Shown piece by piece: positions 1 to 33,493 of a stretch of 33,493 nt of DNA; positions within the stretch are counted from its first letter, which is position 1, and each line of letters starts with the position of its first letter. Made by a program: the position numbers and the translations under genes. The notes under the pieces are model-generated. The model was not told the DNA's origin, made no database searches, and saw only the letters and a program-made list of their open reading frames with translations. The stretch lies in IMG/VR virus record IMGVR_UViG_3300031088_000789, one strand, 5' to 3'. This DNA is from an uncultured virus (IMG/VR IMGVR_UViG_3300031088_000789) (taxonomy: Duplodnaviria > Heunggongvirae > Uroviricota > Caudoviricetes).

Positions 1-345
1 AAACTGGATGTAGAATCTGAGCCTACGCTGTTCGAGTATTCCAAAGTGGGCGATTCTGCTCATTGGTTTGAAGATCGCCAAGTCTGGTTGACTTTTAAGG
101 ATGATGATTCCTACACCCTTGAACCGGCTGTTGGCTTGCTCAAAGAATTCACGCTTGCTCTTCAACGCGAATTGGCTGATCCTAAGTTTGATGATTACAC
201 TTGCTTTGTGATGGCCCGCAAAGACCTCGAAAAAGACGATTTGGCAGCAGCCATTGAGCGAATTCTTGTAGATATTGATAAACTCATTTCACTTGATCAT
301 GATCTTTATGAATATATTCGTTATATTCTTAACGTGACACGATAA
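1..345 (+). CDS. hypothetical protein (5'-truncated by window edge)
   Basis: Frame is open from base 1 to TAA at 343-345. Confidence 0.75.
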   Translation, partial: KLDVESEPTLFEYSKVGDSAHWFEDRQVWLTFKDDDSYTLEPAVGLLKEFTLALQRELADPKFDDYTCFVMARKDLEKDDLAAAIERILVDIDKLISLDHDLYEYIRYILNVTR

Positions 346-358
346 GGATAGTCTCAAG

Positions 359-586
359 ATGGCGACTTACATTATTCGTAACCGTAATGATAAAAATATC
401 AGTGGTTGCATTGGTGTTAAAAGCGTTCAAGAGCTTTTTGAGCGAATTGATGAAAATCGGCACCCTTTTGATTTTGAATTCTGCCTTGCTGATCCTCACA
501 GTTTTTGGTTTGATGAAACCACTAAATGGTTTGTATTCAAACCAATGAAAAACTTCTATGAGGTTCCCCAACTAGTTCAATCGTAA
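359..586 (+). CDS. hypothetical protein
   Basis: AAGGA RBS, ATG, 75 aa, followed by hairpin terminator near 603-627. Confidence 0.75.
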   Translation: MATYIIRNRNDKNISGCIGVKSVQELFERIDENRHPFDFEFCLADPHSFWFDETTKWFVFKPMKNFYEVPQLVQS

Positions 587-688
587 TCTTCCTGATACTA
601 TCAAAACCTGATTAATTTCAGGTTTTTCTGTTTTCTTTTTATCTATTTCCTGATATACTCAGGTATCTAAAAATACTAGGTAACCATT

Positions 689-1276
689 ATGTCCGCTTCT
701 ATTAAATCACTACCTTTGCAAGATGTCATTGTTCAACTTTTGAAATCCAATGGATTAAGAGCTTTGGTTGCTGGCACATCTAATAAACAGGAAACTCAAA
801 TTGAAGTTTATAATGAAGAACGCCAAACTTATATCTCTATTGGCACTGTTTATGATGGCAACATGGCTTATCTGGATAAAAAGTTTAATTCAAAGGCATA
901 TAATATTATTTTGAATATGTCAGATAAATCTATTTACGATGTTCTTATAGACGCTTATTCTAAAAATATCATATTTAAGGAAAAATACGATCATCTTTTG
1001 AATCAATCTCGACCTCTACGATATTCTCTTTGTGATCCTGTTTTTTATTACAATAAACGTTCTAAAAAATTATATGCAATTCCACGTATTGACGTTTTGT
1101 CGATGAATTCTTTTTCAACAATTCATTATGTGCCTAGCTTATTGGTAAAGGTAGATGATGCCGTAAACTACACTTATAAAAAATTTTATGATAGTGTTTT
1201 TCAAAAAATTTTAGAAAAACCTTTGAATCAATATACCGAAGATGAACTCACTGTTTTTCATATGGCAAACATTTAA
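689..1276 (+). CDS. hypothetical protein
   Basis: 195-aa ORF, TATACT -10 at 654, AGGT RBS, terminator after stop. Confidence 0.8.
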   Translation: MSASIKSLPLQDVIVQLLKSNGLRALVAGTSNKQETQIEVYNEERQTYISIGTVYDGNMAYLDKKFNSKAYNIILNMSDKSIYDVLIDAYSKNIIFKEKYDHLLNQSRPLRYSLCDPVFYYNKRSKKLYAIPRIDVLSMNSFSTIHYVPSLLVKVDDAVNYTYKKFYDSVFQKILEKPLNQYTEDELTVFHMANI

Positions 1277-1338
1277 AGGGTTGATGGACCCTTTTTTTTA
1301 TTGTATAATAAGCCATCTACAGACAAGGATACCTTGCA

Positions 1339-1500
1339 ATGATTACAGCACTCAACGAAATTAAATCAGTTGAACAATCCACTTTTCTTCTGGATCTTTT
1401 TCAATACCATGTTGATGAAACGGGTCAGCTTCGTTTGTTGAAAATTGATCAGCAGCGTATTCAAGAAGATAATCAGGCCGTAGAAGAGATTTCTGCCTAA
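1339..1500 (+). CDS. small hypothetical protein (53 aa, MITALNEIKS...EEISA), not in ORF track
   Basis: Promoter TTGATG(1281)-17-TATAAT(1304), AAGGA RBS, ATG 1339, TAA 1498-1500. Confidence 0.7.
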   Translation: MITALNEIKSVEQSTFLLDLFQYHVDETGQLRLLKIDQQRIQEDNQAVEEISA

Positions 1501-1541
1501 TTGTCTTAATAACTTTTTATATCAATTTCTGAGGTTTTTCT

Positions 1542-1784
1542 ATGTCTGACGGTAAAGTTGTCAATCCAGCAGGTGAACGCATTTCTGTATGTGGTAATTC
1601 CTACTACTCAGTCCAATATGGGTTGTGTGTTGGCATTGCTTTTTTCAAAGATGATATCTGGTGTTTCACTGGCTATCCGGCTGTTCATACCGACGAACTG
1701 AAGTATGACATGGTGGTTTTCAAGCATATCATTAGACATGATGATTTGCTCACTGATGCGAATCTTCTGCGAGTTAAATCCTAA
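1542..1784 (+). CDS. hypothetical protein
   Basis: GAGG RBS, 80 aa, terminator near 1801-1824. Confidence 0.7.
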   Translation: MSDGKVVNPAGERISVCGNSYYSVQYGLCVGIAFFKDDIWCFTGYPAVHTDELKYDMVVFKHIIRHDDLLTDANLLRVKS

Positions 1785-1885
1785 TCTTTTTCTTTTAATT
1801 AAGAGCCTTTAATGGCTCTTTTTTATTGCTTAAAAAACTTATTTTTGCTATACTAGACCTATCAAAACCCAATGAGATTATCGCT

Positions 1886-2521
1886 ATGACCAATGTTATT
1901 GAACTCATTTCTGGCTTTCAAACTGCAGCGGCTCAACTGCGTGAGCAGCAAGAGAAAACTCTGCCAGTTTTGGGGTTGTATGGTGATGATTGTCAATACA
2001 TGGATTCTTCGTATATCATCGAAGCATTCAGTAATCTCAAAAGTGAACTTCCACCAGAATTTGCTGTTGTTGCCGACCGTATCATTGCAGATATTTCTCT
2101 GCTCAATGAAATGACAAACGACAAAAATGCACTCATCGAAGAGCGTAATGAAATTCTTGATACTGAAGTCAGCGATCTTCAAGCTGTTCTGGAATCTCAT
2201 TTGGTCGATCTTCCAGAATCTAAAATGGATCGAGCGGTTGTTATCAACATCAAATACATGAATGATGATGAACTTCAACTGCTTGAACAGGTTTACAAAA
2301 ATCTCAATCTTACCCATGTGAACCGTGAAGAACGCAAGCATTCTGTCTATTTCGTCTATGCAGACAAACCTAAGCTACATTCGTTGATTGTGGCTGAATT
2401 TAACAAAGTTGTCGCTGAATATGGGATTGCTAGTTCATTGCTCATTAGCAACTATGTTCAAGGTGAACCTGTCTTGGGCTTTACTAGCGAATTGATTAAA
2501 GTCATTCAATCGAAACAATAA
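1886..2521 (+). CDS. hypothetical coiled-coil protein, paralogue of 3167-3799
   Basis: Start moved to ATG 1886 (after -10 TATACT and GAG); shares LRxQQ...PxLG...DD and LNLTHVxRExRKH with 3167 ORF. Confidence 0.85.
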   Translation: MTNVIELISGFQTAAAQLREQQEKTLPVLGLYGDDCQYMDSSYIIEAFSNLKSELPPEFAVVADRIIADISLLNEMTNDKNALIEERNEILDTEVSDLQAVLESHLVDLPESKMDRAVVINIKYMNDDELQLLEQVYKNLNLTHVNREERKHSVYFVYADKPKLHSLIVAEFNKVVAEYGIASSLLISNYVQGEPVLGFTSELIKVIQSKQ

Positions 2522-2540
2522 TCGAATTGTTGTATAAATA

Positions 2541-2560
2541 AAGGGGCTTAGGCCCCTTTT
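2541..2560 (+). terminator. intrinsic terminator
   Basis: GGGGC-TTAG-GCCCC followed by T tract. Confidence 0.8.
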
Positions 2561-2624
2561 CTTATGGACTTTTCTTTGTTTTTGATGATAAAATAGTGTT
2601 ATTCACAATGACAGGTATGATGTT

Positions 2625-3086
2625 ATGACAAAACCCATTTCACCAGTAGACCTTGAGTTTTTGGCGGCAGATTCTAATATATCTCTTGACCTTATTCCTG
2701 TGGATAAAGTGAAAATTGATCGAATGTCTGCTGATGTTTTTTCTGGGTTTAACCAACACCTTATTGGCTTTAATCAAGTGCCTTCGGAAGATCATGGTCG
2801 GCTCCATACTCACTGCCATCTTTCAAATATTGGTTTTCTTGCAAAAGATGGACTAAGTTATGTCCCTGTTTTCAAATTTTTGCAGGAAGATGCAATTTTT
2901 GATAGTGATATTTATGATAACAAACCCTATCAGCAAACGCCTTGGGTTGTTCTCTATCACGGCCATGATAACTGCAGTTATGGTATGCGTTTTAAAAATG
3001 AATTTGACGCTGACCGTTTTGTTAAACGTGGTTATCTTAATGGATTCTTCAATGTTTATGGGAAACTTAAATTCTATAATTCTTGA
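2625..3086 (+). CDS. hypothetical protein
   Basis: 153-aa ORF with AGGT RBS. Confidence 0.8.
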   Translation: MTKPISPVDLEFLAADSNISLDLIPVDKVKIDRMSADVFSGFNQHLIGFNQVPSEDHGRLHTHCHLSNIGFLAKDGLSYVPVFKFLQEDAIFDSDIYDNKPYQQTPWVVLYHGHDNCSYGMRFKNEFDADRFVKRGYLNGFFNVYGKLKFYNS

Positions 3087-3166
3087 TTTTTAAGAAAAAA
3101 AAATAGACACGACTTCTCTATTTGTGATATCATAAGCCTATTCAATATAAATAGGAATCTACTACA

Positions 3167-3799
3167 ATGTCCAATATTTTGAAAGCCATCCAAGAATTTG
3201 AAGAAAAGGCAGAAGCCCTGAGAGATCAGCAAAAATCTCTTTATCCAACTCTTGGATTTTCGTGTGACGATTACCCTTTCGTCAATGCTTCTACTCTGGT
3301 AGCTATTATCGGGGATTTGCATGACCAATTGCCAACAGCCTATCATGATATCACCAACCGTATTATGGGTGATTTGGCAACCTTATCCAACTTGTTGGAC
3401 AAGGAAAATAATCAAATCGTTATCGAAAATGATAAAATTAATGAAGAAGTTAATTCCCTGTTTGGTGAACTTCGCGTTGAAATGAAAAAAGAACCAGAAT
3501 ATGAATTATCGGAAACTGTTATCATAGGCTTAAACAAGCTTAATCCAGAAGAAGTCACTATTCTTGAAACAGTATATTCTCAGTTGAATCTGACGCACGT
3601 TTTGCGTGAGCCTCGCAAACATATTGTTTTTTTCAATCCAAAAGAAACTCCAAAACTTGGCAAAGTAATTACTAATGCTTTCAACAAAAAATTTAGAGAT
3701 GCACGTTGCAAGCCTCGAATCAATATTGAAAACTATATCCATTATGAAAATGTCTTTGGTATTAATGGTTTCGTTAATGCAATTAAAGCAAGACAGTAA
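3167..3799 (+). CDS. hypothetical coiled-coil protein, paralogue of 1886-2521
   Basis: AGGA RBS; full-length similarity to 1886 ORF. Confidence 0.85.
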   Translation: MSNILKAIQEFEEKAEALRDQQKSLYPTLGFSCDDYPFVNASTLVAIIGDLHDQLPTAYHDITNRIMGDLATLSNLLDKENNQIVIENDKINEEVNSLFGELRVEMKKEPEYELSETVIIGLNKLNPEEVTILETVYSQLNLTHVLREPRKHIVFFNPKETPKLGKVITNAFNKKFRDARCKPRINIENYIHYENVFGINGFVNAIKARQ

Positions 3800-3810
3800 T
3801 AATGATCTAT

Positions 3811-3837
3811 AAAAAAGGAGCTTCGGCTCCTTTTTTT
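3811..3837 (+). terminator. intrinsic terminator (cUUCGg loop)
   Basis: A-tract, GGAGC-TTCG-GCTCC, T7. Confidence 0.9.
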
Positions 3838-3900
3838 GTTAGACATTTTCTAAATTTTATGTTACTATTTCTTAATTGATTAACAAAAAGGAAGTATTTC

Positions 3901-4374
3901 ATGCAATCCAAACGCTATACCATTTTTAACAAACACGTTGGTGGTAGCAATCGCCTGCCACAAGGTTTTCATGTTCTGAACCGCCTGTGGTCTACCAAAG
4001 GGAAAATGTCCGAAAAAGCTCAAAAAACTCTGCAGCAATGGGCAGAAGAGTCGGAAGTCGAAGTGGTGCTGGTAGGTGGGACTGATTCGGAACTAGAAAC
4101 CCTCTTTGAAGCGGTCAATAGCATTCCAGAGATCCCATCGGCCAAGTTCAATGAACCTGACATGCGTGATGCTTGCATGGCCATCACTTTTGTAGCGACT
4201 GATCGCATTGTGGTGGGTTCAGCAGAAGTTCGTAATCGTCGTATTCCGACTTTTGAAACAATTGCCTATCTACTGAACAATGAAGTAACTATGCCTGATG
4301 GTTCATCTGTCAAACTGACCCCGGCAGAAGTCACTGTGGCAGCGAGCATTGCTTACCTTCGACTTGCCGACTAA
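3901..4374 (+). CDS. phage Pth2-like (peptidyl-tRNA hydrolase fold) protein
   Basis: Motif pattern QxxH...W...VVLxGG...FxEPD...AITF resembles phage Pth2-like proteins. Confidence 0.55.
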   Translation: MQSKRYTIFNKHVGGSNRLPQGFHVLNRLWSTKGKMSEKAQKTLQQWAEESEVEVVLVGGTDSELETLFEAVNSIPEIPSAKFNEPDMRDACMAITFVATDRIVVGSAEVRNRRIPTFETIAYLLNNEVTMPDGSSVKLTPAEVTVAASIAYLRLAD

Positions 4375-4454
4375 TCTATAAAAAAATCTTGTTTTTAGCC
4401 CGTTATAGCGATATAATGGGCTTCTTACTTTTAAGGCCAATAGGAATTTCTTTT

Positions 4455-4739
4455 ATGTATATTCTCATTCGTAAAGATGACACCAAAGTTTTAGGTTTCA
4501 CCGTATGGTCTGGGTTTGGTGAAGAACAATCGATCAGCGGTAGCTTCAATGATGTTTCTGTTGTCAGCTTTGACAATGATGAAAAATCTGTGACTGTTCG
4601 TTTGTACAGCACCGTTGAATATGCAACCAAAGAAGCGATTCGAATTTCGAAAATCATCAAAGAAGTTCACGACAAAGATATCACCCTGCAGTGTCTTCCC
4701 CTCTTTGCCTATATTCGACAAGTTGAAAATTGGTCCTAA
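4455..4739 (+). CDS. hypothetical protein
   Basis: AGGA RBS before ATG 4455; promoter TTGTTT-17-TATAAT(4412). Confidence 0.75.
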   Translation: MYILIRKDDTKVLGFTVWSGFGEEQSISGSFNDVSVVSFDNDEKSVTVRLYSTVEYATKEAIRISKIIKEVHDKDITLQCLPLFAYIRQVENWS

Positions 4740-4808
4740 ACAACTTGTTGTCGGCCTGTTAGAATGGTATAATAGGCCCATCAAAATTAAAATCATCAGG
4801 ACCAAAAC

Positions 4809-5315
4809 ATGCACAATCAACACACCCTGCATCTGACTGATCAACAATATCAATTGGCTGTTAGTCTTTTGACTTTCACTGAAATGGATGTTACTGATGC
4901 TGCTTTGATTGAAGCAATGACTGATGAAGGTATTCGTCAGTATCCGGCTGAAAAACTGGTTGAACAACGAGCACGCTTTTATAACAAATTTCCTACCAAT
5001 GATCCACTGTTTGATCGTTTGTCTGATCTGACATTGAATCCTGCTTTCATTAACACTGATGCTTCGATTAAATCTTTATTTGGAGATTTTATGACAGATA
5101 CTCTTGCAAAAGATGTTTTGAATGGTTTGTCGTTCAAGCTCAACGAACAAATCAACGTTTCACCTGAAAAACACTTTACAGTGGTGGACGTTTCGCTCTC
5201 CGTAAATCCTGTGAGCGGTGATGTTAACGTGAATCTCACTGTTAACTATGTATTTGGTGATAAATCGGGCACTGATGTCATCAATTCCCGTCAGTTGAAA
5301 GAATTTTTGAAATAA
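4809..5315 (+). CDS. hypothetical protein; N-terminus paralogous to 21913-22110
   Basis: MHNQHTLHLT...TDAxxLIExMxDxGIRxYPA shared with 21913 ORF; AGGA RBS. Confidence 0.85.
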   Translation: MHNQHTLHLTDQQYQLAVSLLTFTEMDVTDAALIEAMTDEGIRQYPAEKLVEQRARFYNKFPTNDPLFDRLSDLTLNPAFINTDASIKSLFGDFMTDTLAKDVLNGLSFKLNEQINVSPEKHFTVVDVSLSVNPVSGDVNVNLTVNYVFGDKSGTDVINSRQLKEFLK

Positions 5316-5332
5316 TTCACCAGATGTCGAAG

Positions 5333-5357
5333 AACCCAGCCTAGTGTTGGGTTTTTT
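5333..5357 (+). terminator. intrinsic terminator, CCCARC-CWAGT-GTTGGG family
   Basis: Hairpin plus T tract; near-identical copies at 6138 and 30651. Confidence 0.8.
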
Positions 5358-5420
5358 GCTTGTGTAATTTAAGAAACCTTGTTATAATGCCTACATTGAA
5401 ACGTAAATGGATGATTGATT

Positions 5421-5750
5421 ATGAATAAGAAAAACTTCAACGATTTGTCATCCTTTCTTTCCATTAAAAAGGTTGAAGAAAAAACTGCCCCTTCTATTTA
5501 TGAAAATGTGAATGATCTCAGTAAGAGCTTTGAATCCCTGCGAGAAACCATTTCAGATGCAGGCGAATCTATTAAAAACCTGTATCGTGCTCGTATGGAT
5601 TTTCTTGATATGCTCAATGATCGATTGAACACAATCAATGCCTTTGCAAAGACACCTGCATTTGCTGAGCTGTTGAAAACTAATCCAGCAGCGGTTCAAA
5701 AATTGGCGGATGAAGTTCAATATTTGGTGAAGCAATCACACAGCATCTAA
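5421..5750 (+). CDS. hypothetical helical protein, distant paralogue of 21560-21844
   Basis: ATG 5421; shared FAKTxxF C-terminal helix pattern. Confidence 0.8.
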   Translation: MNKKNFNDLSSFLSIKKVEEKTAPSIYENVNDLSKSFESLRETISDAGESIKNLYRARMDFLDMLNDRLNTINAFAKTPAFAELLKTNPAAVQKLADEVQYLVKQSHSI

Positions 5751-5774
5751 CTTAACTATTACGAGGTATTCTTT

Positions 5775-6119
5775 ATGAGCTTTCTCGCATTTGGTGGTTT
5801 TGTCGCTGGCATGCTTGGTGCTAATAGCCCGAAAAAAACGCAAGTAGACCATTACGCTCCTACTGCTGCCAATTTTGATAGCATTCACCGAACTATTGAT
5901 CGAATTGGTCAAAAGTCTGCACGAATTGCGTTTCATGAAAAAAACATTGAAAACATTCATAAACTCATCAACCGTATTGAGCGTATGGAAGCTCAAATGC
6001 AAACGGAAGAGTTTCGTGAGTTGGCTAGGAAGGTTCCCGGCACTCAACGCAAAATGTTCCAGCAGATTGAAGATCTTCGTTATGAAGCCCGCCTGATGTT
6101 TGAAAATCGTTACCTGTAA
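5775..6119 (+). CDS. hypothetical protein with hydrophobic N-terminus and coiled coil
   Basis: GAGG RBS; MSFLAFGGFVAGMLG N-terminus. Confidence 0.8.
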   Translation: MSFLAFGGFVAGMLGANSPKKTQVDHYAPTAANFDSIHRTIDRIGQKSARIAFHEKNIENIHKLINRIERMEAQMQTEEFRELARKVPGTQRKMFQQIEDLRYEARLMFENRYL

Positions 6120-6137
6120 TCTGTTATTGTTGACAAG

Positions 6138-6162
6138 AACCCAACCTAGTGTTGGGTTTTTT
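6138..6162 (+). terminator. intrinsic terminator, CCCARC-CWAGT-GTTGGG family
   Basis: AACCCAAC-CTAGT-GTTGGGTT plus T tract. Confidence 0.8.
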
Positions 6163-6237
6163 GTTTGCTAAACAAAAGTTGTTAGTTTGTATTAGATATG
6201 CTATTATTGGTTCATTCGATTATGAGGATTAAAAAAA

Positions 6238-6792
6238 ATGCTGTCTAAAAAAGGCACCCAACAAAGCAAATTCATTTCTTACATCCTGCGACATGGTGCT
6301 AAAGAAGCTGGTGTACCTATTACGTCCGAAGGCTGGGTACTGGTTGCCGATCTGTTGGCTGCTTCCGTGCGAGCAAAACAAAGCATTACCACAGAAGAAC
6401 TGGCTGATATTGTTGAGAACAACAACAAGAAACGTTTCGCTTTCTCCGAAGATGGACTGTCTATCCGTGCTAGCCAAGGCCATTCCAGCGACAATGTGAA
6501 CATTACTTTTGAACCCAAGACGCCACCAGCATCGCTCTATCACGGCACCACTGTGAGCTTCGTAGACGCGATTTTGGCCGAAGGTTTGAAGAAGATGAAT
6601 CGTCATCATGTTCACCTCTCTTTGAGCCTTGAAACGGCTATAAACGTGGGTAGCCGTCATGGCAAAGTCGCTATGCTCAAAGTGAATGCGGCTCAGATGC
6701 AAAAAGATGGATTCTTGTTCTACTGCTCTGAAAACGAAGTGTGGTTGACTGACAACGTGCCCGCATGCTATATTACGCTTGTTGACCTGTAA
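6238..6792 (+). CDS. kptA: RNA 2'-phosphotransferase (Tpt1/KptA family)
   Basis: Signature motifs SKFISYILRHG, KKRF, IRASQGHS, LYHGT, RHHVHLS, NEVWLT. Confidence 0.95.
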   Translation: MLSKKGTQQSKFISYILRHGAKEAGVPITSEGWVLVADLLAASVRAKQSITTEELADIVENNNKKRFAFSEDGLSIRASQGHSSDNVNITFEPKTPPASLYHGTTVSFVDAILAEGLKKMNRHHVHLSLSLETAINVGSRHGKVAMLKVNAAQMQKDGFLFYCSENEVWLTDNVPACYITLVDL

Positions 6793-6824
6793 CACCCACC
6801 TTACATATTCAAGAGAAAACTTGT

Positions 6825-7220
6825 ATGTTGAATACCCCTGTGCAGTTCACCGTAGACACCCTTGTAGGCGACTACCTTAAACATTACAGGTTTTCTATTG
6901 ATGATCTGTCTTATTCGATGGATGTTATAAATTCACCCCATTCCGACTACTTGCGAGTTCAGTTCACTTTGAATGGTAAGGGGACTGGTATCTATAACAC
7001 GGGTAATGCGTTTAGGGTTTTTTCTGCAGTCATGCACATCTTGAAACAGGTGATGCAAGACACTGGTAAATCAAAACTGTCTTTCAATTCTCACCTCACC
7101 TTGCCATCTCGGGTCAAATTGTATGACCGTTTTTGCTCGCATATGGTGAAAAAAGGAAGTGCATCTAATTGGTCTTATGATGATGACTCTCGATACAGAG
7201 AATACGAACTTGCCTTTTGA
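6825..7220 (+). CDS. conserved phage hypothetical protein
   Basis: TGNAFRVFSAV...SRVKLYDRF motif pair resembles a recurrent large-phage family; function unknown. Confidence 0.7.
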   Translation: MLNTPVQFTVDTLVGDYLKHYRFSIDDLSYSMDVINSPHSDYLRVQFTLNGKGTGIYNTGNAFRVFSAVMHILKQVMQDTGKSKLSFNSHLTLPSRVKLYDRFCSHMVKKGSASNWSYDDDSRYREYELAF

Positions 7221-7268
7221 AAGCAGCTTGTGTTATACTCTGTTCATCCAAACGAAAGGGTGAACATC

Positions 7269-7433
7269 ATGAGTTTCGTCGTTAGCGAGTTCAGCAAAGC
7301 CCCTAAACACTATGTCATTTCCCAAAAGATCGAAACTGAAAGTGGCGTTTCTTGGAAAGAAGTGGCTTCTGTCAGCCTTCGTAATACTGCATTTTACTAC
7401 AAAGATTTGATGGAAAAGTTAAATAAAGAATAA
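7269..7433 (+). CDS. small hypothetical protein (54 aa)
   Basis: TATACT -10, AGGGTG RBS, ATG 7269, terminator follows. Confidence 0.7.
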   Translation: MSFVVSEFSKAPKHYVISQKIETESGVSWKEVASVSLRNTAFYYKDLMEKLNKE

Positions 7434-7445
7434 TTCACAGACTAT

Positions 7446-7472
7446 AAAAAAGAGGCTACGGCCTCTTTTTTT
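7446..7472 (+). terminator. intrinsic terminator
   Basis: AGAGGC-TACG-GCCTCT plus T tract. Confidence 0.85.
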
Positions 7473-7546
7473 GTACTTGTCTTTTATTTTTTTATTGCTA
7501 TTTCCTTTATTTTTTAGTATGATTCCGATATCTTTGAGGACCAATT

Positions 7547-8623
7547 ATGTCAATAAATATGCGAACTGAATACGATGCCTTAATTCAAGCTTTTGTGGCC
7601 GATAATTACGAGACGCTAGCTAAGGCTAAACAATATCGCCCTGAGCGTGAACGTGAATCTTGTTGGTCTTATATTGCTGAACGAAATCAACCTACGGATA
7701 TGTACTATCTTCGTGCTAACCCTAAGTTCAGGGCTTTGGTTACAACATTTGTTGACAAATTCCTGTATCGTGAAGGATTGAAATTTCATTTACGTTTTCA
7801 CATGGCGGCTCTTGATGGTCAGTTACTGACTGATCTTATGGATAATAAAGAGAATGTTCGTGGTTACAACTATTTCAGTCGTGACAATCTAATTGAACAT
7901 TTTTCACTTCATTTGTTAATGGATGTATTTACGATCTTTATCTATATTCGTGATAAAGAAACAGGGGCTATTCACTATCATCTTTTTGCTTATGATGACA
8001 ACCGTATTGAAATTAAAGGAAACTCCACTTGTCCTACTTGTAATGCTTACTTTTCTTTACTTGTTGATTACACACAAAATGCAATCATTATTGATGATAT
8101 TATGCCAGTTGCCGATTGTGTTAAAAAGATTCCAACGCGAGTTAATGTGACTCTAAAAAGCCCTTCTGGTAAGTTGGTGTTTCTTAACGAACCTAGTCAG
8201 TTCTTTAAACATCAGCGTGAAGATAAGTATGATCTTTCTATTAACTCGACATTAGGCTGTATTGCAGAAACTAAATTCTACGCCGAGCATAATATTGGCT
8301 TCTTCTTTATTGGGAACACAACTGCTTATATCATGCAAAAAGATGGCGAAATCTTGGCTACTTTGTTTGATGAGTATAATGATAAGGAAGTGGTTAAATA
8401 CAAAGACTATACGCTTCGCGGTGATGTTTGCACGGGGGTTTGGTGGTATACCGTTCTTGACCATGACCTCTATTTGAAGCTCTGTGCCGATCATAACGTA
8501 GATCCAGCATCTATTGAACACAGTGTGGTGCAAATTAATGCCACTAAGTATAAAGTCAGTCATGGGCTGGCGGCTCATCGTAAGGGCCACCATAGAGGGG
8601 TCTATTCAAAGATTACATACTAA
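7547..8623 (+). CDS. hypothetical CxxC-containing protein, paralogue of 10727-11788
   Basis: GAGGA RBS; CPTC, SPSGKLVFLN, SINSxLGCIxET, WWYTVLD shared with 10727 ORF. Confidence 0.9.
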   Translation: MSINMRTEYDALIQAFVADNYETLAKAKQYRPERERESCWSYIAERNQPTDMYYLRANPKFRALVTTFVDKFLYREGLKFHLRFHMAALDGQLLTDLMDNKENVRGYNYFSRDNLIEHFSLHLLMDVFTIFIYIRDKETGAIHYHLFAYDDNRIEIKGNSTCPTCNAYFSLLVDYTQNAIIIDDIMPVADCVKKIPTRVNVTLKSPSGKLVFLNEPSQFFKHQREDKYDLSINSTLGCIAETKFYAEHNIGFFFIGNTTAYIMQKDGEILATLFDEYNDKEVVKYKDYTLRGDVCTGVWWYTVLDHDLYLKLCADHNVDPASIEHSVVQINATKYKVSHGLAAHRKGHHRGVYSKITY

Positions 8624-8645
8624 CTTTTGCATTGTTTATACAACT

Positions 8646-8666
8646 AAGGGCTTCGGCCCTTTTTTT
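8646..8666 (+). terminator. intrinsic terminator
   Basis: GGGC-TTCG-GCCC plus T tract. Confidence 0.85.
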
Positions 8667-8680
8667 GTTCTATTGGTTAT

Positions 8681-8709
8681 AAAAAAAGACCACATTAAGT
8701 GGCCTTTTT
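8681..8709 (-). terminator. intrinsic terminator for minus-strand gene 8719-9594
   Basis: A7 then imperfect GACCAC/GTGGCC stem just past the stop. Confidence 0.6.
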
Positions 8710-8718
8710 CTCATTTAG

Positions 8719-9594
8719 TTATTTTAGAATAAAATTCAATTTCTTATATTCTTCTTCATAATTTCTTGTTTTTATTTCATCTTGGATTTTCTTAAAATTA
8801 TCATAGACTTCTTTATTATACACTGTCATTTTAGCTACACTTGATTGGATTTTGCTATAACGATTATCTTCATCTTTCAAATCATCCGCAATTTCAATTA
8901 CTATGTTATCTTTTTCATACAAACGTTCACCAATTAACCAGCCCAACAAATTCTTATTGGTATACCCTTTATTTTTAATTGCTTTAACATATTCATTAAG
9001 GATATAATTAATAGCGTTGACATCTACAGGATCTAGACTAACGTAGAACTTCTGTGTTTTGGTTCTTAATGTTGCTTTTAATACATAACCATACGCATAG
9101 CTATATGTAACACTATATTTATCTTCGTTAACCTCAAATTCTGTTAATGGACTATCTTTGACATTAAGAGTCATCAAAACTCCATTGTTATAGAAATCCA
9201 TTTTTTTAATCAATGAAGCTTTAACTATACCAAGTGATGTGTATTCATTTCTTGGTTTTGTATCATCATCGTTGAAAAGTTCATAGAAAAATTTTTTACG
9301 ATATTCAACGGCTGTTGGATGAGAACTTCTAAAATAGAAAAAATAGTCTACTTGCTCGTTTGGCACAAAAACTGTTAATTCATCTTGTTTTCCTACTTGC
9401 TTAGTTAGCTCATTAACTGTTGGTGGCACATTATTTAGATCGTAATTTTTAAAAATGTTTGAAAACTTTTCATTCTCAGGAGCACTCATATCAATTTTAG
9501 GTTTGATTTGAATTTCGACAGCTACTGCATTCGACATCGCCATCATCGCCATGCCCATGCAACCCATGATAGTAATGATTTTTCTTTTCAGCAT
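8719..9594 (-). CDS. exported protein with signal peptide, paralogue of 9712-10590
   Basis: MLKRK + hydrophobic stretch + AVA site; QVGKQxELxVFV, LIKKMDFYxNGV, YGYVLKA shared; AGGAG RBS. Confidence 0.85.
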   Translation of the reverse strand: MLKRKIITIMGCMGMAMMAMSNAVAVEIQIKPKIDMSAPENEKFSNIFKNYDLNNVPPTVNELTKQVGKQDELTVFVPNEQVDYFFYFRSSHPTAVEYRKKFFYELFNDDDTKPRNEYTSLGIVKASLIKKMDFYNNGVLMTLNVKDSPLTEFEVNEDKYSVTYSYAYGYVLKATLRTKTQKFYVSLDPVDVNAINYILNEYVKAIKNKGYTNKNLLGWLIGERLYEKDNIVIEIADDLKDEDNRYSKIQSSVAKMTVYNKEVYDNFKKIQDEIKTRNYEEEYKKLNFILK

Positions 9595-9666
9595 TTTAAA
9601 GGCTCCTTTTATGATGGTTGTATTTTATCATGCAAAATTTTTAAACACAACATTTTTGCAATTTAT

Positions 9667-9695
9667 AAAAAAAGGCCACCTTTCGGCAGCCTTTT
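9667..9695 (-). terminator. intrinsic terminator between the two minus-strand genes
   Basis: A7, AAGGC...GCCTT imperfect hairpin. Confidence 0.55.
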
Positions 9696-9711
9696 GGGAT
9701 TATCAATTTTA

Positions 9712-10590
9712 TTAGTTTTGTAGAATCTTACCCAGTAGGTGATACTTCTTTTCTTGGTCTAGTTCTTTAAAGTTTTCAACTAGCTTGTCGTAATTGTCAT
9801 ACGTCTCTTTGGTATAAAATGCCATGTTGGCTGAGTTGTCATCCATTCCAAGTAGATACGCATATTTCGAATCAGTTTTATAGTGGCTGATATTTACGAT
9901 GCTATCACCTTTAACATAGGCTGTTTCATCGTTGATGTAACCCCACAAACTGTTATATGAATAATCTTTATTTTTTACCGCTTGTTTGTATGCTCCAAGC
10001 AAGTAGTTCATTTTTTCGTCATCTGGGTCACTTTTACTTTTGATAATAGTCTGAAGTTCAGCTTTCAACACATAACCATAACCAAATGTATAGACAACGG
10101 AAATATTAGTGGATAGGTCATCGACCTTGAATTCAGTGTATGGGCTATTTTCTACATCAATCACCAGCATTACACCATTTTCATAAAAGTCCATTTTTTT
10201 GATTAATTTCATATCAACCATACCACTTTTGGGATTAACTTTGGTAGGTATTTGATTTTTTCCACTGAGTACTCCACTGTAGTGTATTTTACGATGTTCT
10301 ACTGCATCAGGATGATTACTCATGAAATAATGCAAATTCAACATGCTTTGCTCAGAAACAAAAACCTTCAGTTCACTTTGTTTTCCGACTTGGCTTGCCA
10401 TTTTTTCAAATGATGGAGATTTTTTGCCATCGTCATATACAGGTATTGGAGTGCTTAATTTTACAAACATGAGATTTTTTTGAAACGTTTGATTGACTTT
10501 CAGCATTTTCAAACGCAAGTCATCACTCGCATGAGCTAGACCACCCATCAGTAAAGAACTAATAACCAAACAGATCTTGATAAATTTCAC
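9712..10590 (-). CDS. exported protein with signal peptide, paralogue of 8719-9594
   Basis: GTG start with AGGAG RBS; MKFIKICLVISSLLMGGLAHA signal peptide. Confidence 0.85.
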   Translation of the reverse strand: MKFIKICLVISSLLMGGLAHASDDLRLKMLKVNQTFQKNLMFVKLSTPIPVYDDGKKSPSFEKMASQVGKQSELKVFVSEQSMLNLHYFMSNHPDAVEHRKIHYSGVLSGKNQIPTKVNPKSGMVDMKLIKKMDFYENGVMLVIDVENSPYTEFKVDDLSTNISVVYTFGYGYVLKAELQTIIKSKSDPDDEKMNYLLGAYKQAVKNKDYSYNSLWGYINDETAYVKGDSIVNISHYKTDSKYAYLLGMDDNSANMAFYTKETYDNYDKLVENFKELDQEKKYHLLGKILQN

Positions 10591-10726
10591 AAAAACGCTC
10601 CTAGGTTAAGTCGTGAGGTTAATTTTAACAGAGACTGCTCAGATAAGCTATGTTTTTTTAAATTATAATATTATTGCTATTTGATGCAAATTCCTTTATA
10701 ATCCCGAAATATTAGAGGACTAACTC

Positions 10727-11788
10727 ATGTCAATACCTATGCAAGACCAATATAAAAACCTGTTGTCACAATTTGTAACTGATAACCTTTCTATTTTTAA
10801 AGCAAACCGCCGTTATAAAGAACCAGAAGATGGTGAAGATGATTCCAGTCTTAATTACCTTCCAGATAATAATCAAACAGCGGATGAAAATTTTATTGGT
10901 GATAGTCCACAATTTAAAGAACTTCTTAATACGTTTATGACTTCTTTTATTGAGCGTGATGATCTTGTTTTTAATTTGCAAGGACACTTCCCACAATTTG
11001 ACGGTCGCACTATGTCGGAGGTTATGGCAACTGTTCGTTTCCATGATCGAGCAAGTTTAATTGAATCATGTGCTTTCGATATGAAGTTGCAGATTGATTT
11101 GTTTAATCTTTTTTTAAGTTTATCAGGCAATGAAGATTATCATTCCTTCATGTTCTCCTATGGTAAAAATAGACTTGAATTACATGGAACGCAAGCTTGC
11201 CCATCCTGCGGTACTTATATTGCAATAGTTATTGATTACGATACAAATATGGTATGTTCATTACTAAAGAAACCTGATTGTTTATTAAAGGAACTACCAG
11301 ACACTGTTGAGGTCAACTTAGAATCTCCTTCTGGTAAGTTGGTATTCTTGAATGATCCACGTCGTTTTTTCAAAGTTAAACGTGATGATCGCCATTCTCA
11401 TTCAATCAATTCTTTGTTGGGTTGTATTGAAGAGACAAAAGCTTATGCAGAGCATAATGTTGGATTCTTCTTTATTGCTAATTCTTTACCTAATATTATG
11501 CAAAATCATGAAAAAATCTTGTTTGCATCCTATAATGACGAAGACGAAGACAGTATAGAGAAATTCAAAGACTATACTAATCTTGGGTACGTGTGTGCCG
11601 ATCTCTGGTGGTACACTGTTTTGGATTATCAGCTTTACCTTGATTTGTGTGCCTCAAAAGGTGTTAATCCTGAATCGATTGATCATACTGTTGCTGTTAC
11701 TGATCGACCTACTTTTAAGGTTGTTCATGATTTAACTGCTCATAAAGTGGGTCATCATTTTGGTGTGTTCTCGACTATAACATACTAA
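10727..11788 (+). CDS. hypothetical CxxC-containing protein, paralogue of 7547-8623
   Basis: GAGGA RBS; CPSC; conserved C-terminal half ending ITY. Confidence 0.9.
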   Translation: MSIPMQDQYKNLLSQFVTDNLSIFKANRRYKEPEDGEDDSSLNYLPDNNQTADENFIGDSPQFKELLNTFMTSFIERDDLVFNLQGHFPQFDGRTMSEVMATVRFHDRASLIESCAFDMKLQIDLFNLFLSLSGNEDYHSFMFSYGKNRLELHGTQACPSCGTYIAIVIDYDTNMVCSLLKKPDCLLKELPDTVEVNLESPSGKLVFLNDPRRFFKVKRDDRHSHSINSLLGCIEETKAYAEHNVGFFFIANSLPNIMQNHEKILFASYNDEDEDSIEKFKDYTNLGYVCADLWWYTVLDYQLYLDLCASKGVNPESIDHTVAVTDRPTFKVVHDLTAHKVGHHFGVFSTITY

Positions 11789-11806
11789 TTTGTAAGGTTT
11801 TTTATT

Positions 11807-11832
11807 ATGAGGCTTCGGCCTCATTTTTTTTT
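11807..11832 (+). terminator. intrinsic terminator
   Basis: ATGAGGC-TTCG-GCCTCAT plus T tract. Confidence 0.85.
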
Positions 11833-12076
11833 AAAATTAATAAGAAGGACTTATATCTATCCCCTTGAACAATTCAAAGCCTATCAAAAGGAATCTTTGA
11901 CGCCAGACACTCAGGTACTAGTTTGGTCACGGACGACTGGTTACTTCTTCACCATTGCTCAATCTGGTGTTGGTTCATTGGTCATCATCGGCGTCAAAAT
12001 GTGACATCTCATCGGGGTGAGCTTGCTGCTTATTCTATTTTTTGCTATAATCATGCTCTAACTTATAGAGGTGATT

Positions 12077-12343
12077 ATGTCGTCTGCAGAAACTCAACTC
12101 CAAATTGATCAAATTATTACCGACTTTCATTTTATTCATGGTCCCTCATTCCAGAATGGAATTCCTGTTCTTCGTGTAGCTCAAACTTCTGATGACTTTT
12201 TGAACAAAGTCTTTGCGAATGCCAATTTTGGTGATTTCAGACGACCAATAGAAAAATCGGTTGGGTTCAATGCGTTTAAAGAAGCTTCGAGTATTTTTGA
12301 AAAAGCCCTCGGACGACCTTCTAGTATTCGTGAAAAATCTTAA
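12077..12343 (+). CDS. hypothetical protein
   Basis: GAGGTG RBS, ATG 12077, upstream TGcTATAAT. Confidence 0.75.
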   Translation: MSSAETQLQIDQIITDFHFIHGPSFQNGIPVLRVAQTSDDFLNKVFANANFGDFRRPIEKSVGFNAFKEASSIFEKALGRPSSIREKS

Positions 12344-12412
12344 AAAAGAAGGTTGAAAACCGACTTTCATTTTGCTATAATCTAGTCATTATAAATGGTT
12401 TAAGGCTTTCAC

Positions 12413-13423
12413 ATGAATCTTTTGCCCGATCTTAATAACAGAAAAAAAGCAACTAAATTGAGGACATACATCCGGGTTATTGTTGCTAGGATGAAGCGTC
12501 GATATCCTGATTTGGTTGTTGATATCATTGAAAAAGAAGTCATTTCCCGTCTCAAAGATCTTGATTATTGTGAGGTGACTGGTTTTAAAATTGGCCATCT
12601 TGATGGGGTCTTTCTTATCCCGATCAACCCTAACTCCAAAGAAACAATCAGTATTAATCAGGTGCTTTTGGTTCACCAGCAAACGTGGGAATGCTGGAAT
12701 GAACTTCATAAAATTATGAAAGAGTCTCCTGATTTTATCGACGTTGATAATTATCAAGCTCAATTGGAATTGGTGCAAAAAACAATTCGTGCAAAAAGTA
12801 AGCCTTCTAATCTTTCGCCAGAACCTATGGCTATTGAATCATTAGTGAGCCGTTCACTTGTTTTGCCTGAGCGTATTATCAACTTACAGAATCGTGAAGC
12901 AAATATAGAGCAGTTTTCAAAACCGCTGGTTGACCTCTCGGTTCACATTCGTAAGCATTCTTTTTATTCACCACGGGCGATTCAACGCAAGATTGCGAGC
13001 TGCAAAGAACGTTCCAAGGAAAAAGGTTTGACCTGCGACTTGACTTTCGAAAACGCTCAACATCTTTTCTATGTTACACACTGTCAATTGACTGGTTTGC
13101 CATTGGTTAAGGCGACTAAAAAACAGGAAGATAACCCGTTTGGTTTCTCCATGGACCGCATCAATCGTTTTGAGGGGTATAATTTATCTAATTTGTTGAT
13201 TGTGGCTCATGAGGTCAATAAGATAAAATCGAAACTGGAATGGGCAAACTATACCGAAAGTGTTGAAAATCTTCGTGAAATTTTAACACAAACGAAGGAA
13301 ATTATGTTAAAACGTCATGCTCACGATAATTTGCATAATCGCCGGACCCCTTTGTCTATTGATACCATTATCAATAATTATCTTTCCAAGGATGAGAACC
13401 ACAAAAAGTTCATTTTTGAATAA
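12413..13423 (+). CDS. protein with C-terminal HNH-like (Srd/phage endonuclease-like) domain
   Basis: CQLTG...SMDRINRFEGYNLSN...VNKIKS matches the SxDRIxxxxGYxxxN...NxxKS phage beta-beta-alpha pattern. Confidence 0.6.
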   Translation: MNLLPDLNNRKKATKLRTYIRVIVARMKRRYPDLVVDIIEKEVISRLKDLDYCEVTGFKIGHLDGVFLIPINPNSKETISINQVLLVHQQTWECWNELHKIMKESPDFIDVDNYQAQLELVQKTIRAKSKPSNLSPEPMAIESLVSRSLVLPERIINLQNREANIEQFSKPLVDLSVHIRKHSFYSPRAIQRKIASCKERSKEKGLTCDLTFENAQHLFYVTHCQLTGLPLVKATKKQEDNPFGFSMDRINRFEGYNLSNLLIVAHEVNKIKSKLEWANYTESVENLREILTQTKEIMLKRHAHDNLHNRRTPLSIDTIINNYLSKDENHKKFIFE

Positions 13424-13502
13424 ACTCTTTTTTCTTAAATTTCGATTGCCAGTCTAAGGGGAAACCTGTTATACTGGCTTCACATTTTAGGAGAGCACGA
13501 CT

Positions 13503-13964
13503 ATGGGTAACTTCTCGTTCATTTCTCAAAACCGTCACGAACCCCTCTTGAACCCTTGGCATGAAAATACCTTGTGCGAACTGCAGTTGATTTCAGGTGG
13601 CCAAGTGGTTGAAATCATGCGAGGGATCTACAATGGCTATGGGGCTGTTGATGTGGAACAAGAGTTCCAGCACGTTCTGTTGGTTGATGGCATCTGGACT
13701 GATATCACTGAACAAACCCGTAATCGGAAAGTTACCTACAGTGGAGATCATTGGGTCACTAAATCGTGGGATGCTATCAACGACACCCTCTATGACAGCT
13801 CAGTGAATGGTATTGCGGCTTGGCACCTTTCTACCATGACTACCACTGTTCCGTTTGCAACAGAAAAAAGCGAAATGGATAAAAATCAAGGCGACATTCA
13901 TTTTCATGATGACGACGATGATTGGGATGAAGATGGTGAGTATGAGCGGAATAATTGGATTTAA
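13503..13964 (+). CDS. conserved phage hypothetical protein with acidic tail
   Basis: AGGAG RBS; MGxFSF...GxYxGYGxV pattern. Confidence 0.8.
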   Translation: MGNFSFISQNRHEPLLNPWHENTLCELQLISGGQVVEIMRGIYNGYGAVDVEQEFQHVLLVDGIWTDITEQTRNRKVTYSGDHWVTKSWDAINDTLYDSSVNGIAAWHLSTMTTTVPFATEKSEMDKNQGDIHFHDDDDDWDEDGEYERNNWI

Positions 13965-14036
13965 TCATTTTTAACTTTTATTCTTGTGGAAACTTTTCAA
14001 TTGTGTTATATTGACCCTACACATTGGAGAGTTTCC

Positions 14037-14393
14037 ATGAACAATAAAATCACCCCCTTCCAGCTTGTGTCCATGATTAAACACTTTGGCAGTTCTAATG
14101 CCAAATTCGAGGCTGCACTCGATTCATCCTCAAAACAATATTGTCGTCAACTCAGTAAAAAAAATCTTCATATTATCGAAGATTGCGTTCGAGAAGAAGC
14201 CGTCTTTAACCTCATTCTTGATCGGATGGCCACCACTCAATCAGGTTATTCGCTGGTATTGGGGCATAAAGAGAAAACTATTCTTGATCTTGCCTTTAAA
14301 AAATTCCGAGAATCTATGTTGAATCAACCCAATTCCAACATTGTGGTTTATGACAATGCTTATCAAAAACTTTTGTTAATCATCAGCGAATAA
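14037..14393 (+). CDS. hypothetical protein
   Basis: GGAG RBS before ATG 14037; terminator 14392-14413. Confidence 0.8.
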   Translation: MNNKITPFQLVSMIKHFGSSNAKFEAALDSSSKQYCRQLSKKNLHIIEDCVREEAVFNLILDRMATTQSGYSLVLGHKEKTILDLAFKKFRESMLNQPNSNIVVYDNAYQKLLLIISE

Positions 14394-14493
14394 AAACCTC
14401 ATTGGAGGTTTTTGTCTTTTTTCTTTACTTAAAACCTTATTTTTGTTATACTCATTGAATTCTTTACATTATCCCTTTATACAGGACAATCTC

Positions 14494-14931
14494 ATGAGTT
14501 TCATCAAAAGAAACATCGGCATGATCATTATGCTTTCTTTGGCCGTAGTTTTGCTTTCCGGGGGCGGTAAGCTCATCAGTTTTGGTATAGACTATGGTGT
14601 TCAGTCTGTTCGTAATGTTACGTTGGTGGACACTCGTAGCTCCACTTACAAACACAAACAGAATACTTATTACAATACCACAGGTTTCTTTGTTGATGAT
14701 CTGACTGGCCAGCAGTTCTACCATTCCATTCGAGACAAGCTTTATCGTGAGTTTGAAGCCGGTGGAAATAAACCAATTCAGACCCAATTGAACCTAAGCC
14801 AATCTGCTCTTGATAATAATGGCGATCCTTCTTTCTGGACAATGCTTGGTGGTTTACTGATGTTGGTTGGTATTCTGATTGTTCTCGGTTGTGGACTTAG
14901 TTGGTATTTTAGCAATAAAAAATCAACATAG
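14494..14931 (+). CDS. membrane protein (N- and C-terminal TM helices)
   Basis: AGGA RBS; hydrophobic IGMIIMLSLAVVLL and WTMLGGLLMLVGILIVLGCGLSWYF. Confidence 0.8.
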   Translation: MSFIKRNIGMIIMLSLAVVLLSGGGKLISFGIDYGVQSVRNVTLVDTRSSTYKHKQNTYYNTTGFFVDDLTGQQFYHSIRDKLYREFEAGGNKPIQTQLNLSQSALDNNGDPSFWTMLGGLLMLVGILIVLGCGLSWYFSNKKST

Positions 14932-14979
14932 GTTTTTCCAAAAATGTGATTTTTAATTAAAGCCTCTTGAAAAAGGGGC

Positions 14980-15008
14980 TTGCTTCTTTTTATACTTTTT
15001 GTTAAAAT
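14980..15008 (+). promoter_or_regulatory. sigma70-like promoter of hairpin ncRNA copy 1
   Basis: TTGCTT(14980)-17-TAAAAT(15003). Confidence 0.65.
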
Positions 15009-15015
15009 CATGTCT

Positions 15016-15066
15016 TCGAAGCGGCAAAAGGCGAGCACTCAAATAAGCCTTTCCTTTTGTTTCTGC
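15016..15066 (+). ncRNA. putative small hairpin RNA, copy 1
   Basis: Stem GGCAAAAGG/CCTTTTGTT, 21-nt loop; homologue at 20303 with compensatory changes. Confidence 0.65.
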
Positions 15067-15157
15067 TCATTTCGCTTGTCAAAATGATTTACTATTGATA
15101 GACTCACCACTATCAAGATGATTCACTACCTTAACCCAGCCAAGAGGATAAAAATCA

Positions 15158-15556
15158 ATGAATCGTATTCAAAAATTTAACCGTGCTCTCCTGAAAGCTA
15201 TTGCTGCCCAAAAAATCGTTATTTCTGATCGAAACAGTGGTGCTATCCGTAATGCGGCTGTTCGTTTCAGTTTCTCGCATGAAGGTTCGAACCACTTCTA
15301 TTCCCTGTCGTCTGAGCGGAATGCTCCCGGTCTGGAACTGTTCGGCTATGATGCACCAGCAAAACTGCAACTGGTCGAATACAATGCTTCTTTCACCAGC
15401 GGCATCCATGTTGATTTGCCAGATGGTGTTGATGCTTCGGCTATCAAATACATGGAAACTTGCTCTGTCATTTCGGATGAAGATGCTGGTAAAGCCCGAG
15501 AAATATTGGCTGAGGCAGTCCATCGCTTCAATGTCGAAATGTGCATGCCACATTAA
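15158..15556 (+). CDS. hypothetical protein
   Basis: GAGGA RBS, 132 aa, terminator 15567-15594. Confidence 0.85.
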   Translation: MNRIQKFNRALLKAIAAQKIVISDRNSGAIRNAAVRFSFSHEGSNHFYSLSSERNAPGLELFGYDAPAKLQLVEYNASFTSGIHVDLPDGVDASAIKYMETCSVISDEDAGKAREILAEAVHRFNVEMCMPH

Positions 15557-15566
15557 GCAATCACTT

Positions 15567-15594
15567 AAAAAAAAGGGGGCTTCGGCCCCTTTTT
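15567..15594 (+). terminator. intrinsic terminator
   Basis: GGGGC-TTCG-GCCCC plus T tract. Confidence 0.85.
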
Positions 15595-15675
15595 ACTTTC
15601 TTTGAAATAATGATTGTTCTAAAAACTAATATTTGTTATACTTCACTCATCAAAACTAGCTTGGACTCTGTTAAA

Positions 15676-16053
15676 ATGAATTTGATTTTGGATGGACTAA
15701 TCAAACACATGGAAAATAATGCAGTTGTCATTAACTCATTCGAATCCTATTCAAATTTACCTTCGGTTGATTCAAGTAATCTCTCTACTGTCAAAGTAGG
15801 CGAAATCTTGGAGCGTCTTGCCTATGCTGATGTTAGTGTTCTTAACCGAATTATTAGTGTTAATGGAAAGGCTCGATATGACAAAAAAGATGATATTGAT
15901 GCCGCAATTGAAACGAGAGTCTTAATTTGGTTTATGTTCAAATTTGAACAAGATGGTCGCCAGATTAAAGTCACTAATCTTTCTTTGGGTACGTCTTTTT
16001 TGGCTAATAGCATGACAGCGGCTCGTCAAATCATTCGAGAAACCTACCGATAA
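15676..16053 (+). CDS. hypothetical protein
   Basis: TATACT -10, GGA RBS, ATG 15676. Confidence 0.75.
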   Translation: MNLILDGLIKHMENNAVVINSFESYSNLPSVDSSNLSTVKVGEILERLAYADVSVLNRIISVNGKARYDKKDDIDAAIETRVLIWFMFKFEQDGRQIKVTNLSLGTSFLANSMTAARQIIRETYR

Positions 16054-16132
16054 TTGTTGACCAAAAATCTTATTTTTGCTATACTTGCGTCATTAAAACA
16101 GCTACTCACTTCTTCTTTTTGTTGAGGTCTAT

Positions 16133-16408
16133 ATGAAAATCATGCTCGCTGGCAATGTGACTCATGAAATTAAAGTTACTCGGCTTACTCCGAAACTTTG
16201 GGGTGTTCGCTGCTTTACCAATGGCAAGATCAACCAAGAAATCCGCGTTCAATGTAAAGCTGACATTGGTGTAGCTTCTGCTGAAATGTTGCAGTTTGAG
16301 GATGAGTGTGGTAATCATTCCGATCAAGCTTCTGCCAGTCGTGAACGATTCAATAAAGGCCCGAAATGGCGAGCTTACCAGCGTCCACATGTAAACGTTT
16401 CGATTTAA
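16133..16408 (+). CDS. hypothetical protein
   Basis: TTGACC-17-TATACT promoter, GAGGT RBS. Confidence 0.8.
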   Translation: MKIMLAGNVTHEIKVTRLTPKLWGVRCFTNGKINQEIRVQCKADIGVASAEMLQFEDECGNHSDQASASRERFNKGPKWRAYQRPHVNVSI

Positions 16409-16421
16409 TCGAAGAAAAATC

Positions 16422-16464
16422 TTGTTTTTGATGGGATAGTTTGGTATACTTATCCCATCAAAAC
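16422..16464 (+). promoter_or_regulatory. early-type promoter inside a 13-bp inverted repeat
   Basis: TTGTTT(16422)-17-TATACT(16445), then TATCCCATCAAAAC; TTTTGATGGGATA/TATCCCATCAAAA. Confidence 0.8.
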
Positions 16465-16487
16465 AGAAACCCACACGGGGAAACATC

Positions 16488-16952
16488 ATGGAAACTATCA
16501 TCAAGTTTGAAGAAGGCAAAACCTACGCTACCCCTTCGATTGGTGACTCTTCCTACATCGTTACTGCGACCATCGTTAAACGCACCGCCAAGCGTGTAAC
16601 GTTCCAGATGAAAGGTGAAACAGAAACCCATACCAAAGGCATTTTCATCTACGAAGGCAAAGAATGCTTCTACCCGCGTGGTAATTATAGCATGTGCCCT
16701 ACCCTTCGGGCTGATGATGTGGTCGAAGAAAAGGCTCCAGTTGTTGCAAAGGCTGAAATCGAACCTTCTGACATCGTTCTTTTCCCGAACGGTGAAACCT
16801 TAGAAGACCTGTTTGTTGAAGGTGCTGGGGTTTTCACTGTTGAACAAATGGACGCCATCAAACACGCCTTGGCCGAATTGCTGATGGGTGAAGCCTTTAC
16901 TCCACAACAGCCTACCGCCAAAATCTACAACCTCGCAGACTACCGCCGTTAA
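16488..16952 (+). CDS. conserved phage hypothetical protein
   Basis: KFEEGKTY...SIGD...IVKRTAKRVT N-terminal pattern; GGGGA RBS. Confidence 0.85.
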   Translation: METIIKFEEGKTYATPSIGDSSYIVTATIVKRTAKRVTFQMKGETETHTKGIFIYEGKECFYPRGNYSMCPTLRADDVVEEKAPVVAKAEIEPSDIVLFPNGETLEDLFVEGAGVFTVEQMDAIKHALAELLMGEAFTPQQPTAKIYNLADYRR

Positions 16953-17035
16953 TTCGGCGGTTTTCTTTTAAAAATATTGTTTTTGTTTGGTAATTTTGTT
17001 ATAATTCCCCTACCAACTCGATAAAGGTTAACGCC

Positions 17036-17509
17036 ATGAGCACCTATCCAGATAATTTTGAAACTGACACCAAACTGTTCAAAGTTTCGTTTAATAAAGT
17101 TAGCTGGGGTGAGGTATGGGCCGATGGGCCAGTTTCTGCTCTCGGAAAGGCACAAGAGATGTATCCAGAATTTCCGAAAAAACTGTTTGAAGTTAAATTT
17201 GTTCGTGACCTGTATCCTGTCAACAAGGTCACCATCACCAAAATTCGCAATGTGTTGGATGCTTTTCGTATCCCTTACCAAGATCCTGCTGGCAATGAAC
17301 ACCAGTTGATTTTGAGTGGAACGGCTGACATCATCGAAGGTGCTTACGGCAATGGCGATGATAGCTGGGATTTCTTTGTGAGAGCTACGCCATCGAAACC
17401 AAGCCAACTGCTTTCTTTTAAAACGATTGCAGAGTTTGGTGAGCATCTGGCAAAGGCTTATGTTCATCAGCCTTACGATGAATTCAGTGCAGAACCTTTG
17501 CCTATCTAA
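17036..17509 (+). CDS. hypothetical protein
   Basis: TATAAT promoter, AAGGT RBS. Confidence 0.85.
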   Translation: MSTYPDNFETDTKLFKVSFNKVSWGEVWADGPVSALGKAQEMYPEFPKKLFEVKFVRDLYPVNKVTITKIRNVLDAFRIPYQDPAGNEHQLILSGTADIIEGAYGNGDDSWDFFVRATPSKPSQLLSFKTIAEFGEHLAKAYVHQPYDEFSAEPLPI

Positions 17510-17527
17510 GTAGTTCATTGCTCAATT

Positions 17528-17551
17528 AAATCCACTTCGGTGGATTTTTTT
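17528..17551 (+). terminator. intrinsic terminator
   Basis: AAATCCAC-TTCG-GTGGATTT plus T tract. Confidence 0.85.
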
Positions 17552-17617
17552 GTTTCTTTTTTATTGCTTATTCAAGCGTAGCATTGTATACTTATGCCAT
17601 TTTATAGGAGTATTACT

Positions 17618-18007
17618 ATGTCTACAACGAACACTAAGAACATTGTTGAACTGGAAGCCGCTTTTAATAAAGTGATGTCGAAATGGAACCTTGGCGTTTA
17701 TTCTGGGATTGTAGCTTCTCGTATTAAACTGGAAGACAGTTTGCCTTGGTTTGAGGTCTATGGAGAACTTCCTAAATCTAACGCTAAGAAAATTGTTCAG
17801 GATCTTGCGAATGAAATGAATATCAAGATTTTGCTGAATCGCTATGAAGTCCGTAGTGGTGAGCTAACCATTTATGGTGTTTTTGACATTGATAACAACG
17901 TCCTTGATGCACAGGGACCAACCGTTCCGCTCCCAGCCTTGTCCAATGATCCAGATTCAGCCGAATATATGGAAGACTATGGAGATCCGTTTGTGCCAAA
18001 AATCTAA
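17618..18007 (+). CDS. hypothetical protein
   Basis: AGGAG RBS before ATG 17618. Confidence 0.85.
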   Translation: MSTTNTKNIVELEAAFNKVMSKWNLGVYSGIVASRIKLEDSLPWFEVYGELPKSNAKKIVQDLANEMNIKILLNRYEVRSGELTIYGVFDIDNNVLDAQGPTVPLPALSNDPDSAEYMEDYGDPFVPKI

Positions 18008-18025
18008 AAAACATTCAAAAAAAGG

Positions 18026-18072
18026 TTGCAGCTATGGGGTAGTCTTGATATACTAACCCCATCAAAACGAAA
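18026..18072 (+). promoter_or_regulatory. early-type promoter
   Basis: TTGCAG-17-TATACT(18049)-AACCCCATCAAAACGAAAC. Confidence 0.8.
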
Positions 18073-18102
18073 CAACACAATCAAATAGTTAGGAGATACA
18101 AA

Positions 18103-18237
18103 ATGCAAGGTTCTTTCGGTGATGCAACTGAACGCTTCTCGGGCAACAAAAAGCGTGATACTGAAAAAGCACGTTTCAATAAAGCTGATAAACAGCGTCG
18201 TCAAAAACGCCGTAACCGACACAATGACGCAGATTAA
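18103..18237 (+). CDS. 44-aa Arg/Lys-rich peptide, not in ORF track
   Basis: AGGAG RBS; MQGSFGDATERFSGNKKRDTEKARFNKADKQRRQKRRNRHNDAD; own promoter and terminator. Confidence 0.8.
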   Translation: MQGSFGDATERFSGNKKRDTEKARFNKADKQRRQKRRNRHNDAD

Positions 18238-18250
18238 TATTCTGCCCAAG

Positions 18251-18277
18251 AAAGGCATCCATTAGGGTGCCTTTTTT
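18251..18277 (+). terminator. intrinsic terminator
   Basis: AAAGGCATCC-ATTA-GGGTGCCTTT plus T tract. Confidence 0.8.
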
Positions 18278-18386
18278 ATTGCTTGAAAAAACTTAAAAAT
18301 ATTGAAAATAATGCTTGTCGAATAATCTGTTTTTTGGTATTATAGTCTCATCAAAACGAAGCAACCAACCTTCTCGGAGAAACACC

Positions 18387-18830
18387 ATGACCCAAGTTAC
18401 CGCCCTCGAACGTGCTGTTATCCGTAACATCGCTGTTTCGGCTTCTGTTGAAGTGCTGGTAAAAGAAATCATCAACGGCCCGGAAACTGTCAAAGACACC
18501 CAAGTCAATGCTGTCATCCTGAACCTGAAGAAGAAAGGTTTGGTTGCTAGCGTCAACAAAGAAATCGTTCAACTGACTGTTGAAGGTCAGGAAGTTCACT
18601 CCCGTGAATTCCCTGCTGCAAAAGACCTTGACACCCTTCGCCATGAAAGCAATCTGGAACTGGCGAAAGAGCGTCCGATGTCGGTTGAAGAACTGACCCT
18701 GACCAACAAGCTCATCGAGCTTCGCAAATCCGCCAACAAAGTTCAAATCATGCTGGAATCGCTTCGCCTGAACCTGATTGCTGAAAAGGTCGTGGCCGAA
18801 GCAATGGCTGACCTGCAACTGGCCGCTTGA
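18387..18830 (+). CDS. winged-helix (MarR-like) protein, paralogue of 29176 and 30366
   Basis: TALExAV...QVxAVIxNLxKKGLV...LTxxG pattern; GGAG RBS. Confidence 0.7.
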   Translation: MTQVTALERAVIRNIAVSASVEVLVKEIINGPETVKDTQVNAVILNLKKKGLVASVNKEIVQLTVEGQEVHSREFPAAKDLDTLRHESNLELAKERPMSVEELTLTNKLIELRKSANKVQIMLESLRLNLIAEKVVAEAMADLQLAA

Positions 18831-18838
18831 TTGCTTTT

Positions 18839-18862
18839 AAAAGTGGGTTTCGACCCACTTTT
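18839..18862 (+). terminator. intrinsic terminator
   Basis: AGTGGGT-TTCG-ACCCACT plus T tract. Confidence 0.85.
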
Positions 18863-18925
18863 TGTTGCTCATTTTCTAGTTTTTTGCTATAATTATCATA
18901 TCAAAACACACAAGGATCTATCTCC

Positions 18926-19267
18926 ATGAGCAATGACCTGAAAGCCCTGTTGGTTCAACTGCAAAATGGTGAAATCGAAGCGGTTGAATACGGTGAGCCG
19001 GGACGGCCAATGGGGTTCATGAGCAGCCATCGCATTGTTTTCATTCAAACCATGGGTGGCACTCAATTTGGTCTGAAACAAGTCTTTGTCAATGGCTTGG
19101 GTTCTGGTGCGTATCTGGGCTTGGACATTGACGATGTAGTGAAAGCATCCGAAGCTCAAGTGGCCTACTACAATCGCCCACATGCAAATCCAAAAATTCG
19201 TGAAGCTGCGGCAGCACGTCGAGCAAACTGCAAATTGGAATACTTTGCTGTCCCAAAAGCTGTCTGA
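18926..19267 (+). CDS. hypothetical protein
   Basis: TGcTATAAT, AAGGA RBS. Confidence 0.8.
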   Translation: MSNDLKALLVQLQNGEIEAVEYGEPGRPMGFMSSHRIVFIQTMGGTQFGLKQVFVNGLGSGAYLGLDIDDVVKASEAQVAYYNRPHANPKIREAAAARRANCKLEYFAVPKAV

Positions 19268-19294
19268 TGGTTGTCTTTTCACATGGGAGCTATC

Positions 19295-19516
19295 ATGAAA
19301 CACTTCGTTGGCATTGAAATTCGTAATATCCAAATGGATGATGACGAATATGTCACCCGCTACGTCTCGAAAGAAACCATTATCTGGGCGTATCCTGACA
19401 CTGATTTCACCAATGATAATGATATTTTCAATAAGGCTTGCGAATGCCTTGAACATTACGAAAAAGGGGTTGTTTCGTGTGATGTAGCGAAGCCAAACGA
19501 ATACCATTACGCCTAA
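19295..19516 (+). CDS. hypothetical protein
   Basis: GGGAG RBS before ATG 19295. Confidence 0.7.
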   Translation: MKHFVGIEIRNIQMDDDEYVTRYVSKETIIWAYPDTDFTNDNDIFNKACECLEHYEKGVVSCDVAKPNEYHYA

Positions 19517-19543
19517 AAACTCAGTTTTGGCCATGAATAAAGC

Positions 19544-19590
19544 TTGCCCTAGTTGCAGGCTTTTGGTATAATTATCCCATCGAAACGAAC
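19544..19590 (+). promoter_or_regulatory. early-type promoter of thymidine kinase
   Basis: TTGCCC-17-TATAAT(19567)-TATCCCATCGAAACGAAC. Confidence 0.8.
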
Positions 19591-19604
19591 AAGGGAACAC
19601 CATC

Positions 19605-20207
19605 ATGGCTAAACTCTACTTCCGCCACGCAGTTATGAACTCCGGCAAAAGTCTCGCACTGTTGCAAGTGAACCATAACTATGTCTCCGAAGGCCGTGAG
19701 ACTGTTCTGTTCTCCCACGAAATCGACAAGCGTTTTGGTGAAGGCGTCATTGCTTCCCGCATTGCCGGTGCCAGCATCCAAGCCCCTAGCATTTCCATCA
19801 ATGACGAAATCAACCTGTTCGAAATCGTCAAGGCTAAGGTTGAAGCTGGTCAAGACATTGCTTGTGTTTTGTGCGACGAAGTTCAGTTCTACTCGGAAGA
19901 ACAAATTGACCAACTGTCGGACATCGTAGACCTGTTGGACGTGCCAGTTATTTGCTACGGCCTGAAATGCACCTTCAAGGGTGAATTGTTCGAAGCTTCG
20001 AAACGTCTCATCGAGTTGGCCGACGAAATCGAAAGTCTCGACCAAGTTTGCTGGTGCGGTTGCAAAGCTCGCATGATTTTGAAGTTCAATGCCGAAACTG
20101 GCGAAGTCATCCGCGAAGGTGGTGATGTTGAAGTAGGTGCTGAAAGCAAATACCGCTCTGTCTGCCGTAAACACTGGAAACTGGGCATGATGTTCAAACC
20201 AGCTTAA
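19605..20207 (+). CDS. tdk: thymidine kinase (type II)
   Basis: P-loop AVMNSGKS, DEVQF, VICYGL, Zn-site C-x-C and YRSVCRKHW. Confidence 0.95.
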   Translation: MAKLYFRHAVMNSGKSLALLQVNHNYVSEGRETVLFSHEIDKRFGEGVIASRIAGASIQAPSISINDEINLFEIVKAKVEAGQDIACVLCDEVQFYSEEQIDQLSDIVDLLDVPVICYGLKCTFKGELFEASKRLIELADEIESLDQVCWCGCKARMILKFNAETGEVIREGGDVEVGAESKYRSVCRKHWKLGMMFKPA

Positions 20208-20266
20208 TCGCTCTAAAATCCCACCATAGCCTCCTTAATGGGGGCTTTTCTTTTCCTTAAAAAAGC

Positions 20267-20295
20267 TTGTTTTTCTTTTGGTATTATAATATAAT
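20267..20295 (+). promoter_or_regulatory. sigma70-like promoter of hairpin ncRNA copy 2
   Basis: TTGTTT(20267)-17-TATAAT(20290). Confidence 0.7.
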
Positions 20296-20302
20296 GGCTC
20301 CA

Positions 20303-20352
20303 TCGAAGCGGCAATGAGCGAGCATCCAAGTAAGCCTTTCTCATTGTTTTGC
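20303..20352 (+). ncRNA. putative small hairpin RNA, copy 2
   Basis: Stem GGCAATGAG/CTCATTGTT, 21-nt loop homologous to copy 1. Confidence 0.65.
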
Positions 20353-20396
20353 AACTTACGCAACAAAAATCCTATATCATACTAAGGTGGTCAATA

Positions 20397-20864
20397 ATGG
20401 AAGCTTTCAAAATCAGTAAAGTTATCCCGCAAGTTATAGATATCATCTTGTTCATCTTGGTGGCTCTGTCGATTTACTTCAAAGATAAGCTTATTGTGAG
20501 TGGCATTCTCATTGCTATTCCAACTTTGTTCATGTTTGCCGTTGTTATTCGTCAAGCTAATGACTGCTGGAAACAACAATCGCTCTACAATTTTACTATG
20601 CTGGTATCGGCAGTCAATTTGAAAATGGATTATTCCAGCCGTCTCGTGCGGGATACTATTATCTACGGCCTGCATTTCTACCTGTTCAGCCTGAATCAAA
20701 ATTATATCTACCTGCTGAGCTTTACTCTCTGCTTGGCGTTTGACCTGATGGTTTACAACGCGGCATTCAATCCCATGATGCGGAAATACATGTTGACCAA
20801 AGCACAAGAGCAAATGGAGCTGCTGAAATCGCTCCAAACTCAGGAAGGACAACCCAAACCATAA
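20397..20864 (+). CDS. integral membrane protein (several TM segments)
   Basis: AAGGTGG RBS; multiple hydrophobic stretches. Confidence 0.8.
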   Translation: MEAFKISKVIPQVIDIILFILVALSIYFKDKLIVSGILIAIPTLFMFAVVIRQANDCWKQQSLYNFTMLVSAVNLKMDYSSRLVRDTIIYGLHFYLFSLNQNYIYLLSFTLCLAFDLMVYNAAFNPMMRKYMLTKAQEQMELLKSLQTQEGQPKP

Positions 20865-20878
20865 ACACCAGTGCAATC

Positions 20879-20901
20879 AAGGGGCTTCGGCCCCTTTTTT
20901 T
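20879..20901 (+). terminator. intrinsic terminator
   Basis: GGGGC-TTCG-GCCCC plus T tract. Confidence 0.9.
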
Positions 20902-20981
20902 GTTTTCATAATTCTCATTTTTGAGTTGATTATTTTTTCATTTAGTATTATAATCATTTCATCTTAACAGGAAGCCATAGC

Positions 20982-21467
20982 ATGCAAACTAACATGGGTA
21001 GCAACAAACATTTCAACGTTGGGGATAAAGTAGTTAACCTTCGCTACCTTCATCTGTGGAATGACCCATTCTTTCATATTCAATTTTTGAATGATGCTGT
21101 CCATGTTGTGTTGATGGCCAATTCTAAACATTTCACGTTCAATCCTCTGGTCAAACTCCCACTGGCGATTGTTCCAGAAGATTATATTTCTCAACACATC
21201 TTTTCTCAGGATACTGGAGTATGTGTCGTTGACAATTCGAAATCGGTTCTGAGTATCGAACGTCAGTCGGAAACCATTCGTGAAATCTTGTCGAATGCGT
21301 TGTTAGCGGCTATCAAAACAGTAAACGAAGAATTCGACAATATGCAGCCTGAATATAGCCCTGCCAATATTCGAGAAATTCATGACAACAACAAAAAGAA
21401 ATTTGCAAAAATCACTTTTTTGCACACGCGATTTGAAGAAGTTGTAAAAGTTATATTTGCTAAGTAA
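20982..21467 (+). CDS. hypothetical protein
   Basis: TTGATT-17-TATAAT promoter, AGGA RBS. Confidence 0.8.
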   Translation: MQTNMGSNKHFNVGDKVVNLRYLHLWNDPFFHIQFLNDAVHVVLMANSKHFTFNPLVKLPLAIVPEDYISQHIFSQDTGVCVVDNSKSVLSIERQSETIREILSNALLAAIKTVNEEFDNMQPEYSPANIREIHDNNKKKFAKITFLHTRFEEVVKVIFAK

Positions 21468-21484
21468 TTTCGGTTACTATACAT

Positions 21485-21503
21485 AGGGGCTTCGGCCCCT
21501 TTT
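21485..21503 (+). terminator. intrinsic terminator
   Basis: GGGGC-TTCG-GCCCC-TTTT. Confidence 0.8.
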
Positions 21504-21559
21504 CTGTTGCTCTTTTGTAATGCTTGGTATATACTTCTCATCATATAGGAGTATTTATA

Positions 21560-21844
21560 ATGATTAAAACTCTCTTTCAAAAATGGTTTTCATGCCGATC
21601 TATAAAACCAGAATCGACACCTACTATCTTTTCAGCCATTCAAGAAACGAATGCTGCACTTGACCGCATGATAGCTTCTCAGCAACGTTTGTTTGAAGCT
21701 TATGCTTTGGCATCAAAGCTTGATGGCATGGCCACCTTTGCAAAAACAAATACCTTTCAATCAATGGCACAGCATGACAAGGATGCACTGGTGGCCTTTT
21801 TGGATGATGCTGACGTAATTGCCTCTAAGTTGAAAAAACTCTAA
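21560..21844 (+). CDS. hypothetical helical protein, distant paralogue of 5421-5750
   Basis: AGGAG RBS before ATG 21560. Confidence 0.8.
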   Translation: MIKTLFQKWFSCRSIKPESTPTIFSAIQETNAALDRMIASQQRLFEAYALASKLDGMATFAKTNTFQSMAQHDKDALVAFLDDADVIASKLKKL

Positions 21845-21912
21845 AATGGTTTGCAACGCTTGGCTCATTGGTGTATAATTATCCCATCAAACAGACAAAC
21901 AGGGCTTTTAAA

Positions 21913-22110
21913 ATGCACAACCAACACACTCTGCATCTGACCAACACTGAATTCAAACTGGTTCAAGATGTTTTGTCTCTTGACACTGGTATCACTGATG
22001 CTTCGGTTCTGATCGAAGTTATGGTTGATAATGGTATCCGTGAATATCCTGCTCAGGTTCTGGTCCGTCAGCACAAAGATGCTCAACATACTCAACTGAA
22101 AGCAGCGTAA
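21913..22110 (+). CDS. small hypothetical protein, paralogue of N-terminus of 4809-5315
   Basis: TTGCAA-17-TATAAT-TATCCCATCAAAC promoter; MHNQHTLHLT start. Confidence 0.85.
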   Translation: MHNQHTLHLTNTEFKLVQDVLSLDTGITDASVLIEVMVDNGIREYPAQVLVRQHKDAQHTQLKAA

Positions 22111-22128
22111 CTGTTACTTTCTAACCAG

Positions 22129-22148
22129 AAGGGGCTTCGGCCCCTTTT
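22129..22148 (+). terminator. intrinsic terminator
   Basis: GGGGC-TTCG-GCCCC-TTTT. Confidence 0.8.
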
Positions 22149-22232
22149 GCTTTACTTCTGTTTTAGCTTTTGATACAATTAACTATCAGAAAACCCAGTT
22201 TCTTTATTGTACATCACTAGGAAATCATCCAT

Positions 22233-22424
22233 ATGAAAGAAAAAATGAAAGCTGAACGCAAGGTTCTCATTGCCACTGGTTGCCAGCTTGGCGTTAACCT
22301 TTTGGCTATGGGTGGTTCCTCTCTTATTCGGAAAATGTGCCAATTTTCATTCAAAGGCCATAATCCCAATTTTGATTCACGCCCTTATGGCAAGCAATAT
22401 CGAAATCGTCCTTTCAAAATTTAA
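22233..22424 (+). CDS. small basic hypothetical protein
   Basis: AGGA RBS, 63 aa. Confidence 0.6.
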   Translation: MKEKMKAERKVLIATGCQLGVNLLAMGGSSLIRKMCQFSFKGHNPNFDSRPYGKQYRNRPFKI

Positions 22425-22505
22425 TCTCATAAATCTTCTTTTTGCTTGATTTACTGCTTGTTTAGTATTATAATAAGCTAACTCAAACGAAACAGGAAAC
22501 GCACC

Positions 22506-22775
22506 ATGTCGAAGTCCGGTTATGTTCCAAAGGTACCTTCCAAAAAAGTTCTTCAACGGTACAGTAGCTACTTTGAGCAGTTGAAAGGTGCCGCTCCTGC
22601 ACAAGATCAAGACCCGTCAGTAGCCCATCAAATGGGGCTGGTTCATGATCAAAATGAAGACCAACAAACCCCACACTCGGAATCTGTTGCAGAAGTCATC
22701 GACATTCTCAGTCCTCATGCACGGTTCGCTCTGGAGCGTCTGTTGGGGAAGCCAAAAGACTGTGAAGAAATCTAA
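22506..22775 (+). CDS. hypothetical protein
   Basis: TTGATT-17-TATAAT promoter, AGGA RBS. Confidence 0.75.
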   Translation: MSKSGYVPKVPSKKVLQRYSSYFEQLKGAAPAQDQDPSVAHQMGLVHDQNEDQQTPHSESVAEVIDILSPHARFALERLLGKPKDCEEI

Positions 22776-22798
22776 TTTCGCAACTCAATATCAACAAT

Positions 22799-22819
22799 AG
22801 GAGCTTCGGCTCCTTTTTT
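22799..22819 (+). terminator. intrinsic terminator
   Basis: GGAGC-TTCG-GCTCC plus T tract. Confidence 0.9.
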
Positions 22820-22926
22820 AATGCCTGTTAATTTATATGGTGGTTGGCCTATAAAAAACTTGATTCTATAATAGTATTATAATATAATTAATTCATCCAA
22901 AAGCCAGAAACCTATTGAGGCTCACT

Positions 22927-23193
22927 ATGAACGATTTGATTGCTTTTTTCACCTCTCCTGAAACGCTTAGCTTTATTGGCCTTGGTCTGATGTTTTTGAT
23001 CTTTGGGGTTTTGCTTTATCGTGGAATCAAATATGCTTATACGATTTTCAAAAAAAATCCATTCTTGGTTTGGTTTGAGGACGATTCCGATTATACTTAT
23101 TTTGAATATGATCATGCACTTAAGAAATATGTCAAAAAAGACTTGTCGCTCTATGATAAAACAGATCGACGTGTTTACAAAATCATCCATTGA
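22927..23193 (+). CDS. single-TM membrane protein
   Basis: GAGG RBS; LSFIGLGLMFLIFGVLLY hydrophobic helix. Confidence 0.75.
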   Translation: MNDLIAFFTSPETLSFIGLGLMFLIFGVLLYRGIKYAYTIFKKNPFLVWFEDDSDYTYFEYDHALKKYVKKDLSLYDKTDRRVYKIIH

Positions 23194-23207
23194 GTTTGAT
23201 ATTTTAT

Positions 23208-23232
23208 AAAAAAGGGCTTTGGCCCTTTTTTT
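23208..23232 (+). terminator. intrinsic terminator
   Basis: AAAGGGC-TTTG-GCCCTTT plus T tract. Confidence 0.8.
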
Positions 23233-23391
23233 CTTTATTCATTTTTATTCGCTAGTCGTTTTGCAATGAAAACTAAAAAAATCAAATATATTTCTGTTAT
23301 TTTTTCGCTAGTGTTGATGATCTTCACCAAGGTTTTATCAAAATTAAGAATTACTGAATTCCTTTTATAAACAAAAAATGTTGAAAAAGTC

Positions 23392-23420
23392 TTTACATTC
23401 TCTATTCAATTTGCTAAAAT
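23392..23420 (+). promoter_or_regulatory. sigma70-like promoter
   Basis: TTTACA(23392)-17-TGcTAAAAT(23415). Confidence 0.7.
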
Positions 23421-23426
23421 CAATCC

Positions 23427-23577
23427 CAGATCAACAAGCACGCAAATGGGCGTTCACTTGTCTAGGGCCTGACGATTGCCTACCGCTCTCACTTGGTAAA
23501 ATTCGTAGCGACACCTTCAAACCTTACTCATGACTCTGATTTGTTTTCAGATAAAGGTAACGAGAGCAACTGACCTG
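23427..23577 (+). ncRNA. putative structured leader RNA / cis-regulatory element
   Basis: GC-richer ~150-nt 5' UTR with nested stems and a GCTCTC/GAGAGC pseudoknot. Confidence 0.55.
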
Positions 23578-23606
23578 ACTGATACCTAACTTATTGGAGA
23601 TCTATT

Positions 23607-24002
23607 ATGTTCACAGACTTTGCTCATTTTAAAAAAGTTACTCAAACTCTCTTCAACTCGACCTGTGGTGGTTCTGGCCTGAAATTGGCTCAGTATCGTG
23701 ATCAAGTGGCTCAATCCCTTGGTTATGCAAATATCCATGCTATTAAGGCTCATTTCGATAGCCTTGCTGATGGACCACAAATCGTTTCTGTTATCCTCTA
23801 CATTGATGAAACAGTTCACTCCAAACATGACTTCTACGATACACCAGAAGGCAACCGTAAGGCAGAAGACTATTTCCGTAAGGTGCTGCTTGAATATATG
23901 CCTTCTTATGATGATCAAGATGTTGATGATTGCCTTGATAATGGTTACTTTGAAGATGATGATAGCAATTATCAAATGTTTATCACTCATTCGTTCAAAT
24001 AA
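23607..24002 (+). CDS. hypothetical protein with N-terminal helical domain resembling the 'glyoxalase superfamily' (Glyoxalase_8-type) N-terminus; acidic C-terminus
   Basis: KLAQYRDQVAQSLGYANIHAIKA resembles the xxSQALExVAxxxGFxxWxxL pattern; GGAG RBS. Confidence 0.65.
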   Translation: MFTDFAHFKKVTQTLFNSTCGGSGLKLAQYRDQVAQSLGYANIHAIKAHFDSLADGPQIVSVILYIDETVHSKHDFYDTPEGNRKAEDYFRKVLLEYMPSYDDQDVDDCLDNGYFEDDDSNYQMFITHSFK

Positions 24003-24021
24003 TTACAAATTTCGAAAAATT

Positions 24022-24042
24022 AGGAGCTTCGGCTCCTTTTTT
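24022..24042 (+). terminator. intrinsic terminator
   Basis: GGAGC-TTCG-GCTCC plus T tract. Confidence 0.9.
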
Positions 24043-24137
24043 GATCAATAATTTTTATCATTCTAATAGTATTATAATATGATTTACTAATTAGGCAGTT
24101 TTTGATATACTTGCCTTACTGATTAGGAGCTTTTCTT

Positions 24138-24554
24138 ATGACTACTACTGTTGACTCCATCTGTGGGTACCTTCAATTGCTTGAAGATTTCATGGGTGAT
24201 AAATCCAAAAAAAATAATCTCCTTTTTGTTGATATTATTCAAGATCCTGATATCTTGGACAAAGTTCAATCGAAACACTACAACCTCCATAAAAACATGA
24301 TTTCCTTGGGCACTCGGGTTAAAAGTCATATCAATGACACTAATCCAGATAAAGAAAAACTTGTTTTCTCTTCTGATGAGTTGAATGCTCTTGTGGCCGT
24401 TCATAATATGAAGAAACGATCTCGCAATGAAGAAAAAGAAGTCCTCATCTCTTTTGAAGCGGGTCAAGCTGCAGTTGATGCTATTGATGATTTGATTTCA
24501 GACGAAGTGGAATTGCTCAGGGCTTGCATGGCATGGATACGTTCAGTCTCTTAA
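24138..24554 (+). CDS. hypothetical protein
   Basis: AGGAG RBS, TATACT -10 at 24106. Confidence 0.8.
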   Translation: MTTTVDSICGYLQLLEDFMGDKSKKNNLLFVDIIQDPDILDKVQSKHYNLHKNMISLGTRVKSHINDTNPDKEKLVFSSDELNALVAVHNMKKRSRNEEKEVLISFEAGQAAVDAIDDLISDEVELLRACMAWIRSVS

Positions 24555-24649
24555 ACCCATCAGTATAGTTTTCTCTAATTTTACTTCTATTCTTGATTTT
24601 ATATCATCGATCTTGTATAATCGACGCATTCAACTAAGGGTTATATACG

Positions 24650-25627
24650 ATGAAAAAATTTCGCAGTATTGAAGGTCTGTCTAAACTGTTCACTACATTG
24701 AGGAATCAAGCGGCTTATGAAAACCGTGATTTCTCGACCTTGCCTACTTTGAACTTCACAGGTACTGTTAAAATTCATGGTACCAATGCTGGTATGCGTA
24801 TTGAATCGCCCGAGGCCATTACGATTATTCCGCAAGGCAAAGATCGTGAACTATCCTTTCATCATGATAATGCGTCCTTCGCCTCTTATTGCATGACCAT
24901 TCCAAAAGAAGTGGTTCAAGAGCTGTATAAGGCTTTCAACCCTTCTCAGTCTGGTGTGTTGACTATCTTTGGTGAGTGGGCTGGTTCAGGTGTTCAAAAT
25001 GGTGTAGGTGTGGCTAATTTTGAGAAACACTTTGTTGTGTTTGCTGCTCATGTTGATGATAAATATGTCAAAGTTAATCAAGATTACAATAACCACAAAT
25101 ATCGTATTTACAATATCTACGAAATTCCAACTTACTCGATTGATATTGATTTTGCCAATCCGGGGGACATTGAAGACCGTTTGACAGCTTTGACTCTTGA
25201 AGTCGAAGCTAAATGCCCTTGGGCCGCATATCGTGGTGCTGATGGCATTGGTGAAGGTATTGTCTGGCATTTGACTGATGACCCTTGTGATACCACTTAC
25301 ATCTTTAAAGTGAAGGGTCCGCTGCATTCTGTTCGCAAAAGTAATACCAAAAAACTGGCTACGGTTGATGTTGAAAAAGTTTCTTCGGTCAATGAATGTG
25401 TTGATATTATTTTGACTGAAAACCGTATGAAACAAATGTTGGAGGTTCATCAGATTGAACTCATTCCTGAAAACTTTGGTCAATTCATCAAAGTTGTTTC
25501 TCTGGATTGCATCAAAGAAGAAATGGATGTATTGAATGCCAATGGCTTGATTTGGAAAGATGTTTCCTCTACTGTCATCAATCGTTGTAAAAAATGGTAT
25601 TTTGCTCATTTCAATATCAATGATTAA
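24650..25627 (+). CDS. ATP-dependent RNA ligase, Rnl2-like family
   Basis: Nucleotidyltransferase motifs I (KIHGTN), III (IFGEW), IIIa (FVVF), IV (GEGIVW), V (FKVK). Confidence 0.85.
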   Translation: MKKFRSIEGLSKLFTTLRNQAAYENRDFSTLPTLNFTGTVKIHGTNAGMRIESPEAITIIPQGKDRELSFHHDNASFASYCMTIPKEVVQELYKAFNPSQSGVLTIFGEWAGSGVQNGVGVANFEKHFVVFAAHVDDKYVKVNQDYNNHKYRIYNIYEIPTYSIDIDFANPGDIEDRLTALTLEVEAKCPWAAYRGADGIGEGIVWHLTDDPCDTTYIFKVKGPLHSVRKSNTKKLATVDVEKVSSVNECVDIILTENRMKQMLEVHQIELIPENFGQFIKVVSLDCIKEEMDVLNANGLIWKDVSSTVINRCKKWYFAHFNIND

Positions 25628-25632
25628 ACAAT

Positions 25633-25652
25633 GGGGCTTCGACCCCTTTTTT
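25633..25652 (+). terminator. intrinsic terminator
   Basis: GGGG-CTTCGA-CCCC plus T tract. Confidence 0.75.
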
Positions 25653-25732
25653 ATGCCTTTTTGATATTTTCTTTTTGCTATCACTTTGCTATAATGAATT
25701 CACTTATATGAGCACTCATTAGGAGCTTTTGC

Positions 25733-26011
25733 ATGGATACCAATATCAAAGAGCGTCAAACATCGCTTTTGAACGAAGCCAAGGCTATGGCATTTTTCTT
25801 TGGTGTTTCGAGTGAAGAACTTTCTTTAGCTTTCAAATCTTTCGAAGAACTCTACAGCTCGCCAGAACCTGTATCGACTGATGAATTCGTTCAAGTACTC
25901 AATACCATTGATCAAGAAATCGAAGCTCTTTGCATCGTTCACAAGATCACACAGGAAGATCTGGAAATCAAAATGGAAAATAACTTTGCCTTCAAAGCTG
26001 TTGCTGTCTGA
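25733..26011 (+). CDS. acidic hypothetical protein
   Basis: AGGAG RBS; TGcTATAAT. Confidence 0.8.
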   Translation: MDTNIKERQTSLLNEAKAMAFFFGVSSEELSLAFKSFEELYSSPEPVSTDEFVQVLNTIDQEIEALCIVHKITQEDLEIKMENNFAFKAVAV

Positions 26012-26139
26012 TTGGTTGTTTTTCTGTTTAAAGGGGCTTCTGCTCCTTTTTTATTGCTATATTTCTTTGATTTTTGTGGTGATTTTTGCTATAATATTAA
26101 AATATTGAACGCTTGTTCATACTGCTAGGAGATGCTGAC

Positions 26140-26580
26140 ATGGCACTTGTTTTTTTGAAAAAGAAAGCTATCCAGTTGGGTGAGCAAAATGTTTCAGAAA
26201 TCACAGTGCTTGAATGGAAGAAGTTGTTCAGCATCAAGCTGTTTCATTTTCATAGAACTTTGGGTAAGCAAGATCGCTTTCATACCCATTCTTTCGGGGC
26301 TATTAGCTTCCTTCTGTCTGGTAATTACATCGAAGAAGTCATTAAAGACGGTAAAGTAGTTGCCTTAGATCGCAATCGCAGTCGTATCATCTATATCCCA
26401 AAAAATGAATATCATCGCATTACCCGTAGTGGTGGATGCCGCACTATTCTGATTACTGGCCCATGGGATAAGTATTGGAAAGAATTGCGTGAGCTGGGTA
26501 ATTCTCGTTATCAAGAAGTCACCCAAGGGGCTGGTCGAGTTGATATCTCCTTTGGCCCTATCGTGACCTTGGATGATTAA
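26140..26580 (+). CDS. cupin-fold protein
   Basis: FHTH...LLSGxYxEE and YHRI...ITGP cupin-like motifs; AGGAG RBS. Confidence 0.7.
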   Translation: MALVFLKKKAIQLGEQNVSEITVLEWKKLFSIKLFHFHRTLGKQDRFHTHSFGAISFLLSGNYIEEVIKDGKVVALDRNRSRIIYIPKNEYHRITRSGGCRTILITGPWDKYWKELRELGNSRYQEVTQGAGRVDISFGPIVTLDD

Positions 26581-26668
26581 ACATTTTCTAGTTTTTCATA
26601 ATGGCAATTGCCTTATAAACGGATTTTTGTTAGAATAACCCCATCTCAACGAATTAAGGTGTTTCGAC

Positions 26669-28033
26669 ATGGCAGTTACCACCGCTGTTTTCAAAATTGA
26701 TGGTCGTCATCAAACTCAACTAGCTCGTTCTCTTGTGCTTGATGGCGATTGGCGTGATGGCCTGCAACTGCTGCTCGATGGTTTTGAAGGCATGTCCCAT
26801 GACTTTGCTTTCCAACTGCTGAAAGGCACCCATACTTTGGTAGGTGTTAACAATGACATCACCATGATTGAAGAGTTGGACGAAGAATATCAAAAACAAG
26901 TCCATGAAATGTATTGCGAAGATCGCTTCTTTGAAATGAACGAACTCTACTCGTTCGTCAAGTTCATTGACCATACTGTTATTCATGATGATATTGTTTA
27001 TCGTGGTTTGAACTACAAAATTCCGGCCAGTGATGAATATGTACGCAAATATCTGTTGCCAGATGATATGTTTGTTTTTGAAGCAACTCCTTTTGGAAAA
27101 CACTATCGTGGTCTGATTGCTGAGAAGCTTGATCGAAATACTTTGCCACTCTGGCTGACCAAAGCCGACTTTTGCACCACAGCCAAAGCTTACGCAAATA
27201 AATACCATCCAGCACCTGTAATTCAACGTGAACCCGTTAAGGCTATTGAACCTAAACCAGTGGCTGTTGCTGCAAGTCATGATGATGTCCATCGTAGCAA
27301 TAATGACTGGCATGATTCTTGGCGGGCAAGTAAAGCTTTGCAAATTGCACAAGACCATGGGTTTAGCACAGCAATTGATTTTTCCATTCATCTTCGTGTT
27401 AATGTTCTTAATGCAGTAAAAGAACGTGGTTGCACTTGGAAAACCATTGATGTCAATCATGCTGATGTCAATGAAAGTGTTACATTTCCTTATGAACTGG
27501 CTTTATCTTTTGCTCTTTCTCGCACAGGGTTGAGTCACCTTGCACCAGCATGGGAACCAGTGAGTCCTCATGACCTTAAAATGTCTGGTGATAACCGTCG
27601 CCATACTGATCTTTGGTTAGCATTAGGTTTCAATCTTGATGGCCGTGAGTATAATTACAGCACCCGTGAACATACCCTGTTCTCTGCTGTTGTCTCTGCC
27701 ATGCAACGTGAAGTCTTCCCTATGGGAGAGTTTGATACCTTGAATTCTGCTGGCCTTGATAGCTTTACAGGGTCTGTCGTCACACCTACATCTGAATTGA
27801 TTGGTAGTCATGATGTTCTGATTATTCCAAACGCCGGTCCTGAATATGATGTTCTTGCCCGAAAAGCAGGTCTGGTTATCTGTGAAACTGGTAGTCGAAT
27901 GGCTCACTTGGCGGTTGTTGGTCGTGAGTTTGGGTTGCCACTTATTCGAATTGCCGATGCAGGTAAAAAATTCAAAGAAGGTATTACTTTAAACATCGAC
28001 TTTAAAACCAATACGATTACTGCTCACAGCTAA
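26669..28033 (+). CDS. protein with C-terminal PEP-utilising enzyme mobile (swivel phospho-His) domain
   Basis: GLVICETGSRMAHLAVVGREFGLP matches the GGxTSHAAIVARExGIP signature. Confidence 0.75.
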   Translation: MAVTTAVFKIDGRHQTQLARSLVLDGDWRDGLQLLLDGFEGMSHDFAFQLLKGTHTLVGVNNDITMIEELDEEYQKQVHEMYCEDRFFEMNELYSFVKFIDHTVIHDDIVYRGLNYKIPASDEYVRKYLLPDDMFVFEATPFGKHYRGLIAEKLDRNTLPLWLTKADFCTTAKAYANKYHPAPVIQREPVKAIEPKPVAVAASHDDVHRSNNDWHDSWRASKALQIAQDHGFSTAIDFSIHLRVNVLNAVKERGCTWKTIDVNHADVNESVTFPYELALSFALSRTGLSHLAPAWEPVSPHDLKMSGDNRRHTDLWLALGFNLDGREYNYSTREHTLFSAVVSAMQREVFPMGEFDTLNSAGLDSFTGSVVTPTSELIGSHDVLIIPNAGPEYDVLARKAGLVICETGSRMAHLAVVGREFGLPLIRIADAGKKFKEGITLNIDFKTNTITAHS

Positions 28034-28050
28034 TCAGTTGGTGGAACTTT

Positions 28051-28074
28051 AAAAGGGGCTTCGGCTCCTTTTTT
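28051..28074 (+). terminator. intrinsic terminator
   Basis: AGGGGC-TTCG-GCTCCT plus T tract. Confidence 0.8.
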
Positions 28075-28173
28075 GCTTTATGGGATTTTCTTTGTTCGCC
28101 TTCTCATTTTCACTTTATCTTTAACCTATTTTTAGGTATAATACACACCTTCTCTCAGCATAAGGTGATTCAC

Positions 28174-28488
28174 ATGACTGTTAAGATTTCTGTCCCTACT
28201 TTCGTCTCGGAACCCAATTGCCTTGCTGTCAATCATCTTCGTGGTCAAGCTCTCTATGAGCAGATGTCTGCTGGTGTCTTTGAAGATTTCTTGTCCGATG
28301 CTCATTTGACCAATGACGAGAAAGCCTTGATTATCCATAAAGGCGAACGAAAGGTGTTTATCATTCATGCTATCAATGCTATCGTGGATGAAAAAACACT
28401 CGCATCTCAAATTACTTTGGCATTCAAGGTGGATGATGAACTCTGGAAGCTTTTCCAAGAACGTTGCCCCGACCTTGCTGTTCTGTAA
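28174..28488 (+). CDS. hypothetical protein, paralogue of 29531-29818
   Basis: AAGGTG RBS; C-terminal FKVDDELWKLFQERCP vs YKVDKELWEAFIARFP. Confidence 0.8.
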   Translation: MTVKISVPTFVSEPNCLAVNHLRGQALYEQMSAGVFEDFLSDAHLTNDEKALIIHKGERKVFIIHAINAIVDEKTLASQITLAFKVDDELWKLFQERCPDLAVL

Positions 28489-28504
28489 CTTCTTTTTCTA
28501 TTTT

Positions 28505-28525
28505 GGGGGCTTCGGCCCCTTTTTT
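28505..28525 (+). terminator. intrinsic terminator
   Basis: GGGGC-TTCG-GCCCC plus T tract. Confidence 0.85.
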
Positions 28526-28530
28526 GTTGA

Positions 28531-28620
28531 AATCTGAAAGTCGTTAAAGCATGGTTAAATGCCAAACCCCCTGCAATTCTTGACAAATACACACTCCATT
28601 TCTTCGATGACGAAGATTAA
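28531..28620 (+). pseudogene. orphan 3' gene remnant
   Basis: Startless frame NLKVVKAWLNAKPPAILDKYTLHFFDDED* between two terminators. Confidence 0.4.
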
Positions 28621-28744
28621 TGTCACCTTCTGATAAAGAGCCGCTTAATTGAGGCTTTTTTGTATCTTTAAATTCTTGATTTACTATTCATTTAGTATTA
28701 TAATAATTTAGCTTAAATACATCCATCAACCATGCAGGCTCATC

Positions 28745-29038
28745 ATGATCACTATTGATTTCTGTGTAACTTTTACTCAATTACTCCAACGCCCTATTCG
28801 TCGTAAGATCGATCAGCAATTGGTTGATCTAGTTGAAAAGGGGATTCCTGTTGCTGTTGAGTCTATCTTTACTCAGTCTGATGTTCATAGTCTTTTTGGT
28901 GATATTCATGGAGTAAGGGTCAAAAATCTTGATATTGATGTGAAATCTCATTCTTCACCGATTTCTATATATTTCAAGGTCTATTCTTTTGTGATGGCGA
29001 ATCAAGACGCTTTCATCCACAGATTGAAACAATCTTAA
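28745..29038 (+). CDS. hypothetical protein
   Basis: TTGATT(28676)-17-TATAAT(28699); terminator 29067-29088. Confidence 0.7.
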   Translation: MITIDFCVTFTQLLQRPIRRKIDQQLVDLVEKGIPVAVESIFTQSDVHSLFGDIHGVRVKNLDIDVKSHSSPISIYFKVYSFVMANQDAFIHRLKQS

Positions 29039-29109
29039 CTCTTATTCTGGCGTGGGTTTTATTTTTAGCCTCTTGATTGAGGCTTTTTCTTTTTCTTATT
29101 AAAAAGGTG

Positions 29110-29156
29110 TTGACCAAAAAACTCGTTTTTGTTATACTTATCCCATCAAAACGAGA
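29110..29156 (+). promoter_or_regulatory. early-type promoter (duplicated at 30300)
   Basis: TTGACC-17-TATACT(29133)-TATCCCATCAAAACGAGA. Confidence 0.85.
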
Positions 29157-29175
29157 CAACACAGGAAATCTCGAA

Positions 29176-29451
29176 ATGACCAAGCTCAACATCACCGCTC
29201 TCGAACAAGCTGTTTTGGCTAACATCAAAAACTTCGGCGTTGGGCAAGTCATCCCTCAGAATATGCTGCAGGATGGTCCAGCCACCATCAAGCCAAACCA
29301 AGTGGGTGCTGTTGTTAACAACATGGTTGCCAAAGGTTTGATGGTTCGTAACAAAGACCTCTTCGGCACTACCGTTTCCCTGACCCGTTCGGGCAAAATC
29401 CGCACTACCAAACTGCTGCGTTCTGTGCAAAACGTTCAGCAAGCCGCCTAA
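29176..29451 (+). CDS. small winged-helix protein, paralogue of 30366
   Basis: KLNITALEQAV...KPNQVGAVVNNMVxKGL...SLTRSGK. Confidence 0.8.
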   Translation: MTKLNITALEQAVLANIKNFGVGQVIPQNMLQDGPATIKPNQVGAVVNNMVAKGLMVRNKDLFGTTVSLTRSGKIRTTKLLRSVQNVQQAA

Positions 29452-29530
29452 TTATAGGCTTTCATCTTGACTAGGATGCTGCTATAATGACTTCCTAGTC
29501 AAATACCTGCACTCAATTAAGGATTTTACG

Positions 29531-29818
29531 ATGACTACTCTTGTCACTGTTATGGATCAAGACAATCTGCTCTCCATCACTCGTATGCAGTTTCACAGTC
29601 TTCGTGAAAAGATGGAAAAGAACTATTTCCTCAACCTGACCAGAAACACTCGCCTGCATGGTGATCGTTCTGGCAACTTCTACAAAGATGGTCAACGTTA
29701 CATGTTGCTCAGCCACTATGATGCGGTTAAGCCAGAAGGTGGTCTGCGGGTAGGCTACAAGGTCGATAAAGAACTCTGGGAGGCATTCATTGCTCGCTTC
29801 CCGAAAGAGGCTGCTTAA
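29531..29818 (+). CDS. hypothetical protein, paralogue of 28174-28488
   Basis: AAGGA RBS; shared C-terminal KVDxELW motif. Confidence 0.8.
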   Translation: MTTLVTVMDQDNLLSITRMQFHSLREKMEKNYFLNLTRNTRLHGDRSGNFYKDGQRYMLLSHYDAVKPEGGLRVGYKVDKELWEAFIARFPKEAA

Positions 29819-29930
29819 TCGTTTCAGCTTTCTCTACATCCAAGGGGGCCTCCGCTCCCTTTTTTTATTTACATTTATTTTCTTTTACTGTATACTCTGT
29901 ATTCAATTTCTCACTTTTATGGAGTTTTTT

Positions 29931-30233
29931 ATGACCATCCGTAAATATACCAATCAACAGGATTTTCTTCAATTTGTTGCTAGTCAACATATACCACAAC
30001 GCCAAGATAGCACTACTCAACAACTTTCTGATGTTATATCTCTTTTTGAACATCTGAATTTGAATTTACCATTACTCAATACATTTGAACCCGTTAACAA
30101 CAAGGGAGTAATCCCTTATCTTTCCGTGTTTAAAAATCTAACAGTAGATTTTGAAGTTCCCAATGAAAAAGGCTTCATTTACGCCGTATCTTCACTTGTT
30201 GGATGTTACGACGCTGCAGATTTGTTTCGTTGA
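29931..30233 (+). CDS. hypothetical protein
   Basis: GGAG RBS before ATG 29931; terminator 30257-30277. Confidence 0.75.
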   Translation: MTIRKYTNQQDFLQFVASQHIPQRQDSTTQQLSDVISLFEHLNLNLPLLNTFEPVNNKGVIPYLSVFKNLTVDFEVPNEKGFIYAVSSLVGCYDAADLFR

Positions 30234-30299
30234 CTTAATTTCGGCTTGTTAATATTGGGGGCTTTGGCTCCCTTTTTGTCTTTCTATGAAATAAAAGGC

Positions 30300-30346
30300 T
30301 TGATCGAAAAACTCGTTTTTGTTATACTTGTCCCATCAAAACGAGA
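30300..30346 (+). promoter_or_regulatory. early-type promoter (duplicate of 29110)
   Basis: TTGATC-17-TATACT(30323)-TGTCCCATCAAAACGAGA. Confidence 0.85.
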
Positions 30347-30365
30347 TACCACAAGGATTTAAAGT

Positions 30366-30629
30366 ATGAAAAAGCTCAACATCACCGCTCTCGAACAAGC
30401 TGTTATGAGCAACATCAAATCCTTCGGTGTTGGCCAAGAAATTCCACAAAACATCATTGCCACTGCCGGTGGCATCAAGCCTAATCAAGTTGGTGCAGTT
30501 ATCAACAACATGGTTCAAAAAGGTCTGTTGGTTCGCAATAAGGATATGTTTGATACCAAAGTGAGCCTGACTCGCTCTGGTAAAATCCAAACTACCAAAA
30601 TGTTCAACAAGGTAGCACTTGCTGCCTAA
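30366..30629 (+). CDS. small winged-helix protein, paralogue of 29176
   Basis: High similarity to 29176 ORF; ends VALAA. Confidence 0.85.
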   Translation: MKKLNITALEQAVMSNIKSFGVGQEIPQNIIATAGGIKPNQVGAVINNMVQKGLLVRNKDMFDTKVSLTRSGKIQTTKMFNKVALAA

Positions 30630-30650
30630 TACACAAAACAACCAGACAAT

Positions 30651-30676
30651 AAGCCCAACCAAGTGTTGGGTTTTTT
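30651..30676 (+). terminator. intrinsic terminator, CCCARC-CWAGT-GTTGGG family
   Basis: GCCCAAC-CAAGT-GTTGGGT plus T tract. Confidence 0.8.
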
Positions 30677-30798
30677 ATTTCCCTTTTATTTAATCCATTT
30701 TGTTAAGTGTTTTTAAGTTTTTTTTGATTTATTTTCTTTCTGTTATTATTGATCATTTCCCCTATATAGGATATAATACACACTCTATGGAGGCTCCT

Positions 30799-31110
30799 AT
30801 GAATAATAATCCAAAAGAGGTCGAAGCCCTAAAATCTCTCTTTGAACGATATCTGATTAAAACTCAGGAAAGTAAAGACATCTTTCAGTTGTTTACGCTT
30901 CCTGAAAAATGCAGTTATGATAGCTTAATTCGGTTGTTGACAGAAGCTTATCATAATACAGATAACTACCCTACTGATAAAATGCACCGTTGGCTTGGTT
31001 TCTCACAAGGTGTTCTGGCTGTTATTGGCGTTATTGATGTAGATGAAGAACGTGACTTTACTCGCCCCTATCTACATTCCTATCACGATGAAAAACCAGC
31101 ATCGTTCTGA
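30799..31110 (+). CDS. conserved phage hypothetical protein
   Basis: GGAGG RBS; DKMHRWLGFxQGVL motif; TTGATC-17-TATAAT promoter. Confidence 0.8.
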   Translation: MNNNPKEVEALKSLFERYLIKTQESKDIFQLFTLPEKCSYDSLIRLLTEAYHNTDNYPTDKMHRWLGFSQGVLAVIGVIDVDEERDFTRPYLHSYHDEKPASF

Positions 31111-31301
31111 TGTATCCTTTTCCATCGTTTAATATCAAACCATCGAAGTTTTTTTAGATCCTCTTTATGAGGATTTTTTTTATTTTAAGATTTAGTATTA
31201 TAATATGAAGAATTAAATGTAATATTCTTTTTTCCTGCATAGACAAAACATTGATATTTATATCGCCTTTAATTCCCAGTTAAAGAGTTTTAATAATTAT
31301 G

Positions 31302-31859
31302 TTATCCATATCCACTATATAGATTACATATAACAGATGTCTACTATTTTCCTATATAGGGTAACACTTGATAAAGATGAACTAATAGTTAATTTATGAC
31401 ACAGACAGAAGATTCTCTTTGACAATTCAATGCAGACTTTTTATAATACACGTCCCATTCATAGGAAGTGACCTGCATGCAATCTATGAAAACCATCGTT
31501 GATAATTTTTATACCCGAACCTGTGAACAATATACGACTTACGAAACAGTAATTACTAAAAAATTCTCCCTTATGATGGATCGTCACTTTAACCCTTTCA
31601 CTGAACAAGATGCTTTCGCTTATGCTCGTGATAGGTATGGCTATATGACCTCATCTGAAATTGCTGCAATGGATGATGCAAATGCACGTAATGATGTTTG
31701 TGGTCATGGTCTTACTGTCTGGACTTGTCCTTGTGGATGTTTTGAATAACTATATAGTTCTTATTCTGGTAAGGGGGATTAAATTATATAGGATATTTCT
31801 AATGAGAGTGGATAACCTATATAGGAATTAGTTCATATAGCTTGTTCATCACTATATAG
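31302..31859. repeat. cluster of CTATATAG palindromes with DnaA-box-like sites
   Basis: CTATATAG at 31315, 31352, 31750, 31817, 31852 (variant 31784); outliers at 30762 and 32476. Confidence 0.6.
31477..31749 (+). CDS. small protein with C-terminal Cys/His cluster (putative Zn-binding)
   Basis: TTGACA/TATAAT promoter, AGGA RBS; CGHG...CPCGC. Confidence 0.75.
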   Translation: MQSMKTIVDNFYTRTCEQYTTYETVITKKFSLMMDRHFNPFTEQDAFAYARDRYGYMTSSEIAAMDDANARNDVCGHGLTVWTCPCGCFE

Positions 31860-31945
31860 AATCAAAAATGAGATTTTCCTTTACTCGCATCCTCTTTTTT
31901 GGTATTATTAGCTTATTCAAAAATCACTCCATAGGAATAGCCCTC

Positions 31946-32464
31946 ATGAACGAGACTCAAAAGGCAACCAATTCCGTCCAACAGCAAAAAATGCTTGCCC
32001 TTGCTATTCAAATTGCTGCTACCGCTCATGTAAACCAACTTGATCAAGGGAAGAACGCCTACATTCTTCATCCACTTCGGGTCATGAACAATCTGGTCGT
32101 TAAAGATCCCGAGCTTCAACAAATTGCTATTCTTCATGATGTAGTAGAAGATTGCCCTGAATGGAAAACTCAAAAACTTCGTGACATGGGTTTTTCTGAA
32201 AGGGTTCTTGATGCTTTAACCCTTATGACTAAAACCCAAGCTGATATTGATGCTGGTGAGGAAGGTTACTATAACTATGTTCGTCGTATGTTCAATAATC
32301 TTGATGCTATGCTGGTAAAGATTGCAGACCTTACTGATAATACCCAATTGTCTAGAATGAAAGGTCTTAGTGATAAGGATGTGATTCGCACGATGAAATA
32401 TATGCAGGCTTACGCTATGTTGCGTGATGAAGTCCGTAGATCGTTTCCGCATATCTCTTTTTAA
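31946..32464 (+). CDS. HD-domain hydrolase, small alarmone hydrolase (SpoT/Mesh1)-like
   Basis: AHxxQxD...YILHPLRV, AILHDVVED, VKIADLTDN. Confidence 0.85.
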   Translation: MNETQKATNSVQQQKMLALAIQIAATAHVNQLDQGKNAYILHPLRVMNNLVVKDPELQQIAILHDVVEDCPEWKTQKLRDMGFSERVLDALTLMTKTQADIDAGEEGYYNYVRRMFNNLDAMLVKIADLTDNTQLSRMKGLSDKDVIRTMKYMQAYAMLRDEVRRSFPHISF

Positions 32465-32481
32465 TCTACTAGAATCTATAT

Positions 32482-32502
32482 AGGGGGCTTGCATCCCCCT
32501 TT
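32482..32502 (+). terminator. intrinsic terminator
   Basis: AGGGGG...CCCCCT then T-rich. Confidence 0.65.
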
Positions 32503-32603
32503 ATTCTTTTCTGGTGGTTTGTTTTGCTGTTTTATTTTAATTTGTTTTAGTATTTTAATACTTTTCGATTGACTCATTTTCTTATTTTTGATATACTTGT
32601 TTC

Positions 32604-32646
32604 CATCAAAGAGAGCTACAACCCGCTAAATGCAAGGCTCTTGATG
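32604..32646 (+). ncRNA. putative small hairpin RNA
   Basis: TTGACT(32569)-17-TATACT(32592) promoter with no ORF; CATCAA/TTGATG + GAGC/GCTC stem, ~20-nt loop. Confidence 0.45.
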
Positions 32647-32725
32647 TAATAAGGCTTCAAGAAGTGGTTGACGAAAAACCTAAATTTTGATAGAATAGAC
32701 CCACACAAACTAAGAGGAACATCCC

Positions 32726-33493
32726 ATGAGCAATGTAAATCCAACCGTAGTTGATTTTGGTGTTAGTGGTTATGTCAACACCGAAGTCGAGCTGAAAACC
32801 AGCGACAATGGCACCAAATACGTTTCTGTTCTTCTTGGCCGTGGTCAAGACAATCATGGCAACAACCTGCCTTCCGATTCGGTTGTTCTGTATGGCAAAG
32901 ATGCAGAACTCTTCGCCCTGCAAGTAGCCAAAGGCGACCTGATCCGTTTCACCAAAGTTTCTCTGTCTCGCCAAGTGCCCGAAGGCAAGACCTATGCCCA
33001 AAGTGCAAAAATCGTTGGTAAGGATTTCGTTAAAATTGGTGCGAACCTCACCGATAGCGAAAAACGCACCGTTGTTGACTTTGGGGTAAGTGGCTATGTC
33101 AACACCGATGTAGAACTGAAAGAAAGCAACAACGGCAAAAAATATGTTTCCTTGCTGCTTGGTCGTGGTAAAGATGGTCGTGGTAACAACCTGCCTTCCG
33201 ACTCGGTTGTTCTGTATGGCAAAGATGCAGAACTGTTTGCTGCACAGGTTGAGAAAGGTGCTCTCGTTCGCTTCACCAAAGTAGCACTGGGCCGTAAAGT
33301 CCCCGAAGGTAAAACCTACGCAACTTCCGTCAACCTGATTGGCAAGGACTTCGAACTTATCGGCAGAAATGCCCAAGGCAATACCGGAGCTTCGCAAAGC
33401 CCTGCTCCACAACAACAACGTCAACCGGCTGTAAACCCACAACCGGCTCCGCAACCTGACTTTGATAGCTTCGATGATGATATTCCCTTCTAA
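32726..33493 (+). CDS. ssb: single-stranded DNA-binding protein with two tandem OB folds
   Basis: Q/P-rich linker and acidic FDDDIPF tail; SSB-like VVLYGKxAE...KGxLI; 108-aa internal duplication; TTGACG-17-TAGAAT promoter. Confidence 0.8.
   Translation: MSNVNPTVVDFGVSGYVNTEVELKTSDNGTKYVSVLLGRGQDNHGNNLPSDSVVLYGKDAELFALQVAKGDLIRFTKVSLSRQVPEGKTYAQSAKIVGKDFVKIGANLTDSEKRTVVDFGVSGYVNTDVELKESNNGKKYVSLLLGRGKDGRGNNLPSDSVVLYGKDAELFAAQVEKGALVRFTKVALGRKVPEGKTYATSVNLIGKDFELIGRNAQGNTGASQSPAPQQQRQPAVNPQPAPQPDFDSFDDDIPF
32744..33364 (+). repeat. intragenic tandem duplication, 324-nt period
   Basis: Units 32744-33040 and 33068-33364; 77/99 aa identical by manual alignment. Confidence 0.9.

Follow-up and report, generated by a model that had tools for sequence, protein, structure and literature searches.

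A promoter-proximal hairpin with a conserved loop as a candidate leader tag of early-type mRNAs in T4-related phage-like genomes

Two hairpins in the window, the whole 33,493-nt stretch of uncultured-virus DNA analysed here, are copies of a real RNA motif that is without earlier description as far as Rfam and the literature go. The motif looks like a tag at the front of early-type mRNAs and not like a free-standing small RNA. From comparison of the sequences, we give a probability of roughly 0.55 to the reading that it acts in cis, as a leader of whatever kind to which a factor would bind.

Sequence, fold and homologues of the hairpin

Both copies read back exactly as the initial annotation had given them. 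The core of copy 1 (15016-15061) is TCGAAGC-GGCAAAAGG-(loop CGAGCACTCAAATAAGCCTTT)-CCTTTTGTT and that of copy 2 (20303-20348) is TCGAAGC-GGCAATGAG-(loop CGAGCATCCAAGTAAGCCTTT)-CTCATTGTT. The comparison made there was also correct, with three adjacent stem pairs differing between the copies, all three compensatory, and 18 of 21 loop positions identical. The fold is longer than had been noted: past a bulge of 2-3 nt, a 3-bp lower stem (GCR/UGC) extends it to 15021-15066 and 20308-20352. In copy 1 the 5' tail TCGAA is followed by the lower stem (GCG 15021-15023 with TGC 15064-15066), the upper stem (15024-15031 with 15053-15060), the loop (15032-15052) and the bulge (15061-15063). The corresponding parts of copy 2 are the lower stem GCG 20308-20310 with TGC 20350-20352, the upper stem 20311-20318 with 20340-20347, the loop 20319-20339 and the bulge 20348-20349. 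The U-rich run with which each copy was said to end is present in the window, but it consists mostly of the 3' arm and the bulge and is not conserved, and two copies from relatives (G001b and L086a) show no U run after the stem.

A 22-nt loop pattern allowing up to 3 mismatches gave two matches in the window and none in 100 shuffles. The covariance model, run with filters off over the whole window, reported only two sites (78.6 and 77.1 bits), with the next best at 9.9. Taken alone, the 12-mer TCGAAGCGGCAA was not significant in the window when up to 2 mismatches were allowed (2 found, 2.25 expected).

Homologues were searched for with patterns and two covariance models. With the window copies included, nine distinct copies were found in four related genomes, which are very large, T4-related and phage-like, at 2-3 copies per genome (two in the window, two in the 290-kb relative G001, and three and at least two in two metagenome contigs). 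A covariance-model search for homologues had been suggested in the initial annotation, and it did find further copies with more compensatory changes. No hairpin copy was found in the 185,579 species genomes searched or in 9 more distant phage relatives.

Across the nine copies all stem cells were paired (99/99). The stem occurred in five sequence variants, and four stem pairs showed compensatory changes on both sides (10 cells). The covariation score was 0.391 compared with 0.180 in shuffles, none of the 500 shuffles reached 0.391, and only 45-61% of cells paired in slid controls. G.U pairs filled 17 of the 99 stem cells; this ties the fold to the transcribed strand, because the opposite strand, which folds with only 7 pairs, would have A.C mismatches in these cells. 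The minimum free energy of the RNA was between -11.2 and -17.1 kcal/mol. Thermodynamic stability was unremarkable (z +0.05 to -2.7), so the case is carried by covariation among only nine related sequences, and because several of these are orthologous pairs the independent events are few.

Invariant columns made up 17 of 21 positions in the loop and 11 of 22 in the stem, and the flanks were unrelated. The loop consensus was CGAGCA-YN-C(A/C)A-N-UAAGCCUUU. Rfam 15 gave 0 matches at the gathering score for the whole window. Permissive Rfam scans of both copies and of one relative's copy returned noise (all E >0.19, the top hit reaching 20.9 bits where the gathering score is 65), in agreement with the earlier view that the hairpin belongs to no known family. 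The nine-copy comparison likewise bore out the description of a structured, promoter-driven element whose stem covaries and whose single-stranded loop is conserved.

Promoters, leaders and downstream genes

The promoter geometry originally given (17-nt spacer, -10 box ending 7 nt before TCGAAGC) holds for both copies, and the 7 nt between the -10 box and TCRAAGC is the same in all nine, at positionally homologous promoters. Neither promoter was listed by the consensus scan, since the -35 boxes match at TTG only; at copy 1 the scan gave an overlapping alternative, TTGAAA-18-TATACT (14967-14996). Terminators abut the promoters of copy 1 (14960-14981) and copy 2 (20228-20246), and the former overlaps the -35 box of the copy 1 promoter as a PeSL-like terminator-promoter composite. 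The TCGAAGC at the 5' end is one form of the generic leader that ordinary promoters in the same genome share. The first seven bases, TCRAAGC, are part of a promoter-proximal leader consensus, CCCATCAAAACGA, that is common to many promoters with no hairpin. TATAnT-nnnCCCATCAAAACGA, together with a short leader that lacks structure, occurs at about 15 further promoters of the window and at 10 more in G001, and the hairpin 5' arm ATCGAAGCGGCAAGGGG resembles this generic leader, for example ATCGAAACGAACAAGGG at 19572.

The copies had been described as having no ribosome-binding site or ORF, which is true inside the 46 nt, but ORFs begin at 15158 and 20397. An ORF in the same orientation follows all nine copies, and the gap between the hairpin end and the start codon varies from 18 to 91 nt. 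No terminator was found after any of the nine copies: the terminator scan (plus strand) lists neither window copy, and none is predicted between the hairpins and the two ORFs. Intrinsic terminators and attenuators have a G+C-rich stem and a short loop with a U tract directly behind; the hairpin differs from them in its 21-nt loop and its lack of a conserved U tract. The stand-alone small RNA of ~50 nt that had been proposed is supported in part: its own promoter and structure are borne out, and a discrete short transcript is doubtful, with no terminator behind the hairpin and an ORF downstream.

The hairpin module is not bound to any one gene. Four unrelated gene families lie behind hairpins (types A-D), among them a lipoprotein and a membrane protein. 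The product of ORF 20397 is 53% identical to that of the ORF behind the orthologous hairpin in G001. The type A loci show the gene in three states, intact (241 aa), shortened at the N-terminal side with its frame lost, and reduced to 8 codons as in window copy 1; promoter and hairpin are intact in all of them (76.7-86 bits). The 241-aa gene follows the copy 1-type hairpin in a relative, and its remainder is deleted in the window; the hairpin's own ORF is lost both here and at L086b. Such "orphan" copies could simply be recent deletions that have not yet decayed. Between the copy 1 hairpin and ORF 15158 lies the ordinary promoter 15076-15104, and the ortholog of the 15158 gene in G001 has an ordinary promoter with a short leader and no hairpin. 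A contig about 88% identical (run X13) keeps 14940-15068, with the segments on either side replaced by other sequence.

Table 1. Positions of the two leader hairpins and of neighbouring features in the window
Feature	Position	Strand	Evidence
Intrinsic-terminator-like hairpin of the upstream unit, 9 pairs and T run	14960..14981	+	terminator scan
Promoter of copy 1, TTGCTT-17-TAAAAT	14980..15008	+	promoter comparison, family D13
Leader hairpin copy 1, type A locus	15016..15066	+	covariance models, 77.1 and 78.6 bits
Remnant of 241-aa gene (last 8 codons, LVKMIYY and stop)	15075..15098	+	tblastn, loci L086/L088
Ordinary proximal promoter of the next gene, TTGTCA-17-TAGACT, TG-extended	15076..15104	+	promoter scan; homologous promoter in L086
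First ORF after copy 1, 132 aa, MNRIQKF..., no family	15158..15556	+	
Promoter of copy 2, TTGTTT-17-TATAAT	20267..20295	+	promoter comparison, family D10
Leader hairpin copy 2, type B locus	20303..20352	+	covariance models, 78.6 and 78.0 bits
ORF after copy 2, 155 aa, hydrophobic, no family	20397..20864	+	

Proposed mode of action and alternative readings

Transcription from the sigma70-like promoter would start about 6 nt before the element (at the A of CCCA followed by TC), and the first ~52 nt of the transcript would form a bulged stem of 11 bp with the 21-nt loop presented at its end. The loop is nearly constant and the stem drifts with compensation, which suggests that the loop is the recognised part and the stem its scaffold. 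The loop may be the place where a putative trans-acting factor docks by recognising the sequence. This factor would most probably be one of the element's own proteins and would give a common fate to the 2-3 hairpin-bearing transcripts of each genome. The variable distance to the start codon and the survival of the module beyond its adjacent ORF suggest that the factor works during transcription, on the nascent RNA or on the polymerase as it elongates, much as at nut or put sites. In this terminator-packed region the result could be terminator read-through or altered processivity; blocking of a ribosome-binding site is probably not the mode of action. Among the forms a cis-acting leader could take, co-transcriptional action of this kind is possible and is put forward tentatively, by analogy, and control of mRNA stability or translation we hold to be rather doubtful. 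The need for antitermination is not evident, because nearly every gene here has its own promoter, whereas a nut/put-like role predicts genes that depend on read-through. We know of no use of RNA-based antitermination in the T4-related lineage. It is a speculative and doubtful further step that the invariant loop of a portable leader tag recruits a dedicated factor able to reprogram polymerase or transcript, and so acts as an independently evolved functional analogue of nut and put, or else that the tag is released as a decoy against a host factor.

Like lambda nutL/nutR and HK022 putL/putR, the hairpins are promoter-proximal and few per genome; the lambda and HK022 sites are RNA signals just 3' of early promoters, about two per genome, which act in cis on the transcribing polymerase and for which the distance to the start codon is irrelevant. 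Lambda boxB, which is bound by the arginine-rich N protein, is recognised through its loop, as is proposed here. However, boxB is a short, 15-nt hairpin with a 5-nt loop, and the leader hairpin is not of that kind, with one 11-bp bulged stem and a 21-nt loop. HK022 put consists of two stem-loops in ~70 nt, whereas here conservation covers one hairpin and does not extend to the sequence that follows. Neither in sequence nor in Rfam did the hairpin show a relationship to nut or put.

The translational operators of T4, namely the gene 43 hairpin operator and the gene 32 5' pseudoknot, are the nearest comparison within T4-type phages in that they too are leader RNA, with conserved loop nucleotides bound by a phage protein, and in gene 32 the structure is likewise situated far upstream, at the leader 5' end (available text of PMC3014915). 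The same text describes them as gene-specific, autoregulatory and placed at or beside the ribosome-binding site. In contrast, the leader hairpin stands before four unrelated genes, persists without its gene, and neither overlaps nor abuts the ribosome-binding site, lying 18-91 nt from the start codon. The PeSL cassettes of T4-like phages join a near-consensus sigma70 early promoter to a terminator stem-loop, and share with the window the hyperplastic early regions of short units and the shuffling of cassettes between relatives (available text of PMC4122927). The surroundings of both copies are of this type. The hairpin itself falls outside the PeSL definition: the PeSL stem-loop is a terminator upstream of the promoter, whereas the leader hairpin lies downstream, as part of the transcript, bears a large loop that is conserved, and occurs at only 2-3 of many promoters.

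That cassette-like setting gives some ground for a reading with no specific function, in which the hairpin is a mere 5' stabilising structure or a hitch-hiker on a mobile promoter cassette, and its loop seems conserved only through the youth or gene conversion of the copies. The region is pieced together from terminator-promoter cassettes of the PeSL kind (as far as the text of PMC4122927 describes them), breakpoints fall at module edges, and the family is limited to four closely related genomes. Against this, four stem pairs have changed with compensation and the flanks cannot be aligned, but in the loop 17 of 21 positions stay the same among paralogous copies of four locus types; such constancy beside a drifting stem and flanks is unexpected under neutrality or simple homogenisation, and we consider the absence of function improbable. 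A trans-acting small RNA or decoy, which we rate as unlikely, would have to be cut from the transcript 5' end, or arise by premature 3'-end formation, and accumulate, with the loop pairing with host or phage RNA or sequestering a host protein such as a defence or RNA-decay factor. Neither a terminator nor a conserved U run lies 3' of the hairpin, and all nine copies run into a co-oriented ORF. Targets at least 18/21 complementary to the loop were sought in the window and the 290-kb relative, and none was found besides the elements themselves; the 13-nt loop core with up to 2 mismatches gave 6 matches against 3.2 expected, which is chance level, and two of the six were again the elements. Several copies per genome with their own promoters, and one conserved single-stranded sequence on diverged scaffolds, do recall families of sibling trans-acting sRNAs with a shared seed, and the hairpin would be transcribed first, from strong-looking promoters that are kept intact with it even next to a truncated or deleted ORF. 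It differs from those families in having no terminator or defined 3' end, in the ORF that always follows, and in the lack of a target in these searches.

A special case of co-transcriptional action, very improbable in our view, is mimicry of the host rrn-leader antiterminator in boxB-boxA order, in which the hairpin and a UGCnCUCUUA-like sequence would recruit NusB/NusE/NusA directly with no need for a phage factor. With the boxA consensus taken as CGCUCUUA / UGCUCUUUA (PMC2724277, available text), the sequence after the hairpin matches lambda boxA CGCUCUUA at 7/8 in two of the nine copies (L087 and L093; UGC then CUCUUA) and at 6/8 or 7/9 in three more, so that the likeness is weak and inconsistent overall, being poor in about five of nine copies and poor to absent in G001a. 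A 10-nt identity, CGAAGCGGCA, also links seven of the nine copies to the part of the E. coli rrnB leader just upstream of boxA (0.3-3% of shuffles score as high, per copy), and the rrn leader stretch AGCGGCAC is reported to bind NusA (same text). The rrnB match came to light only post hoc, has no counterpart in the rrnH leader, and is for the most part CATCAAAACGA, the generic leader, altered by two A-to-G changes. In rrn systems boxA is essential and the hairpin dispensable (PMC2724277, available text), whereas here the loop is the conserved part. The generic leader bears equally on a single-stranded DNA signal, a PriA-type primosome assembly site or other replication hairpin, which the initial annotation had raised as an alternative. 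The hexamer AAGCGG is a mark of PriA sites, and it adjoins the hairpin in eight of nine copies, the remaining one having AAGCAG; a literature search did not find the AAGCGG string together with PriA terms. The motif is accounted for by the leader consensus CATCAAAACGA, of which it is a variant and which is present at many promoters with no hairpin, and the single-stranded DNA folds no better than shuffles (-5.0 and -5.1 kcal/mol, z +0.40 and -0.13). All nine copies are locked to a promoter at 7 nt and to the sense strand, and their G.U pairs fit RNA better than DNA, so we set this reading aside as extremely improbable.

Significance for T4-type phages

Textbooks use T4-type phages as the standard example of how promoters, terminators and protein factors control early genes. 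As far as the literature and Rfam were searched, no RNA signal has been described at the start of T4-type early transcripts. The hairpin is narrow in distribution and is, for now, a well-supported candidate and not a discovered mechanism. If the reading as a cis-acting leader is true, a portable, loop-specific tag on few transcripts would point to a still undescribed RNA-binding regulator, and the leader tag would be a compact, transplantable control element.

Copies of the hairpin and their fold

On re-reading the window, we found both hairpin sequences exactly as the initial annotation had given them, and the promoter geometry it described was also right (TTG-N17-TAAAAT/TATAAT, ending 7 nt ahead of TCGAAGC). 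A simple promoter scan did not list these two promoters because their -35 matches the consensus only at TTG; at copy 1 it gave an alternative, overlapping promoter. The 22-nt loop pattern with at most 3 mismatches matched 2 sites in the window and none in 100 shuffles, while the 5' 12-mer of the element, searched in the window with mismatches, was not significant alone. We also made a covariance model of the first three copies; with filters off it returned only the two window sites (78.6 and 77.1 bits; next best 9.9 bits).

Pattern scans and covariance-model searches for homologues brought the total to nine distinct copies in four related genomes. No near-identical phage record was found for the window. 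Viral contigs gave 23 loop-pattern matches, and the stem was present in only 2 of them, both in G001, the closest relative (an IMG/VR record of 290,157 bases, loci L104-L118); two further viral-contig scans again gave G001 alone. Metagenome contigs gave 31 matches, which contained 7 real loci: one identical to window copy 1, the two G001 copies, and one pair each in contigs of 0.50 Mb and 1.86 Mb. The ninth distinct copy was missed by the pattern and scored 76.7 bits with R2, one of our two covariance models, which detected 2 copies and no more across all of G001 (next best 13.4 bits). In 185,579 species genomes the strict pattern gave no match and the loose pattern gave 29, all of them local matches to the loop only with scores up to 26.1 bits. 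The element was also absent from 9 more distant relatives (best score 15.6 bits), searched out of 10 found via a conserved 146-aa protein; 2 of the distant relatives, both T4-like phages, carry a Gp23 capsid gene. No Rfam family matched, as the initial annotation had supposed. Candidate structured RNAs of IMG/VR phages were catalogued in 2023 (PMC10690425), and that list may include the motif; in six supplementary files of the paper neither the loop string nor the contig number occurred.

The alignment of all nine sequences folded into a 3-bp lower stem (GCR/UGC), a 3' bulge of 2-3 nt, an 8-bp upper stem and a 21-nt loop, with pairing in 99/99 stem cells. Four pairs had changes on both sides (10 cells), and the covariation score was 0.391 against 0.180 in shuffles, with none of 500 shuffles as high, on a basis of nine sequences from four related genomes, several being orthologous pairs. 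When the 3' partners were slid by 1-3 columns as a control, pairing fell to 45-61%. Five versions of the stem were seen (AAAAGG/CCTTTT, AATGAG/CTCATT, AATGGT/ACCATT, AAGGGG/CCCCTT and AGGGGG/CCCTTT), which vary between locus types and also inside them. Of the 99 cells 17 are G.U; the complementary strand would have A.C mismatches at these places, which assigns the structure to the sense strand, and on the opposite strand only 7 pairs form. Folding energies of the hairpins as RNA lay between -11.2 and -17.1 kcal/mol (z from +0.05 to -2.7), and as ssDNA at about -5 kcal/mol, no more stable than shuffles. The loop was under stronger constraint than the stem, with 17/21 invariant columns as against 11/22.

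RNAalifold proposed four extra pairs within the loop, all between invariant bases and hence neither supported nor refuted by covariation. A pseudoknot between loop UAAG and CUUA 3-6 nt past the hairpin (4-6 of 9 copies) was dropped: it would comprise just 4 bp, 3 copies do not conserve it, and we reasoned that with the lower stem formed a 3-nt linker would be too short to reach the loop. A protein-coding reading was rejected as well, the element having no start codon and the two downstream proteins of the window being unrelated (E 0.007 over 34 residues). The U-rich run in which each copy was said to end was not conserved among the copies, and the element was not listed by a terminator scan, so that a terminator was dismissed.

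Promoter leaders and genome context

The window has a mosaic build, in which a GGGGCTTCGGCCCC-type terminator and a promoter delimit each short unit. TATAnT-nnnCCCATCAAAACGA is a downstream consensus common to many of its promoters, and after it come a short A/C-rich leader and a ribosome-binding site. They define a promoter class with a conserved transcribed region, TTG-N17-TATAnT-nnnCCCATCAAAACGA(A/G)ACAAC, with about 15 + strand members in the window and 12 in G001, all of the latter on the coding strand. At its 5' end the element has this generic-leader consensus in the form TCRAAGC, and the 5' arm of the hairpin looks like an ordinary leader in which a few A residues have become G; the element is thus a hairpin module placed within the standard leader of a few promoters.

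Conservation in the class runs about 15 nt beyond the likely start site, an unusual extent for a plain sigma70 promoter, and one promoter of the class lies on the minus strand of the window. The terminators form a near-identical family (GGGGCTTCGGCCCC plus a T run, UUCG tetraloop) at 13 window sites, with the next promoter directly adjoining; this terminator and promoter arrangement is a PeSL-like cassette as in T4-type phages.

Positions of features in the window and in related sequences
Feature	Sequence	Position
Hairpin copy 1, + strand	window	15016-15066
Hairpin copy 2, + strand	window	20303-20352
Ninth hairpin copy	L086 (locus)	518-577
Class promoters, examples	window	16422-16475, 18026-18079, 19544-19597, 29110-29163, 30300-30353
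Class promoters, examples	G001	1779, 2939, 13107, 35675
Class promoter, minus strand	window	about 9650
GGGGCTTCGGCCCC terminators, examples	window	15570-15597, 20875-20902, 21480-21507, 28500-28527
Ten-base identity CGAAGCGGCA	window	15017-15026, 20304-20313
Ten-base identity CGAAGCGGCA	E. coli K-12 rrnB leader, L134	204-213
Last 8 codons of type A gene	window	15075-15098
Promoter of next gene	window	15076-15104
Graded gene loss	window, against L088 and L086	15069-15157
Segment kept in ~88% identical contig	window	14940-15068
Paralogous ~355-aa proteins	window	7547-8623, 10727-11788
162-nt repeat	window	29103-29264, 30293-30454
261-nt direct repeat	window	32737-32997, 33061-33321
Minus-strand ORFs	window	8719-9594, 9712-10590

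The window has phage-type genes (thymidine kinase, RNA ligase, HNH/Srd-like and SSB-like proteins) and shares genes with T4-like phages. The paralogous ~355-aa proteins both match phrog_33592 and both align with one G001 gene. The 162-nt repeat, in a second set of paralogous genes, comprises a promoter and a gene start, 80% identical across 1.19 kb, and the 261-nt direct repeat (77% identity, spacing 324 nt) falls within an SSB-like ORF at the window end. The window is one-directional except for two sizeable minus-strand ORFs, neither of which matched a family.

G001 is unusual in several respects. It has 32% G+C, and 307 of its 393 ORFs of at least 100 aa lie on one strand, as do all of its 35 tRNA genes. 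Two of these tRNAs have anticodon CTA, which prompted a check for stop-codon recoding; reading TAG as sense gave no gain of long ORFs, and the genetic code is standard. Among proteins of at least 200 aa, 8/108 matched PHROGs at 1e-8, and no match to Gp23 or Terminase_6C was found in G001. Cellular-type genes (a Na+/H+ exchanger and an M17 aminopeptidase) and two TnpB genes are interspersed. G001 lies within a 1.54-Mb metagenome contig, other hairpin copies being in the 1.86- and 0.50-Mb contigs, and it may be an island of prophage type, a section of an exceptionally large phage or an assembly error.

Genes behind the hairpin

All nine copies are followed by an ORF on the same strand, 18-91 nt past the hairpin and with no predicted terminator between, which lends no support to the stand-alone small RNA without an ORF that had been proposed. 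The downstream ORFs belong to four unrelated families: a 241-aa protein followed by the MNRIQKF protein (type A, the locus type of window copy 1), a hydrophobic protein of 155-158 aa (type B, that of window copy 2), a lipoprotein of 107-113 aa with a lipobox (type C) and a protein of 177-182 aa (type D). None received a Pfam or PHROG assignment, with weak signal-peptide-type matches only. The hairpin is facultative, as the gene at 15158 has a G001 ortholog (52% identical) that is served by an ordinary promoter with a short leader.

The type A loci form a series. The 241-aa gene is intact in one genome; in a second, residues 136-241 are left and the SD-ATG opens another frame; in the window only the last 8 codons are left, and within them lies the -35 of the promoter that the next gene has of its own. 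In each of the three the hairpin and the promoter in front of it are intact. The end-point of the window deletion lies a few bases past the hairpin. A DNA contig from one sequencing run, about 88% identical, keeps the promoter and hairpin segment and has the segments on both sides replaced.

Possible functions of the leader hairpin

We consider a cis-acting, factor-binding leader of some kind the best reading, with a probability of about 0.55. Within it, co-transcriptional action remains tentative: the hairpin can be likened to nut/put signals, which lie just after early promoters at about two per genome, but the case for antitermination is weaker since nearly all genes here have promoters of their own. 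Post-transcriptional action of the leader takes a somewhat smaller share and is accordingly more doubtful. Ribosome-binding-site occlusion is disfavoured because the distance to the start codon varies, and a gene-specific operator because the hairpin persists without an adjacent ORF. Expression early in infection would be suggested by the promoter type. A low-odds lead, counted inside the co-transcriptional share, is mimicry of an rrn-leader antiterminator: CGAAGCGGCA is common to 7 copies and to the E. coli rrnB leader just before boxA, and in 2 copies the hairpin is followed by a 7/8 match to lambda boxA, by the consensus quoted in PMC2724277. However, the rrn match is post hoc, absent from rrnH and accounted for in large part by the generic leader, and the copies do not conserve the boxA-like part; the ten-base identity is probably coincidental.

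A trans-acting RNA or decoy, as in the initial annotation, appears unlikely, being weakened by the lack of a 3' end signal and of any target found; loop-complementarity searches of the window and G001 gave no obvious antisense regulation of the element's own genes. We regard it as improbable that the hairpin is a non-functional cassette relic. The PriA-type ssDNA site offered as an alternative is the least credible reading: the ssDNA fold is unconvincing, the AAGCGG string that hinted at it is there because the hairpin sits in a standard promoter leader. Our literature search found no paper with AAGCGG and PriA terms together.

The analysis shows a hairpin on the sense strand, selection on its loop sequence, its fixed position at the transcript start, unrelated genes behind it and its persistence without a gene of its own, and together these fit a tag read by a sequence-specific factor. 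Persistence without an ORF fits an action exerted either on the transcription complex or on the downstream transcript as a whole, or the RNA itself as the product.

Follow-up and report, generated by a model that had tools for sequence, protein, structure and literature searches.

The leaders of E. coli rpsO (S15) and phage T4 gene 32 are autogenous translational operators, and ZTP, c-di-GMP-II and PreQ1-II are translational riboswitches with pseudoknotted aptamers. The system described here is a cassette in which a promoter, a double-pseudoknot leader and a gene beginning with the N-terminal domain of the Glyoxalase_8 family (PF20066) appear to travel together. The N-terminal ~55 residues of PF20066 form a three-helix domain like that of the protein encoded at the present locus, which differs from PF20066 in having another C-terminal domain and no Pfam match of its own. 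Pfam assigns no function to PF20066, and the name Glyoxalase_8 seems to derive from one fusion partner.

Promoter, leader and gene in the phage-type locus

The window, i.e., the whole stretch of 33,493 nucleotides analyzed here (an uncultured virus, IMG/VR record IMGVR_UViG_3300031088_000789), consists of short, mostly single-gene units, each with its own sigma-70-type promoter and intrinsic terminator. It encodes an RNA ligase, an RNA 2′-phosphotransferase, a thymidine kinase and numerous proteins of no named function; no structural genes were identified among the 42 window proteins scanned. The make-up of the window suggests the early part of a large phage or phage-like element; as the scan of this part of a genome yielded no structural gene, we only infer the label “phage-type” used below. 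The RNA 2′-phosphotransferase and a relative of RNA ligase 2 (6238-6792 and 24650-25627) constitute an RNA-repair set, of the kind that is used against host tRNA and rRNA nucleases. A pair of paralogues (both phrog_33592; 7547-8623 and 10727-11788) flanks the region 8719-10590, which carries two minus-strand ORFs of ~290 aa without a PHROG match and is the main break in the plus-strand order. Other features of the window include a duplicated promoter-plus-gene unit (29103-29415 and 30293-30602, ~80% identical), a 454-aa protein with a C-terminal PEP-utilising mobile domain and without the other PEP-synthase domains (26669-28033), and a repeat of 261 nt within the last ORF (32737-33321).

The unit under study, with all its features on the plus strand, begins with a sigma-70-type promoter at 23392..23420 (-35 element at 23392-23397, extended -10 element at 23412-23420; 10/12 consensus positions and the extended TG), and transcription of the leader probably starts at ~23427-23428. 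The gene occupies 23607..24002 (ATG at 23607, 131 aa), and an intrinsic terminator detected by the terminator scan at 24022..24043 ends this one-gene unit; the promoter/terminator scan of the window revealed no terminator-like site between the leader RNA and the gene. Upstream, a ~150-nt AT-rich, ORF-free gap (23240-23385) extends from the preceding terminator to the promoter; it is missing from one related locus (L119) and replaced in a related contig. A sequence-only reading of this region had proposed an unusually long, GC-rich, pseudoknotted leader coupled to a small helical-domain protein. The length is indeed exceptional: 28 of the 38 ORFs examined have a good promoter-like match (score of at least 9), and the leaders of 27 of these span 11-47 nt, the gene in question being the sole one with a leader of ~180 nt. 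The leader is also GC-richer than the window (43.6% vs 38.6%), and each of the motifs named in that reading was recovered at its position.

Folded singly, the leader region is no more stable than its shuffled versions (z = +0.75; 153/200 shuffles equally stable, pseudoknots being outside the folding model), so that the single sequence alone proves nothing and comparison has to carry the case. Among the full-length homologues of the window protein, ten are close and about twenty are distant; the phage-type comparison comprises the window and three leader-bearing loci, L119, L305 and L306, the proteins of which are 62, 31 and 30% identical to the window protein, respectively. All three loci retain the promoter (of the same type and in the same place), the leader and the Shine-Dalgarno (SD) region. 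The leaders are more alike than the proteins in the comparisons with L119 (155/182 identical positions, including 77/79 over the first 80 columns) and L305 (108/180). The differences in a contig from a public run, 47 over positions 23410-24003, include, among those listed, five in the leader, all within the variable linker.

L119 is a contig of 1,859,102 bases on which thymidine kinase, membrane protein and leader gene follow one another as in the phage-like order of the window, and homologues from the clusters of P0004, P0006 and P0012 are recorded on contigs of 1.5-1.9 Mb. Such lengths far exceed those of known phage genomes; the 1.86-Mb L119 contig could represent a giant element or an integrated region, or it could result from an assembly artefact. 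When compared with plasmids, the thymidine kinase has no close match, the best one being ~46% identical.

Within this set, several of the pairings that had been proposed are maintained through compensatory changes. The GCTCTC/GAGAGC pseudoknot becomes GTTCTC/GAGAAC in L305 and L306, and the 5′ hairpin P0 (23434..23461; outer helix 23434-38/23457-61, inner helix 23440-43/23450-53), which is seen in the phage-type leaders, changes from ACAAG..CTTGT with ACGC/GCGT to ACGA..TCGT with CCAC/GTGG, whereas the (T)ACC/GGT(A) helix is retained as it stands. The ACCTT/AAGGT helix is kept in L305 and L306 and reads ACTT/AAGT in L119, although the change C23523A in one RNA-library contig breaks one of its pairs. 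The enclosed TCTGA/TCAGA hairpin is kept in L119 only, other pairs taking its place in L305 and L306. The closing helix CAGATCA/TGACCTG, with only 3/7 pairs in L305 and in L306 and 4/7 in L119, is not conserved. Overall, the earlier structure had captured one pseudoknot, P0 and the helix denoted P2 below; it erred in the closing helix and overlooked a second pseudoknot and a helix that pairs with the SD region.

A leader family upstream of Glyoxalase_8 genes in bacteria

The predicted structure of the window protein (pLDDT 89) shows three helices at the N-terminus, apart from which an alpha/beta domain is formed. The three-helix domain (residues 1-55; 23607..23771) is a candidate RNA binder and a distant relative of the PF20066 N-terminus; it is not notably basic (5 K/R vs 4 D/E), which counts against RNA binding. 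The likeness to the glyoxalase superfamily domain that the sequence-only reading had noticed is thus supported at a distance, by sub-cut-off profile scores, profile alignment and structural neighbors. The window protein matches no Pfam family and falls short of the PF20066 gathering cut-off of 23.7 bits, below which 5 of the 41 relatives scanned reach the family, at 16-22 bits; the profiles of the phage-type and of the bacterial PF20066 N-termini align over 48 columns (HHalign probability 77.7, pairwise E 1.9e-5). The predicted-structure neighbors of residues 1-56 (TM 0.67-0.75) include, below the naming bar of the tool, clusters that contain PF20066 fused to ClpN, ankyrin or ClpX zinc-finger domains. 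The fold search of PDB and BFVD gave no match at E<=0.001, and no clearly related solved structure was found (best Z 4.9). The profile alignment and the predicted-structure neighbors support homology, albeit distant, between the three-helix domain and the PF20066 N-terminus. The remainder of the protein (residues 56-131; 23772..24002), which had been described as a very acidic tail, is indeed acidic (18 D/E in 76 aa) but is a folded alpha/beta domain that also occurs by itself in viral proteins, as a protein of ~75 aa.

Genes of PF20066 were gathered from genomes around a Phyllobacterium, where they were detected in 15/151 alphaproteobacterial genomes of a class sample and 32/121 genomes of an order sample. 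Upstream of these bacterial genes, a promoter-like site precedes the elements known from the window leader, their order being unchanged. The check that had been suggested for the sequence-only reading, namely, a search for structure upstream of homologues of the N-terminal domain, was run, and such structure is conserved both in the phage-type relatives and in the bacterial PF20066 genes. An anchor-based parse, which scored sequence and not pairing, placed 46 of the 52 upstream regions (42 bacterial and 4 phage-type), missing L414, L424, L436, L444, L412 and L409. With five more matches and two operon heads added, the RNA is present for 46 of the 49 alphaproteobacterial genes with the N-terminal domain. 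In the nine proteins scanned, the partners behind this domain include Glyoxalase_7, a Lon substrate-binding domain, a ClpX zinc finger and unnamed domains.

The core of the RNA consists of two short helices and two pseudoknots. Hairpin P1 (23466..23480; 23466-68/23478-80, its register being offset by 2 in the window and L119) holds strand X in its loop and is paired in 83.3% of the cells of the 46-sequence alignment. In pseudoknot 1 (23472..23506), X (~23472-77) pairs with X′ (23501-06), immediately 3′ of GGUAAA; all 6 columns change on both sides, and the phage-type leaders, with differences here between the window and L305/L306, pair 4/4 in 5/6 columns. The longest Watson-Crick run between X and X′ has a mean of 5.07, compared with 3.15 for permuted partners (maximum 3.59 in 1000). 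P2 (23482..23500; ACC 23482-84/GGU 23495-97; 99.3% of cells paired) encloses strand Y, after which comes a near-invariant GGYRAA motif (23495-23500) in which G, G, A and A are invariant in 46/46 leaders, as are two further unpaired A residues. An alternative in which the P2 5′ strand pairs with the distal RGNA box is less well supported than pairing with the proximal GGY (38 vs 45 of 46 in the deciding column) and was rejected. In pseudoknot 2 (23485..23567), Y (23485-90) pairs with Y′ (23562-67), which is preceded by an RGNAAN box (23556-61); all 276/276 cells are paired, with 11 sequence variants and changes on both sides at all 6 pairs. In 42 of the 46 leaders, Y′ and the start codon are 35-49 nt apart.

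Across 27 pairs, 85.5% of the cells are paired, compared with 70.1% in shuffled alignments (0/500 shuffles as good) and 34-47% in slid controls, and the covariation score is 0.451 against 0.177; related sequences inflate such statistics. Kinship affects the count of doubly changed pairs (21 vs 16.6) less than the paired-cell statistic.

In L436, the RNA heads an operon of a MATE gene and the domain gene, lying 40 nt before the MATE start with the MATE gene between the RNA and the domain gene, as expected of an operon-level operator. In L444, a transposase-like remnant appears to have cut off the operon head. L424, whose match to the PF20066 model is confined to the C-terminal part, has no RNA upstream, and no leader RNA was found for L532, L536 and L537, the latter two being the weakest domain matches. 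L412, a paralogue in the L305 record, has the N-terminal domain and lies leaderless 26 nt behind another gene; its SD region (1478-1503) is nearly the same as in leader-bearing genes, and a lysine that is invariant in alignment A3 is changed, as if the RNA and its binding had been lost together. The leader of the actinobacterial L530, a weak PF20066 match, does not match the RNA model. The ~140-nt GC-rich stretch that follows a promoter-like site there (1700-1870, minus strand) may represent a sister family of RNAs that goes with another branch of the domain.

In the reverse direction, from RNA to gene, the covariance model yielded 15 matches of at least 55 bits in 150 class-sample genomes, all of them training loci, and the next-best match (31 bits) lies in a coding region and lacks Y′. 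Out of sample, 150 Burkholderiales genomes contained only 2 strong matches (54.8 and 48.6 bits; next 29.7), located 41 and 38 nt upstream of genes with the N-terminal domain. No strong match without a domain gene was found in these 300 alpha- and betaproteobacterial genomes, with 23 candidates scored per genome, so that orphan RNAs could be missed. The 150 genomes searched in the class of G006 contained no strong match (best 26 bits). PF20066 itself is above cut-off in 0/300 genomes of that class, 1/201 of the phylum of G725 and 0/101 of the phylum of G728; with the domain nearly absent, RNA searches in these groups do not test the range of the family. Short-pattern scans of viral and genome collections produced 118, 119, 66 and 101 stretches, none with the full RNA by profile search, and BLAST searches of phages and plasmids with the leader or the protein found nothing real; L408, a head-gene region, turned out to be a false homologue. 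On a Vibrio plasmid (L409:2290-2485), a 640-aa gene with a weakly similar N-terminus (E 2) is preceded by a leader of ~170 nt, in which the loop of a hairpin shows 7-base complementarity to a near-SD site; this leader, recognized neither by the parse nor by the model, may be another divergent variant.

The window leader very probably belongs to the bacterial family, given the combination of shared elements, order and spacing, exact-site model matches and protein homology. The phage-type leaders keep P1, P2, both knots and the invariant bases, and Y′ of the window lies 39 nt from the start codon. When trained on the 42 bacterial leaders only, a model hits the exact site in all four phage-type loci, albeit with weak scores (15.8, 15.5, 8.5 and 6.7 bits). 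That the phage-type leader could be a real but convergent look-alike, unrelated to the bacterial family, or conserved DNA without RNA function, appears highly improbable, although some observations speak for it. The bacterial-only model scores the window weakly (6.7 bits, E 1.9, the best site in 33 kb, whereas chance matches in coding regions reach 21-30 bits), a sequence-only profile misses the window site, and of the bacterial hairpins, P3 is absent from the phage-type leaders and the 5-bp P5 in its bacterial register pairs 0/4 in three of five columns, a shifted equivalent being predicted instead. L305 and L306 score better (about 16 bits, E about 0.006). A pattern written post hoc has one match in the window and two in 200 shuffles. 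Against a look-alike stand the common elements, order and spacing, the exact sites found by the bacterial-only model, the alignment of the protein domains and the compensatory changes even inside the phage-type set.

The ribosome-binding site and possible modes of regulation

Beyond the knotted core, the leader is predicted to form a structure that overlaps or controls the ribosome-binding site, L119 excepted. In 43 leaders, the linker pairs with the ribosome-binding region at -11.1 kcal/mol, compared with -9.0 kcal/mol for permuted partners (0/300), whereas a coding control gives -8.3 vs -7.7 kcal/mol (12/300). With Y′ held open, SD-linker pairing in the bacterial leaders reaches 0.69 against 0.28 for shuffled linkers and is seen in 34 of 38 leaders, four with long or uncertain spacing being left out. 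The corresponding values are 0.80 vs 0.42 for the window, 0.80 vs 0.65 for L305 and 0.76 vs 0.66 for L306, and the pairing fails in L119 (0.18 vs 0.51). The SD-closed form is the minimum-energy fold of the window, L305 and L306, and not of L119. In the window, this 3′ domain (23534..23599; -12.6) would pair an anti-SD strand with the SD (23534-40/23593-99) and nest two inner helices (23547-50/23579-82 and 23555-58/23573-76) around Y′, which remains in the loop; the SD region (23593..23600) is identical in all four phage-type leaders.

A putative SD-open alternative (23521..23558; 23521-25/23554-58 and a hairpin 23535-39/23547-51) would hide the anti-SD strand. The SD-open fold of the window (-7.0) has the inner UCUGA/UCAGA hairpin only, and the upstream helix is also used in L119, L305 and L306. 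The two forms differ by 3-5.6 kcal/mol in the phage-type leaders and by about 10 kcal/mol on average in the bacterial leaders, for which the SD-open alternative is unsupported (40/300 permutations as good). The central strand changes from UCAG in the window to GCAU in L305 and L306, and its upstream and downstream partners both change alongside, as in a two-state platform, a pattern that rests on two lineages.

By comparison, the leader can be considered established as a conserved, knotted RNA, including its fold, its ~40-nt spacing from the gene and its tie to the N-terminal domain, which is nearly exclusive and holds irrespective of the fused partner. The best reading, to which we give an even chance, is that of a translational OFF leader bound by the three-helix domain. 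The 3′ hairpin would dock on the 5′ core via Y/Y′ and pair with the SD, so that the folded RNA is predicted to be translation-OFF; the three-helix domain would then bind the folded core and keep the leader OFF, resulting in autogenous feedback. This domain is the only thing common to the downstream genes, which points to autogenous binding. The domain fused to it (glyoxalase/VOC, Lon substrate-binding, ClpX zinc finger or the acidic viral domain) may modulate the OFF state, and in the phage-type leaders a competing helix would free the SD, making a two-state switch. Under a more speculative extension of this reading, which we hold to be possible but doubtful, the cassette would be a portable one-component regulator at the RNA level, in which the domain reads the leader and a fused sensor domain (drug-binding VOC, protease substrate-recognition or viral acidic) releases it and thereby lifts the repression of the gene or operon; this module would then have been acquired by the phage-type element and rewired as a two-state switch. 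It could also be that the RNA and the domain are simply inherited together.

Such co-inheritance is part of the main alternative, which we regard as tentative, an orphan riboswitch for a small molecule or ion, with the knotted core as the aptamer and the SD hairpin as the expression platform. The invariant junction bases and the stress or efflux genes downstream lend a metabolite riboswitch some plausibility: the core is compact, its non-paired G, G, A, A and A, A are invariant in 46/46 leaders, the spacing is fixed and the SD paired, the glyoxalase/VOC and MATE exporter genes would suit a toxic-compound signal, and the phage-type leaders have two-state folds. However, the downstream genes share a tiny domain and no metabolic function, and the alpha- and betaproteobacterial searches, at 23 candidates scored per genome, turned up no strong RNA match that lacks the domain gene; it would also be unusual for a riboswitch class to be bound to a single protein domain. 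The same predicted ground-state pairing of the SD, together with the small energy gap in the phage-type leaders, would suit a ligand-free element whose knots set a folding-kinetic window or a temperature or stress dependence of initiation with no partner involved; that explanation is improbable, as it leaves the invariant unpaired bases and the tie to one domain unaccounted for, and the larger gap in the bacterial leaders speaks against it.

The sequence-only reading had also allowed for a ribozyme or a small RNP. Processing or self-cleavage of the leader into a separate small RNA that acts with the protein, as a ribozyme or an antitoxin-like RNA, is similarly unlikely. The nested pseudoknots and the GGCAAU-like box recall small self-cleaving ribozymes, and the leader has its own promoter; yet the C of this box is replaced by U in all four phage-type leaders and in several of the bacterial ones, the candidate catalytic C varies to U or A, and the order of helices differs from that of HDV-like folds. 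The leader also contains no tandem repeats, there is no terminator-like site before the gene and the start codon lies at a fixed distance. Of the RNA-protein module that had been proposed, it is the cis-acting translational leader that fits best, whereas a ribozyme or a free RNP is unsupported.

Relationship to described RNA and protein systems

The comparison offers a testable function for a common domain of unassigned role, the PF20066 N-terminus, and delineates an RNA family, strongly covarying in both of its pseudoknots, that is absent from Rfam and from the literature searched. Two outcomes would be of interest: the domain may prove to be a modular RNA binder of a new kind whose operator is the leader, or the RNA may be an orphan riboswitch preceding stress and efflux genes. 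As the most divergent member found, the phage-type leader marks the minimal core.

With no Rfam match and no publication found, the leader RNA family appears to be uncatalogued. The search with 4227 Rfam families gave 0 matches at gathering score in the window and 20 loci, one tRNA excepted; the leader had 0 matches at E<=10, and at 10 family loci none was seen at the leader at E<=1. A full-text search, with subscription literature mostly outside its scope, retrieved no publication on PF20066/Glyoxalase_8 (IPR045517), and broader searches, judged by titles and the opening lines of abstracts, brought up none of relevance. The word “glyoxalase” does not occur in the main text of PMC5737381 and PMC11109978, whose motif tables may bear on novelty, or in the main text and one supplement of PMC8632094. 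A “protein binding candidate” class, with which the present family can be compared, is defined in PMC11109978. A genome-wide scan describes cluster #630,527, in which a covarying motif precedes genes of the glyoxalase, flavin monooxygenase or NmrA-like type (bioRxiv 10.64898/2026.10.21.760802). By this description, the motif resembles the leader family in covarying in front of glyoxalase genes, but its set of downstream genes is not seen here and it is probably different.

HDV-like and other small self-cleaving ribozymes differ in their invariant catalytic base, which the leader family lacks along with an Rfam match. The tandem pseudoknot repeats of type III toxin-antitoxin RNAs are absent from this single-copy leader, as are a terminator-like site between RNA and gene and a match to any nuclease family. 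The ZTP, c-di-GMP-II and PreQ1-II riboswitches are closer: as in the leader family, invariant junction bases lie in a compact core, and sequestration of the SD comes after it; the family differs from them in the lack of an Rfam match and in downstream genes without a common pathway. Compared with the rpsO and gene 32 operators, the leader family has two pseudoknots, no Rfam match and many unrelated fusion partners, and the protein is neither a known nucleic-acid binder nor one with a known primary target; what it has in common with these operators is a pseudoknotted 5′ leader that lies near the SD of the gene for the proposed binder and can head an operon.
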